Shown piece by piece: positions 1-64,000 of a stretch of 64,000 nucleotides of DNA. The stretch is from Gammaproteobacteria bacterium. GTDB taxonomy: Bacteria > Pseudomonadota > Gammaproteobacteria > Eutrophobiales > Eutrophobiaceae. How positions within the stretch are numbered: the stretch's first letter is position 1; each line of letters starts with the position of its first letter. Both the position numbers and the translations under genes were made by a program. The stretch spans positions 2,368,001 to 2,432,000 of the forward strand of contig CBDCDS010000003.1 of assembly GCA_965215365.1 (NCBI GenBank). Direction: 5' to 3'. Under the pieces are notes generated by a model, which saw only the letters and a list, made by a program, of their open reading frames with translations, had not been told where the DNA came from and did not search any database.

Positions 1-1133
<1,133 letters not shown>

Positions 1134-1347
1134 CTAGCACACAAGGCCGGCAGATGGAACTTTCCGGGTGTTAAGAACCGGATGTTACAAACAATGTTCG
1201 TAACTACTCACCCCCTGGTCGTCATTTTCTGCCAATGCCTCCCCATCAAATAATGGCTGCCTCTAACCCGAGGATCGGTTATAATGGGTGCCGTGAAAAT
1301 GCCCTGCGTGGCACTTCGATACGGCAACATGCCGGGAGACAAATACC

Positions 1348-1980
1348 ATGAACCGCATCATTGCCGCCGCCGGCTGCGCGCAAGCCGTCTTTGATTCGAT
1401 CAGGCAACGCATCGATTTCATCGCGCCGCTGTTGCTCAGGCTGTATCTGGTGCCCGTGTTCTGGGTGGCGGCCAACAACAAGTGGAACCCGTTTGACGAA
1501 AACAGTTCCTTGGAGGCCGTGATCGAATGGTTCGGCAACCCTGACTGGGGCCTGGGGCTGCCCTTCCCCGCAATCAACGCCTATCTGGCCTGGGGCGCGG
1601 AATATTTTGGTGCCATCCTGTTGGCCCTGGGTCTGGCCACTCGCTGGATCTGCATCCCCCTGATGTTCACCATGCTCGTCGCCATGCTCACGGTGCATAT
1701 CAGCCACGGCTGGCAAGCCGTGCACGACCTGAACAGCCCGTTTCCCGCGGCCGAAGCAAGCACCGCCAGCGAACGCCTGGACAAGGCGAAAAGCCTGCTG
1801 CGCGAGCATGGCAACTATGACTGGCTGACAGAACACGGCAACTTCGTCGTTGCCAACAACGGCATCGAATGGGCCGCCACCTATCTGGTCATGCTCTGCG
1901 CCCTGTTGTTCCTGGGTGGCGGCAGCTATCTGAGCGTGGATCACTGGCTCAGACGGCGCTACCCGCCCGGCGTACGGTAG
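1348..1980 (+). CDS. DoxX-family membrane protein
   Basis: LLLRLYLVPVFW, GLGLPFP, LALGLATRWICIPLMFTMLVA, NNGIEWAATYLVML...GGGSYLSVD pattern with several TM helices. Confidence 0.85.
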   Translation: MNRIIAAAGCAQAVFDSIRQRIDFIAPLLLRLYLVPVFWVAANNKWNPFDENSSLEAVIEWFGNPDWGLGLPFPAINAYLAWGAEYFGAILLALGLATRWICIPLMFTMLVAMLTVHISHGWQAVHDLNSPFPAAEASTASERLDKAKSLLREHGNYDWLTEHGNFVVANNGIEWAATYLVMLCALLFLGGGSYLSVDHWLRRRYPPGVR

Positions 1981-2042
1981 CGGGGGTATGCCGGCGTTGC
2001 CCTGATCCCGGCATTACAGGGGTGGGCGCGCAAGAGTGACTG

Positions 2043-2369
2043 ATGTCCGAACAACAACCACACGAACGTTACAACGAAGACCTGGCCCTGCTGGAGGCGC
2101 GGCCGCGACTCAAGCGACCGCCTTTGTACAAGGTGCTGCTGCTGAATGACGACTACACGCCCATGGAATTTGTGGTGCATATCTTAGAGACGTTCTTCGC
2201 CATGGACCGGCAGACTGCGACGCGCATCATGCTGGAAGTGCACACCCGCGGCATGGGGGTATGCGGGGTGTTCACCCGCGATGTGGCCCAGACCAAGGTG
2301 GTGCAGGTCAACCATTATTCAAAGGAACACGAACATCCGTTAAAATGCACCATGGAGAAAGACAGCTGA
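2043..2369 (+). CDS. clpS: ATP-dependent Clp protease adaptor ClpS
   Basis: [20 protein letters not shown]...[16 protein letters not shown]...HPLKCTME; precedes clpA. Confidence 0.97.
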
Positions 2370-4648
2370 TGCTTGACAAAGACTTGGAACAAACGCTGAA
2401 CAACACGTTCCGCGCCGCCCGCGACCAGCGCTATGAATTCGTGACGGTGGAGCATTTGTTGCTGGCCTTGCTGGAGAACCCGGCAGCGCTGAAGGTGTTG
2501 CAGGCCTGCGGCGCCAAGGTGGAGGCGTTGCAGGACGAATTGACGCGCTTTATCGAGGATAACTCCCCGCGCCTTGACACCAATGACGAGCGTGAAACCC
2601 AGCCTACGCTGGGCTTTCAACGGGTATTTCAACGCGCCGTGCAACATGTGCAGTCCTCCGGTAAAAAGGAAGTGAGCGGCGCCAATATCCTGATCGCCAT
2701 TTTTTCCGAACGCGAATCCCACGCTGCGTTTTTTCTGCGCCAGCAGGACGTGGCGCGTTTAGATGCGGTGAACTTCATCGCGCACGGCATCGCCAAACAT
2801 CCCCAGGACGAAGCCGGACAGCCCGGCGCGGCAACCGAATTTGATGATGCCCATCAGGATGAGGGCTCGAAAAATCCCCTGGAGGCATATGCAACCGACC
2901 TCAATGAACAGGCTGAGCTTGGTCGCATAGATCCGCTCATCGGGCGCGCGCATGAAGTGCAGCGCACCATCCAGATCCTGTGCCGGCGACGCAAGAACAA
3001 CCCGCTGTTTGTGGGCGAGGCCGGCGTCGGCAAAACCGCCATCGCCGAAGGCATTGCCAGACAAATTGTCGCTAAGGAAGTGCCGGAAGTGCTGCACGAC
3101 TGCACCATTTTTTCACTGGACCTGGGCGCGCTGTTGGCCGGGACCCGCTATCGCGGCGATTTTGAGAAGCGCCTGAAAGGCGTGCTCGCCGAGTTGATGA
3201 AAAAAGATGGCGCAATTTTGTTCATTGACGAGATCCATACCATCATCGGCGCCGGCGCCGCCTCCGGCGCAGTCATGGACGCGTCCAATATCATCAAGCC
3301 GGTGCTGGCCTCCGGCGCCATCAAGTGTATCGGTTCCACCACCTACCAGGAATTTCGCGGCATCTTCGAGAAGGACCGGGCGCTGGCGCGGCGCTTCCAG
3401 AAGATCGATGTGGTCGAACCTTCCATTGACGAGACCATCAGGATCCTGCAAGGGTTGAAATCACGCTTTGAGGAACACCACCGCATACGTTACACGCAGC
3501 AGGCGTTGCGCTCTGCGACGGAACTGGCGGAGCGTTACATCACCGACCGCCACCTGCCGGACAAGGCCATTGACGTCATCGACGAGGCCGGCGCTTCACA
3601 GCAACTGCTGCCGCCTTCCCGGCGCAAAAAGACTATCGGAGTACAAGACATCGAGGCCATTGTGGCGAAGGTGGCGCGTATCCCGCCGAAGACAGTCACC
3701 AGCTCGCACCGGGATACCATGAAGAACCTGGAACGCAACCTGAAAATGGTAGTATTCGGCCAGGACCAGGCGGTCGCAAGCCTAGCCACGGCTATCAGGA
3801 TGGCGCGTTCGGGGCTGGGCAATCCGGAACAGCCCATCGGCGCGTTCCTGCTGGCCGGGCCTACCGGGGTGGGGAAAACCGAGCTCAGCAAACAACTGGC
3901 CAATGCCTTAGGGATCGAACTGCTGCGCTACGACATGTCCGAATACATGGAACGCCACACGGTCTCGCGCCTGATCGGCGCACCGCCGGGTTACGTGGGC
4001 TTTGACCAGGGTGGCCTGCTCACCGATGAGATCAACAAACATCCGCACAGCGTGCTGCTGCTGGACGAGATGGAAAAAGCCCACCCCGATGTGTTCAACC
4101 TGATGCTGCAGGTGATGGACCACGGCACCCTCACCGACACCAATGGGCGCCATATCGACTTTCGTAACGTGATCCTCATTATGACCACCAACGCCGGCGC
4201 CGAACGCATCAGCCGCGCCTCAGTCGGCTTCACCCGGCAGGACCACAGCTCGGACGCCCTGGAGATCATCAACAAGACCTTCAGCCCGGAGTTCCGCAAC
4301 CGCCTCAGTGCCATCATCGAATTCAACCCGCTGGAGCGGAGCACCATTCTGGATGTGGTGGATAAATTCCTGGTCGAACTGCAAGCGCAGTTGGATGAGA
4401 AAAAAGTGGTCATCGACATAGATGAACCGGCTCGCCTGTGGCTGGCACAACACGGCTACGACAGGCTTATGGGCGCCCGCCCCATGGCCCGCCTCATTCA
4501 GGACCGGATCAAAAAACCACTGGCCGAAGAGCTGCTGTTCGGCAAACTCCTGCACGGCGGCCACGTCATCGTCTCCGCCGTGGAAGATGGGATTACTATT
4601 GAGATAGAGGAAGAGGAACCGGCGGGGGTGGCGTTGGCTACAGGTTAA
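2369..4648 (+). CDS. clpA: ATP-dependent Clp protease ATP-binding subunit ClpA
   Basis: Start placed at ATG 2369 overlapping clpS TGA ([11 protein letters not shown]). Two AAA+ modules: GEAGVGKT/LFIDEIH and GPTGVGKT/LLLDEMEKAH. Confidence 0.97.
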   Translation: MLDKDLEQTLNNTFRAARDQRYEFVTVEHLLLALLENPAALKVLQACGAKVEALQDELTRFIEDNSPRLDTNDERETQPTLGFQRVFQRAVQHVQSSGKKEVSGANILIAIFSERESHAAFFLRQQDVARLDAVNFIAHGIAKHPQDEAGQPGAATEFDDAHQDEGSKNPLEAYATDLNEQAELGRIDPLIGRAHEVQRTIQILCRRRKNNPLFVGEAGVGKTAIAEGIARQIVAKEVPEVLHDCTIFSLDLGALLAGTRYRGDFEKRLKGVLAELMKKDGAILFIDEIHTIIGAGAASGAVMDASNIIKPVLASGAIKCIGSTTYQEFRGIFEKDRALARRFQKIDVVEPSIDETIRILQGLKSRFEEHHRIRYTQQALRSATELAERYITDRHLPDKAIDVIDEAGASQQLLPPSRRKKTIGVQDIEAIVAKVARIPPKTVTSSHRDTMKNLERNLKMVVFGQDQAVASLATAIRMARSGLGNPEQPIGAFLLAGPTGVGKTELSKQLANALGIELLRYDMSEYMERHTVSRLIGAPPGYVGFDQGGLLTDEINKHPHSVLLLDEMEKAHPDVFNLMLQVMDHGTLTDTNGRHIDFRNVILIMTTNAGAERISRASVGFTRQDHSSDALEIINKTFSPEFRNRLSAIIEFNPLERSTILDVVDKFLVELQAQLDEKKVVIDIDEPARLWLAQHGYDRLMGARPMARLIQDRIKKPLAEELLFGKLLHGGHVIVSAVEDGITIEIEEEEPAGVALATG

Positions 4649-4651
4649 AGT

Positions 4652-4668
4652 GTCCCTTCGGGACTTTT
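4652..4668 (+). terminator. Possible weak intrinsic terminator after clpA
   Basis: GTCCC-TTC-GGGAC followed by TTTT just after the stop codon. Confidence 0.35.
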
Positions 4669-4674
4669 CCCCAC

Positions 4675-4701
4675 CTGGATTCCCGCATGCGCGGGAATGA
4701 C
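4675..4701 (-). repeat. REP/dRS3-like palindromic element
   Basis: Minus strand GTCATTCCCGCGCATGCGGGAATCCAG resembles the widespread GTCATTCCCGCG..GCGGGAATCC intergenic repeat; lies between convergent genes. Confidence 0.65.
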
Positions 4702-4720
4702 GACTTGTAATTCTAGCCGC

Positions 4721-6615
4721 TCAGCCTAGCAGCGAGGCATCGGCACCGGCGAAGAGGAAGCTGGCGTCGGTAAGGTCGTCCTGTGCTATGCCGGTGAGGG
4801 TCAGCGTGCCGCCGCCGTGCCCGGTGAAGTCGATGACGAGGCCCTGCGGGCCGGGTTGTAAGGTTAAGTCGCTGACGGTGCTGAGGTCGGCGAAGGCGCT
4901 CAGGTCAATGCGGTCGTCCCCGCGCCCGAAGTCGGTCACGATGTCGTGGCCGGCGCCGGGGGTGAAGATGAAGGTATCGTTGCCGTCCCCGCCGGTGAGG
5001 GTGTCAGCGCCGGCCCCGCCGTGCAAGGTGTCATCGCCGGCCCCGCCGTGCAGGGTATCAGCGCCGAGGTTGCCGCGCAGGGTGTCGTGGCCGGCCCCGC
5101 CGTGCAGGGTATCGTTGCCCTTGCCGCCGAACAGCCGGTCATGGCCAGCCCCGCCGTGCAGGGTGTCATCGCCGCCCGCCGGGCCGCCGTAGAGGGTGTC
5201 GTGGCCGCCGCCGCCGGTTAAGGTGTTGTCACGCCCGTCCCCGGCTAAGATGTCGTGGTAGTCCGAGCCGTGTAAGTGCTCGATGTCCAACAGCGCCTCG
5301 CCCTCCGTCATCCCCGCCACCGGGGTGAAGGTATCGCCCTCGGCATGACCGCCGTGCGCCTGCCCGCTGTGCAGGCGCACGATGACACCGGCATCGGAGT
5401 AGCGATACGAGGCGGTGTCCTGACCCTCACCCCCGCTGAGCACATCCGCCCCGGCCTCGCCTTCGAGGCGGTCATCCCCGGCGCGCCCTGCAAGGCGGTC
5501 GTCCCCGCCCCGCCCTTCAAGGCGATCGGCCCCGGAGGCGCCGATTAGAATGTCGTCATGCTCCGAGCCGTCTAAGTATTCAATGTCGGCCACCCGACCA
5601 CTGCGCACCCCCCCGGCGGCATCCGTCCAGGTGACGAGCTGACGCCCGGGAAAGGTATCGCCCTCGGCGTCCCCGCCGACAGCCTGCCCGCTGGTGAGGT
5701 TCACCGTCACCCCGGCCGGGGAGGCGGCGTAGCTCACCGCATCGAAGCCCGGCCCGCCGCGCAGTACATCAGCGCCAGGGCCGCCGGTGAGCCAGTCATT
5801 GCCATCCCGACCGTCTAAGGTATCAGCGCCCTCGCCCCCGTCTAAGTCATTGGGCAAGGCATTACCGATGAGCACATCACTATGTGCTGAGCCAATGAGG
5901 TTCTCAACATCCGGGACATTGCGCACGCGGGTCTGCCCGACGGCATCGATAACGGTGATGCGTTGCACCCCGAAGCTGTCACCGGTCGCGTGCCCGCCCT
6001 GTGCGCGGCCGGTCTCTAAGCGTATGCTCACCCCAGCGCCGGAGTCACCGTACCAGGCGGTGTCACTGCCGGGCCCGCCAATGAGCCTGTCACCGCCGGG
6101 GCCGCCGGCTAAGGTGTCATCGCCACCGCCGCCGTCCAAGGTGTCATCGCCGGGGCCGGCACTGTCGCCGGCCGGCAGGCGGTCGTCCTCAGCACTGCCG
6201 GTGAGCCGGCGTGCCGTGAAGGCGCCGCTATCATACAGGCGCAGCTCATAGCGCCCGGCATGGTCGTGGGTCGGGTTACGGGTATAGACTGCGGCTTGCA
6301 GGTAATATATCCCATCGGTATTGGGCCTAAACGTCAGCTGCGAGTGGGTCTCCCCGGCGCTGAAGTTGACATCATCGTTACGGGCTACCTGCGCGCCGGT
6401 GTTATCGTACAGCGTGAGCACCGTATCGCCGGCCGGCCCCGGGCCAATGCCGCCTAAGGTCATGGTGTAGGTCTCCCCGGCGGTTAACTCTACCCGTACC
6501 CAGTCGGCATCGGTGCGCGTGGCAATCAGGCCACGAAAGCGTGCGCCCACGGCCAGGGTGTAAGGAGTGTCAACGCCAGCCGGGGCGTCTTGCCCGGGAC
6601 GTTCGTAGGCAATCG

Positions 6616-6619
<4 letters not shown>
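4721..6619 (-). CDS. RTX (hemolysin-type Ca-binding) repeat protein with N-terminal PPC-like domain
   Basis: Many GGxGxDxLx nonapeptides. Start placed at ATG 6619 ([10 protein letters not shown]) with AGGAGG upstream and ATGA overlap with the upstream stop. Confidence 0.88.
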
Positions 6620-12972
<6,353 letters not shown>

Positions 12973-13001
12973 CTGCGGTCTGCGGTCTGCGGTCTGCGGT
13001 C
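12973..13001. repeat. Heptamer tandem repeat (CTGCGGT)x4 abutting the adhesin start codon
   Basis: ctgcggt at 12973, 12980, 12987 and 12994. Confidence 0.95.
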
Positions 13002-13004
13002 AAC

Positions 13005-13073
13005 ATTATGTCGATTTCCTCAGCGTTTGTCAAGCAGTTTTTTGGCTTTTTTGGTATTTTTTTCAGTGAGATA
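13005..13073 (-). promoter_or_regulatory. sigma70-type promoter with A-rich UP region for the adhesin; copy R1 of repeated module
   Basis: TTGACA (13033-13028), 17 nt, CATAAT (13010-13005), preceded by A-tracts. Confidence 0.8.
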
Positions 13074-13096
13074 AAAAGAAAAGTTTGCCTGCTGTT

Positions 13097-13465
13097 TCAA
13101 CCGTCCGTACCGGTGCTAGGCAGACCCAAATGCCCTTCAATCCGATGCACCTGACCCGACAGAGTATCTACTTTTTGACTCAAAGTATCCACCCTTTGAC
13201 CCAGTGCGTTGATGTTATCTTTCTGATCATCGATACGCTTGTTGACGTCATCGATACGCTTGTTTACGTCATCGATACGCTTGTCGATGCTTTCTTTCAA
13301 ATCATGGAAGCGTTTGTCGATGCTTTCTTTCAAATCATGGAAGCGTTTGTCGATGCTGTCCTTTAAGTCGCCGATGCGGGTGAACAGAACGCAGACAATG
13401 ATAAGTACAGCCAGATTGATGAGGTCGGGCAGGCGGTCGAACAGCATGCTGATAATGGCGTTCAT
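13097..13465 (-). CDS. Small membrane-anchored coiled-coil protein, type A copy 1
   Basis: 122 aa; N-terminal TM (LINLAVLIIVCVLF), LKESIDKRFHD and KRIDDVN repeats; GAGGGA SD-like; duplicated at 14469. Confidence 0.8.
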   Translation of the reverse strand: MNAIISMLFDRLPDLINLAVLIIVCVLFTRIGDLKDSIDKRFHDLKESIDKRFHDLKESIDKRIDDVNKRIDDVNKRIDDQKDNINALGQRVDTLSQKVDTLSGQVHRIEGHLGLPSTGTDG

Positions 13466-13562
13466 GGTTGTATTCCCTCTGCTTCAAGTGGAGGTAAGGT
13501 CATGCTACTTGTCGTTGGAGCAGATGTCAATAAAAATACGATGTAGCGATTTTCATAAGTCC

Positions 13563-13610
13563 TGTCAAGCAGTTTTTGGCTTTTTTGGTAATTTTTTTCA
13601 CAGTGAGATA
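13563..13610 (-). repeat. Promoter-module repeat R2
   Basis: tgtcaagcagtttttggcttttttggtaatttttttcacagtgagata, near-identical to R1/R3/R4; contains TTGACA on the minus strand. Confidence 0.9.
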
Positions 13611-13702
13611 GAAAGAAAAAGTGGCCTGTCGGGTGGCGACTCAGGACACCCCTGGCTTAGAGGCAGGTCCCGGCATCACTAACAGGTTTGTTCAGCACCC
13701 GG

Positions 13703-14317
13703 TTACACCCCCGCAAACAGCTTCATAAAACCCAACAGCAGTCCTGCGAGCAATCCGGTCTGCGCAATCAACGCGCCGATCATCCATTTCAGCAAGTCAG
13801 CCTTGAGTTCAGCCAACTGCCGCTCCAGGTCGGTCTTGACTTTGGTCAACTTCCGATCCAAGTCGGCCTTGAGTTCGGTCATCTGCTGCTGCAGGTTGCC
13901 CTCGAGTTCGGTCATTTGCTGCTGCAGCCTGCCCTCAAGTTCGGTCATCTGCTGCTGCAGGTTGCCCTCGAGTTCGGTCATTTGCTGCTGCAGCCTGCCC
14001 TCAAGTTCGGTCATCTGCTGCTGCAGGTTGCCCTCGAGTTCGGTCATTTGCTGCTGCAGCCTGCCCTCAAGTTCGGTCATCTGCTGCTGCAGGTTGCCCT
14101 CGAGTTCGGTCATCTGCTGCTGCAGGTTGCCATCGAGTTTGGCCAGTTGCTCCTTTTGGACTCCCTCGAGTCTTAGCAGATTTTCCTTAGTAGCCAAGTT
14201 GCTGTTCAGTAAGGTCACCTGCTCGTCCGCCAACGCCTCGGCTTGCGCCTCGGTGAACCCGGTCTGCGTCAGGCGCTTGATAAAGCGGTGGGTATCAAAT
14301 GCAATGGCTTGGCTCAT
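13703..14317 (-). CDS. DUF1640/CCDC90-like head-neck-stalk-anchor coiled-coil protein, long form (type B)
   Basis: FDTHRFIKRLTQTGFTEAQAEALA head, NLATKEN neck, 11-aa repeat stalk, C-terminal TM LKWMIGALIAQTGLLAGLLLGF. Confidence 0.85.
   Translation of the reverse strand: MSQAIAFDTHRFIKRLTQTGFTEAQAEALADEQVTLLNSNLATKENLLRLEGVQKEQLAKLDGNLQQQMTELEGNLQQQMTELEGRLQQQMTELEGNLQQQMTELEGRLQQQMTELEGNLQQQMTELEGRLQQQMTELEGNLQQQMTELKADLDRKLTKVKTDLERQLAELKADLLKWMIGALIAQTGLLAGLLLGFMKLFAGV
13871..14134. repeat. 33-bp tandem repeat x8 (QQQMTELEG[N/R]L)
   Basis: Unit gagttcggtcatctgctgctgcaggttgccctc with alternating variants, giving a 66-bp higher-order period. Confidence 0.95.
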
Positions 14318-14323
14318 GGCGGC

Positions 14324-14352
14324 AGTATATAAAGGCGTAACGGGTAATGCAA
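14324..14352 (-). promoter_or_regulatory. sigma70-type promoter, probably producing leaderless mRNA for the type B gene (copy at 15317-15345)
   Basis: TTGCAT-17-TATACT-6 nt-ATG with no SD. Confidence 0.65.
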
Positions 14353-14356
14353 CACA

Positions 14357-14405
14357 TGTCCAGATTCAATACAGTAAGAGTCTCACTTGTTTCTGAACCC
14401 GGACA
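14357..14405. mobile_element. 49-bp miniature element made only of the two ends of the IS481-like element at 31069-32200
   Basis: 14357-14373 tgtccagattcaataca matches 31069-31085 at 16/17; 14376-14405 is identical to 32171-32200 (30 nt). TGT...ACA termini. Confidence 0.9.
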
Positions 14406-14445
14406 GCAGTTTTTTGGCTTTTTTGGTATTTTTTTCAGTGAGATA
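14406..14445 (-). repeat. Promoter-module repeat R3, with -35 removed by the mini-IS
   Basis: gcagttttttggcttttttggtatttttttcagtgagata, matching R1 but lacking tgtcaa. Confidence 0.9.
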
Positions 14446-14468
14446 AAAATAAGAGTTTGCCTGCTGTT

Positions 14469-14837
14469 TCAACCGTCCGTACCGGTGCTAGGCAGACCCA
14501 AATGCCCTTCAATCCGATGCACCTGACCCGACAGAGTATCTACTTTTTGACTCAAAGTATCCACCCTTTGACCCAGTGCGTTGATGTTATCTTTCTGATC
14601 ATCGATACGCTTGTTGACGTCATCGATACGCTTGTTGACGTCATCGATACGCTTGTCGATGCTTTCTTTCAAATCATGGAAGCGTTTGTCGATGCTTTCT
14701 TTCAAATCATGGAAGCGTTTGTCGATGCTGTCCTTTAAGTCGCCGATGCGGGTGAACAGAACGCAGACAATGATAAGTACAGCCAGATTGATGAGGTCGG
14801 GCAGGTGCTCGAACAGCATGCTGATAATGGCGTTCAT
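14469..14837 (-). CDS. Small membrane-anchored coiled-coil protein, type A copy 2
   Basis: 122 aa; differs from 13097..13465 only at DR versus EH near the N-terminus. Confidence 0.8.
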   Translation of the reverse strand: MNAIISMLFEHLPDLINLAVLIIVCVLFTRIGDLKDSIDKRFHDLKESIDKRFHDLKESIDKRIDDVNKRIDDVNKRIDDQKDNINALGQRVDTLSQKVDTLSGQVHRIEGHLGLPSTGTDG

Positions 14838-14918
14838 GGTTGTATCCTCTCTGCTTCAAGTGGAGGTGATGCGCTTACGCGCGAGCGCGGCTAATCATTC
14901 TGGCATTTCCCCCGTGCT

Positions 14919-14966
14919 TGTCAAGCAGTTTTTGGCTTTTTTTGTAATTTTTTTCACAGTGAGATA
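14919..14966 (-). repeat. Promoter-module repeat R4
   Basis: tgtcaagcagtttttggctttttttgtaatttttttcacagtgagata; TTGACA-16-CAGAAT with extended -10 TG. Confidence 0.9.
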
Positions 14967-15058
14967 GAAAGAAAAAGTGGCCTGTCGGGTGGCGACTCAG
15001 GACACCCCTGGCTTAGAGGCAGGTCCCGGCATCACTAACAGGTTTGTTCAGCACCCGG

Positions 15059-15310
15059 TTACACCCCCGCAAACAGCTTCATAAAACCCAACAGCAGTCC
15101 TGCGAGCAATCCGGTCTGCGCAATCAACGCGCCGATCATCCATTTCAACAAGTCGGCCTTGAGCTCCAGTAGATTCTGCTTGGTGGCCAGGTTGCTGTTC
15201 AGTAAGGTCACCTGCTCGTCCGCCAACGCCTCGGCTTGCGCCTCGGTGAACCCGGTCTGCGTCAGGCGCTTGATAAAGCGGTGGGTATCAAATGCAATGG
15301 CTTGGCTCAT
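15059..15310 (-). CDS. DUF1640/CCDC90-like protein, stalkless short form (type B', 83 aa)
   Basis: Start placed at ATG 15310 (MSQAIAF) by identity with 14317; same head and anchor, no repeats. Confidence 0.85.
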   Translation of the reverse strand: MSQAIAFDTHRFIKRLTQTGFTEAQAEALADEQVTLLNSNLATKQNLLELKADLLKWMIGALIAQTGLLAGLLLGFMKLFAGV

Positions 15311-15371
15311 GGCGGCAGTATATAAAGGCGTAACGGGTAATGCAACAACATTTTTCGATATAATGCGGTGC

Positions 15372-16664
15372 ATGCCTGTTTCCCGTTCCCTGCTTCCTGA
15401 CCCGCGCTGGTGGTTGTTCGGTATTGCCAGCCTGTTCTTTTTCTTTATCACGGCGGCCACCTTCAGTTCCCTGGGCGTGGCATTACCTTATATGATTGAG
15501 GAGTATGCTTGGAGCTGGTCCGAGGCCGGTGCCGGGTTTTCCCTGTTGGCGTTGATGGTGGGGCTGGCCGGCGCCCTGCCGGCCTGGACCATAAGGCGCT
15601 ACGGCATCCGCATGACTTATGTGCTGGGCGCGGCGGTGATGGCCTGCGGGTTTATGCTGATTGCCGCAGGAACCGGGCTGTATCTGTACTGGGCCGGCGC
15701 CGGCCTGCTGGGAACAGGGTTTGCCCTGTGCGCCACCGTGCCCGGCATCCACTTGATCAATGACTGGTTGCCCGAACGCCGCTCGTTCGCCATCGGCCTG
15801 TACCTGACCTTAGGCGGCCTAGGGGCGGTGGCGGGAGCACCGGTCGTGACCGCTATCATCGGTCATACCGACTCCTGGCGCCTGCACTGGTGGAGCATGA
15901 CCGGCGCTACGCTGGCACTGCTGCTGCTGGCCGCAGTCTTTATCCGGGCGCGGCCGACCGGCGCCGACATGGCGGACTCGCGACAGCAAGAGAAAACCTC
16001 CGCACAGGTATTTAAGACCCGCACTGACTGGCGCTACCGCGAGGCGCTACGCACGCCCCAGTATTACGTGCTCGTGGCGGCACTGACACTGACCCTGCTG
16101 TGCACCCTGACCATGAACAGCTGGGCGTTTACCCACTTGGGCATGCTCGGCATATCCACGACGCTGGCCACGCTGGCGCTGAGCGCCGCCGGCGCGGTCA
16201 ACGCCCTGTCGCGCGCTTTGGGCGGACTGCTTGCGACTCGTATAGACCCGAAATGGCTGCTGGTTGCGGCACTCGCCAGTGAAATGCTCGGCATGCTGGC
16301 CCTGTCGGTTGCGGATAACCCGGTGACGCTGATCGTGTTCGTCATTGGCGAAGGTTGCGGCTTCGGTTTATGTTTCCTGGCCACCACCCTGCTGCTGCTG
16401 AATTATTTCGGCGAGCGCGACAACCCGGAACTGCTCGGCACCATGAATTTCCTCACCACTATCGCCATGGTCGGCCCGATCCTGGCCGGCTACCTGGCCG
16501 GCAAGTCCGGCGGCTTCTCGGTCGCGTTCCAACTGAACGCGGCACTGTTACTGCTCCTTATCGTCGTCGTCGCTGGTATAAAACCTCCCCGCCAACGGGA
16601 CACTGTCACAGCTGGCGAAGCCGGCTGCCAGCGGCAGACCGGCAGCAGCGTGAATAAGCCATAA
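15372..16664 (+). CDS. MFS transporter
   Basis: ~12 hydrophobic helices, WTIRRYGIR motif-A-like loop. Start at 15372 (or 15363), 7 nt after TATAAT. Confidence 0.88.
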   Translation: MPVSRSLLPDPRWWLFGIASLFFFFITAATFSSLGVALPYMIEEYAWSWSEAGAGFSLLALMVGLAGALPAWTIRRYGIRMTYVLGAAVMACGFMLIAAGTGLYLYWAGAGLLGTGFALCATVPGIHLINDWLPERRSFAIGLYLTLGGLGAVAGAPVVTAIIGHTDSWRLHWWSMTGATLALLLLAAVFIRARPTGADMADSRQQEKTSAQVFKTRTDWRYREALRTPQYYVLVAALTLTLLCTLTMNSWAFTHLGMLGISTTLATLALSAAGAVNALSRALGGLLATRIDPKWLLVAALASEMLGMLALSVADNPVTLIVFVIGEGCGFGLCFLATTLLLLNYFGERDNPELLGTMNFLTTIAMVGPILAGYLAGKSGGFSVAFQLNAALLLLLIVVVAGIKPPRQRDTVTAGEAGCQRQTGSSVNKP

Positions 16665-16758
16665 AACATGCGAAAAGCCAAGGCACGCACGTAGCTGCAG
16701 CCACACCGACTACCGCTGCGCGGTAGAGCTCGAAAGCAGGGTTTGGGGAGGGGAATTC

Positions 16759-17001
16759 CTAGGTTTCGTGGCCTTCGTCTTCTTCCGCCAGAATCCTGAT
16801 GCTGCGGGCCGGGACGATGGTGGAGATCGCGTGTTTATAGACCAGCTGACTCACCGAGTTTTTCAGTAAAATCACGAACTGGTCAAAAGATTCAACCTGA
16901 CCTTGCAACTTGATACCGTTGGCGAGATAAATGGATACGGGAACCCGTTCCTTGCGTAAAGTATTCAGGAATGGGTCCTGGAGGGTTTGCCCCTTACTCA
17001 T
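16759..17001 (-). CDS. hfq: RNA chaperone Hfq
   Basis: [34 protein letters not shown]...[10 protein letters not shown]. Confidence 0.99.
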
Positions 17002-17057
17002 AATGACACCTCGTTGCTATTCATTGTGGTTGTTATTACCTTACCCGCCCGATTATA

Positions 17058-18002
17058 CTACGCGCGGGAGGGGAATGTGTGTTTTTCGCGCAAATATTTC
17101 ACCACCGCCCGGGTCATGTTCATTGCGTAAGCGTCGAAGCAGATGGCATTCTGTTCCGAGCGTAACCAGGTCAACTGACGTTTGGCAAGTTGCCGGGTTG
17201 CGGTGACGGCGCGGGTGCGCATTTCAGCAAAATCGTAGTGCCCCGCCAGGTATGACCACACCTGCCGGTAGCCGACCAGCCGCATGGATGTCAAGTCCTC
17301 GTGCATATCTTTGCTCCGGTAAAAACTCTCCACTTCATCCACCAGGCCCTGCTCCAGCATGCGCTGAAAACGCTGCCCGACCCGGGCGCGCAGCAACTGC
17401 CTGTCGGCGGGGATTAGCGCCAGCTTGATAACCGTTTGTGGCAGTCTCCCCAGGCGCCCTTTGGCAACCAGGGCGGACAGCGGCTGGCCGGTCATTTCAT
17501 ATACCTCCAGTGCTCGTTGCACCCGTTGTACATCATTCGGGTGCAGGCGCGCGGCGCTGCCAGGGTCAACGCGCTGCAATTCTGTATGCAGCGCTGGCGC
17601 ACCCTGTTGTCGTAGCCTTTGCTGCAGGCGGCGACGCACTGCCAGGTCGGTGGCAGGCAGGTCGGAAAAACCCTGTTCCAGGGCACGAAAATACAAGCCG
17701 GTGCCGCCCACCAGTAACGGTATCCGGTCATGACTGCGGATATCCCTGATAGCCGCCAGGGCGTCGCGTCGAAACCTGCCAGCAGAATAAGCCTCGGTGG
17801 GCTGGCAAATATCGATCAGTCGATGCGGAACTATCTCCAGCACCTCCTTGCCGGGCTTGGCCGTGCCGATGTCCAGCCCTTTATAGACCATGGCAGAATC
17901 GACGCTGATAACCTCCAGCGGCAACTGTCTGACCAGCTCCAGCGCCAACGCCGTCTTGCCGCTCGCGGTCGGCCCCATGAGGAAAATGACCGTGTCATTC
18001 AT
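17058..18002 (-). CDS. miaA: tRNA dimethylallyltransferase
   Basis: GPTASGKT, SVDSAMVYKGLDIGTAKP, VGGTGLY, TRQLAKRQLTW; mutL-miaA-hfq synteny. Confidence 0.98.
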   Translation of the reverse strand: MNDTVIFLMGPTASGKTALALELVRQLPLEVISVDSAMVYKGLDIGTAKPGKEVLEIVPHRLIDICQPTEAYSAGRFRRDALAAIRDIRSHDRIPLLVGGTGLYFRALEQGFSDLPATDLAVRRRLQQRLRQQGAPALHTELQRVDPGSAARLHPNDVQRVQRALEVYEMTGQPLSALVAKGRLGRLPQTVIKLALIPADRQLLRARVGQRFQRMLEQGLVDEVESFYRSKDMHEDLTSMRLVGYRQVWSYLAGHYDFAEMRTRAVTATRQLAKRQLTWLRSEQNAICFDAYAMNMTRAVVKYLREKHTFPSRA

Positions 18003-19746
18003 CGATCAGTGCGCTGAGCTTATCTAGGGGAACCGTCCTCCACAGACCCTTGTGATGTTTTTGCGTGGTATCAATATCGGTCTTGTCCAGGTCGGCCAGC
18101 AAGGCTGCGAGGGTGGCATTGGCGGGTCGTTCCACACTATCCGTCATGCTCCCTGCCATGATTGCCAATAACCGCTCGGCAGGGTCGCCACTTGCGGGGC
18201 GCGGGGGCAAGGCGTCCAGCACTGCGCTGACCATGCTCTTGACATCAACCGCTTCGAGCAATACGGGAATTTCCCTGACCGATACCAGGTGGTCGGCCAC
18301 CACGCGCAAGGACAGGCCCACGGCCTCCAGCAGCTCGGCATATTGCTCTGCCACATCGACCCGGTGCCGGCCAACATCGATATGCACCGGGACCAGCAAC
18401 GGCCGGCGCGCTATCGATTCATTCAGATAATCCTGCCTGAGCCGGTAACGCAGGATACAGGCACTGAGCGCGTGGCAGTTCAGCAGCACCAGATCGCCAT
18501 TACGCTGTGCGACTGCCAGACCCGGCGTTAGTGCCAGCCGGGGAATGCCGAGTCCGGCGGGCTTGGCGAGCAGGTCTTGCTGGGGTTGCCTGGCGGTGAG
18601 GTTCTGATAGAACAGGCTGGCTTCCCGCACCTGTGGCGGCGCTCGGTAGCCCTGCGGCGCATAGCTGTGCGGCTTGTCAGCAGCCGTAGTTTCGTCCTCG
18701 TGCAAAGCCAGTGCCGATGCCGCCTTGAGCGCATCGCGCAGACTCAAGTGGATAAAATCATGCACCACGCGGCTGTCCCGGAAACGGATTTCACTTTTGG
18801 TCGGATGCACGTTGATATCGGTGACCGCAGGATCGATATCCAGGTGCAACAAACAGGTCGGGTAACGCCCGGGCGGCAGGGTATCGGCGAATGCCGAACG
18901 CATTGCATGGAGGATTTTTTTGTCCCGTACCGCCCTGCCATTGACAAAACAGAATTGCCGGTCCGACTGGCTGCGGCTGAGCTCGCCGCCACCCAGCCAG
19001 CCCCACAACTTCATGCCCCGCGAGGTATAACTGACCGGAATGGATTGCGCCGCAAAATGGCGCCCGAATACCTCCTCCACCCGCTCCGCCATGTTATCCG
19101 CGCAGGCGCGATAGCGCAGCAGAGTCTTGCCGTTGTGCACCAGCTTGAAACCGATATTGAAGCGGCTGCAGGCCACGCGCTTGACCGTTTCGCTGATGTG
19201 GAGAAACTCCGTGGTCTGACTGCGCATGAATTTACGGCGCGCCGGCGTGGCCTGAAAAATATCCGCAGCCTGCACGGTAGTGCCGGGGGCGCGCGCCGCC
19301 GGCTTGAGTGCCGAATGTCCACTGACCGGGTCGAAGGACAAGGACCAGGCGGTCGCCGTCGCGGCACTTCTTGAGACCAGTAAAAACGAGGATACCGCGG
19401 CGATGCTGGCCAGTGCCTCACCGCGAAATCCCAGACTGGTGATACAGTCCAGATCGGACTGGGTATTGAGCTTGCTGGTGCTGTGGCGGCGCAGTGCCAG
19501 CTCCATATCATCGGGGTGGATGCCATGACCGTTATCGCGGACTTCGAGCAGCTTGTGGCCGCCATCGGTGACGGTCACCGTCACCTCATCAGCGCCGGCA
19601 TCAATGCTGTTATCCAGCAGTTCCTTAACCGCCGCCGCCGGTCGCTCGATAACCTCCCCGGCCGCGATCTGGCTGGCCAGGGTGGGCGGCAGTTCGGCGA
19701 TGCGGGGGGGTGATGTTGCGCGTCCCTTAATGATAGCAGAAGTCAG
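17995..19746 (-). CDS. mutL: DNA mismatch repair protein MutL (start codon uncertain or non-canonical)
   Basis: HSTSK, SLGFRGEALASI, DINVHPTKSEIRF. The frame continues upstream of the track's GTG (19584) through RIAELPPTLASQIAAGEVIERPAAAVKELLDNSIDAG with no ATG/GTG/TTG; 19746 is a candidate CTG. Confidence 0.9.
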   Translation of the reverse strand: MTSAIIKGRATSPPRIAELPPTLASQIAAGEVIERPAAAVKELLDNSIDAGADEVTVTVTDGGHKLLEVRDNGHGIHPDDMELALRRHSTSKLNTQSDLDCITSLGFRGEALASIAAVSSFLLVSRSAATATAWSLSFDPVSGHSALKPAARAPGTTVQAADIFQATPARRKFMRSQTTEFLHISETVKRVACSRFNIGFKLVHNGKTLLRYRACADNMAERVEEVFGRHFAAQSIPVSYTSRGMKLWGWLGGGELSRSQSDRQFCFVNGRAVRDKKILHAMRSAFADTLPPGRYPTCLLHLDIDPAVTDINVHPTKSEIRFRDSRVVHDFIHLSLRDALKAASALALHEDETTAADKPHSYAPQGYRAPPQVREASLFYQNLTARQPQQDLLAKPAGLGIPRLALTPGLAVAQRNGDLVLLNCHALSACILRYRLRQDYLNESIARRPLLVPVHIDVGRHRVDVAEQYAELLEAVGLSLRVVADHLVSVREIPVLLEAVDVKSMVSAVLDALPPRPASGDPAERLLAIMAGSMTDSVERPANATLAALLADLDKTDIDTTQKHHKGLWRTVPLDKLSALIDE

Positions 19747-20900
19747 TTCGTCGTTCCCCGCGCCGCCAGCAATGTATTCTCCGGCGGGTTCAGCTGGAAA
19801 TAACGCTTGATGCCGGTGGCGATGGCCTGGGCAAGTTTGCGCTGATAGGCGGAGCTGCGCAGCTTTTTTTCCTCCTGGGGATTGGAAATAAACGCAGTCT
19901 CGATGAGCATGGACGGGATGTCGGGCGATTTCAATACGGCAAAGGCTGCGTACTCCACTGCCGGCTTGTGCACTTTGCCCACCTCTTTCAACCCTGCTAG
20001 GACTTTTTCAGCCGCCTCAATGCTGGCTTCCTCACTGGCTGTCTGGGACATGTCCAGCAGTACCGATGCCAACTGATTGTCCTTGTCATCCAGGCTCACC
20101 CCACCCATCAGGTCGGAGGCATTTTCGCGCGCGGCCAGCCAGCGCGCGTGTTCGCTGCTGGCACCGCGGCTGGAGAGGATATATACGGACGAACCCCTGA
20201 CTTGCCTGTTAGTAAACGCATCGGCATGAATGGATATGAACAAATCCGCCTGCTGGCGGCGCGCCAGCTCCATGCGCTTGCGTAAGGGCACGTAATAATC
20301 ACCGGTTCTGGTCAGTACCGCCTTCAGCCCGCGCTCTTTGTTTATCCGCTTCACCAGTTCCCGGGCTATCTTCAGCACAACCGTCTTCTCGTAGGTGCCG
20401 CGTGGACCGATGGCACCCGGGTCTTCACCACCATGCCCGGCATCGACTGCGACTACGATATCGCGATACCCCGACGCCGGTGTGCGCTTTTTTACCAGCG
20501 GTTGCGGTTGCTCATCGGTGACATCCACCACCAGCCTGTGACCGTAGTGTTTATTGGGTTTAAGCAGGAAGCTCTTGGCCTTGACGCGTTGCTCCAGGTC
20601 CAACACGATCCTCAGAAAATCGTCGTGCTGCCCGTGCCGGAGCTCGCGCACATGGCCGTCGTGCAGCACCGGATAGGAAATTCGCGCTAACGGCGCAGTA
20701 TTTTTCAGATCGATAACAACCCGGTAGGGGCTGGACAGCAGTCTCAGTTCGTGCCTGATGGGAGCGCTCAGATCGAATACCACACGGGTATTATCGGGCG
20801 CCGCCCAGACCCGGATATTTTTCAGGCGCGCCGTCTCCTGTGCCGCCAAGGGCAGGGAAAAAATCAGGAGTAAACAATAAGTTGTGATTAATCGCAGCAT
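19743..20900 (-). CDS. amiC: N-acetylmuramoyl-L-alanine amidase (AmiB/AmiC type, AMIN + amidase_3)
   Basis: Signal peptide from ATG 20900; VDAGHGGEDPGAIG, FISIHADA, SMLIETAFISN. Confidence 0.9.
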   Translation of the reverse strand: MLRLITTYCLLLIFSLPLAAQETARLKNIRVWAAPDNTRVVFDLSAPIRHELRLLSSPYRVVIDLKNTAPLARISYPVLHDGHVRELRHGQHDDFLRIVLDLEQRVKAKSFLLKPNKHYGHRLVVDVTDEQPQPLVKKRTPASGYRDIVVAVDAGHGGEDPGAIGPRGTYEKTVVLKIARELVKRINKERGLKAVLTRTGDYYVPLRKRMELARRQQADLFISIHADAFTNRQVRGSSVYILSSRGASSEHARWLAARENASDLMGGVSLDDKDNQLASVLLDMSQTASEEASIEAAEKVLAGLKEVGKVHKPAVEYAAFAVLKSPDIPSMLIETAFISNPQEEKKLRSSAYQRKLAQAIATGIKRYFQLNPPENTLLAARGTTN

Positions 20901-20964
20901 CTGCCAGCCGATTATTGTGGGCACTATACCGGCCATTATCTCAATCTTTTTTTAAGAAGTCAAG

Positions 20965-21471
20965 CTATCTGACTGTTTTTTTTGAAGTTGCATCAATTGA
21001 TATACGGTCACCTCTAAAAATTGAGGTGGCCGTAAGTTGTTGTAAGCATTCCCGGCCTGCTTCAGTCTGCGCCCGACAATTCAGGCTGCGCGCAGCCTGC
21101 TCTATGCTGATATTGATGGTTAAATCCGCAACGGGCAAGCTCGCCCCGCCCCGTTCCGGCCATTCCACCAGGCAGACGGCCCGGCCGTCGAAGTAGTCGC
21201 GACAACCGATGTCATCCAGTTCCGCAGCTGTGGTCAGACGGTACAGGTCGAAATGATACACGCCGGCGACCGGGTAATGTTCCACCAGGGTGTAGGTCGG
21301 ACTCTTGACCACGCCCTGGTAGCCAAGCCCGCGCAGCGCGCCCCGGACAAAGGTGGTCTTGCCGGCGCCCAGCTCCCCTTGCAAGTACAGCTTGAAGCCC
21401 GGTGACAGCTGTGCCGCGCAACAGGCCGCGAGTTGCTGCAGCTGTGCGGGGGTGGCAACGGTCAGGCGCAT
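20965..21471 (-). CDS. tsaE: t6A biosynthesis ATPase TsaE
   Basis: GELGAGKTT, VKSPTYTLVE, YHFDLYRL, VEWPE. Confidence 0.97.
   Translation of the reverse strand: MRLTVATPAQLQQLAACCAAQLSPGFKLYLQGELGAGKTTFVRGALRGLGYQGVVKSPTYTLVEHYPVAGVYHFDLYRLTTAAELDDIGCRDYFDGRAVCLVEWPERGGASLPVADLTINISIEQAARSLNCRAQTEAGRECLQQLTATSIFRGDRISIDATSKKTVR
21003..21034. repeat. 32-bp imperfect palindrome, possible IS-end scar in the tsaE 3' end
   Basis: tacggtcacctc-taaaaatt-gaggtggccgta (11/12 arms); left-arm motif recurs at 24454 and 51613. Confidence 0.45.
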
Positions 21472-22982
21472 GGCGCAGGCTGATGTGCAGAGTGATGCGC
21501 AGGGTGATGCGCGGGATTGACCAGCGTGCGCAACATCGGCAATAGCTCACCGGCCAGCAGGCCTCTTTCCCCCTGCGCCGCACACAGGTCTGCCGCATGA
21601 CCGTGCAGATACACCCCGCCGCGCGCGGCTACCTCCGGCGCCAAGCCCTGGGCCAGCAAGCCGGCGATGAGCCCGGTCAACACATCGCCCATGCCAGCGG
21701 TGGCCATGCCGGGGTTGCCGGTGGGGTTCAGGTAGCGCGGGCCGGCGGCCGCGGCCACCAGGCTGCCGGCCCCCTTGAGCACAACGACTCCGCCGAATTT
21801 ATCCTGTAACGATGACACCGCGGCAAAGCGGTCGGCCTGAAGCTCTGCCGTGGTCACGCCCAGCAGACCGGCGGCCTCACCAGGATGGGGCGTCAGCACC
21901 CAGTTGGCTCGGCGTTGCGGCTCAAGGGCCAGCAGCTTCAGGGCGTCGGCATCTACCACCAGGGGCAGCCGGGTCTGCAACACTGCGGCGAGCAACGCGC
22001 AGGCCCAATCCGACTGTCCCAGGCCAGGCCCGATGGCGACCACGCTGGCCCGATTCAGCAAGGGTGCCAGATCGGGCCCGGTGTGCACGGCGGCGCTCAT
22101 CAATTCAGGTTGATACAAAGGCACAGTACGGGCATGCTCCGGGCGCGTCGCCACCGTCACCAGACCGGCCCCACTCCTAGCCGCCGCGCATGCAGCTAAG
22201 AGCGCCGCGCCCTGGTAGCCGTAATCGCCACCCACGACCAGAACATGGCCATGGTGGCCCTTGTGGGCATCCCGCCGGCGCGCCAGCAGGTTGTGCGCAA
22301 CCTCCTGGTGGTCAATGAGGCAGGCATCCGCATTGACCGCAGCCCGGATAGTGGCGGGAGTGGCCAGATCGCGGTACAGTATGTCGCCGCAGTGCTCCGG
22401 CCCCTGGGCGGTGAACAGGCCACGCTTGAGCCCGATGAAGGTGACGGTGACGGCCGCCCTGATGGCATTGCCCATACAGGCCCCGGTGTCGGCGTTCAGG
22501 CCGGAGGGGAGGTCCAGCGCCAACGTCGGAATACCGGAGCGGTTGCTACGCTCGATGGCGGCGGCAAAAGTGCCGGTCACAGGACGGTTCAGACCACTGC
22601 CCAACAAGGCGTCAATAATGACCTCGGCGCCGTCCGGCGCAAAGGCGCTTGTCACCGGACCGGTTCGCAGGTAGTGGCGCGCGCAGGTCGCCGCATCGCC
22701 CTTGAGTTGACCCGGGTCTGCCAGCGCGCTGACCCGGACTTCCAGCCCGGCCTGCTGTGCCAGACGCGCCAACACGTAACCGTCGCCGGCGTTATTGCCT
22801 CCGCCACAGAGCACCAGCAGCCGCTTGGCCTCGGGGTAGCGCGCCCGCAGCGCCGCAAAGGCATCCGCCCCGGCCCGTTCCATCAGCGTGAGCGAGGGGA
22901 TGCCCTGCTCTGCCAGCGCGAGCCGTTCCAACTCCCGTACCTGGGCGGCGCTATATAGTTCCACAGGCAAGTCAGCGGCCAT
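21462..22982 (-). CDS. nnr: Bifunctional NAD(P)H-hydrate epimerase/dehydratase
   Basis: LMERAG, GGGNNAGDG, DLPSGL, HKGHHG, VDADAL, TPHPGEA, GMATAGMGDVLTG. Confidence 0.95.
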   Translation of the reverse strand: MAADLPVELYSAAQVRELERLALAEQGIPSLTLMERAGADAFAALRARYPEAKRLLVLCGGGNNAGDGYVLARLAQQAGLEVRVSALADPGQLKGDAATCARHYLRTGPVTSAFAPDGAEVIIDALLGSGLNRPVTGTFAAAIERSNRSGIPTLALDLPSGLNADTGACMGNAIRAAVTVTFIGLKRGLFTAQGPEHCGDILYRDLATPATIRAAVNADACLIDHQEVAHNLLARRRDAHKGHHGHVLVVGGDYGYQGAALLAACAAARSGAGLVTVATRPEHARTVPLYQPELMSAAVHTGPDLAPLLNRASVVAIGPGLGQSDWACALLAAVLQTRLPLVVDADALKLLALEPQRRANWVLTPHPGEAAGLLGVTTAELQADRFAAVSSLQDKFGGVVVLKGAGSLVAAAAGPRYLNPTGNPGMATAGMGDVLTGLIAGLLAQGLAPEVAARGGVYLHGHAADLCAAQGERGLLAGELLPMLRTLVNPAHHPAHHSAHQPAPCA

Positions 22983-23026
22983 AGCGCATCACCAGTTCCA
23001 GACAGTCCCAGCTTCCGGCCTGTTCA

Positions 23027-24388
23027 TCAGAATAACCCGAATACCAGTACACACCCGACCGCAACCGGGGCGATGTAACGGGTGAGCAGGCGCCAGAGCC
23101 GGAACGCGGTATCGTTGCTGAGGCCCATCTCATTGCGTAACGTCCGTGCCGGGATGACCCAGCCGGCAAACAGGGCGATGAGCAGGGCCGTCAGGGGCAA
23201 CATCACGTTCGACACGGTGAATTCAAGGACATGGAACATGTTCTTGTCCTGATACAAGGGGATGAACGACAGCGGTTTGAACTCCTTGCTCAGGTTGAAG
23301 GAGAAGACTGCGCTGAGGCCGACCAGCCAGATGACGGTGCCACTGACCATCGACATGGTAAGACGTTGATAGCCCTTGTCTTCCAGGTATGACACAAACG
23401 GCTCCAGCATTACCAGAGAAGAGGTAAAGGCGGCAAAGAATACCAAGACAAAAAACACCACACCGAAAAAGTGGCCGGCGGGCATGCCCCCCAGCGCCAC
23501 CGGCAGGGTCACAAACATAAGCCCCGGCCCTCCCGCCGGGTCCAGACCGGACGCGAACACGATGGTAAACACAGCCAGACCACACAAGACAGCCGCCAGA
23601 GTATCGCTGAACGCAATCATCCAGGTCGGACCGGGCAAGGAGATGTCTTTGGACAAATAAGCGCCGTAGGTCAACAGCGCGCCAGTGCCCACGGTGATGG
23701 AAAACAGTGCTTGCCCCAACGCCATGAGCAGGCTGTTCCAGGTCAGGCTGGAAAAGTCCGGGTTGAACATGAATTGCCAGGCGCGCGCCGGCGCCCCTTG
23801 CAGATGCCCGTAAACCACCAGTGCGATGATCATGATGAACAGGGCCGGCAGCATGAAAGTAGTCACCGCTTCAATGCCGCGCTTGATGCCCCTGCCGATA
23901 ACCCCGACCGTGGCTGCCAGAAACAAGGTGTACCAGAGTATCAGGCGCTGGGGAGACGCCAGCAGGTCATCGAACTGTGCCACTGCGGCAGCCGGCGTCA
24001 TGTTGATAAAGGCGCCGCGCAGGGCCAGAAAGACATAGTCCAGCGACCAACCGGCGACTACGGCATAAAAACACAACCCGCAAACCGGCGCCATAATGCT
24101 GAGCCAACCGATACTCCTCCAGAACCTTGAGCGTCCACCCTCCTGGCACAGCCGCACCATGGTCAGCACCGGGCTCTTGCCGCCGCGCCGGCCCATGGCC
24201 AGCTCCGCCATAACCAGTGGCACACACAACAGCAGGATAATCAACAAATAGACGATAATGAATGCACCGCCGCCGTTTTCGCCGGCGACATAAGAGAAGC
24301 GCCACAGGTTGCCCAGCCCGATGGAGGCGCCCACCATGGCGCACAGGAAAGCAAATTTTGATGACCAGATTTTGGTTGGCGCGGACAT
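23027..24388 (-). CDS. Sodium-dependent transporter, SNF/NSS family
   Basis: GASIGLGNLWRFSYVAGENGGGAF; GPGLMFVTLP. Confidence 0.93.
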   Translation of the reverse strand: MSAPTKIWSSKFAFLCAMVGASIGLGNLWRFSYVAGENGGGAFIIVYLLIILLLCVPLVMAELAMGRRGGKSPVLTMVRLCQEGGRSRFWRSIGWLSIMAPVCGLCFYAVVAGWSLDYVFLALRGAFINMTPAAAVAQFDDLLASPQRLILWYTLFLAATVGVIGRGIKRGIEAVTTFMLPALFIMIIALVVYGHLQGAPARAWQFMFNPDFSSLTWNSLLMALGQALFSITVGTGALLTYGAYLSKDISLPGPTWMIAFSDTLAAVLCGLAVFTIVFASGLDPAGGPGLMFVTLPVALGGMPAGHFFGVVFFVLVFFAAFTSSLVMLEPFVSYLEDKGYQRLTMSMVSGTVIWLVGLSAVFSFNLSKEFKPLSFIPLYQDKNMFHVLEFTVSNVMLPLTALLIALFAGWVIPARTLRNEMGLSNDTAFRLWRLLTRYIAPVAVGCVLVFGLF

Positions 24389-24391
24389 GAC

Positions 24392-24696
24392 TTAACCCGC
24401 ATATCTCACCAAGTCGTTTGTTGCCTTGTGAAACATAATTGCTCTCAATAAGTTATGGTAACCTCTAAACTCCCATGATCGGGGGTGCTGCACACCCCGA
24501 CAGTATGTAAATTTTGAAAATTTACATAGCAAAAATACCCTCCGTGGCATTTTATGATGCGTCCCATCCCCGGGACGCCCCCTGCGGGCATGTGCTTGTT
24601 CAACCATAGCTACCGCTATGCTCATCGTCGCCGGCACCCGCAGGCAGAACCAATCCGGCGCGATCTTCGCATCACTTGGTGAGATCTGCGGGTTAA
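24392..24696. mobile_element. Putative MITE (~300 bp) with TTAA flanks and CCC...GGG termini
   Basis: Inverted repeat 24390-24414 / 24674-24698 (24/25); internal palindromes; no credible ORF; right end recurs at 55535-55553. Confidence 0.75.
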
Positions 24697-24758
24697 GTGC
24701 TCAGTCCGATGACAGGAGCAGTATAATACCACCGAAAAATTCAGGACACACTCACACA

Positions 24759-26387
24759 ATGACTCTGATGACCGGCGCTGAGGCGCTTATCAATTCGCTG
24801 CGCCAGTACGGCGTCGATACCCTGTTCGGCTTGCCGGGAGCGCAGACCTATCACCTGTTTGACGCGGTTTACAACGCCGGCGACAGCCTTCGCATCTTCA
24901 ATGCCCGCCATGAGCAGGGCGTAGCCTACATGGCCTATGGTTATGCCCGCGCCACCGGCAAGGTGGGGGTTTATAGCGTTGTTCCCGGCCCTGGTGTGTT
25001 GAACACCGCCGCGGCCCTGTCCACCGCGTATGCCGGCAATGAACGGGTGCTGTGTCTGGCCGGGCAGATCCCGTCGGCATGGATCGGCAAAGGGGTTGGT
25101 TTTCTGCACGAAATACCGGATCAGCCGGGCATCCTGCAACGCCTGACCAAGTGGTCGGCGTGCGCAGCAACGCCAGCTGCGACCCCGCGCCTGGTCGAAC
25201 AGGCGTTCCGGGAGATGCACTGTGGCCGCCCGCGCCCGGTCGCCCTGGAGATGGCGCCGGACGTGATGGGCGAGAAGCAACAGGTGGCGCTACTGCCGCC
25301 GGCGCCGCCCCCGCAGCCGCAGCCGGCCGACCCGGAGCTGATTGAAGCCGCGGCGCGTCTGCTCGGCAAGGCCAGGAACCCGCTCATCGTCATCGGCCAT
25401 GGTTGCGTGGAAGCCGGTGCCGAGCTGCTGCAGGTGGCGGAACTGCTGCAAGCTCCGAGCACGACCCTGTGGAATGGCAAGGGCATCATCGACGACCGGC
25501 ATTACCTGAGCCTGCCCTACAGCGCCGGCCATCAGCTCTGGGGCACGGCAGATGTGGTGCTGGCAGTCGGCACCCGGCTGGACAACCCGCAACTGCAATG
25601 GGGCCTGGACGCTGACCTGAAGATCGTCCGCATCGACATCGACCCGGCACAGCTGGCAAATATCGCCACACCGGCGGTCGGTATCGTCGCCGACGCCAAA
25701 ACTGCCCTGACAGACCTGACCGCCGCCCTGGTGCGCCACAATATCGCCCGTCAATCACGTGTGCAGGAATTGACCGAACTGAAGACAGCCACATTTGCCC
25801 AATATGAGCGGCAGGTCGGTCCGCAGCTGCGTATCCTGAAGGTTATCCGGGAAGAACTGCCCGAAGATGGCTTTTTAGTGGATGAGGTCACCCAGGTGGG
25901 CTATGTCTCATGGTATGCGTTTCCCGTGTACCGCCCCCGGCATTTTATCAGCAGCAGCTACCAGGGCAACCTGGGCTACGGTTACACCACCGCCCTGGGC
26001 GCGCAGGTTGCGCATCCCGATAAAAAAGTCGTGGCACTGGGCGGCGACGGCGGCTTCATGTATCAGGCTACGGAACTGGCGACCGCAGTGAAATACCGCC
26101 TGAACCTGGTGAACATCGTCTTTAATAACAACGCCTACGGCAATGTGCAACGCGACCAGCAGGAGAAGTTCGGCGGTAACGTCATCGGCGCCGACCTCAC
26201 CAACCCGGATTTCGTGCGCTTCGCCGAGAGCTTCGGCGCGCCGGGTTTCCGCGCAGAAACCCCGGCACAACTGCGTCAGGCCCTCAAAGCCGCCTTCAAG
26301 GAACCCGGCCCGGCGCTGATTGAAATGCCCGGCGCCAACATGCCCAGCCCCTGGCCCTATATCCTGCTGCCCCGGGTGCGGGGCTGA
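24759..26387 (+). CDS. Thiamine diphosphate-dependent enzyme (acetolactate synthase-like superfamily)
   Basis: Start placed at ATG 24759 (MTLMTGAEA); FGLPG, RHEQG, GDGGF...NNNAYG ThDP motif. Confidence 0.9.
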   Translation: MTLMTGAEALINSLRQYGVDTLFGLPGAQTYHLFDAVYNAGDSLRIFNARHEQGVAYMAYGYARATGKVGVYSVVPGPGVLNTAAALSTAYAGNERVLCLAGQIPSAWIGKGVGFLHEIPDQPGILQRLTKWSACAATPAATPRLVEQAFREMHCGRPRPVALEMAPDVMGEKQQVALLPPAPPPQPQPADPELIEAAARLLGKARNPLIVIGHGCVEAGAELLQVAELLQAPSTTLWNGKGIIDDRHYLSLPYSAGHQLWGTADVVLAVGTRLDNPQLQWGLDADLKIVRIDIDPAQLANIATPAVGIVADAKTALTDLTAALVRHNIARQSRVQELTELKTATFAQYERQVGPQLRILKVIREELPEDGFLVDEVTQVGYVSWYAFPVYRPRHFISSSYQGNLGYGYTTALGAQVAHPDKKVVALGGDGGFMYQATELATAVKYRLNLVNIVFNNNAYGNVQRDQQEKFGGNVIGADLTNPDFVRFAESFGAPGFRAETPAQLRQALKAAFKEPGPALIEMPGANMPSPWPYILLPRVRG

Positions 26388-26397
26388 AAACGGGGGG

Positions 26398-26426
26398 TTG
26401 CATTATTCCATACGCCGGGCTATACT
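26398..26426 (+). promoter_or_regulatory. sigma70-type promoter for orphan two-gene operon
   Basis: TTGCAT-17-TATACT, followed by AAGGAG SD before ATG 26457. Confidence 0.65.
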
Positions 26427-26456
26427 CCGGCAGTATCATAACCAAGGAGAGCCCCC

Positions 26457-26660
26457 ATGCTAGGAGTTGTGAAGAAATACCTTGAGAAAGACAAATACCG
26501 GCGTGCAGATGAGATGCTGGAGAGGGCTGCAACAGCTTTTTTCAACAATCCGGAAGTTCAGGAAATCCTGAGAACAAACCCCGAGTCAGAGAAAATTCTC
26601 AACGACGCTCTTAAAGACCAAATACAGACAAGGAAGAAATGGATGAGCAAAAATACCTGA
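26457..26660 (+). CDS. Hypothetical protein (67 aa, charged)
   Basis: Own promoter and SD; low GC. Confidence 0.6.
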   Translation: MLGVVKKYLEKDKYRRADEMLERAATAFFNNPEVQEILRTNPESEKILNDALKDQIQTRKKWMSKNT

Positions 26661-26959
26661 GATTCGGAAACGCGATAAAAGCCGCATTTCACATCAACAA
26701 CGAAAACAAGCGTAATATTGTTATTGACTGCTTGATCAGGAATCTCCAGGAGCACACAGAAACCAACGCCGAACTCGGAGTACGGTTATTGGGTCATTGC
26801 ATTTCGATTCTGGTTGCCGCAGCATTCAGTATCTTGCTGATTTGGTTGCTTTATGATGCGTACAAAGCTGAGTATTTTGATTTCTTCAAAATGCTGCTAA
26901 GTTCAAGCCTTGTTGGTATCGTAGTAGGTGGTGTTGCGACTTATTTCATCAAGAAATAA
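26639..26959 (+). CDS. Hypothetical membrane protein (106 aa, two C-terminal TM helices)
   Basis: Overlaps the previous ORF; hydrophobic ISILVAAAFSILLIWLLY and LLSSSLVGIVVGGVATYF. Confidence 0.65.
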   Translation: MDEQKYLRFGNAIKAAFHINNENKRNIVIDCLIRNLQEHTETNAELGVRLLGHCISILVAAAFSILLIWLLYDAYKAEYFDFFKMLLSSSLVGIVVGGVATYFIKK

Positions 26960-26961
26960 GG

Positions 26962-27810
26962 TCAGATTATCAACTGGAATTCGCATTTGTATTGCAATGG
27001 AATCAGGTGCATTTTTTCAAGCTGCTCAACTGAAAGATAAAAAATACCCCCGCTTCTGGAATTTGGATTGAACTCGAATATACGATCAATCCGATAATTC
27101 TCTCTATTTTCACGCGCACATTTCATCTCGTTGGCAGTAATGAAGAATCCACTATCTTTCTCGCGCAATGTTGTTTTAACCTCGATGAGTATTTCTGCAC
27201 CATTAGGTTCATAAGATAATACATCGTACCCTGCTCCGTCTCCCCAATCTTTGGAAACATGTATAATTTTCTCGGCCAGTGCATGCTTATTCGCTTCGCG
27301 CAGCTTCTTTTTCTCAAATTCAACGACCGTTTCCTCCCCTGCCATACCAATCTCCCTAGCTCGGTTACTTGTTAGATTGACCCAATAATTTCCATGCGAA
27401 GCATTGCTCACAACATCATATTGTTCCTCAGCGAAATCAGGTGGTTCTACCAAGATTAGTTCGCCATTATCAGATTTTGATTCCCCCAAAATAAACAAAC
27501 TTTCCTGATCAAACATGAAACCTTTCGCGTATGCGCATATGGGACATTTATGTCTTTGGATACCACCCTGATTCTCGTGGATTCTGTTGATTGCTGACAA
27601 TCGCGCAGCCTTACCATGTTCACACCTGTAAATATCAGAGGCGGCAGGCCACCAGCCCGATTGTGCGTCTTCAAGCCCCTGTTGGAACGCACAATGACAA
27701 CATTTGTGGCGTCCCGGCCCCGCCTGAGACTCTGGTAATCCTAACAGTTCTTGCTCTGGTGCCGTTTTTCCTATTTCACATTGTGGTAGTGCATCCGGGT
27801 TCCGCATCAT
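26962..27810 (-). CDS. DUF3883 (NOV-C-like) PD-(D/E)xK nuclease with two N-terminal Cys/His repeats
   Basis: IGMAGE, GDGAGYDVLS...IEVKTT...FFITANE C-terminal signature. Confidence 0.8.
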   Translation of the reverse strand: MMRNPDALPQCEIGKTAPEQELLGLPESQAGPGRHKCCHCAFQQGLEDAQSGWWPAASDIYRCEHGKAARLSAINRIHENQGGIQRHKCPICAYAKGFMFDQESLFILGESKSDNGELILVEPPDFAEEQYDVVSNASHGNYWVNLTSNRAREIGMAGEETVVEFEKKKLREANKHALAEKIIHVSKDWGDGAGYDVLSYEPNGAEILIEVKTTLREKDSGFFITANEMKCARENRENYRIDRIFEFNPNSRSGGIFYLSVEQLEKMHLIPLQYKCEFQLII

Positions 27811-27869
27811 CGTTGTCTACTCTTTAGGCGTGTCGCTATATTAGCAGTAAAAAAGCCACGACTTAAAAG

Positions 27870-28727
27870 TCATGTTGTCATTGTGAAGTTAGTAATCAAA
27901 GCTTCACTGATTTGCCCACGTTTGTTTCCTTTACTATTTACGGAACGCTTTGCAAAAACTGTGGTTATACAAAAATCGCCATATAAAGATTGGATAAAGC
28001 CTGTCATGGAATTAGATAAAATCAGCTTGACTCCGCGTTTGTCCAAGGCTTTGAAAATATTCGCTAATTTGATCTGTGAATCTTCATTAAAGCCATATCT
28101 GGAATATGACGTAAAACTTGCAGTTTTTGATATCGGGTAATAGGGCGGATCGAAGTAGATTAAATCGCCCTCCATCGCATGTTGTTCGACGGTAGTAAAT
28201 GGACAAGCACTGATTTTTGCCTGCGACAAGCAAGCGGAAACGGCAAAGAGATTTTCTTCATCACAAATTTTCGGATTCTCGTAGCTACCCAGAGGGGCGT
28301 TAAACACTCCCTTGCTGTTTTCCCTATGCAGCCCATTATAGCAAGTCTTGTTCAGATATATAATCCTGGCAGCTCGCGTGGCGGGAGTTCGAGGAACCCT
28401 TGAACGTATTTCATAGTAATATTTTCTACAGTGCTTTGCTCTATGAACTTTCAGATGTTTTATCACCCTATCAACATCATCTCTTACACCCAGGTAGGTA
28501 TGGATAATGCTTTCACTGATATCGGAAAGGCAGGAAGCTTTTTTTAATCGTTGTTGTCGTGCTAATTCGAAGAACAGCGCGCCTCCCCCTAGAAACGGTT
28601 CGTGATAGCGACTAAAAGATCCTGCACATTCAACTGCTCGTAGCAATTCGGGCAGCAATTGTCTTTTTCCTCCAACCCATTTGAGAAAAGGCCTGGGAAG
28701 TGGATTCGTCAAGGTACCATCACTCAT
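27870..28727 (-). CDS. DNA adenine methyltransferase (Dam/D12 class)
   Basis: Start placed at ATG 28727; PFLKWVGGKRQL, EPFLGGGA, YFDPPY. Confidence 0.93.
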   Translation of the reverse strand: MSDGTLTNPLPRPFLKWVGGKRQLLPELLRAVECAGSFSRYHEPFLGGGALFFELARQQRLKKASCLSDISESIIHTYLGVRDDVDRVIKHLKVHRAKHCRKYYYEIRSRVPRTPATRAARIIYLNKTCYNGLHRENSKGVFNAPLGSYENPKICDEENLFAVSACLSQAKISACPFTTVEQHAMEGDLIYFDPPYYPISKTASFTSYSRYGFNEDSQIKLANIFKALDKRGVKLILSNSMTGFIQSLYGDFCITTVFAKRSVNSKGNKRGQISEALITNFTMTT

Positions 28728-28815
28728 GGCTGAAAATCTTACTTGATATGAGATTTGTTCTATTTTTCTGACGCCTTCTGTTCCAGCCAGACACAGATAC
28801 GCCCCCGGCAACCAA

Positions 28816-29112
28816 TTATTCCCCCTGCTCCCGCGCGGCGTAGGCGTCGAGCTGCGCTTTGGACGCTTCCTGCTGGTGTTGGTCTTTCCATTCGTGATAG
28901 GGCATCCCATAGACAATTTCCCGGGCCTGTTCGTAGTCCAGTTCCTCGCCGCGTTCTGCTGCCGCAGCGCGGTACCACTTGGATAAGCAGTTCCGGCAAA
29001 AACCGGCCAGATTCATCAGGTCTATGTTCTGCACCTCGGTATGTTCACGCAGGTATTGCGCCAGGTGGCGAAACGTGGCCGCCTCAATGGCTTGTCGAGT
29101 AGCGTCATTCAT
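28816..29112 (-). CDS. DUF1244-family protein
   Basis: VQNIDLMNLAGFCRNCLSKWY...AREIVYGMPY. Confidence 0.88.
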   Translation of the reverse strand: MNDATRQAIEAATFRHLAQYLREHTEVQNIDLMNLAGFCRNCLSKWYRAAAAERGEELDYEQAREIVYGMPYHEWKDQHQQEASKAQLDAYAAREQGE

Positions 29113-29204
29113 ATCTCTCTCCGGTCAGTTGTTGTGAGTGGCAGGGACGACATATGCCGCGCGCGGCGCCTCCATGGGCACTCCGAAAATGCCCCCTACC
29201 CCAA

Positions 29205-30632
29205 TCATTCGAGGTTATATTTCTGTATCCGGTAGCGCAGGGCCATGCGGCTGATGCCCAGTTCCCGCGCCGCTTTGGAAACGTTGCCCCGGCATTTTTC
29301 CAGGGCGTTTTTGATCAGCATCAGTTCCGCATCGCCCAGTGTCAAGTCCGTATCAGTAGTGGGGGACAGGTTCAGACCCGCCTCCGTATCGGGCTGCGCC
29401 GGCGCACTCAGGGCCAGATTCTCGGGCGATAACTCGCCGCCACCGGACAGTAACACCGCGCGTTCGATCATGTGTTTCAACTCGCGCACATTGCCGGGCC
29501 AGTGATACGACCTGAGCGCCTGCGCCGCCGCCGCCGACAGGCTGAGGGCGGGTATCCCGTAACGGCGGGCGTTCTGCTGCATGAAATGCTGCGCCAGCAA
29601 TAGCACGTCAGCGCCGCGTTCCCGTAATGGCGCCAGGGTGATGGACAGCACATTCAGGCGGTAGTACAGGTCGGAACGGAACTCACCGCGCCGCGCCAGT
29701 TCCTCAATATCGCGGTTAGTGGCTGCGATAATCCAGGCCGCCACCGGCCGCTCCCTGGTGGTGCCCACCTTGCGTAGCGTCCGGCGCTCCAGCACGGCCA
29801 GCAACTTTGCCTGCAAGTCCATGGGCAACTCGCCGATCTCATCCATGAACAGCACCCCGTCCTCCGCCGCTTCGATCAAACCGGTCCGGGCCGTGTGGGC
29901 GCTGGTAAAGGCGCCTTTTTCATGGCCGAACAGTTCGGCCTCAATCAGATCCTTGGGCAGGCTGGCGCAATCCACATGCACAAACGGTCGTTCCCTGCGG
30001 GCGCTGTTGGCGTGCAGCCGCCGCGCCACCACATCCTTGCCGGTGCCAGTCTCGCCAAGGATCAGGATGGTAGGCGGCGCACTGGCGGCTGTCACCTGTT
30101 GCAGGCGTTCGAGCTGCTGGCGCAGCGCGGTCATCACCGGACTTTCACCGAGCAGGTCCACGCCCTCATGGGCATGTTGTTCGCGCTTGCTGGAGTAGGT
30201 CAGCTTTTGCGAGAGCTCATTTTGTTCCAGCGCCCGCTCCACGACGAGCAGCAACTCATCGAGGTCAATCGGCTTTTTCAGATAATCGGACGCGCCCGAT
30301 TTCATGGCCGACACCGCGTCCTCAATTTCTCCATAGGCGGACATCACCAGCACCGGAAAGGCGTTGGCGGCGTCATCCTGCAGGCCGGCGAGAAAATCCA
30401 GCCCGGAACCATCGGGCAGACGCATGTCCAGTAACAGCAGATCCGGCGTCGCTTCCTTGAGTTTTGCCGCGCCGGCGGCCAGCGTCCCGGCAATATCGGC
30501 CTGATACCCCGCCCGCGTCAGGCGCTTGTGCACCGCTCCGGCAAACACCGCCTCGTCCTCTATGATCAGGATCTGCTGCTGCAGGCGTGGCACCTCGGTT
30601 TCAGTAACGAACGGACTGCTGTGCATAGCCAT
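29205..30632 (-). CDS. Sigma54-dependent response regulator (NtrC family)
   Basis: REC (LLLDMRLPD), GETGTGK, ELFGHEKGAFTSA, WPGNVREL, Fis-type HTH. Start 30632 or 30626. Confidence 0.93.
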   Translation of the reverse strand: MAMHSSPFVTETEVPRLQQQILIIEDEAVFAGAVHKRLTRAGYQADIAGTLAAGAAKLKEATPDLLLLDMRLPDGSGLDFLAGLQDDAANAFPVLVMSAYGEIEDAVSAMKSGASDYLKKPIDLDELLLVVERALEQNELSQKLTYSSKREQHAHEGVDLLGESPVMTALRQQLERLQQVTAASAPPTILILGETGTGKDVVARRLHANSARRERPFVHVDCASLPKDLIEAELFGHEKGAFTSAHTARTGLIEAAEDGVLFMDEIGELPMDLQAKLLAVLERRTLRKVGTTRERPVAAWIIAATNRDIEELARRGEFRSDLYYRLNVLSITLAPLRERGADVLLLAQHFMQQNARRYGIPALSLSAAAAQALRSYHWPGNVRELKHMIERAVLLSGGGELSPENLALSAPAQPDTEAGLNLSPTTDTDLTLGDAELMLIKNALEKCRGNVSKAARELGISRMALRYRIQKYNLE

Positions 30633-30681
30633 AGTGCCAATCAGGATGGTCGGCAACCCTGAACATACTGAAACACATTTA

Positions 30682-30921
30682 TCAAGGATCAACCGGTGTC
30701 AGGGTCGGATCTGTGTGGGGTGGTATATCCAGCTTGGTTTCTACTCGGGCCAGACATTCGCGGATATCTGTGACATCTCTGGAAAGAGTGTCAATTTTAG
30801 CGACCAGCTTGTCATGGTCAGCTTCCAGGCGCGCCAAACGCTCGGTCAGACTGGTTTTCAGCCACAGTACCGTACCGATGATGGTGCCGAGTAAAGTAAA
30901 AAATTGCATGGTGTCATTCAT
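30682..30921 (-). CDS. Small N-terminally anchored coiled-coil protein (type A-like)
   Basis: MNDTMQFFTLLGTIIGTVLWL then heptads ending ARVETKLD; GGGAGA SD. Confidence 0.7.
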   Translation of the reverse strand: MNDTMQFFTLLGTIIGTVLWLKTSLTERLARLEADHDKLVAKIDTLSRDVTDIRECLARVETKLDIPPHTDPTLTPVDP

Positions 30922-31033
30922 TGAAATCTCCCAGGTTAGTCCCATTCAGTAACGAAAATTTGCCAAGCGTCTTGCTCGTTGCAGACCGGACGAAGTCCAT
31001 CGACATCGGACTGATTTGAACAAGCCCACCGGC

Positions 31034-31062
31034 AGTATAGTTGCGTACCGGCAACTATTCAA
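31034..31062 (-). promoter_or_regulatory. sigma70-type promoter upstream of the 30921 minigene
   Basis: TTGAAT-17-TATACT; overlapped by an 8-bp inverted repeat atagttgc/gcaactat. Confidence 0.55.
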
Positions 31063-31068
31063 GCGCTA

Positions 31069-32200
31069 TGTCCAGGTTCAATACATATGAGACTCAGAGG
31101 CAGGCTGTGTGAGTTGTTGATAATACTCCATTGGGGTTAATAAACCAATACCGTCATGCGGGCGGTAGGTATTGTAGTATTGCTGATACTCTGCCAGTTT
31201 GCGGTTGATGGCGGCCACGGTCAGTGGGCCCTCGTAGAACGGATAGAACTCATAGCGGCTGGTGGCATTGGCGCGTTCTACACAGCCGTTGTATTCGGGT
31301 TTTTTCGGGGGCAGCACGTACAGGGGGATTCCTAAGTCCTGGCAAGCCTGCTCGAACTCATCTCGGAACTCCGAGCCGCCATCGACCTGGATAGAACGGA
31401 TGGGAAACGGCGCCTCACCGAGCAGCGCTTTTAAGAAGCGCCGGGCATTGCCACTGGTGGCCCGACTGTAGGCTCGCAGCGCACTCCATTTGCTCACCGG
31501 ACAGACGGCCTTGAACTCCTTCACCGTGACGCCGTCCGTGAAGCCGACACTCATGTGGTCTATCTGCATCAACTCCCCTGGCGCCTTAGCCTTCATCCCG
31601 TAGCGCCAGCGCTTGGCATGATGGGTAAACGCCCGGCGGCGCTTAGGCTTCACCCGGCCATAGTAAAACGCCACCGGCTTGACCCGACCTAGCCGCACCA
31701 GCTTCGCCACGATGCGCCCGACCGTACTCTCGCTCAAAGTCCAGCCCTGCTCGCGCACCCCCACCCGCCAGAGCTTACGCTTGCCCCATAACGGATAACG
31801 TTGGCGAAGGTGCAAGACCTGCTGCTCGTGCTGGCGCGTCCATTGCGGCACACGCCGCCGCCGCGGCGCACGAGAGCCACACCCCAGACCCTTCAGCCCA
31901 TGTTCACGATACCGCTTCAACCAACGGTAGTAGGTCGCCCTCGACCAACCTACTGCTGCCAGTGCCGTCGCCTCACCACACCCATCCTCGCGTAACGTCG
32001 CAACTAATTCCAACTGCTTCAAACGACCGAGCGCGTCAGCATCGGTAGTATCATCGACGCGCCAACTGCGATATGATTTCACCCGCAGGCTTTTGATCTG
32101 CATCGGGTAGTCCTCCTGTGTAAGTTAATCGAAATCACTTTACACACAGACTACCCGATTTCTTTATCTAAAGAGTCTCACTTGTTTCTGAACCCGGACA
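31069..32200 (-). mobile_element. IS481-like insertion sequence, 1132 bp
   Basis: TGT...ACA termini with ~27-bp imperfect IRs; 6-bp target duplication GCGCTA at 31063-31068 and 32201-32206. Confidence 0.9.
31078..32103 (-). CDS. DDE (rve/integrase core) transposase
   Basis: N-terminal HTH; QIDH, QVDGGSEF, NGCVER catalytic motifs; YNTYRPH. Confidence 0.93.
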   Translation of the reverse strand: MQIKSLRVKSYRSWRVDDTTDADALGRLKQLELVATLREDGCGEATALAAVGWSRATYYRWLKRYREHGLKGLGCGSRAPRRRRVPQWTRQHEQQVLHLRQRYPLWGKRKLWRVGVREQGWTLSESTVGRIVAKLVRLGRVKPVAFYYGRVKPKRRRAFTHHAKRWRYGMKAKAPGELMQIDHMSVGFTDGVTVKEFKAVCPVSKWSALRAYSRATSGNARRFLKALLGEAPFPIRSIQVDGGSEFRDEFEQACQDLGIPLYVLPPKKPEYNGCVERANATSRYEFYPFYEGPLTVAAINRKLAEYQQYYNTYRPHDGIGLLTPMEYYQQLTQPASESHMY

Positions 32201-32204
32201 GCGC

Positions 32205-33590
32205 TAGAATTTTCCAATATGAAATGAGCCTGAAGGGCGGGTGTGATTCCAACATGAAATGAGCCTGAACGAGCCGGTATTCCCGTTCATGATACGAGGA
32301 TGAAAACGATCATGAATGCGAATGACTTAACGCGTATTGAGCAGGTGCGCGATTTTCTGGCCGGGACCCAGCGGGTGATGTTTGAGGTTGCCAGCGACAA
32401 GCAGAGTCGGTATGACTGGATACGGCGCACCCTGGTGACGTTTGATTACCTGGGCTGCAGCAAGGCGGACAAAGGGGCGCTCACGGCGTACCTGATGAAG
32501 GTGAGCGGGTATTCCCGGGCACAGGTCAAGCGGCTGATTGGGCGCTACCGGGAGACCGGTACGTTAGCGGTGCGCCAGTGTACGGCGCGGGGCTTTGTCC
32601 GACGCTACACGAAGGCCGATATCCGCCTGCTAGCGGCCATGGACGAGCGCCACAATACCCCGAATGGGTTGACCCTAAAGAAGCTCTGTGAGTGAGCCTA
32701 TCAGGTGTTCGGCCAGGTCGAGTATGAACGCTTGGCCGGGATCTCGGTCTCGCACCTGTACAACTTACGGCGCTCGAAGACCTACCAACGTCAGCGCCAC
32801 ACGATAGACAAGACCCGCCCGGTGGTGCGTGAGATCGGTGTACGGCGCAAACCGCAGCCGGACGGGCGCTGCGGTTATATCCGCATCGATACCGTGCATC
32901 AGGGCGATTTAGACGGTGAAAAAGGGGTCTATCACATCAATGCGGTCGATGAGGTGACCCAGTTTGAAGTGGTCGTCAGCGTCGAGCGCATCACCGAGGT
33001 CTACCTCATCCCGGCACTTGAATACCTGCTTGATGCGTTCCCCTTTGTCCTCCTGGGCTTCCATGCCGACAACGGCTCGGAGTACATCAATAAACAGGTG
33101 GCCCAACTGTTAGAGAAGCTGCATATCGAACTGACCAAGTCCCGCCCCCGGCACAGCAACGACAACGCCCTGGTGGAATGCAAAAACGGACACGTGGTGC
33201 GCAAGCTCTTAGGCCACGCCCACATCCCGCGCCGCTGGGCCGGCCCGTTGAACGACTTCCACCGCCAGCACCTCAACCCCTATGTCAACTACCACCGACC
33301 CTGCCTGTTTCCACAAACCATCACCGACAACAAAGGGAAACAACGCAAGCGTTACCCCTACAAGAACCTCATGACCCCCTATGAAAAACTTAAATCCTTG
33401 GATGATGCCCAGACCTGTTTGAAACCGGACTTAAGCTTTGAGATACTGGATAAGGTCGCTTACCGAGTCAGCGACAACGCGGCCGCGGACGCCCTACAAC
33501 AGGCGCGCCGGGCCCTCTTTACCACCATCCATGAACAGGAATACAAACGGGCTTGAGATCGGGGCAGACTCTCTCTACTTCAGGCTCATT
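32205..33590 (+). mobile_element. Second IS-like element (DDE integrase type, family not assigned), right end degenerate
   Basis: Left end has two 23-bp direct repeats ttccaaYatgaaatgagcctgaa (32212, 32247); inverted 13-mer cttcaggctcatt at 33578-33590. Confidence 0.65.
32300..33556 (+). pseudogene. DDE integrase/transposase interrupted by an in-frame TGA
   Basis: ORFs 32300..32695 and 32705..33556 share a frame; stop at 32693-32695; RIDTVHQG, HADNGSEY, NDNALVE motifs. Confidence 0.85.
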
Positions 33591-33613
33591 GTCTGGCGCA
33601 ATGTCAATATCGC

Positions 33614-35080
33614 TTACCCTGAGACAGCACGCTGGCGCGGTGCCACAATGCTCACCAGCGTGCCCTGGCCCTGTTGCACGTCAAAACTCAGGCTCCAGCC
33701 GTGGCTCTGGCAGATTTTGAAGGCGATGGGGATGCCGAGGCCGGTGCCGAAGCGTTTGGTGGAGGGGCCGGGTTCGAGGTTGCCCGATTGCGGCTGGAAC
33801 GGCAGACCGGGGCCCTCATCGCGGATGCCGATGGTGACGCTCTGCGTGTTCTCGGTGATCGTCAGTAACAACCCGGTGCCCACCGGCGAGGCATCGACTG
33901 CGTTGGCCAGCAGCCCGTAGAGCGCCTGCTCCATCAGGTCGGGATCCACGCTCAGGGCCAGCGGCGCTGCCCCGTAGTCCCGTTTGACATCCAGACGTTT
34001 TTCCGCAATTTTTGCCTGCAACAATTCCAACGCGGTATCCAGCAAGGTAGCCACGCTGACCTCCCGGAACACCGGCTTTAACGGATGCAGGTAAGACACC
34101 AGCGCGTTCACCCAACGCCCCAGGCGATCGATGGTATCGACGATGGCCTGTTTACCTTCTTTCAGTTCCGCCTCGTTATCCACATCGTCCAACACCTGGG
34201 CAGTCGCCCTGATACTGGCCAGAGGGTTGCGAATGTTGTGGGCGACGACGGGGATCAGGCTGCCCAGCGCGGCCTGCCGTTCATGTTCAACCAGGGCGTC
34301 GCGGCTGGTTTTCAACTCGCCGGCCATCTGGTTTATGGAAGCGGCCAGTTCCGCCACCTCCTGCACACCCTGTTCCGGGATCCGACGCGCTAACCGCCCC
34401 TGGCTGATCTGTGCAGCACCGGCCATGATCGCGGCCATGGGGCGCACGAAACTGTTGCGGATTACGCGACTGCTGAAGATCACGATCACCACCGCCAGCA
34501 GAAACAGCACCGGGATCAGCACGGGCGCGTAGCGCGTCCACAGGGCAATAGTCCGTTGCAGTGCCTGATGCTGCCCGGTATATAACGCTTTCAGCTCTAG
34601 GTACTTATTCTCAAATTCATTGAACATGTCCCCGGTATCGCGAAAATCCAGGATAAGCGGTCTTGAGCCTGCGTCTGCCTGGTCCGGTTGTTCGACAATC
34701 CGGTAAATGTCTATTTGTATCTTGCGGTAAGCCAGTTGCAACGCCTGTATCACCTCGTCTTCATCCCGAGTCAGAGACGTGCGCCGCAACTGGTTGAAAT
34801 GACGACCAATTCGCTTTGAATATTCATAATATACTTGCAGCGCTTCGGCGTCTCCCAACCAGCGCGCCCCGGATACTTCCTGCAGTTGCCGATACAACTC
34901 GCCGCGCAGCTGCTCACTTAAATAAATGGAATTGTTGATACGCACCGACGCCGCAGAGGTTTTCTGCCAGATATAAGCAGACACCCCGGTCAACAACCCG
35001 GTCACCGCCACCAGGAATAAAAAAGCCACCTCATGCACCAGCAACAGGCGACCGAGGGAACGTTTGTGCGCGCGGGTCAT
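33614..35080 (-). CDS. HAMP-domain sensor histidine kinase
   Basis: Two TMs, HAMP, VAHNIRNPL H-box, DEGPG and GTGLG G-boxes. Confidence 0.93.
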   Translation of the reverse strand: MTRAHKRSLGRLLLVHEVAFLFLVAVTGLLTGVSAYIWQKTSAASVRINNSIYLSEQLRGELYRQLQEVSGARWLGDAEALQVYYEYSKRIGRHFNQLRRTSLTRDEDEVIQALQLAYRKIQIDIYRIVEQPDQADAGSRPLILDFRDTGDMFNEFENKYLELKALYTGQHQALQRTIALWTRYAPVLIPVLFLLAVVIVIFSSRVIRNSFVRPMAAIMAGAAQISQGRLARRIPEQGVQEVAELAASINQMAGELKTSRDALVEHERQAALGSLIPVVAHNIRNPLASIRATAQVLDDVDNEAELKEGKQAIVDTIDRLGRWVNALVSYLHPLKPVFREVSVATLLDTALELLQAKIAEKRLDVKRDYGAAPLALSVDPDLMEQALYGLLANAVDASPVGTGLLLTITENTQSVTIGIRDEGPGLPFQPQSGNLEPGPSTKRFGTGLGIPIAFKICQSHGWSLSFDVQQGQGTLVSIVAPRQRAVSG

Positions 35081-37524
35081 TGCTGCATCTTATCATGCCA
35101 GAAACGCCGTTGCGCTTGCCGGTGTGCGGTCACTGTTATGCCCGTAACGTCCACCTTAACATGAATTGCTCCTCCCTGTGCGGTACTGAACAGCTGCACC
35201 CCACGTTCCCGATAGCGCGCCAGCACGTCCTCATGCGGCTGGCCGAAGCGGTTGCGGTAGCCGACCGGGAAAATGGCGATGGTCGGGGCAACCGTTGCCA
35301 CGAACTCTGGTGTTGATGAAGTCCTGCTACCGTGGTGCGGGACGACCAGCACCTTAGCTTGCAGGGCGGCGCCGTAGCGTTGCAACAGGTCTTGCTCGGC
35401 GCGCTGCTCTATGTCGCCAGACAGCAACAAGGTGTGTTGCCCGGCGCGCACCTGTAATACACAGGAACGGTCATTGGCGGACAGGTCCATGGCCGGCGGC
35501 GGGTGCAATACCCGGAATTCCACACCGTCCCAGCGCCAGGCTTGTCCGTCCTGACAGTGTGTCACTGGCTTATCCATAATGAACGGCAGTGCCGGCGCCG
35601 GCCGGGCTGTTGGCTGTGTCCGCCGTGCCATGCCGTCCAGGCCCACGCGCGCGCCCGCTGCGGGAGGCCGTAGCTGCGCCGCCGGAATCATTTCCGGCAC
35701 ACTGCTGATGACCTGTGCCACGGGGACTGCTTCCAGCACCGCCGGCAGGCCGCCGATGTGGTCGTTGTCGCCGTGACTTTGCACCAGCAAGTCCAGCGCG
35801 CCCACGCCGACACTGCGCAGGAACGGCGCTACCACCGCGGCGCCGGTGGTGAACCCGGAGGGAAAAGCCGGACCGGTATCGTACAGCAGGTTGTGGTTTT
35901 GCGTGCGCACCACCGCAGCGAGACCTTGCCCCACATCCAGTACATGCAACTCCACCGCGCCGAACCCCGGCCCCGGTTTGGCGGGGAAAAACAGCGGAGC
36001 CAGCCACACCAGTCCCAGCCACCGGGGCGCGCTGCCGCGCGGCAACAACAGGATCAGGACACCGATGCCAATCACCATCAGGGTCAACAGGTCCGGCTGA
36101 GCGACGGCAAGCAGCCGGAAGTCCCAAGCGGCAATAACTTCCAGCACCCGCCAGAGCACATGCAGAGACAGCAGGGCAAGTTGCAGCAACCAGTCTATCC
36201 CGACCAGCAACAACAGGCAGCCACCAAGCACTAGGGGTATCACGATGAAACTGACCCAGGGCACTGCAAACAGGTTTGCCGGCAGGCTGAACACCGGTAA
36301 CTGCTGGTAATACCAGGCCAACGCCGGTATCAGGCCCAGGGTGACGATGTATTGCACCCGGCCCCATTCCCGCAGGCGCCGTTGCGACAAGTGCACGCGG
36401 TAGCCGATACCGTAAAATATCACCGCCACCGCGCCGAAGGACAGCCAGAAACTCGCGGCCATGGCCGCAAACGGGTCCAGTATCAGCGCCGCCAACAGCG
36501 CCAGCCCCAGCACCTCGCCCAACGGCGCCGTGCGGTTGCACAGTTTCATGCCGAAATATACCCACAGCATGACCAGCGCGCGTTGGGTGGGGAGCGCAAA
36601 GCCAGCCAGCAGCGCGTAGCCCAGCGCCGCCAGCATGGCGCAGATTGCCGCCACCCGGATGGCCGGCGCCCGGCTTAGCCCCCGCCCCGGCATCCAACCC
36701 GGCAGGCCGGACGCGTACGCCTGCAACCCGCCCCAGCACTTCAACATGAGCAGGTACACCAGACCCGCCACCAGGCCGATATGCAGGCCGGAGATAGCTA
36801 TCAGGTGATTGGTACCGGTGGCGCTTAACGTGTCCCATTGTGCCGCGCTCAAGCCGCTACGGTCGCCAACCGCCAACGCCGGCACGAGGCCGGCCAGCGG
36901 CTCGCTCCCCAACGCCTGCCGCAGCCGTTCCCTGAGATGATAGCGCAATGCTGCGGGGCTGAAGCGGGCGGCGGCGCGCAGCCGCATATTATCCTCGCTC
37001 ACCACCACGTAGCCCGTTGCCCGCAAGCGGTTCTGGAACAGCCAGGCCTCATAATCAAAACCGCCGGGATTCATATACCCATGCGGCCGTTTCAGCCTGA
37101 CCTTGAGCCGCCAGCGCTCGCCGGGGCGCAACGGTTGGGCCTGGTCATACCAGCTCAACCTGACTAATCCCGGGTCGGATGTAATGGGCCGCCCGTAGTG
37201 ATGCAGGCGGTCGATACGGAAATTAAAGCGTAGCGCGCGCACATCCGCCTGCGGCAATGACGTTACCACGCCTTCGACAAACAGCGACTTGCCCTCGTCC
37301 TCGGGCAACAGTTCCCGCGGCAACAGCAGGTGTGCATGGAGCAGTGCCCACAGCAACCCGCCGAGCAGACAGACTGGCAGCCAGAGCGGGAATTTACCGC
37401 GACGCCAGCGCCAGCCCAGCCAGATCACCAGCGGTAACCCCGCCACAACCCAGAGCGGCGGCAACACGGGAACGCGGAAACAGGCGACAACGCCGAGCAG
37501 AAATGACAGTCCCTTGAAGAGCAT
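35077..37524 (-). CDS. comEC: DNA internalization competence protein ComEC/Rec2
   Basis: NPGGFDYE, HLIAISGLHIG, LDVGQG, SHGDNDHIGG, PHHGSRTSS. Confidence 0.95.
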   Translation of the reverse strand: MLFKGLSFLLGVVACFRVPVLPPLWVVAGLPLVIWLGWRWRRGKFPLWLPVCLLGGLLWALLHAHLLLPRELLPEDEGKSLFVEGVVTSLPQADVRALRFNFRIDRLHHYGRPITSDPGLVRLSWYDQAQPLRPGERWRLKVRLKRPHGYMNPGGFDYEAWLFQNRLRATGYVVVSEDNMRLRAAARFSPAALRYHLRERLRQALGSEPLAGLVPALAVGDRSGLSAAQWDTLSATGTNHLIAISGLHIGLVAGLVYLLMLKCWGGLQAYASGLPGWMPGRGLSRAPAIRVAAICAMLAALGYALLAGFALPTQRALVMLWVYFGMKLCNRTAPLGEVLGLALLAALILDPFAAMAASFWLSFGAVAVIFYGIGYRVHLSQRRLREWGRVQYIVTLGLIPALAWYYQQLPVFSLPANLFAVPWVSFIVIPLVLGGCLLLLVGIDWLLQLALLSLHVLWRVLEVIAAWDFRLLAVAQPDLLTLMVIGIGVLILLLPRGSAPRWLGLVWLAPLFFPAKPGPGFGAVELHVLDVGQGLAAVVRTQNHNLLYDTGPAFPSGFTTGAAVVAPFLRSVGVGALDLLVQSHGDNDHIGGLPAVLEAVPVAQVISSVPEMIPAAQLRPPAAGARVGLDGMARRTQPTARPAPALPFIMDKPVTHCQDGQAWRWDGVEFRVLHPPPAMDLSANDRSCVLQVRAGQHTLLLSGDIEQRAEQDLLQRYGAALQAKVLVVPHHGSRTSSTPEFVATVAPTIAIFPVGYRNRFGQPHEDVLARYRERGVQLFSTAQGGAIHVKVDVTGITVTAHRQAQRRFWHDKMQQ

Positions 37525-37538
37525 GATCCTTCAGGTTT

Positions 37539-38231
37539 TCAGTTAACCCGCCTGATTCCCAGCCTCCCCTCACTCAACTCATACACCTTATCCAGTCGCT
37601 GCAGCAGGCGGGTGTTGTGGGTCACCATCACCAGGCTGATGCCGTGGGTCTTGTTCAGCTCCAACATCAGTGAGAAGACCCGCTCGGCAGTCTGTTCGTC
37701 CAGGTTACCGGTGGGCTCGTCCGCCAGTACGCAGCGCGGGCGGGTCACCAGTGCCCGGGCAATGGCGGCGCGTTGTCGCTCGCCGCCGGACAATTCCCCC
37801 GGTTTGTGTTGCAGGCGTGCGGCCAGCCCCACTTGTTGCAGTATATCCGTGGCCGCGGCGGCGGCGGTTGGTGGCGCCTCCCCGCGCACCAGCAATGGCA
37901 ACGCCACGTTCTCCAGCGCGGTAAACTCCGCCAGCAGATGGTGGAATTGATAGACAAACCCCAAGGTCCGGTTGCGCTGGCGACCGACCTCCGCCTCGGA
38001 CAGCGTCGCCAGCACCACCCCATCCAGCGTTACTGTCCCGGCACTGGTTTTATCCAGCCCGCCCAGCAGGTGCAGCAAGGTGCTCTTGCCGGAACCGGAC
38101 GAACCGACAATACCAATACAGGCGCCGGCTTCCACTTTCAGCTCAATGCCTTTTAATACCTCCACATGCAGGTTGCCCTGGCTGAAGGTCTTGCGCAGGC
38201 CGGAACAGGCCAGGGTAATGGGATTACTCAT
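37539..38231 (-). CDS. lolD: Lipoprotein-releasing ABC transporter ATP-binding protein
   Basis: Start placed at ATG 38231; [35 protein letters not shown]. Confidence 0.95.
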
Positions 38232-39483
38232 GACGCAATGCCTCCGCCGGGCGCGTGCGGGCCGCGCGCCAGGCCGGGTACAGGGTCGCCAGCAGCGCAC
38301 ATGCAAATGCCGCGCCGGCAATCACGGCGACATCCGTCCAGTACAGGTCGGAAGGTAATTCACTGATAAAATACACCTCCGGCGCGAGGAATTGTACTTG
38401 CAGGTAATGTTCCAGCGCCGCCACAATCGTGTCGATGTTAAGCGCCAGACCGACGCCGCCGGCGACGCCCAGCAGCGCGCCGGCGCCGCCCAGCGCCGCA
38501 CCCTGGATGATAAAGATCTGCATGATGTCCGCGGGCGCCGCGCCCAGAGTGCGTAATACCGCAATATCCGCTTGTTTGTCTGTGACCATCATCATCAGGG
38601 TGGAAATGATATTAAATGCCGCCACGGCAACGATCAGGACCAGGATGACAAACATCATCTTCTTGGTCATTTGAATCGAGTGAAAGTAATTCACATGCCG
38701 TTGCGTCCAGTCGATGATACCGAGGCGCTCGACCAGGTGTCCGGGCAGGTCGCGGAACGCCTCCCGGCTGAGGCGCGGCGCCTGCCGCGCGTCTGTAGTC
38801 TTCAGGCGCAGGCCGGTGGCGCCGCCGGTGCGAAAAAACCGGGCCGCATCGTCCAGATGGATAAACACGACGGCGCTGTCGAACTCGTACATATCGGTGT
38901 CATAGACCCCCACCACAGTAAAGCGCTTGAGTCTGGGCAGGATGCCGGCGGGCGTTATTCTTGCCGTCGGCGCGACCAGCGTCACCTTGTCGCCCGGCTG
39001 TGCCTGCAGCCGCGCCAGCAGGTCTGCGCCCAGGATGATCCCGTACTCTCCCGGCGCCAGCGCAACCAGCTCCCCGGCGATCATTTTCTCCGCCAAAAAC
39101 GACACCTGCGCTTCCGTTTGCGGCAAAATCCCGCGCGCCATCACCCCTTTCATCTGTTCCTTGAATGTCACCATACCGGTCGCTTCCACGTAAGGCGAAA
39201 CGCCTGTGATGTCCTCATGTTGTTGCGCCAGGGCTGCGAGCTCCTGCCAGTGTGCAAGCGCATCGTCGTAACCGATGACTACCGCTTCGGCCTCCATGCC
39301 GACCAGGTGTTCGGTCAGCACTCGCTCAAACCCATTGACCACGGACAATACTGTGATGAGCACGATGACCCCCAAGGCAATGCCCAGCGTCGCCAGCAGG
39401 GAAATAAACGAGATAAACCGGTTGCGACGCTTCGACATCACGTAGCGCAACCCGATAAAGCTGCGGTAAGACCCCGCCCTCAT
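38224..39483 (-). CDS. lolE: Lipoprotein-releasing ABC transporter permease LolC/E
   Basis: FISFIS...[26 protein letters not shown]; second paralog. Confidence 0.85.
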
Positions 39484-39501
39484 TGCTCACGCCCGACCAT
39501 T

Positions 39502-40746
39502 TTACTCATATCTGAGCGCCGTCGCCGGCTGTACTTGCGCGGCGCGCCAGGCCGGATAAATCGTGGCGGCCACGGCCAGCAGCAAGGCCAGCGCCACGGT
39601 CACGCCCACATCTTGCCAGCGCAATTCGGCGGGCAGCTCGCTGATGTAATACACGTCCGGTGAAAACAGCCTGACGTTCAGTAACTGTTCCGCCGCCAGC
39701 ATGATGGCGTTGATGTTTTGCGCCAGCCACACCCCGCCCAGCGCCCCCAGCATGATCCCAGCCAGACCGATCACCGCGCCCTGGATGATGAAGATCTGCA
39801 TAATAGCGCGCGGCGTAGCGCCCAGCGTGCGCAACACGGCAATATCCGCCTGCTTGTCGGTCACCACCATCATCAGGGTGGCAATCACGTTGAAGGCCGC
39901 CACCGCAATGATCAACATGAGAATGACCGTCATCACCTGCTTCTCGGTCTTCAGCGCGCGGAAAAACAGCGCATGACGGCGGGTCCAGTCAACCACCTCA
40001 TACTGCTCTGGCAACGCCTGCACAGCCGCCCTGCCGAGCGCCGGCGCCTGCATCACGTCGGCAGTTTTCAGCCTGAGCCCGGCCGGACCCGGCCGGTTGA
40101 ACAACAACAAGGCATCGTCTAGGTGCAGCAACGCCAGACCGCTGTCGAACTCGTGCATGCCGGCGCTGAAAATGCCGACTACGGTAAACCGCTGCAAACG
40201 TGGCAGGAAACCCGCGCCACCACCACCGATCCGGGGCGCAACCAGAGTAATGGTGTCACCGACCATGACTCGCAGTTTGTGCGCCGCCTCAGCGCCGATG
40301 ATCATGCCAAACCCGCCCGGCTTCAGCGCAAAGAACTCGCCCGCTTCCATCTTTTCCGCAACCAGGGACACGGTGGTTTCCGCCGCCGGGTCAATACCGC
40401 GCAACGCCACCCCATGCACACGCTGCTCGTGCACCAGCATCCCTTCCGCTCGAAAATACGGCGCCACCCCGACGATGCCCTCGCCCTGCGCCAGGGTCGC
40501 AGCCACTGTACGCCAATCACTGAGGGCGCTGTCGTTGCTGATGACTTCGACATGGGACGCCATGCCCAGGATACGCCCGGTGAGTTCCTGCTGAAACCCG
40601 TTCATCACCGATAACACAGTAATCAGCGCCAGCACCCCGATGGCAATGCCCAGCATGGATACCAGCGATATGAACGAAATAAAATGGTGGCGCCGCCGGG
40701 CCCTGAGGTAACGCAGTCCAATAAAGGCTTGGAAGGGGTTGAACAT
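39502..40746 (-). CDS. lolC: Lipoprotein-releasing ABC transporter permease LolC/E
   Basis: Start placed at ATG 40746 (MFNPFQAFIGLRY); same motifs as the neighbour. The C versus E assignment is positional only. Confidence 0.85.
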   Translation of the reverse strand: MFNPFQAFIGLRYLRARRRHHFISFISLVSMLGIAIGVLALITVLSVMNGFQQELTGRILGMASHVEVISNDSALSDWRTVAATLAQGEGIVGVAPYFRAEGMLVHEQRVHGVALRGIDPAAETTVSLVAEKMEAGEFFALKPGGFGMIIGAEAAHKLRVMVGDTITLVAPRIGGGGAGFLPRLQRFTVVGIFSAGMHEFDSGLALLHLDDALLLFNRPGPAGLRLKTADVMQAPALGRAAVQALPEQYEVVDWTRRHALFFRALKTEKQVMTVILMLIIAVAAFNVIATLMMVVTDKQADIAVLRTLGATPRAIMQIFIIQGAVIGLAGIMLGALGGVWLAQNINAIMLAAEQLLNVRLFSPDVYYISELPAELRWQDVGVTVALALLLAVAATIYPAWRAAQVQPATALRYE

Positions 40747-40812
40747 GCGTTTAGTATAACCGTATCGGGTAGGGGTCAAGGAAAAAAAGAGAATAGACTA
40801 TAATAGTCAACC

Positions 40813-41553
40813 ATGAACATCCTCGCGCTGGATACCGCCACGGAAGCCTGCTCTGCGGCCCTGCTGTCAGGACCTGCCGTGCACGAACGCCACGAAGTCG
40901 CGCCGCGCCGCCATGCGGAGTTGATCCTGCCCATGGTGGATGCCGTGCTGGCAGACGCCGGACTGAAGCTGAACGATCTTGACGCCATTGCCTTCGGTCG
41001 GGGGCCCGGGGCCTTCACCGGCGTGCGCATCGCAGCCGCAGTAACCCAGGGCCTGGCCACCGGCGCCGGCCTGCCGGTACTGCCTGTTTCCTCGCTGGCC
41101 GCGCTGGCACAAGGGGCGCTGAACAATGCCGCAGCCGCCAGACTTGCAGGCCCACCCACCGCACCCGGGCCGGCGCTACCCCACACCACACCCGGTCAGG
41201 ACACTATCGTGCTGGCCGCTATCGACGCGCGCATGGGGGAAATATACTGGAGCCTGTACGAACCCGACGCAGACGGCCTGGCAACGCCGCTAGCCGCGGA
41301 ACAGGTCACCGCGCCGGCGGCGCTGAAGGCACCCGGCGACCGGCAAATTTTCGCCATCGGCAGTGGCTGGAAGACTTACTGCGAGCCGCTGCAACGCATT
41401 CTGTCAGAGCGAGTCACCGGCGCCGACCCGGAGCGCTTGCCGCTGGCAAAGGACCTGCTGCCGTTGGCAGCAAGAGAGTACCACGCCGGCCGCAGCGTCA
41501 ATGCAGAACAGGCGTTACCTGTTTACCTGCGGGACAAGGTGGTGAGCGGTTGA
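40813..41553 (+). CDS. tsaB: t6A biosynthesis protein TsaB
   Basis: MNILALDTATEACSAAL, GRGPGAFTGVRI, IDARMGEIY, PVYLR. Confidence 0.96.
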   Translation: MNILALDTATEACSAALLSGPAVHERHEVAPRRHAELILPMVDAVLADAGLKLNDLDAIAFGRGPGAFTGVRIAAAVTQGLATGAGLPVLPVSSLAALAQGALNNAAAARLAGPPTAPGPALPHTTPGQDTIVLAAIDARMGEIYWSLYEPDADGLATPLAAEQVTAPAALKAPGDRQIFAIGSGWKTYCEPLQRILSERVTGADPERLPLAKDLLPLAAREYHAGRSVNAEQALPVYLRDKVVSG

Positions 41554-41630
41554 CGCATTTTGTGGTGTTTTCCAGAGCCCGAACCAGGCGGCATTCCCGT
41601 TCATGCGGGGCGCGCTGCAGGTGTGAGCCC

Positions 41631-42011
41631 TCAAAGTTCCTTCACAAACTCCAGATAAACGTCTTCATCCATAAACTGCTCCAGTTCGCCCGCATCATCA
41701 GGCACTATTTTGAAAAACCAACCGCTGTTCATGGGGTCGAAATTGACTGCTTCGGGCTTGTCTGCCAGGGCGCCATTTACTGCCAGCACTTCGCCATTGA
41801 TGGCCGCCTTGATCTCGCCGGCGGCCTTGACTGATTCGATGACCGCGGCGTCACTGCCAGCGCTTAGAATTTCGCCTGCGTTGGGTAACTCGACATAGAC
41901 TACATCGCCCAGCTGCTCCTGGGCGTAATCAGTGATACCGACCGTCACTGACCCGTCATCTTCCAGCCGCAGCCACTCATGCTCTTCGGTAAACTTGACA
42001 GTACCACTCAT
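41631..42011 (-). CDS. gcvH: Glycine cleavage system H protein
   Basis: HEW, VGITDYAQEQLGDVVYVELP, IESVKAA lipoyl-lysine motif. Confidence 0.96.
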   Translation of the reverse strand: MSGTVKFTEEHEWLRLEDDGSVTVGITDYAQEQLGDVVYVELPNAGEILSAGSDAAVIESVKAAGEIKAAINGEVLAVNGALADKPEAVNFDPMNSGWFFKIVPDDAGELEQFMDEDVYLEFVKEL

Positions 42012-42225
42012 GCGACAATCTCCTCGTTGAACTGTGTTATGACCACCTGTAAAAATCAGCGGCGTGCTTTTTCGCTATTTTGACGTATAACCCCGGTGGA
42101 TACAATAATTAAAACGTACTCAGCCTGGCCAATGTACCAGACGCAGCACGCAGCACGCCCGGATGCTGACAAGGCAGTTCAATTTGCTGTAGCATAGTGT
42201 TAACCACAAAGTCAGAGGTGACAAG

Positions 42226-42432
42226 ATGACTACAGATACCATCACACTTGCAGAAGAACTGGAATCCTCCGGACTGGATACGGCTCCGGCCAAAAGAATT
42301 GCCAAAGCGATTCATGAGCATCAATCTGAGCATTTTGCCACAAAAGCGGACCTGGCAGAGTTAAAAATCTCGTTAATGATCTGGAACGCCGTGCTGGCGG
42401 GGCTGGTTGTAGCTCTGATTAAACTTATCTGA
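42226..42432 (+). CDS. Minimal DUF1640/CCDC90-like protein (68 aa)
   Basis: DTITLAEELESSG head, FATKADL neck, C-terminal TM; GAGGTG SD. Confidence 0.75.
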   Translation: MTTDTITLAEELESSGLDTAPAKRIAKAIHEHQSEHFATKADLAELKISLMIWNAVLAGLVVALIKLI

Positions 42433-42451
42433 GTCTCCCCATCTTCCGGCT

Positions 42452-43825
42452 ATGCGAGTCAACTCCCTGCTCAATGCCACCGCTCCGGTGCAGGATGTGG
42501 AAGTATCCGGCTGGGTCAGGACCAAACGGGATGCGAAGGACTTTTCCTTTATTGAGCTGAACGATGGCTCCTGTCTGGCCAATATTCAGGTCATTGCCGA
42601 GGCGCGGCCGGAGCATTACGAGGCGCTCAGGCACATCGGCACCGGCGCTGCGGTCAAGGTGCGAGGTGACCTGGTGGAGTCGCCGGGGCAGGGGCAGCAG
42701 TGGGAGCTGAGGGCTAGCGCGCTGGCGATCATCGGCGCCGCGCCGGAGGACTATCCGCTACAAAAAAAACGGCATTCCGACGAGTTCCTGCGCGGCATTG
42801 CCCATCTGCGCCCGCGCACCAACAAGTACGGCGCGCTGTTTCGCATCCGCTCGCAGCTGGCGCACGCCATTCACAGCTTCTTGCAGGCGCGCGGCTTTAA
42901 CTGGATTCACACGCCTATCATCACCGGCGCTGACTGCGAAGGCGCCGGGGAACTGTTCAAGGTGACGGCGCTGGACCTGGAGCAGGTGTCACAGCAGGCC
43001 GGCAAGACGGACTTCAGCCGGGATTTCTTTGGCAAGGAGGCGAACCTGACGGTATCGGGGCAACTGGAGGTAGAGGCGTACTGCCTGAGCCTGGGGCGGG
43101 TATATACCTTCGGCCCGACGTTTCGCGCCGAGAACTCCAACACCTCGCGCCACGCCGCCGAGTTCTGGATGATCGAACCGGAAATGGCATTTTCCGACCT
43201 GAATGACAACATGGACTTGAGCGAGGCAATGATCCGCCACTTGGTGAACTTTGTGCGGGAAGAATGCCGCGCCGACCTGAACCTGTTCTGCCGCTTCGTG
43301 GACCAATCCCTGCCGGCCACGCTGGATAACATCGCCGATAACGACTTCGTGCGCCTGCCATACACGGAGGCTGTGGAGATCCTGCAACAAGCCGGGCGCA
43401 GCTTCGAGTTCACCCCGGCCTGGGGCAAGGACCTGCAATCCGAACACGAGCGCTTTCTGACCGAGCAGCACTTCAAGCGACCGGTGATCGTATATGATTA
43501 CCCAAAGGACATCAAGGCGTTCTACATGCGCGGCAACGATGACGGCCGCACGGTGGCGGCCATGGATGTGCTGGCGCCCGCCATCGGCGAGATCATCGGT
43601 GGCAGCCAGCGCGAAGAGCGTTATGACCACCTGCAACAACGCCTGCGGGAACTGGGCTTGGACCCTGCCGATTACTGGTGGTATCTGGACTTGCGCAAAT
43701 ACGGCAGCGTCCCCCACAGTGGCTTTGGCCTGGGCTTCGAGCGGCTGCTGATGCTGCTCACCGGCGTCAGCAACATTCGTGACGTCATCCCATTCCCGCG
43801 CACGCCCGGTAATCTGGAGTTTTGA
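42452..43825 (+). CDS. asnS: Asparagine--tRNA ligase
   Basis: GWVRTKR, LTVSGQL, FGPTFRAENSNTSRHAAEFWMIEPE, PHSGFGLGFERL. Confidence 0.97.
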   Translation: MRVNSLLNATAPVQDVEVSGWVRTKRDAKDFSFIELNDGSCLANIQVIAEARPEHYEALRHIGTGAAVKVRGDLVESPGQGQQWELRASALAIIGAAPEDYPLQKKRHSDEFLRGIAHLRPRTNKYGALFRIRSQLAHAIHSFLQARGFNWIHTPIITGADCEGAGELFKVTALDLEQVSQQAGKTDFSRDFFGKEANLTVSGQLEVEAYCLSLGRVYTFGPTFRAENSNTSRHAAEFWMIEPEMAFSDLNDNMDLSEAMIRHLVNFVREECRADLNLFCRFVDQSLPATLDNIADNDFVRLPYTEAVEILQQAGRSFEFTPAWGKDLQSEHERFLTEQHFKRPVIVYDYPKDIKAFYMRGNDDGRTVAAMDVLAPAIGEIIGGSQREERYDHLQQRLRELGLDPADYWWYLDLRKYGSVPHSGFGLGFERLLMLLTGVSNIRDVIPFPRTPGNLEF

Positions 43826-43864
43826 GGGTCAGCAGGGATGGACAGGCGCTGTAGCCGGCGCCAT

Positions 43865-45913
43865 TTACCTGCCGGTATTACCGTCAAGCCGACCTTCATG
43901 CCCGCGCAAAAACACTTCCACCGCCGCTAACTCGCTGGTATGTCCCATCTTTGGCAGGCTGTTCAGGAAAGTTCTGCCGTAGGGCTTGGCAGTCAGCCTG
44001 GGGTCGCCGATCATCAGGATGCCGTAGTCGTTGCGGTCACGCAGCAGGCGGCCGATACCTTGTTTCAGGGTCAGCACTGCTTCGGGGACCTGGTATTCCA
44101 AGAACGGATTACGGCCCTGCTCCCGCATGCGGGTCAGCCGGGCGTTCAGGACCGGGTCGCCGGGGGACGCAAACGGCAATTTGTCGATGATCACGCAGGA
44201 CAGCGCCTGGCCGCGCACATCCACGCCTTCCCAGAAACTGCTGGCGCCCAGCAACACCGCATGGGGGGTAGTCCTGAAGGTTTCCAACAGTTCGGTGCGC
44301 GGCGCCTCTCCCTGCACTAGGGTGGGGTAATCCAATGCCGCGCTGACCTGCTCGGCAGCTTCCCGTAGCGCCCGGTGGCTGGTGAACAGGAAAAACGCCC
44401 GCCCCCCGGTCAGGCGTAGTAGCGGCAGCGCTGTTTCCACCAGTCTTGCGGTGAACTGCTGCGATTTGGGCTCGGGCAGGCCCCGGGGCAGGTACAACAG
44501 AGACTGAGCCCGGAAATCGAACGGGCTCTCCCAGCCGCGTGCCGGCGCCTGCTGCAGACCCAGTCGCGCGGAAAAATAGTCAAACCGTTGTGCCACGCTC
44601 AGGGTGGCCGAGGTAAACACGTTCACGCACTTCAGCTCCTCCATGCGCGCGCGGAACAGGTCGGCCACATCCAACGGGGTCTGGTGCAGGTAAAAATGCC
44701 TGCCGCGCAGCTCCAGCCAGTGGATACAGTCGGGCGGCGCGCCCGGCGCGGACAAAGCCTCAGACTGCGACAACAACGCCCGCTGTTCCGCAGCCGCCAG
44801 CGTGCCTGACGCAGGCATGTCCGCTCCTTTTGAGGGTGCGGGGTCAGCATTCTTCACAAACCGCCCCAACAAGGCCAGCGCCGCGCCGGCCCGCTTGCAG
44901 CAGTTATCCAGCGACTTGCCTCTGGCGGCAAAGTCCGATAACGCCTGGCGCACCTTGCCCAGCTGCGCCACCAGCCCCGCCAGCACCGCAGCAACCTCTG
45001 CCCGCTCTTTCACCTCGGCCCAGACCAGCCGGCTGTCCTCCCTGGGAAAGGCCAGACGCAGGTCACGCGCGGCCTTGTCCAGGCCATCCAGCAGCGCTGG
45101 AAAATCCGGCAGGTCTGCCGCTTCCTCATAGTACGCAGTGCGCGCGTCAGACACCAGCTCCAGCAGTTGACGGCTGCTCAAGGTCTCACTGAAAAACTGT
45201 GAGGCCAGTTCCGGCAACTGGTGCGCCTCATCGAAGATGAGCACCTCGACAGACGGCAGCAACTCGCCGTAGCCGGCCTCTTTCAGCACCATGTCAGCCA
45301 GAAACAGATGGTGGTTGACCACGGCCAGATCCGCGTCCACAGCCCGACGGCGGGCGCGGAACACGAAACAGTCGTCGTAGAAATCACACTCCTGGTTCAG
45401 GCAGTTATCCGCGCTGGAAACACAGGCCGTGCGCACCGCTGAGTCTTCCGGGATGTGGGTCAACTCGGCCAGATCACCGCTGTCTGTGCGTTGTGACCAG
45501 GCGCGCATATCAGCCAGATAGCCGCGCGCCTGCCGGCCCAGCCGGTGCCCATCCAGCTCTGCCAGTTGTAACCGGTGCCAGCACAGGTAATTCGCCCGCC
45601 CCTTGAGCAACGCCACCTTGAGTGCCCGCCCCACGGCCTTGCGCACCAGCGGCAGGTCGCGGCTGAACAACTGGTCCTGCAAGTGCTTGGTGCCGGTGGA
45701 GATGATCACCTTATGACCGGACTGCAACGCCGGCACCAGATAGGCAAACGTCTTGCCGGTGCCGGTGCCGGCCTCGCAAATCAGCGTTTCCCCGGCGTCA
45801 ATCGCGGCGCGAATAGCCTCAGCCATTTCCACCTGCTGCGGCCTGACGGAGTAGTCATCGATTAACTCCGCAAGAATCCCTTGCGCGCCCAAGATGTCGG
45901 CTGGTGTTTGCAT
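43865..45913 (-). CDS. yoaA: ATP-dependent DNA helicase, DinG/YoaA family
   Basis: EAGTGTGKT, KGRANYLC plus Fe-S cysteines, FDEAH, SFWEGVDV, QGIGRL. Confidence 0.93.
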   Translation of the reverse strand: MQTPADILGAQGILAELIDDYSVRPQQVEMAEAIRAAIDAGETLICEAGTGTGKTFAYLVPALQSGHKVIISTGTKHLQDQLFSRDLPLVRKAVGRALKVALLKGRANYLCWHRLQLAELDGHRLGRQARGYLADMRAWSQRTDSGDLAELTHIPEDSAVRTACVSSADNCLNQECDFYDDCFVFRARRRAVDADLAVVNHHLFLADMVLKEAGYGELLPSVEVLIFDEAHQLPELASQFFSETLSSRQLLELVSDARTAYYEEAADLPDFPALLDGLDKAARDLRLAFPREDSRLVWAEVKERAEVAAVLAGLVAQLGKVRQALSDFAARGKSLDNCCKRAGAALALLGRFVKNADPAPSKGADMPASGTLAAAEQRALLSQSEALSAPGAPPDCIHWLELRGRHFYLHQTPLDVADLFRARMEELKCVNVFTSATLSVAQRFDYFSARLGLQQAPARGWESPFDFRAQSLLYLPRGLPEPKSQQFTARLVETALPLLRLTGGRAFFLFTSHRALREAAEQVSAALDYPTLVQGEAPRTELLETFRTTPHAVLLGASSFWEGVDVRGQALSCVIIDKLPFASPGDPVLNARLTRMREQGRNPFLEYQVPEAVLTLKQGIGRLLRDRNDYGILMIGDPRLTAKPYGRTFLNSLPKMGHTSELAAVEVFLRGHEGRLDGNTGR

Positions 45914-45976
45914 GTGCTGGTTATAAAATCCTTTTGCAGAGTTGGTGACAATTTGCGTGTTTTTGACTTACTGCGT

Positions 45977-48900
45977 TCAGGCCGGTCCGGGTGGGGTGCA
46001 ATCTACCGCGCATACGGAAATTTTTTTTCGTTCCTCATCACTATCAAGCAACCGGCTCAATCGTGCTTCGAGTTCTCTCGGTGTTGCGGGTTTGGGGCCG
46101 CCTTCGGGAGGTGGCGTGGTCTTTTCAGGCCCGAACCAGAATACCAGATATATGCCGTAGCCGTATGCCGTTGGGTCTATGGTGTAGCACTCGATCAGTT
46201 GCTTTTTGAGCCCATGCCAGAGGTCTTTGCTGTCATTGCATTTGATCTCGATGGGGAGGTTATAGCTACCCAATGAAACCCGGATATCCGCCCGTCCTTC
46301 ATTGGCATAACGCCCTTCAGGCTGCGTGTCGACTTGCATGTTTTCGAGCAGCGGCCTGAGGTCGGACAGGAATCGATCGCGACAGGTTTCTTCATGTTGG
46401 CGAGTGACAGGATATTCTCTCCAGTATTGTCGAAAATCATTTGTGTTGCCGTGTTTTATTCGCTCGGCCAATTCCCGAATGCACTCGTGTGTTATGCCAG
46501 CCAGATCGGCAACATTGGCCGGAGGGCCATTATTCAGGGCAGAACGCACCTGCTCCAGGTCGGCATATCTGAACATGGCCTCACGTTTGGCCGTGCGTTG
46601 GCTATGCAGCGTCCGTCTTAACATGGGATGCCATTTTGACAATTGGCCTGATTGGAGCAAAGATTGAATTGCGTCAGTACCTTCGTCCCCCAAGAAAGTG
46701 GCCAGTCGGGAAACCAGTTGCATAACTACCTCTGAGGCATCATCCGAGGTCGAAACAGGCGTATAATAAGGACCCAGCAGCGCCACCATTAGCGACACCC
46801 CCGGTAAAGACAATTTGTCGACAGGCTGCCATTGCTCGCTACGACAGGACAGGAATCCGCTTAAATAACTTATGCATGCTTCTTTCCCTGAGACAAATTC
46901 GGTCAGCCGTTGGGCGAATTGTTCCGGCGCAAGAATGATGCCGGCAGCCATCCATAGTGTGCGCTGTGCCGCGTCCATACTTTTCAAAGAGAGTTTTTTC
47001 TCGGTTAATTGTTTAAGGCTATGATGATCTGCATACTGCAGCGCGGCCGCTAACAGGTCATAAAGCGGAGCAAGTTGTACTGATGTGCTTCGTGCCCGAA
47101 AACTCTCAAGTAGCGGTAGCGCAACAGCGGCGGCCAGCTGTCGGTGATTGTCATCAAAAGCAAGAGCGTAACTGCCGGCAAGATGCGTCTTGCCTGCTCG
47201 CAACGCCATGGTGCCATACATGGTGTAAACTCTGGCTACGAGCTGTGGTCGCTGCAGCAGCAGGGTTTCATACCATTCGCTTTTCTCTGTTGCATCGACG
47301 AAATAGAAGGCCAGCGCTTTTTCGATTTTATCTTCGCTCAGTTGCAGCAGTGTTTGCATCCCGGACCTTGCCAATTCATCCATTCCTGCTCGATAAGGGT
47401 GAGAAGAAACCAGATATTTATTATCTGCGTGCGCTTGTAGTATTTCTTTGACATCCGGGATGTCTTCCCGCTGGATGAAGCGTTGCAGGCCGCTTAACGT
47501 GCTTTGAACCAAGCCAATATCGTTATTAAAAAAGTGTGTCAGGCGTGCGCGCGGATGATCACCTCTCGACTCGATAAAATAACCATAATAGGCTGAGGCT
47601 AATTTGCTGAATAGCGCGGGTTCTGCCGTACCTGCTTCAATCTCTCTTAAGTTGTTCTGCAAATATTGCAGGAACGCCTGTTTGGCCTGTTCTCTCTCAT
47701 TTCTGAGGCGTTTGCGCGCACGGTTGGACTGGCCGTACTCGGGGCTGATTTCCCTTACCCGGTTTACCTCCCAATACTGTTTGAGGCAACGGTCCCTTGC
47801 CACAGCTTCTTCTACCCGTTCTAGGGACATGCCAGCACTTCCGTTTTCTGAAAACAGAGTTGAGAGGCTCTGTGAAAAAAAATATTTACGGGTGTTTTCA
47901 TCATCACAAGTCACAGCCTGAGCAAGACACCAACGGCCATAGTCTTCCGGCAAATCCGAATTAAACAACTGCGCGCTGATTTTAGAGACATAACAGTGTA
48001 AGTCATCTGCCTGCCCGCATTTGTCCAGCAGGGAAGCAACCAGATCTTTTTGAATTTCCGGGTGTTGCTCCAACCATTTTCTAATGCGCGTGGCATCCGG
48101 GCGCCAAAGTAAAATCGAGTCGTACTCATCAAGCCCCAGCCCAAGCCAGCCCAGCAGTCTTGTCGTTGCCACATCGGCGCCGTATTTTTCAACGCCTCTT
48201 GCCAGCAGGTTGCCGACCATGGCCTGATAAGTATCTTCATCAGAATCGCGCCGCGCCGGCACCGGCATCGTTACCAGGGCATCGAGAAGCCGGGGTATCT
48301 GACTATCAGTGGACAGTCTGGTTAACTCATCGCCCCAGAAGGAGTGATATGTGCCAATATAATCCAGCTTTTTTGGGGTTCGATAATAATTGAATATCTC
48401 GTCCGGGGTAATCCGGTGCGGATATTGAGAAAGCAGTAATTGCCCCAAGAGCTCATCATCCGGGTCAGGGATAATATCCCGGTGGATATCCGCCAGGATT
48501 TCCTGCACAGTCTGTTTATCATTGAAACGGAGCAACACTGCTAGCGCCCGTTTCCTGTTTTTCGACCAGCAATCGCGATTTTTAAGCAGACTGGTCAATG
48601 CGCCTGCTAATCCCGGCAGCGCCACGCCGTGAATCATGGACGCCAGCACATAAGCAAGCAGGTATTGATGCGTATCACTGTGGTCACGGGATTTAAGAAT
48701 ACTCAGATATTCCTGCTCCATATCAGTCTGACAAAACGCGCCGAAAGACTGTGTGTTCCGATAATCAACGCCAATATTCCCTGCTTGTTCGGCATAGTTG
48801 CTCAACTCGTGCAATAGTTTAAGACGGTCTCCTTTATTGAACAGACTGACATCGCCGTACAAAACCACTCCGAGCGGGTCGCGTTGCATCAGTTTATCCC

Positions 48901-49585
48901 GCTCAGTATGGCAAAGCGCAGCAATCCAGGCATAAATACCGCGCAATTCGGAAACTGTTCCACCGTCGGCTCCCGTTATGAGCGCTAACACCCGCCCGAC
49001 TGGCAACGCCTCCTGAACGATTTTATTCGATAAATAATAAGCGCCCAGGTATTCCGCAAAAATACGGTGGCTGTATTCAGTGTGTCCATCATGCGTGACG
49101 AACAATCGTGTTCCTGCTACCCGTTGCAGTAAAGCCGGACTGCCATCTGCCAGGTCACCTATAAAGGGATAATCATCATTTGCATTGGACCTTATTAAAG
49201 CAAAGCCTGATTTGCGCGCCAGCAGCATCACTGCGCACAGCATACCGGAGGCCTGCATCAGTTCTTCAGCGGGAGGAGTTTGATTACGGTGAGCAATGTT
49301 ATGAGTTGGATTTTTTTCCAGTAACAATTTTTCGCAGGCCAACCGGAAAACATCTGCTTTCCTTTCAGGCCACTGGCCTCCTTCACCCACGGCTACCACC
49401 AGCATTTCCAGGATTTGCGGGTTTTTGATTAACTCACTCAATCCTCGGTGTTGTGCCCCTTGCAGAAATGAAGATGCGTTAGGCTCTGTTTTATGGTGAT
49501 TCCTGATCAGGACTTGCAGTAAGTCTTCCTCTGTGAGCTCATCTAAGAACAATTCCTTAGTCGGCGCATAATAATTCATAGTCAT
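45977..49585 (-). CDS. Large STAND/NACHT-like helical protein lacking a visible Walker A/B, with C-terminal PD-(D/E)xK nuclease
   Basis: ~1200 aa; NPQILEML and YSHRIFAEYLGA resemble post-NTPase NACHT motifs; C-terminal GRADIRV...PIEIK...YGIYLVFWFG. ATG 49585 overlaps the upstream TGA. Confidence 0.7.
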   Translation of the reverse strand: MTMNYYAPTKELFLDELTEEDLLQVLIRNHHKTEPNASSFLQGAQHRGLSELIKNPQILEMLVVAVGEGGQWPERKADVFRLACEKLLLEKNPTHNIAHRNQTPPAEELMQASGMLCAVMLLARKSGFALIRSNANDDYPFIGDLADGSPALLQRVAGTRLFVTHDGHTEYSHRIFAEYLGAYYLSNKIVQEALPVGRVLALITGADGGTVSELRGIYAWIAALCHTERDKLMQRDPLGVVLYGDVSLFNKGDRLKLLHELSNYAEQAGNIGVDYRNTQSFGAFCQTDMEQEYLSILKSRDHSDTHQYLLAYVLASMIHGVALPGLAGALTSLLKNRDCWSKNRKRALAVLLRFNDKQTVQEILADIHRDIIPDPDDELLGQLLLSQYPHRITPDEIFNYYRTPKKLDYIGTYHSFWGDELTRLSTDSQIPRLLDALVTMPVPARRDSDEDTYQAMVGNLLARGVEKYGADVATTRLLGWLGLGLDEYDSILLWRPDATRIRKWLEQHPEIQKDLVASLLDKCGQADDLHCYVSKISAQLFNSDLPEDYGRWCLAQAVTCDDENTRKYFFSQSLSTLFSENGSAGMSLERVEEAVARDRCLKQYWEVNRVREISPEYGQSNRARKRLRNEREQAKQAFLQYLQNNLREIEAGTAEPALFSKLASAYYGYFIESRGDHPRARLTHFFNNDIGLVQSTLSGLQRFIQREDIPDVKEILQAHADNKYLVSSHPYRAGMDELARSGMQTLLQLSEDKIEKALAFYFVDATEKSEWYETLLLQRPQLVARVYTMYGTMALRAGKTHLAGSYALAFDDNHRQLAAAVALPLLESFRARSTSVQLAPLYDLLAAALQYADHHSLKQLTEKKLSLKSMDAAQRTLWMAAGIILAPEQFAQRLTEFVSGKEACISYLSGFLSCRSEQWQPVDKLSLPGVSLMVALLGPYYTPVSTSDDASEVVMQLVSRLATFLGDEGTDAIQSLLQSGQLSKWHPMLRRTLHSQRTAKREAMFRYADLEQVRSALNNGPPANVADLAGITHECIRELAERIKHGNTNDFRQYWREYPVTRQHEETCRDRFLSDLRPLLENMQVDTQPEGRYANEGRADIRVSLGSYNLPIEIKCNDSKDLWHGLKKQLIECYTIDPTAYGYGIYLVFWFGPEKTTPPPEGGPKPATPRELEARLSRLLDSDEERKKISVCAVDCTPPGPA

Positions 49586-50886
49586 ACGAACCACTCTTTC
49601 GGGTCGGTCAGCAAAAAAAAGTCCAGCGGCACACCTTGGGGCCCCACTAAAACTCTATTGTGTGGCTTGAACTGCCGGGTAAAACTGTCCAGCCCGCGAG
49701 CGGGTACTGTGCTGCTTGAGGACTTTACCTCTATGGCGACAATTCGATTCCCCCTGGCCAGGATAAAATCCACTTCGTCATGTCCATGCCGCCAGTAGTA
49801 GAGCTTGCAATCCGGGATGGTGCAGTTATAAAGATGCGCGCCCACGGCGCTTTCTACCAATCGTCCCCAGTAGCTGCGGTCTTGTTGTGCCTCTGCAAAT
49901 GAATAGCCGGATGCTGCACTCATCAACGCCGTATTGAGCACATTGAGTTTAGGGCTGGAGGCACGCCGACGCTGTGGTTGATTGGCATATTTTTCCAGCC
50001 CTGCCAGCAATCCTGCCTGGGTCAGCAAATCCAGGTAATGCGCCAGTGTCGTGGTATTGCCCGCGCCCTGGAGTTGTCCCAGCATCTTGTTGTAGGACAA
50101 CTCCTGCCCTGAATAATGACACCCCAGCTCAAACAGGTTTTTCAACAATATTTTCTTGTCAACCCGGATCATCATGAAAATGTCTTTCCTGATATTCGGT
50201 TCGATTAACGAATCCCGCACATAGCTCGCCCAACGCTGTTCATCGCGAATGTACTGAATGCTGCCGGGATAGCCGCCATAATAAATGTACTGCAGCAGGT
50301 CGATATCAAAGGCGCCATTCATTTCCTCAAATGACCAATGCGTCATGCGTAGCAGTTCAAACCGGCCGGCCAGACTTTCCGTCAGGCCTTGTTGCACCAG
50401 CAGGGGGGCAGAGCCCAGTAAGACGACATGCATGGACCTTTCCAGGGCACGGTCGGCATCCCACAGACCTTTTACCGTCTCCGACCAGTTCTTGATCTTC
50501 TGTATCTCATCCAGTACCAGAACGAAATTTCTTTGCGGGATAGCTTCTGCTTGATTGAGAGGGTCGGGGGGCAGGATGAATTCATCAGCAGCAACACGCG
50601 CCTTTTCCCATTGCGTTACCAGCCAGGTCACATCGTGTTCTGTTGTTCCTGAAGTGATAGCTTTATCGACATCATGCAGAGACGGATAAAGGGTCGGTAG
50701 AGCCGGTTCGCCGATATTATGGTAATGGTAGCAATCAGGCGGATAGTGTTCAGCCAAGGCTCGTTTGACCAGGGTTGTTTTACCAATCTGGCGCGGGCCG
50801 GCAACGATAATTATCCGGCTGACCGGTTCTCGAAGCCGGTCTATTAAGGTTTTTACATGTGTCCGTTGATACGCCATAAACGCCAT
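49582..50886 (-). CDS. AAA+ ATPase, AAA_14 + DUF4143 type
   Basis: GPRQIGKTT, VLDEIQ, ESLAGR, GGYP, EVDFI...AIEVKS. Confidence 0.9.
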   Translation of the reverse strand: MAFMAYQRTHVKTLIDRLREPVSRIIIVAGPRQIGKTTLVKRALAEHYPPDCYHYHNIGEPALPTLYPSLHDVDKAITSGTTEHDVTWLVTQWEKARVAADEFILPPDPLNQAEAIPQRNFVLVLDEIQKIKNWSETVKGLWDADRALERSMHVVLLGSAPLLVQQGLTESLAGRFELLRMTHWSFEEMNGAFDIDLLQYIYYGGYPGSIQYIRDEQRWASYVRDSLIEPNIRKDIFMMIRVDKKILLKNLFELGCHYSGQELSYNKMLGQLQGAGNTTTLAHYLDLLTQAGLLAGLEKYANQPQRRRASSPKLNVLNTALMSAASGYSFAEAQQDRSYWGRLVESAVGAHLYNCTIPDCKLYYWRHGHDEVDFILARGNRIVAIEVKSSSSTVPARGLDSFTRQFKPHNRVLVGPQGVPLDFFLLTDPKEWFV

Positions 50887-50923
50887 TTTACATCATTGAG
50901 TAAAATTACTCAATGATGTAAAA
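50886..50923. promoter_or_regulatory. Perfect 18-bp inverted repeat (operator and/or efp terminator)
   Basis: ttttacatcattgagtaa-aa-ttactcaatgatgtaaaa, touching the ATPase ATG. Confidence 0.7.
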
Positions 50924-50947
50924 AAAACGTATTGAGCTGGCGTTATT

Positions 50948-51517
50948 TCAACTTTTTACCCGACTCACGTACTCCCCCGTGCGAGTATCCACCTTGATCT
51001 TTTCTCCCTGCTCCACGAACAGCGGCACCTTGACGGTGGCGCCGGTTTCCAGGGTGGCGGGTTTGGCGCCGCCGGAGGCGGTGTCGCCGCGTACGCCGGG
51101 GTCGGTTTCGGTGATGGTCAGCTCAACGAAGTTAGGCGCTTGTACGGATAGCGGGGCGCCGTCCCACAGGGTTATTGCGCATAGCTCCTCGCCCGTTAGC
51201 CACTGGCCGGCAGCGCCTAGCGCGGCGCTTCCTGCCTCGACCTGTTCATAGGTGTTCAGATCCATGAAATACCAGAGCTCGCCGTCGTTGTAGAGGTACT
51301 GTAACTCCGCATCAACCACATCCGCAGCGGGGACGCTATCGCCGGACTTGTAGGTTTTGTCCAGCACCCGGCCGCTCTTCAGATTGCGGATCCTGATACG
51401 CGTGAACGCCTGCCCCTTGCCCGGCTTGACAAACTCGCTGTCAAGTATGATGCAAGGGTCGCCGTCGATAAGTAACTTCAGGCCCGGCCTGAATTCACTG
51501 GTGCTGTGGTTAACCAT
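50948..51517 (-). CDS. efp: Elongation factor P
   Basis: Start placed at ATG 51517; [28 protein letters not shown]. Confidence 0.98.
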
Positions 51518-51772
51518 TGTGTTCCGTGATAAAAAGAGAAACTTAAAAACTGTCGGCGAGCGCATGGTCACGCAGGCGCAATAGTCAGTTACGACCGCTC
51601 CGTGCTGTTATATAAGGTCACCTCTATTAATCAGATGCGCCCTTATGCTCCCGGCGACGCCCGACTCACTGATGGGACTAACCATACCACGATATAAATA
51701 AAATGCCAGCCGGACGTCATACGAAAACAAGGCATGTGGTAAGATCATGCGCCTGAATATAGAAAGCAAGTA

Positions 51773-54421
51773 ATGCAACACTCAAAAGACAATTTTGCTC
51801 ATGGTAGCGCTTGGTTCCGAGCTGATTTTCATCTGCATACTCGGGCGGATAAAGAATTTAGCTACGCTGGAGAGGATAATTATTACTATTCAAATTACAT
51901 CCAGGCTTTGAAAGGAGCCGAAATTGGCATTGGAGTTATAGCCAACCATAACAAATTTGACTTTGAAGAGTTTAAGGCACTGAAAAAAACCGCTCTGAAA
52001 CAGGGAATTTTTCTCCTACCCGGTGTGGAATTGTCGGTTAACGACGGCAGTAATGGCATCCATACTCTGGTCGTGTTTGCCGATGAATGGATAGAAAATA
52101 ACCACGACTATATCAACCAGTATCTCAATGTCGCCTTTGCAGGGAAAACACCCAACGAATACGAGCATGAAAACGGTCGCAGTTCATTGGCATTGCTCGA
52201 TACCATTAAGAAGCTCAATGGTTATCAGAAAGATTTTTTTCTAATTTTTGCTCACGTTGAGGACAGAAGTGGCCTATGGCATGAGTTGGAAGGCGGCAGG
52301 CTTCAGGAACTGGCTGACAATGAACTCTTCTGCAATCATACGCTGGCTTTTCAGAAGGTGCGAACCCATGATGTCTCAGACCGTAAATGCCGGCTCAAAG
52401 TACAGGACTGGTTGAAAACAGCTTATCCGGCCGAGGTAGAGGGTTCTGATCCTAAGTCTGTTGCGGAGATTGGAAGGGGTGAAAAGTGCTATCTCAAAAC
52501 CGGCGCGTTTACCTTTGAAGCGATCAAGTATGCGCTTTTGGATCACGAAAATCGTCTGGTTTCGGAGCCACCTGAATACAAACATTCACATATCTCGAGC
52601 ATATTCTTTGAAGGCGGCATACTGAACGAAGAGATCATCAGGTTCTCTCCTGAACTTAATACATTGGTTGGCATTCGCGGCAGTGGTAAATCTTCCGTCT
52701 TAGAGGCGATTCGGTACGCGCTTGATATCCCATTTGGAGAGAAAGCGCTGGATACAGATTACAAAGCCGATCTTATTGAACATGTATTGGGCAGCGGAGG
52801 CAAAATAACACTTAATGCAGTCGATCGATGGGGACAGCAATACGAAATACGGCGCATCAGCCGGGAGCGGCCGGATGTTTATGTTGACGGCAAGCTCCAA
52901 CCCGGCATTTCCATTCGGCAGACTGTTGTACATAAACCTGTTTATTTTGGACAGAAAGACCTCTCTGCTACCGGAGAGGGCTTCGAAAGCGATCTCGTAG
53001 AAAAACTTGTGAGCGAAAAATTGACGGGGATACGTTCTGACATCGCCGAACAACGTCAAAAAGTGATCGATCTCGTTAACAGGTTGAAGAAACTTTCAAA
53101 CACAGAAGAAAAGAAAAGGGAGTACGAAGGCAAAAAACAGGATGCTGAATTCAGGCTGGATTTCTATAAAAGACATGGGGTTGAGGAAAAGCTCCAAAAG
53201 CAGGTTGATTTTGACGCTGACTCCAGAAAATGCAGGCAGCTCACTTCCTTTATCAAAGGTTATATTGAGGATTTGCAAGCGTTTATAAATCAATATGAAG
53301 ATGACTTGAAAAATCAGCAGAGCTATACCTCCAGACAGAACATTGCATTCTTTGACGAGTTTTTTTCTCACTACAAAAAACTGCTAATTTCTTTTGACAA
53401 CATAAAAACGGAATTGACGGTAAGCAGGCAAGTATTGAACGGACTCGATAAAAAAGCGCAAAAATTTGACTCATTCAAGGAAGATCTAAAGGAAGAATTT
53501 GCCCGGGTAGAAAGACAACTTGCCGACCACCTGAGAGAAGGGGGAGCGCAGGCCATTCACACTGGCGAGTTCCACCTGCTCAGAAAAACTGTAGAAGATG
53601 CCACAAAAATACTCAGGGAACTGGCAAAAGAACAGATAATTCGGTCTGAACTGGAAGGTAAACTGATAACGGAACTCACCGAATTTAATAATCTCCTGCA
53701 CAAGGAATTTACCGCGATAAAAAGTGAACTGGAAAAAATCAATCAGAACCATTCGACCATCCGGATTGAAGCCGAATTTAAGGGAGACAAAGATGCTTTT
53801 CTCTCATTTATGCAGGATATATTTCGAGGAAGCCGGCTGCGGGAAGCGACCTTAAAAAATCTTGTTGGTAGCTTCGCTGATTTCGGCGCCATGAAAAAAG
53901 AATGGGCAAGAGTTAAAAGCAACTTAGGGACTTCTCTGCAGATATTTGAGCAATTTTTTGAAGATAACTTGGAGACTCTGCTAACCTGGCAAGTGCCCAA
54001 TCGCTTTGTCATTAGCTACCGTGACAAGGAACTTAAACGACATTCTTTGGGGCAACGAGCCTCAGCATTGATCCTCTTTATTCTCAGCCAGGAAGAGCAT
54101 GATATTTTTATCATAGATCAGCCGGAAGATGACCTGGATAACCAGACTATTTACGAAGATGTCATTAAATCCATCCGGTATTTGAAGCCGGGAACACAGT
54201 TTATTTTTGCCACCCACAACGCCAACTTTCCAGTGTTGGGTGATGCAGAGCAGGTTATCGCCTGCTCTTATTCCGATGATAAACTCGATAAAATTGAAGG
54301 AAGCATCGACCAGCCTGAGCTCCAGCAGAAAATTATCGACATCATGGAAGGCGGCAAGGAAGCATTCAGACAACGCAAACGCAGATATGAAACATGGAAA
54401 CCACAGAACTCCTCGAAATAA
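51773..54421 (+). CDS. PHP-domain + SMC/ABC-type ATPase (Ppl/TrlF-like)
   Basis: DFHLHT, NHN, GVEL, AHVE, GSD PHP motifs; GIRGSGKS; long coiled coil; SLGQR, IIDQPEDDLDN, ATHN. Low GC. Confidence 0.85.
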   Translation: MQHSKDNFAHGSAWFRADFHLHTRADKEFSYAGEDNYYYSNYIQALKGAEIGIGVIANHNKFDFEEFKALKKTALKQGIFLLPGVELSVNDGSNGIHTLVVFADEWIENNHDYINQYLNVAFAGKTPNEYEHENGRSSLALLDTIKKLNGYQKDFFLIFAHVEDRSGLWHELEGGRLQELADNELFCNHTLAFQKVRTHDVSDRKCRLKVQDWLKTAYPAEVEGSDPKSVAEIGRGEKCYLKTGAFTFEAIKYALLDHENRLVSEPPEYKHSHISSIFFEGGILNEEIIRFSPELNTLVGIRGSGKSSVLEAIRYALDIPFGEKALDTDYKADLIEHVLGSGGKITLNAVDRWGQQYEIRRISRERPDVYVDGKLQPGISIRQTVVHKPVYFGQKDLSATGEGFESDLVEKLVSEKLTGIRSDIAEQRQKVIDLVNRLKKLSNTEEKKREYEGKKQDAEFRLDFYKRHGVEEKLQKQVDFDADSRKCRQLTSFIKGYIEDLQAFINQYEDDLKNQQSYTSRQNIAFFDEFFSHYKKLLISFDNIKTELTVSRQVLNGLDKKAQKFDSFKEDLKEEFARVERQLADHLREGGAQAIHTGEFHLLRKTVEDATKILRELAKEQIIRSELEGKLITELTEFNNLLHKEFTAIKSELEKINQNHSTIRIEAEFKGDKDAFLSFMQDIFRGSRLREATLKNLVGSFADFGAMKKEWARVKSNLGTSLQIFEQFFEDNLETLLTWQVPNRFVISYRDKELKRHSLGQRASALILFILSQEEHDIFIIDQPEDDLDNQTIYEDVIKSIRYLKPGTQFIFATHNANFPVLGDAEQVIACSYSDDKLDKIEGSIDQPELQQKIIDIMEGGKEAFRQRKRRYETWKPQNSSK

Positions 54422-55539
54422 TCAGCGGTGGCGAAGATAGCCGGCACCAGTTCAAAGCAAATGTGACCAATGAAACAACATTGGCTCAGGAAATGGTTGC
54501 ATTCAGTAACTCTGGCGGGGGTTCTGTTTTCATTGGAGTCAGCGATGACGGAACGTTAGCCGGTCTCGATGGAAACGATATTGCGCGTCTCAATCAACTT
54601 GTTTCTAATGCTGCCTCTCAGCATGTCAAGCCGGCGATCAATCCTCGGACAGAAAACAAGATAATTGAAAACAATCATGTAATACGGGTAGTCGTCCCTG
54701 ATGGTATTCGTAAGCCCTACATGGATATAAATGGAGTAATCTGGGTAAAGTCGGGATCAGATAAACGTAAGGCCACTTCCCATGAAGAAATTCAGCGTAT
54801 TTTTCAAAGTGCAGGCTTGATTTATGGAGACAAAATTCCCGTGTCGGGGACGAGCTTGACAGATATTGATTTAGATTATTTCAAAAAGTTCTTTGACAAG
54901 CAGTTTGGTACACCGTTGGAACAGCAGGAAGTATCACTGCCACTTCTCCTGCAGAACATGAGTCTGATGAAGGATGGGAGACTGAATATCACTGGCGTGT
55001 TACTGTTTGCCAGAGAACCGGGTTTCAAACTGCCTGTCTTTATTATAAAAGCTATTGCCTTTCCCGGTGACAAAATCCACGCCACCAACTACCGCGACAG
55101 TCGTGATATAACCGGGAAGCTAGCGGATGTTTTCCAGCAAGCAAGGAGCTTTGTTCTTGGAAACATCAGGCACAAGCAGGGAAGGCAGGGTGTAAACGCG
55201 CCCGGACTTCCAGAGATTCCCGCGGTTGTGTTGGAAGAGCTCATTGCCAATGCTCTTATTCATCGTGATTACTTCGTGTCTGCACCTGTGCGAGTTTTTG
55301 TGTTTTCCGATCGGGTGGAAATCATAAGTCCCGGTCATCTGCCCAATAATCTCACAGTTGAGAACATTAAACTGGGAAACTCAAATATTCGTAATCCTAC
55401 TTTAGCGTCCTTCGCGACAAAATTGCTCCCCTATCGCGGACTAGGCAGCGGTATTATCCGCGCACTGCAAGCATACCCACATATTGAGTTTGACAATGAC
55501 CGCGATGGGAATCTTTTTAAGGCCACCATCAGACGGTGA
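54394..55539 (+). CDS. Schlafen/AlbA_2-domain protein with HATPase-like (RecG-C type) domain
   Basis: GEDSRHQFK, EMVAFSNSGGG.VFIGVSDDG; ELIANALIHRDY, EIISPG, GLGSGI. Confidence 0.85.
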   Translation: METTELLEIISGGEDSRHQFKANVTNETTLAQEMVAFSNSGGGSVFIGVSDDGTLAGLDGNDIARLNQLVSNAASQHVKPAINPRTENKIIENNHVIRVVVPDGIRKPYMDINGVIWVKSGSDKRKATSHEEIQRIFQSAGLIYGDKIPVSGTSLTDIDLDYFKKFFDKQFGTPLEQQEVSLPLLLQNMSLMKDGRLNITGVLLFAREPGFKLPVFIIKAIAFPGDKIHATNYRDSRDITGKLADVFQQARSFVLGNIRHKQGRQGVNAPGLPEIPAVVLEELIANALIHRDYFVSAPVRVFVFSDRVEIISPGHLPNNLTVENIKLGNSNIRNPTLASFATKLLPYRGLGSGIIRALQAYPHIEFDNDRDGNLFKATIRR

Positions 55540-55553
55540 GATCTGCGGGTTAA
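55535..55553. mobile_element. Isolated copy of the MITE right end
   Basis: ggtgagatctgcgggttaa identical to 24678-24696. Confidence 0.65.
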
Positions 55554-55564
55554 CCATAAGCTCT

Positions 55565-57814
55565 TTAATCCGGTCGTATGGATGAAACCTGTCGATACCC
55601 CCGCGGCAGGATGTGGCCGCGCCGGCCGCGCGCGTTATGGTAATGGCTCCAGTCCTTCGGTTTCAAGGTCAGGTGGCGTTTGCCGGCTTGCAGGCGCAGT
55701 TTGTCGTTGCGACCGAGCGCGGTGACAGTGGTCAGGTATTCGTCCCGGTTTTTCAGTTGTGCCGGCGGGATTTGCATGATCTTCACGCCTTTGCCCCGCG
55801 CCAGTTGCGGGAACCCGGCCAGGTCTGTCACCAGCAGGCGTCCTGCGGAACTGACGGCGGCCACCAGGCCCTGCTGCGGGTCGGGCACCGGCGCCGGGGG
55901 CAGGATCAGCGCCGGGGGCGTCACGTTCAGTGCGCTCTTGCCGGCCTTGTTCTTCACATACAGGTCACCGAGCCGGACGACAAACCCGTAGCCGGCGTCG
56001 GTGGCCAGGAAGTAGCGCGCGTCGGCCTCACCGAGCATCACGCCGACCATGGCGGCGCCGTCCGGTGGCGTTATCCAACCGGATACCGGCTCACCGTGGC
56101 TACGCGCCGAGGGCAACAGGTGCGCTGGCACCGCATAACAACGGCCGGTGGAATCCAGGAACACCGCCAGCTGGTTGCTGCGCCCCATGGCGGCCTGTCG
56201 GAAACCGTCGCCGGCCCGGTAATTGAGGGTCTGCGGGTCGATATCATGGCCTTTGGCAGCCCGCACCCAACCCTTCTCCGATAATATCACTGTCACCGGC
56301 TCGGTGGGCAGCAGGCGCGCCGCATCCATGGCCCGGGCCTCTGCGCGCTGTGCCAGCGGTGCGCGGCGGGTATCGCCGTACTGCTCCATATCGGCCCGAA
56401 TTTCCTCTTTCACCAGCTTTTTCAAACGTGCGCTTGAAGCAAGCGCCTGTTGTAACGACTCGCGCTCCTGCTCTAATTCATCCAGCTCGGCGCGAATTTT
56501 AATCTCCTCCAGCTTCGCTAAGCGCCGCAGCCGCAGGTCGAGGATGGCTTCGGCCTGGGTCTCGGACAACTCAAAGCGCGCCATTAATTCCTGCCGGGGA
56601 TGATCTTCTTCACGAATGATGCGGATCACCTCGTCGATGTTCAGGTACGCCACCAGCAGCCCTGCCAGCACATGGATGCGTTGTTGCACCTGTTCCAACC
56701 GGTGTTGCAAACGCCGCCGCACCGTTTCCGTGCGGTACTGCAACCACTCGGTAAGAATGGTCTTCAAATCCTTGACCTGGGGACGCCCGTTGGCGCCGAT
56801 CATGTTCAGGTTGACCCGGTAACTGCGCTCTAGGTCGGTGGTGGCGAACAGGTGCGACATCAGTTCGGCAAGGTTGATCCGGTTCGAACGCGGGATCAAC
56901 ACCAGCCGGGTGGGGTTTTCATGGTCGGATTCATCACGCAGGTCTTCCAGCATGGGCAGTTTCTTCGCCTGCATCTGCGCCGCCACCTGTTCCATGATGC
57001 GGTTGCCGGAGGTCTGGTACGGCAGCGCGGTGACGATCGCGTTGCCGCCCTCCTGCTCCCAGCGCGCCCGCAGTTTCACGGAACCGTTACCACTGCGATA
57101 CAGTGCCAGCAGCTCCGCCGCGGGGGTAATGATCTCGGCCTCGGTGGGAAAGTCCGGCCCCTTGACGTAGTCGAACAACTCCTCCAATGTGGTCGCGGGC
57201 TGCTCCAGCAAACGGATGCAGGCGCCGGCCACCTCGGCTAGGTTGTGCGGTGGAATGTCCGTCGCCATCCCCACGGCAATGCCGGTGGCGCCGTTCAGCA
57301 GGATATTGGGCAGACGCGCCGGCAGCAGCTTCGGCTCCTTCAAAGTACCGTCGAAATTGGGTATCCAGTCCACAGTGCCCTGCCCCAGCTCTGCCAGCAA
57401 GGCCTGGCTGTAGGGCCGCAGTTTTGCCTCCGTGTAGCGCATGGCCGCGAACGACTTGGGGTCATCGGTAGAGCCCCAGTTGCCTTGGCCGTCAATGATA
57501 GGATAACGGTAACTGAATGCCTGCGCCATCAGCACCATGGCCTCGTAGCAAGCACTGTCCCCGTGCGGATGAAACTTGCCGATGACATCGCCCACCGTGC
57601 GCGCCGACTTCTTGAACCTGGCGGTTGCGCTCAGGCCCAGCTCCGACATGGCATAGATGATGCGCCGTTGCACCGGCTTTAAGCCATCGCCGATATGTGG
57701 CAAGGCCCGATCGAGGATGACGTACATGGAATAGTCCAGGTACGCCCGCTCGGTAAACTCGTATAGTGGCTGAGCTTCCCTGTGTTCAAACTCCAGACTC
57801 AGATTTTCCTGCAT
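55565..57814 (-). CDS. parC: DNA topoisomerase IV subunit A
   Basis: [43 protein letters not shown]. Confidence 0.98.
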
Positions 57815-57862
57815 ATCGGGGGTTCATCGGCAACTGACGCAGAGGTGTTGCCACTAAGCCAT

Positions 57863-58201
57863 CTACTTACCCAGCCTGGACAGCTTCTTGTCAATCTCTT
57901 CTGAAATGTACCTGGATTGAGCGGCAAACTGGGCTGCCATGTTCTGGTTCGTGGTCTCAATGTTTTTCTCCATCGAGTCCATCCGCTGCTTCATTGATCC
58001 CATGTCTTGCTCCATCGAATCCATTCTTTGCTCCATTGAGCCCATGCTCTGGTTCATTGAACCCATTTCCTGCTCGATCCGATCTATTCTATCCCCCAGT
58101 CCATCGATCTTTTCATACAACGGACTGACTGCTTCCACAATAACATCCCGGAAAGCATAAGCCAGCGTCTCCACGCTACCGTTAAGTTTATCGTTAGTCA
58201 T
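57863..58201 (-). CDS. Small heptad-repeat coiled-coil protein
   Basis: ATG 58201 with AGGAG SD; (M[G/D]SM[E/N/K]Q[R/S/D]) heptads from 21-bp repeats. Confidence 0.75.
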   Translation of the reverse strand: MTNDKLNGSVETLAYAFRDVIVEAVSPLYEKIDGLGDRIDRIEQEMGSMNQSMGSMEQRMDSMEQDMGSMKQRMDSMEKNIETTNQNMAAQFAAQSRYISEEIDKKLSRLGK

Positions 58202-58242
58202 TTCCAATTTCTCCTAGTTAATGTATTCCGAACAACGGGTGC

Positions 58243-58271
58243 AATATAGACATGATTCGAGCGCCGGTCAA
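58243..58271 (-). promoter_or_regulatory. sigma70-type promoter of the 58201 minigene
   Basis: TTGACC-17-TATATT. Confidence 0.6.
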
Positions 58272-58334
58272 GGAAAATTTCCGACAAAGAATACAGGCCA
58301 ACCTGGGGGTGAAGCCCGTGGCAGAGCGGCTGGG

Positions 58335-60239
58335 TTAAAGCAGTTCCTGGAAGACTGTAATATCTGCTGCGGCTTTCAGATTGTCATTGTAGGCTTCCCA
58401 GGCGGCGGTGACCTGTGCTTGCAGCAGCTGGGCACGCACTGCATCGAACTGTTCTTCCTCCAGTGTATCCGGGTCAGCCGGGGTGACCGCATGGACAATG
58501 ACAACGGCATAGTCCCCAGTGCCCATGGAAGCGCCGTCGTACACCGGCTCCGACGCGGCGGGTATGCCGGCCCGAAACGCGGTGCGCAACACCGCCCGGT
58601 TGACGCTGTCGTCGTCCTGTGTGACAGCCTGCACCGAATTCCAGTTCAGGGCGAACTCCAGAGCCAGATCATCTTTTGACTCACCCTGTTGCAGCCGTTC
58701 CAGTAGCGTCTCCCCCTGGGTCCGGGTCTGGTCTCTGGCCTGCTCAAACTTCAGGCGCGTAATAATTTCCGCGCGTACGTCATCAAGCGGCTTCTTGAAA
58801 CTGCTCAGGTGCTCGAGTAACCGCAACACGATATAGCGGTTATTGTCCAGTTCAATCAGCTCACTATTACTCTCTTCCAGCAACACTTCATCACTGAATG
58901 CCGCCGCGATGACACCCGGCTCAGAGACAATGCCGGCACCGGGATCGGTCCGGGTCAGGTAATCACTGGTTTGTATTTCCAGCCCCAGCTCCGCCGCCGC
59001 CACTTCCAGGGTATCGGGGTTGGCAAAAGTCAAGTCTGACAGGCGGTCGGTCAACTCGTAGAGTTGCTGTTCGGCCAGTTCCTGACGCAAGTCCTGTTCC
59101 ACCTCGTCGCGCAGACTGTCCAGGTCGGCCTGCGCGCGTCCTTGGACTTCATCTACCGCCATGATATGGAAGCCCAGCGGTGAGGTTATCGGTTCACTGA
59201 CGGTGCCACTTTCCATGGCAAATACCACCTCGTCCACTTCCGCTTCCATCACGCCCTTGCTGAGAAAGCCGAATTCACTGAACTCGACCGCGTTCTCATA
59301 GTCGCCGGATTGATTGACCACGATGCTTTCCCAATCCTCGCCGGCCTGGACTTGTGCGTACAGCTCGTCAGCTTTTGCTTGCATCTGCGCGCGCAGTTCA
59401 TCCGTAGGCTCCTCGGGCAGCTTGACTAAAATCTGTCTGACCTTGCGGGTTTCCTCCACTTCGTAATTTTGCCTGTTATCGGCGAACCAGGTTTCCAGTT
59501 CACCCTCTTCCAGGTAAACCTCCTCGGCGACTTTGGCTGCGGACAATACCAGATAGGCGATCCTGACCCGTTCCGGCTCCAGGTAACGGCCCTCCTGTTC
59601 ATAATAGGCCTGAACCTGCTCATCCGTAACCGTTATGGTTTCCTTGAGCTCGTCGGAAGACAACACGGTGTATGAAAAATCACGGGTCTGGTGCAGTAGG
59701 CCCGCATACCCCGCCACTTCGGGTTGTGTCACAAAATCCGTAGCCAGCAACGCGGTGCGCAGCTGCTCCACCGCCAGGTCCTGCTTGATCCGGTCCATAA
59801 ATCCGGCCGGCGTTAAGCCGCTCTGGCTCGCCGCCACTTCAAACGTCATCATGTTAAAGCCGTTGTCGTCGTTGAACACGGGTATCTGCCGGACAACCTC
59901 CCAGGCCTCGACATCGCCTACCAGCAGCCCGGCCTTGTCTCCGGCCTGCTGCAACAACTGCGCCCGGATCAGGTCTTCGGTGGCCCGTTGTTTGAGCAAC
60001 GGCTCAGCCTCCTCGGTCACCGGCGCGCCGGATCTGGCCTGCCACTGCTGGCGCATATCCTGGTAGGCGCGCTGAAAGTCAGCCAGGGTAACGTCCTCGC
60101 CATTCACTTCAAGCGCGACCACCCCACCCGACTGTTCGAAGTAATAGTTGATACCCCAGAATGCAAAGGGAATGATCAGGATAGAAAAAATAACAACCGC
60201 CACCCAGCCTTTCAACTGGTCCCTTATCGCCTGTAACAT
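58335..60239 (-). CDS. ppiD: Periplasmic chaperone/PPIase PpiD
   Basis: MLQAIRD...IIPFAFWGINYY anchor, SurA-like N domain, parvulin-like domain; downstream of tRNA-Val/Asp. Confidence 0.9.
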   Translation of the reverse strand: MLQAIRDQLKGWVAVVIFSILIIPFAFWGINYYFEQSGGVVALEVNGEDVTLADFQRAYQDMRQQWQARSGAPVTEEAEPLLKQRATEDLIRAQLLQQAGDKAGLLVGDVEAWEVVRQIPVFNDDNGFNMMTFEVAASQSGLTPAGFMDRIKQDLAVEQLRTALLATDFVTQPEVAGYAGLLHQTRDFSYTVLSSDELKETITVTDEQVQAYYEQEGRYLEPERVRIAYLVLSAAKVAEEVYLEEGELETWFADNRQNYEVEETRKVRQILVKLPEEPTDELRAQMQAKADELYAQVQAGEDWESIVVNQSGDYENAVEFSEFGFLSKGVMEAEVDEVVFAMESGTVSEPITSPLGFHIMAVDEVQGRAQADLDSLRDEVEQDLRQELAEQQLYELTDRLSDLTFANPDTLEVAAAELGLEIQTSDYLTRTDPGAGIVSEPGVIAAAFSDEVLLEESNSELIELDNNRYIVLRLLEHLSSFKKPLDDVRAEIITRLKFEQARDQTRTQGETLLERLQQGESKDDLALEFALNWNSVQAVTQDDDSVNRAVLRTAFRAGIPAASEPVYDGASMGTGDYAVVIVHAVTPADPDTLEEEQFDAVRAQLLQAQVTAAWEAYNDNLKAAADITVFQELL

Positions 60240-60302
60240 GGTGTAATCCTGATGTTTTCGATTTTTGAACCGCGCCCGGATAAATGAGCGGGACCGAACG
60301 TA

Positions 60303-60379
60303 TGGCGGAGTGGACGGGACTCGAACCCGCGACCCCCGGCGTGACAGGCCGGTATTCTAACCAACTGAACTACCACTCC
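60303..60379 (-). tRNA. tRNA-Asp(GTC)
   Basis: GGAGTGGTAGTTCAGTTGGTTAGAATACCGGCCTGTCACGCCGG...GTTCGAGTCCCGTCCACTCCGCCA. Confidence 0.98.
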
Positions 60380-60389
60380 GTAAACCAAA

Positions 60390-60465
60390 TGGTGGGTGCT
60401 GAGGGGCTTGAACCCCCGACCTCCGCCTTGTAAGGGCGGCGCTCTCCCAACTGAGCTAAGCACCC
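60390..60465 (-). tRNA. tRNA-Val(TAC)
   Basis: GGGTGCTTAGCTCAGTTGGGAGAGCGCCGCCCTTACAAGGCGG...GTTCAAGCCCCTCAGCACCCACCA. Confidence 0.98.
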
Positions 60466-60515
60466 TAGGTACCCGCGGCGGATTATAACAAAAAAGTGCG
60501 TGTTCAGGGGAAATT

Positions 60516-60731
60516 TTATCGTTCGGGCTGCAACGCCTGCTCCGGCAGTTGCCATCCGTACCTGCGTTTCAGTGCGGGTGGGTGCGTGGCTTCATCGAGT
60601 TTTTGCAGTGTCATGACTGCCGCGGGGAGCTCCTGGGGCGAGTGGATTACCAATGCCCTAGCGTCCCGGTCCAGTTCCCAGCCCAGATACAGCAGGTTGG
60701 CGACCAGCAATGACAATGCTATCCATCTCAT
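60516..60731 (-). CDS. Short membrane-anchored protein, possibly a truncated SPOR-domain gene
   Basis: MRWIALSLLVANLLYLGW resembles the N-terminus of the gene usually following coaX, but the ORF is only 71 aa. Confidence 0.5.
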   Translation of the reverse strand: MRWIALSLLVANLLYLGWELDRDARALVIHSPQELPAAVMTLQKLDEATHPPALKRRYGWQLPEQALQPER

Positions 60732-60749
60732 GGCGCTATACTACCATCT

Positions 60750-61538
60750 TTATTCATCGTTGGAGTGAGTATGAAGGTTTGCTTGCTTCAGCCCTTCCAG
60801 CACCAGGTGCGGTTCGTGCAGGGTTTGTTCTGGCAGTAATGGCAGGAGCTGTGCCGCGGCACCGCCGGTGACGATGAACAACGGTTCGGCACCCTGCTCT
60901 TCCTTGCCCTGATCTTCCTTGAGCTTACCGGCGCAGTATGCCAGCAGGCCGCTGAGCGCGCAGGCAAAACCATTGTTGATACAGGCTGCGGTGGAACAGC
61001 CGAAGTCCGCTTGCAGGGCTTGCTCCCGATGTTCATTGATGCCCTGTTCATGGATGCCGTGAGTCTCCCGCACCAGCGTCGCCGCGGTGAGCGTCAGTCC
61101 GGGCAGGATGAAGCCGCCGGCGTGCCGGCCGCTGCCGAGGATAACGTCTATCGTGAGCGCGGTGCCGCAGTCCAGCACACATAACGGTCGGTGGTGTCGG
61201 TGCCAGGCTGCCAGCAACGCCAGCCAGCGGTCCACGCCCATAGTATTGATGTCGTGATAGGCATTGCGCAAGCCGGCCTGTTGCCGGGCAGTGACGGCCA
61301 GCTGCGCTTCCAGATTCCAGGTGGAACGCACATATCCGCACAGCGCGGCCGTGGTGGCGGTAGCGGCCACGCTGGCAACGTGAACCTGTTGCGGCGCTTG
61401 CAGAGCGCGCCAGTGCAGCGGCAGCAATGCGGCCAACGTATCTGGCGTGTAGGCACACGCGTTGTGCCCGAACAGGACGTTATCTTCCGCACAGGCCCAC
61501 TTGACCCGGGTATTGCCGATATCTACCAGTAACTTCAT
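60750..61538 (-). CDS. coaX: Type III pantothenate kinase
   Basis: LVDIGNTRVKW, MGVDRW, LDCGTALTID, GGFILPG, TGG, LVLEGL. Confidence 0.95.
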   Translation of the reverse strand: MKLLVDIGNTRVKWACAEDNVLFGHNACAYTPDTLAALLPLHWRALQAPQQVHVASVAATATTAALCGYVRSTWNLEAQLAVTARQQAGLRNAYHDINTMGVDRWLALLAAWHRHHRPLCVLDCGTALTIDVILGSGRHAGGFILPGLTLTAATLVRETHGIHEQGINEHREQALQADFGCSTAACINNGFACALSGLLAYCAGKLKEDQGKEEQGAEPLFIVTGGAAAQLLPLLPEQTLHEPHLVLEGLKQANLHTHSNDE

Positions 61539-62503
61539 GTTATTGCCCTGACGCGCAACTCGCCACTGCTGAACCTGCTGAGGCTGGCACCGGTCTTTAG
61601 CAACAACAAACCGTTATCGTCCACGCCCCGGACGCGCCCGCTGAGCGTCTGCTCCGGCAGCTGCAGTTCCACCTGTCGCTCATAAAGATAGTCCCGTGCG
61701 CGCCAGGCTGCCACATAGTCGGCCATCCCGCCGGCCGCGACGCGCGCCAGCGTGGTCAGTTGTTCCACCAGGATGCTGCTTGCCAGCCGACTGCGGCCGG
61801 GGGGGGCGCGGTAGTGGGAGGCCAGATCTGTGACCGGTTGCTCCAACGCGGTTTTCAGCGCGCACGGCAGGCGCACATTGAGACCGATGCCGATGACCAC
61901 ATCGCAGGTGGACGCGGTTTCACTACGCGCCTCCAGTAGAATGCCACCGGTTTTTTTTTCGTCCAGCATCAGGTCATTGGGCCATTTAAGTTGTATGCCG
62001 TCCAGGCCCAGCCCGGCCAGCGCCTGCGCCACGGCCACCCCGCAAGCCAGGGACAGCGCGTTCAAGGAGGTCGGAGCCATATCGAAATGCCAGCCCAGCG
62101 ACAGATACAGCCCGCCGGCAAAAGGCGATGCCCACACCCTGCCCCGGCGACCCTTGCCACCGTGTTGATGCTCGGCCAGGACTATCTGCTTATGCAGGTG
62201 CGGTTGCCCGAACCGGTCGGTGAGACATTGGTTGGTTGATGCGGTTTCCAGCAGGATCTCGAGGCGGCAACCGTTGGCCGCTACGCCCATGCCGTCGAGG
62301 ATTTCAGACCGGTCCAGCAGGTCAATCTCATCTAGCAGGCGATACCCCTTGCTGTGCCCAGCCTCAATATCCAGGCCCAGCGCGCGCAAGCGTTTGATGC
62401 TTTTCCAGATAACGGTCCTGCTTACACCCAGTTGCGCCGCCAGGGCCTGACCTGAGTGCCAGGCGTTGTCCAGCAGGCAACCTAATAGCACCCTTCTATC
62501 CAT
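61535..62503 (-). CDS. birA: Bifunctional biotin ligase/repressor BirA
   Basis: Start placed at ATG 62503; HSGQALA HTH, STN, GKGRRGRVW, KWPND, KTGGIL. Confidence 0.95.
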   Translation of the reverse strand: MDRRVLLGCLLDNAWHSGQALAAQLGVSRTVIWKSIKRLRALGLDIEAGHSKGYRLLDEIDLLDRSEILDGMGVAANGCRLEILLETASTNQCLTDRFGQPHLHKQIVLAEHQHGGKGRRGRVWASPFAGGLYLSLGWHFDMAPTSLNALSLACGVAVAQALAGLGLDGIQLKWPNDLMLDEKKTGGILLEARSETASTCDVVIGIGLNVRLPCALKTALEQPVTDLASHYRAPPGRSRLASSILVEQLTTLARVAAGGMADYVAAWRARDYLYERQVELQLPEQTLSGRVRGVDDNGLLLLKTGASLSRFSSGELRVRAIT

Positions 62504-63356
62504 TAAGGCCCGTATCCTGAGGCTCGTATCCGACCGCAACCGGTCGCGCCGGCTCTGCGCACCATTCGCTCCAGGAACCGGCATAGAGCCTAGGTAGCGG
62601 GTAACCGGCATGCACTGCGGCCAGCAGGTTGTGGCAGGCCGAGACGCCGGACCCGCAGTAAAAGGTAACGTCCGGCGCGTCGACGCCGGCATACAAACCG
62701 GCAAAGGCTTGGCGCAGATGTTGTGGCGACTGAAATTTACTCTGTGCGTCCAGGTTATCTTTCCAAGGGCGATTCCAGGCGCCGGGGATGTGGCCCGCCA
62801 CCGGGTCTATCGGCTCTGCCGCGCCGGCATAGCGGGGGGCTTCGCGCGAGTCCACCAGACGGGGGACGGCATGCACTTCCTGCAGCTGCACCAGACGCCC
62901 GCTGTTCAAGGTGGCGGTGAAGTACCCGTCAGTGACTTGCGTCTGTGTTGCAGCCGTTGCATAACCGGCCTGCTGCCAGGCTTGCAGTCCACCGTCCAGC
63001 ACTGCCACCCGCTCATGCCCGGCGTAGTTCAGCAACCACCACAGGCGCGCCGCAAAGGCGCCACCGGCATTGTCATAAGCTACTACCTGTTTGTGGTTGC
63101 TGATTCCAAGCGCCGAGAGTTTCTCCTCCAGTTGCACCGCGGACGGCATGGGGTGCCGGCCACAGTCGGTCACAGGATGGGAGCTGCTGAGGTCGCGCTG
63201 CAAGTCTGCATACACGGCACCGGGGACATGCTGCGCCAGATAGTGCCGGTAGCCGGCGCTTTTATCCATCAGGTCATACTGGCAGTCCACAATCAGCCAG
63301 TCCGGTGCGGTGCGGTTTGGTGCCAGTGTCTGCGCGTCGATCAAGGTGTTATACAT
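62496..63356 (-). CDS. sseA: Two-domain rhodanese sulfurtransferase (SseA-like)
   Basis: Start placed at ATG 63356; GRHPMP, AARLWW, LDGG, GHIPGA, YCGSGVSAC, YAGSWSEW. Confidence 0.9.
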   Translation of the reverse strand: MYNTLIDAQTLAPNRTAPDWLIVDCQYDLMDKSAGYRHYLAQHVPGAVYADLQRDLSSSHPVTDCGRHPMPSAVQLEEKLSALGISNHKQVVAYDNAGGAFAARLWWLLNYAGHERVAVLDGGLQAWQQAGYATAATQTQVTDGYFTATLNSGRLVQLQEVHAVPRLVDSREAPRYAGAAEPIDPVAGHIPGAWNRPWKDNLDAQSKFQSPQHLRQAFAGLYAGVDAPDVTFYCGSGVSACHNLLAAVHAGYPLPRLYAGSWSEWCAEPARPVAVGYEPQDTGLNG

Positions 63357-63502
63357 AGTTGCCGGTCGCCTGCAAGACAGGTCAGGATATACCCAAAAAG
63401 AATAACAATAGCTTTTCTTATTATTGATTGGAATAGAAAGCATGGTTAAAATGCCGCCCTTTTAACAGTTGCTCGCTGAGCATACTTGTAGGCATAGCTG
63501 TG

Positions 63503-63568
63503 ACCATACACAGTATTTTGCCCATACACAATTTTACCCACATGCAATTTTACCCACGTACAATTTTA
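63503..63568 (+). repeat. 16-bp tandem repeat (3 copies plus 1 degenerate) before cysH
   Basis: cccatacacaatttta / cccacatgcaatttta / cccacgtacaatttta at 63521, 63537, 63553. Confidence 0.85.
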
Positions 63569-63570
63569 CT

Positions 63571-64000
63571 ATGACAAATACATCATTTGACATCGAAGCC
63601 CACGCTAGGGACTTCCAGGACAAAGGGCCGACTGACATTCTGCGCTTTGCTTTTGATAATTTTGACAATATTGCCATTTCCTTCAGTGGCGCCGAGGATG
63701 TGGCGCTGATCGACATTGCCAGGCGCATCAACCCGGAGGTCAAGGTGTTTTCTCTGGATACCGGGCGCCTGCATAGTGAAACCTACCGCTTGTTAGAGCA
63801 GGTGCGGGAACGTTATGGCGTGGAACTGGACGTATTGTCCCCGGATGCGGCGCAACTGGAGACTTTGGTGCGGGAAAAAGGCTTGTACAGTTTCTACCAG
63901 GATGGACACAAGGAGTGCTGCGGCATCCGTAAAATCGCGCCCTTGCGCCGCAAGCTGGAGACGCTGGACGCTTGGGTCACCGGGCAGCGCAAGGACCAGA
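63571..64000 (+). CDS. cysH: Adenylyl/phosphoadenylyl-sulfate reductase (5' part; runs off window end)
   Basis: Manual translation: MTNTSFD...ISFSGAEDV...[13 protein letters not shown]...[11 protein letters not shown]...WVTGQRKDQ; the CC motif suggests Fe-S APS-reductase type. Confidence 0.93.

Follow-up and report, generated by a model that had tools for sequence, protein, structure and literature searches.

In-Frame Loss of the Predicted Nucleotide-Binding Core from an Erebus/Avs10-Like NACHT Gene Apparently Coupled to an ATPase-Nuclease Gene

INTRODUCTION

Proteins of the STAND/NLR type switch on through nucleotide-dependent oligomerization of their nucleotide-binding core. In some paired plant NLRs, the sensor NLR has no need of a P-loop of its own and depends on a helper NLR. 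The primary paper on Erebus, the bacterial NACHT system of interest here, is reportedly that of van den Berg et al. from 2024.

Erebus is grouped with Hypnos and bNACHT64 as Avs10, for which recognition of the major capsid protein of phages has been reported (PMC12803255, PMC13581612); Erebus/Avs10 counts as a validated NLR-like capsid sensor. KpAvs8, an active Avs8 homolog, is described as having degenerate Walker motifs (PMC13581612). PDC-S01 is described as an ATPase fused to a PD-(D/E)xK-type domain; it is a single-gene PADLOC candidate that is experimentally unvalidated, with validation pending for most PDCs (PMC12988326), and it is reported to be among the most common candidate defense genes of prokaryotes. 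The text of the Avs paper contains no mention of DUF4143, AAA_14, operon, or two-gene. Our literature search found no paper that ties an AAA_14/DUF4143 ATPase to an EruA-like NACHT protein and no experimental paper on such a pair; the supplements of the primary Erebus paper could describe neighboring genes.

RESULTS

We examined a gammaproteobacterial window of 64,000 nt (the whole stretch of DNA that was analyzed) and focused on two adjacent genes on its minus strand, to which all feature coordinates below refer. The first gene (49582..50886) encodes a 434-aa AAA_14/DUF4143 ATPase of the PDC-S01 type, a candidate phage defense protein and predicted nuclease with a PD-(D/E)xK-like motif in its C-terminal part. 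In Pfam, both AAA_14 (82.2 bits; cutoff, 27) and DUF4143 (92.7 bits; cutoff, 28.1) scored above their gathering thresholds, and PADLOC model PDLC04791 (PDC-S01) matched the protein end to end (residues 4 to 433; E value, 1.4e-160). All of its motifs were intact: Walker A (GPRQIGKT, residue 30), Walker B (VLVLDE, residue 122), and EVD...EVK (371/386), in keeping with an earlier note on this DNA that had described an intact ATPase ending in a D...EVK-type domain. Residues G30, G35, K36, T37, D126, E127, D373, E386, and K388 were invariant in an alignment of this partner protein (n = 9).

The second gene (45977..49585, stop codon included) encodes a 1,202-aa Erebus/Avs10-like NACHT protein without the nucleotide-binding core. 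Although the open reading frame (ORF) list gives 45977..49594 and 1,205 aa when the frame is read from an upstream GTG, we chose the ATG at 49585 as the start by homology. This ATG (49585-49583) overlaps the TGA of the ATPase gene (49584-49582) in the sequence ...TGG TTC GTA TGA CT..., an ATGA overlap (49582..49585) that is read directly from the sequence and points to translational coupling. The earlier note had reported this overlap, and its other observations on the long gene could be reproduced: the 1,202-aa frame has no internal stop, the three NACHT-like helical motifs are present (LDELTEED, NPQILEML, and HRIFAEYL at residues 17, 58, and 176 of the 1,205-aa reading), the nuclease-like end reads ADIRV...EIK (1102/1116), and Walker A/B are absent. 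No G/AxxxxGK[S/T] motif was found in the long protein, and its sole hhhhD[DE] match (ALAFDD, residue 810) lies inside a helical region. The description of a protein that starts just before the helical motifs held for the positions of the motifs, but these are preceded by MTMNYYAPT, the first 9 residues of the protein and the native N terminus of the family; thus, the protein does not merely begin after an NTPase. The local GC content of the pair was 0.49 to 0.52, versus 0.60 to 0.65 for the genome. Promoter and terminator scans showed no excess over shuffled expectation (5 versus 6.4 and 8 versus 6.5, respectively).

On sequence grounds, the long protein is a predicted member of the Erebus (EruA)/Avs10-like NACHT family, EruA being Erebus to judge from the names. 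NCBIfam model NF058535 (antiphage_EruA) matched it over profile positions 131 to 1317 of 1318 (E value, 5.7e-241; 803.3 bits), with no match to positions 1 to 130. P0004 (1,337 aa), the nearest intact homolog and the source of the residue numbering for the family, was 80% identical to the window protein across P0004 residues 144 to 1337. Neither the window protein nor P0004 (921.2 bits) reached the equivalog cutoff of 1,000 bits, which indicates a related clade rather than the equivalog as defined by the NCBI threshold. Pfam and PADLOC scans returned no family for the long protein (the Pfam copy scanned lacked PF28130, a precomputed label), and sequence searches against solved structures, with the window protein and with a 47-sequence profile, gave nothing below an E value of 0.06.

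The part of the NACHT module that follows the nucleotide-binding domain is retained (48416..49558; alignment A3) and consists of the last strand, KELFL, followed by helices and a winged-helix-like part in which NPQILEML and HRIFAEYL are found. Compared with the STAND/NACHT layout, the helical/winged-helix part is present in the window protein and the P-loop nucleotide-binding domain is missing. A low-confidence model of the first 520 residues of the congener protein (mean pLDDT, 66) had NOD2, NAIP/NLRC4, NLRP3, and Avs4 as best Foldseek matches (best E value, 4e-5). A further helical region (46628..47758), equivalent to P0004 residues 745 to 1121, is elsewhere fused directly behind AAA_14/DUF4143 proteins. 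The C-terminal 300 residues (45980..46879) form a helical lead-in and a predicted PD-(D/E)xK-type nuclease domain, with D...E-I-K at 46241-46288. In the model of this part (mean pLDDT, 81), residues ∼105 to 300 aligned in VIA-align with middling Z scores (6.0 to 7.3) to many proteins of the restriction endonuclease fold, namely, Can2, PaqCI, BamHI, BstYI, OkrAI, EcoRV, McrC, and Bse634I, and Foldseek returned no matches to the model at an E value of ≤0.001. Residues E1200, E1225, D1235, E1248, and K1250 (P0004 numbering) were invariant in 47 sequences, including the window protein.

A DNA alignment of the window with congener L002 showed that exactly 402 nt (134 codons) are missing from the interior of the NACHT-like gene, in frame. 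The two genomes have the gene order parC-efp-ATPase-NACHT-helicase in common, and the flanking proteins are 88 to 96% identical (parC, 96%; efp, 93%; helicase, 89%; aaRS, 93%). The junction lies inside codon 9 (49559..49561), where A from ancestral codon 9 and CT from ancestral codon 143 form ACT (Thr), and the N terminus MxxNYYAP runs directly into KELFL. The deleted residues 10 to 143 include both Walker motifs (A and B) as well as the sensor arginines; across 47 family members, G45, G47, K48, D86, D89, E90, R118, and R122 each show conservation of 90% or more. Outside the deletion, the window protein retains all family-invariant residues, the nuclease D...E-x-K among them. At the breakpoints in L002, neither a direct repeat 402 nt apart nor microhomology was found.

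The earlier note had offered, as one of its two readings, a 5′ truncation of the NACHT gene by insertion of the ATPase gene. Only two features speak for such an event: the P-loop is absent, and the two genes adjoin closely. The NACHT-like gene still has its start, its 9 native N-terminal codons, and the ATGA overlap, and congeners and distant genomes likewise have the ATPase gene in this position, ahead of intact full-length NACHT genes. The lost DNA comes from within the NACHT gene, which refutes the insertion, a reading to which we give next to no weight.

The deletion is real and not an assembly artifact, as its junction occurs in contigs from two independent studies. The window genome consists of three contigs with 97.6% completeness, and the junction is known from contigs alone, which is what might suggest an error of assembly or consensus. 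Independent assemblies from four runs in the two studies all carried the junction without gaps. Run X1 (study P1) yielded a 5,103-nt contig that spans 45848-50950 and aligns to the window without gaps but with 21 substitutions, which mark it as a different strain; the contigs from runs X2, X3, and X5 (study P2) matched the window exactly, and the window may have come from them. An artifact is thus very improbable.

Nearly all of the listed relatives have the N-terminal NACHT core that the earlier note had proposed to look for in homologs. At least 1,300 aa were present in 113 of the 120 listed homologs, and the deletion was seen only in the window's own entry. The P-loop region was kept in 147 of the 150 best representatives, the other 3, which have no Walker A, resembling fragments or frameshifted calls. 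We found no second independent P-loop-less allele among the homologs. P0073 (1,206 aa), which might be one, starts at the equivalent of residue 145 without the native N terminus, and its relatives L051, L052, L055, L059, and L060 are all full length; L025 is short merely because its contig ends; and P0262, P0341, and P0251 have the appearance of fragmentary or frameshifted gene calls.

The arrangement of the loci supports a genuine, conserved, and widespread pair of translationally coupled genes. The ATPase gene lies directly upstream at all seven order-level loci at which the NACHT gene is complete or nearly so (six from the same genus and one from the same family) and at seven of nine assessable loci at the class level. 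An ATGA, GTGA, or TGATG overlap was found in the window and at L002, L004, L005, L008, L009, L024, and L028, with a 3-nt gap instead at L006. An apparent internal TGA in L006 proved to be the natural stop, and the gene is intact. The earlier note had named full-length homologs together with a pair unique to this assembly as evidence against its proposal; the homologs are indeed full length, but the pair is not unique and recurs in independent genomes at both taxonomic levels. Without exception, the intact relatives examined combine this ATPase gene with a NACHT partner that carries Walker A/B of its own. Of the two-gene defense system with its NTPase supplied in trans that the earlier note had put forward, the conserved coupled pair therefore stands, whereas supply in trans is not supported as the design of the system.

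The genes might instead be independent single-gene defense systems (PDC-S01 and an Erebus-like NACHT) that share a defense hotspot, as would fit the listing of PDC-S01 by PADLOC as a single-gene candidate (PMC12988326). No ATPase gene was present within the 1.5-kb flank of L021 (1,318 bits) and L022 (1,055 bits), the strongest EruA matches, and none was seen in the short upstream DNA on hand for the metagenome relatives L051, L052, and L055. However, the stop/start overlap is conserved across loci with NACHT proteins that are only 33 to 37% identical, and the two proteins diverge in parallel (ATPase identity to the window protein from 87 down to 52%; NACHT identity to P0004 from 98 down to 34%). 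Moreover, both genes are fused whole in 13 clusters of AAA_14/DUF4143-NACHT proteins of ∼1,790 to 1,834 aa (P0131 to P0143). Independence of the two genes is accordingly improbable.

Further fusions were found that have no NACHT core. Six clusters of ∼1,000 to 1,100 aa (P0124, P0130, P0148, P0150, P0151, and P0153) join AAA_14/DUF4143 to NACHT-protein residues ∼717/766 to 1335, nuclease included, with one Walker A, and ∼50 clusters of ∼840 to 890 aa join AAA_14/DUF4143 to residues ∼745 to 1121, the helical domain only. At the same locus in congeners, two more lineages have no NACHT core, with the ATPase fused in frame to the C-terminal part of the sensor. The NACHT-derived part of these fusions is under purifying selection (omega, 0.30 for L011 versus L012 and 0.34 for L010 versus L014). 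By comparison of these loci, the NACHT core would have been lost independently at least three times within the genus, and the ATPase gene spared in every case.

We compared the long gene between the two deletion-bearing strains. They differ at 18 codons, 12 nonsynonymous and 6 synonymous (omega, ∼0.61). Under a long-term omega of 0.25, the probability of at least 12 nonsynonymous changes is 0.055, and the likelihood ratio for neutrality is 3.4, on only 18 codons; the polymorphism since the deletion leans toward relaxed constraint. All 18 changed codons lie within codons 470 to 1050 (the sensor region), 10 of them inside the helical region described above, and the first 469 codons are unchanged (P = 0.00014 if changes were uniform). 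Such clustering resembles the import of tracts or diversification of the sensor more than it does decay spread evenly along the gene. The 1,305-nt ATPase gene has no differences between the strains (P = 0.002 under a uniform rate). Over the longer term, dN was 0.228 between the window and L004 versus 0.233 between L002 and L004, with no region accelerated; the deletion is young, or constraint is unchanged.

DISCUSSION

We propose that this locus is a long-resident, translationally coupled two-gene antiphage module. Its first gene encodes a predicted PDC-S01-type ATPase-nuclease and its second an Erebus/Avs10-like protein made up of a NACHT NTPase, then a long helical putative sensor, then a predicted PD-(D/E)xK nuclease, each protein having its own P-loop in relatives. 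In this lineage, an illegitimate in-frame deletion took residues 10 to 143 and left the start, the coupling, the helical region, and the nuclease domain untouched. Because STAND/NLR activation needs the deleted core, the window protein has probably lost a self-contained NACHT switch. We lean toward a loss-of-function allele, or at any rate a NACHT-independent one, that is young and still undecayed, beside an intact and still constrained ATPase-nuclease gene. Several observations point away from a dead allele: neither strain has a stop in the 1,202-codon frame, the deletion preserves that frame, the changed codons cluster in the sensor region, the family-invariant residues beyond the deletion are retained, fusions without the NACHT core are under purifying selection in congeners, AAA_14/DUF4143-sensor fusion families are widespread, and one active Avs8 has degenerate Walker motifs.

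These observations also bear on the possibility that the deletion allele is functional, with the ATPase giving nucleotide-driven assembly in trans and the P-loop-less protein serving as putative sensor and nuclease only. On this reading, the allele would divide between two chains what natural proteins combine in one, namely, AAA_14/DUF4143, the C-terminal half of the sensor, and a nuclease. Rosetta-stone fusions connect the two proteins, both NACHT-less fusion classes supply single-chain precedents, the congener fusions are under purifying selection, and the repeated core losses spared the ATPase gene; the window allele itself has an open frame, an intact nuclease motif, and undisturbed coupling. 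However, the allele is alone of its kind among the 120 listed homologs and 150 best representatives, its polymorphism has the lean noted above, and it retains residues 144 to 700, which are missing in the natural NACHT-less forms, so that its architecture is not the same as theirs. A functional allele is a possibility that we hold with some doubt, and a young loss-of-function allele has a slight edge in probability over a sensor that the ATPase still drives in trans.

More tentatively still, the AAA_14/DUF4143 ATPase rather than the NACHT module could be the indispensable motor that engages the helical sensor region (∼745 to 1121), with the window allele a working split sensor-nuclease driven in trans. 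With such a motor, the NACHT core could be lost repeatedly and function kept. If true, bacteria would have their own equivalent of sensor/helper NLR pairs, with a helper that comes from a different, non-STAND ATPase family.

The coupling, the whole-gene fusions, and the repeated, selected NACHT-less derivatives suggest that the two proteins act as one machine in a sizeable clade; we found no earlier report of this link between PDC-S01 and an EruA-like NACHT protein in the literature searched. The window allele is a natural deletion mutant for which the intact congener pair (80 to 87% identical proteins) is a comparator, and the two together bear on whether a sensor-nuclease of the NLR-like kind can do without a nucleotide switch of its own beside a second ATPase. 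The deletion has left either an immune gene that was disabled recently or a natural experiment on whether the ATPase partner suffices to drive the sensor. If the allele is dead, it represents ordinary erosion of a defense gene at a hotspot.

Compared with known systems, the locus shares with Erebus/EruA the order of parts seen in its intact relatives (an N-terminal NACHT, a long helical region, and a C-terminal nuclease-like domain). The Erebus/EruA profile has the nucleotide-binding core, whereas the window protein does not, and the two top-scoring Erebus/EruA loci have no ATPase gene within the 1.5-kb flank, whereas the clade of the window has an obligate upstream ATPase-nuclease gene. The ATPase has the AAA_14 and DUF4143 composition of PDC-S01 and a full-length match to its model. 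While PDC-S01 is cataloged as a single gene, the window gene appears translationally coupled to a NACHT sensor-nuclease gene and is fused with one elsewhere. KpAvs8, a phage sensor of the STAND family, apparently functions with no ATPase activity, but it retains the domain with degenerate motifs, whereas the whole core is physically deleted from the window protein. Paired plant NLRs share the concept of a nucleotide switch provided by a partner; the plant helper is an NLR, whereas the partner in the window is an AAA_14/DUF4143 ATPase, known here from its sequence. The unnamed AAA_14/DUF4143 fusion proteins have the same two modules as the window pair but as single polypeptides. Their ∼1,000- to 1,100-aa and ∼840- to 890-aa classes are like the window allele in having no NACHT P-loop, but they also have no residues 144 to ∼700, which the window protein keeps.

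Organization and identity of the gene pair

In the window, which comes from an uncultured environmental gammaproteobacterium, a 434-aa ATPase gene (49582-50886, minus strand) lies downstream of efp. It is followed by a long open frame, also on the minus strand, that spans 45977-49594 when read from a GTG and encodes 1202 aa when started at the ATG at 49585. The ATPase consists of AAA_14 and DUF4143 (Pfam), carries Walker A, Walker B, and EVD...EVK motifs, and matches the PADLOC candidate family PDC-S01 from end to end (E = 1.4e-160). The earlier note had described the long frame as P-loop-less and ATGA-coupled to an intact ATPase, and this description was confirmed: the ATG at 49585 shares bases with the TGA of the ATPase gene, the motifs it quoted were found, as was ADIRV...EIK close to the C terminus, and a motif scan found no Walker A. 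The long protein had no family match in Pfam or PADLOC. The GC content of the pair is 0.49-0.52, versus 0.60-0.65 in the surrounding sequence. The efp open frame (50948-51571, minus strand) is listed as 207 aa from a GTG; its alignment to the congener begins only at residue 19, and the true start is probably an internal Met giving 189 aa.

The long protein matched NCBIfam NF058535, "NACHT domain-containing antiphage protein EruA" (E = 5.7e-241), with the match confined to profile positions 131-1317 of 1318 and a score of 803 bits, below the equivalog cut-off of 1000 bits. A search of 5.8 billion proteins returned 279 relatives; among the best 120, which were listed, 113 had at least 1300 residues. 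The closest of those listed, P0004 (1337 aa, 80% identity), does carry the extra N-terminal NACHT region that the earlier note had proposed looking for. Its sequence begins MSLNYYAPRR, with GQPGSGKT (residue 42) and LFIDGLDE (residue 83) further along, and continues ...PKELFLAELTEED, versus MTMNYYAPT-KELFLDELTEED at the N terminus of the window protein. From this comparison, the native N terminus is retained and ∼134 residues have been lost internally, and the 5' truncation by ATPase insertion that the note had offered as an alternative can be set aside. In a 47-sequence alignment (numbered as in P0004), residues at least 90% conserved inside the deleted stretch were G45, G47, K48, D86, D89, E90, R118, R122, D125, and W126, and the window protein keeps every invariant residue outside it, including E1225, D1235, E1248, and K1250 of the C-terminal motif.

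A low-confidence model of the first 520 residues of the congener protein (pLDDT 66) had NOD2 as its best Foldseek match (E = 4e-5), with NAIP/NLRC4, NLRP3, NLRP9, and Avs4 among the other top matches. For the last 300 residues of the window protein (pLDDT 81), Foldseek gave no match at E ≤ 0.001; residues ∼105-300 of this model align to the restriction-endonuclease-type structures Can2, PaqCI, BamHI, BstYI, OkrAI, EcoRV, McrC, and Bse634I with middling scores (Z, 6.0-7.3). Because of these alignments and the invariant D...E-x-K, we accept a predicted C-terminal PD-(D/E)xK-type nuclease domain.

The 402-nt deletion

Gene order at the intact congener locus L002 (parC-efp-ATPase-NACHT-helicase-aaRS) matches that of the window, and the flanking proteins are 88-96% identical. 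DNA alignment of the two showed a single clean 402-nt gap, with the junction within codon 9 at window 49561|49560; no direct repeats were found at the breakpoints of the intact L002 sequence. The NACHT gene is single-copy in the window's genome, which has no separate NACHT-core fragment matching P0004. A 5103-nt contig from public run X1 (study P1) covers 45848-50950 without a gap and differs there by 21 substitutions, and a 24-kb contig in X2, X3, and X5 (study P2), which may be the source of the window, is identical to it. The deletion is thus real, being carried by contigs of public runs; since this evidence is contig-level, rare intact alleles are possible.

The X1 assembly also suggests coexisting strains with different content at the efp-helicase site: its 5.1-kb contig with the pair ends at both island borders, and a low-depth (6.4 versus 17) 120-nt contig at window 45848-45918 departs from the window sequence at 45918. 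Separately, the contig end of a class-level relative (L025:5040-5162) and the gene call of the database protein P0073 both stop within ∼10 residues of the NACHT core/helical boundary, the place of the window's right breakpoint. This coincidence may reflect chance or strain-level structural variation there.

Distribution and fusion of the pair

The earlier note had raised a two-gene system, and the two genes do form a unit that recurs in independent genomes. The ATPase gene immediately precedes the NACHT gene in all seven order-level loci with a full or near-full gene (L003, which is the same as L002, and L004-L009, of which L007 comes from a different genus within the family), in seven of nine assessable class-level loci at E ≤ 1e-100 (L023, L024, and L027-L031; L025 is cut by a contig end), and in two metagenome loci (L059 and L060). 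It is absent from class-level loci L021 and L022, and none showed up in the short stretches available upstream in L051, L052, and L055. Because it is present upstream in many loci and not seen in others, the partnership is clade-specific, not family-wide. Stop and start codons overlap (ATGA, GTGA, or TGATG) in 8 of 10 loci inspected, the exceptions being L006, with a 3-nt gap, and L023, with no overlap. Identity declines in parallel, from 87 to 52% to the window's ATPase and from 98 to 34% to P0004 for the NACHT protein.

A search with the fused form gave 103 matches, and classes were counted among the 102 that were parsed (P0125-P0226). Thirteen clusters of ∼1790-1834 aa join a complete ATPase to a complete NACHT protein, and 11 of these have two Walker A matches. 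These single proteins of ∼1800 aa (P0131-P0143) combine AAA_14/DUF4143 with the complete NACHT-sensor-nuclease; for two of them, the source label is that of an Acidobacteria MAG protein. Shorter classes join AAA_14/DUF4143 to NACHT-protein residues ∼717/766-1335 (six clusters of ∼1000-1100 aa) or ∼745-1121 (∼50 clusters of ∼840-890 aa).

Repeated loss of the NACHT core among congeners

Five congener genomes have in-frame ATPase-NACHT fusions at the locus of the pair, each with a complete ATPase. In L010 (1489-4788, minus strand; 1099 aa from the first start codon in an open frame of 1110 codons), NACHT-protein residues ∼700-1334 follow, and in L014 (187-2715) residues ∼700-1048. In L011 (130-2538), L012 (145-2628, minus strand), and L013 (136-2619), residues ∼612-628 and ∼735-1063 follow, and a helicase gene adjoins the fusion. 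The ATPase tree places the window as sister to intact L002 (100/100), L010/L014 in a separate clade (100/100), and L011-L013 nested among intact pairs; because these three lie apart, the NACHT core was lost independently at least three times within the genus. L011 and L012 have common junctions, and between them omega is 0.30 for the NACHT-derived part (75.5 nonsynonymous versus 65.5 synonymous changes) and 0.16 for the ATPase part; for L010 versus L014 the values are 0.34 and 0.35. Judged by omega, the congener fusions are not dead but evolve under purifying selection.

Status of the window allele

We lean slightly toward the window allele being a young loss-of-function allele. That it is still a working, ATPase-dependent sensor-nuclease is a reading to which we give about a third of the weight: its frame is open in two strains, with nuclease motif and coupling to the ATPase gene intact, and there is no lineage-specific acceleration (dN to L004, 0.228 for the window versus 0.233 for L002; by region, 0.186/0.173, 0.290/0.309, 0.254/0.282, and 0.152/0.129). 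The two deletion-bearing strains differ at 18 codons, every one of them within the sensor region (codons 470-1050; P = 0.00014 for zero changes in the first 469 codons). However, the 18 comprise 12 nonsynonymous and 6 synonymous changes (omega, 0.61; likelihood ratio of 3.4 for neutrality; P = 0.055 if omega is set to its long-term value of 0.25), whereas the ATPase gene has zero changes (P = 0.002). Also against a working allele, no other clean P-loop-less allele occurs among the best 120 of 279 homologues or 150 cluster representatives, and residues 144-700, which the window protein keeps, are absent from natural NACHT-less proteins. Two readings agree with the data: the deletion is recent compared with the split from L002 (dS, 0.44), or constraint has not changed.

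Neighboring insertion and comparison with known systems

Two overlapping genes at 51773-55539 (plus strand; GC, 0.41-0.47) encode an 882-aa Ppl-like ABC/SMC-type ATPase (Pfam SMC_N/AAA_21; PADLOC Ppl, E = 8.5e-39 across the C-terminal part) and a 381-aa Schlafen AlbA_2 plus HATPase_c_4 protein. Since L002 lacks this block, with parC abutting efp, it is a separate defense-type insertion between parC and efp.

No description of the ATPase-NACHT pairing was found in the papers searched; the Avs paper text contains no mention of DUF4143, AAA_14, operon, or two-gene. The feature is real: two coupled genes, the NACHT core of one deleted in the window, with the sensor-like helical region and nuclease retained and the partner ATPase-nuclease both undamaged and conserved. 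The deletion, which is specific to the window, may simply be erosion. Two papers (PMC12803255, PMC13581612) report phage major capsid protein as the trigger of Avs10/Erebus-type proteins, which kill via an effector domain. The ATPase-nuclease of an intact pair probably forms a single complex with its NACHT sensor-nuclease; the window pair would have lost the oligomerization step driven by NACHT, leaving no activation or activation reliant on the AAA_14 ATPase. The coupling of the pair, its fusions, and the repeated NACHT losses argue, in a form open to testing, that NLR-like sensors can have an ATPase partner.
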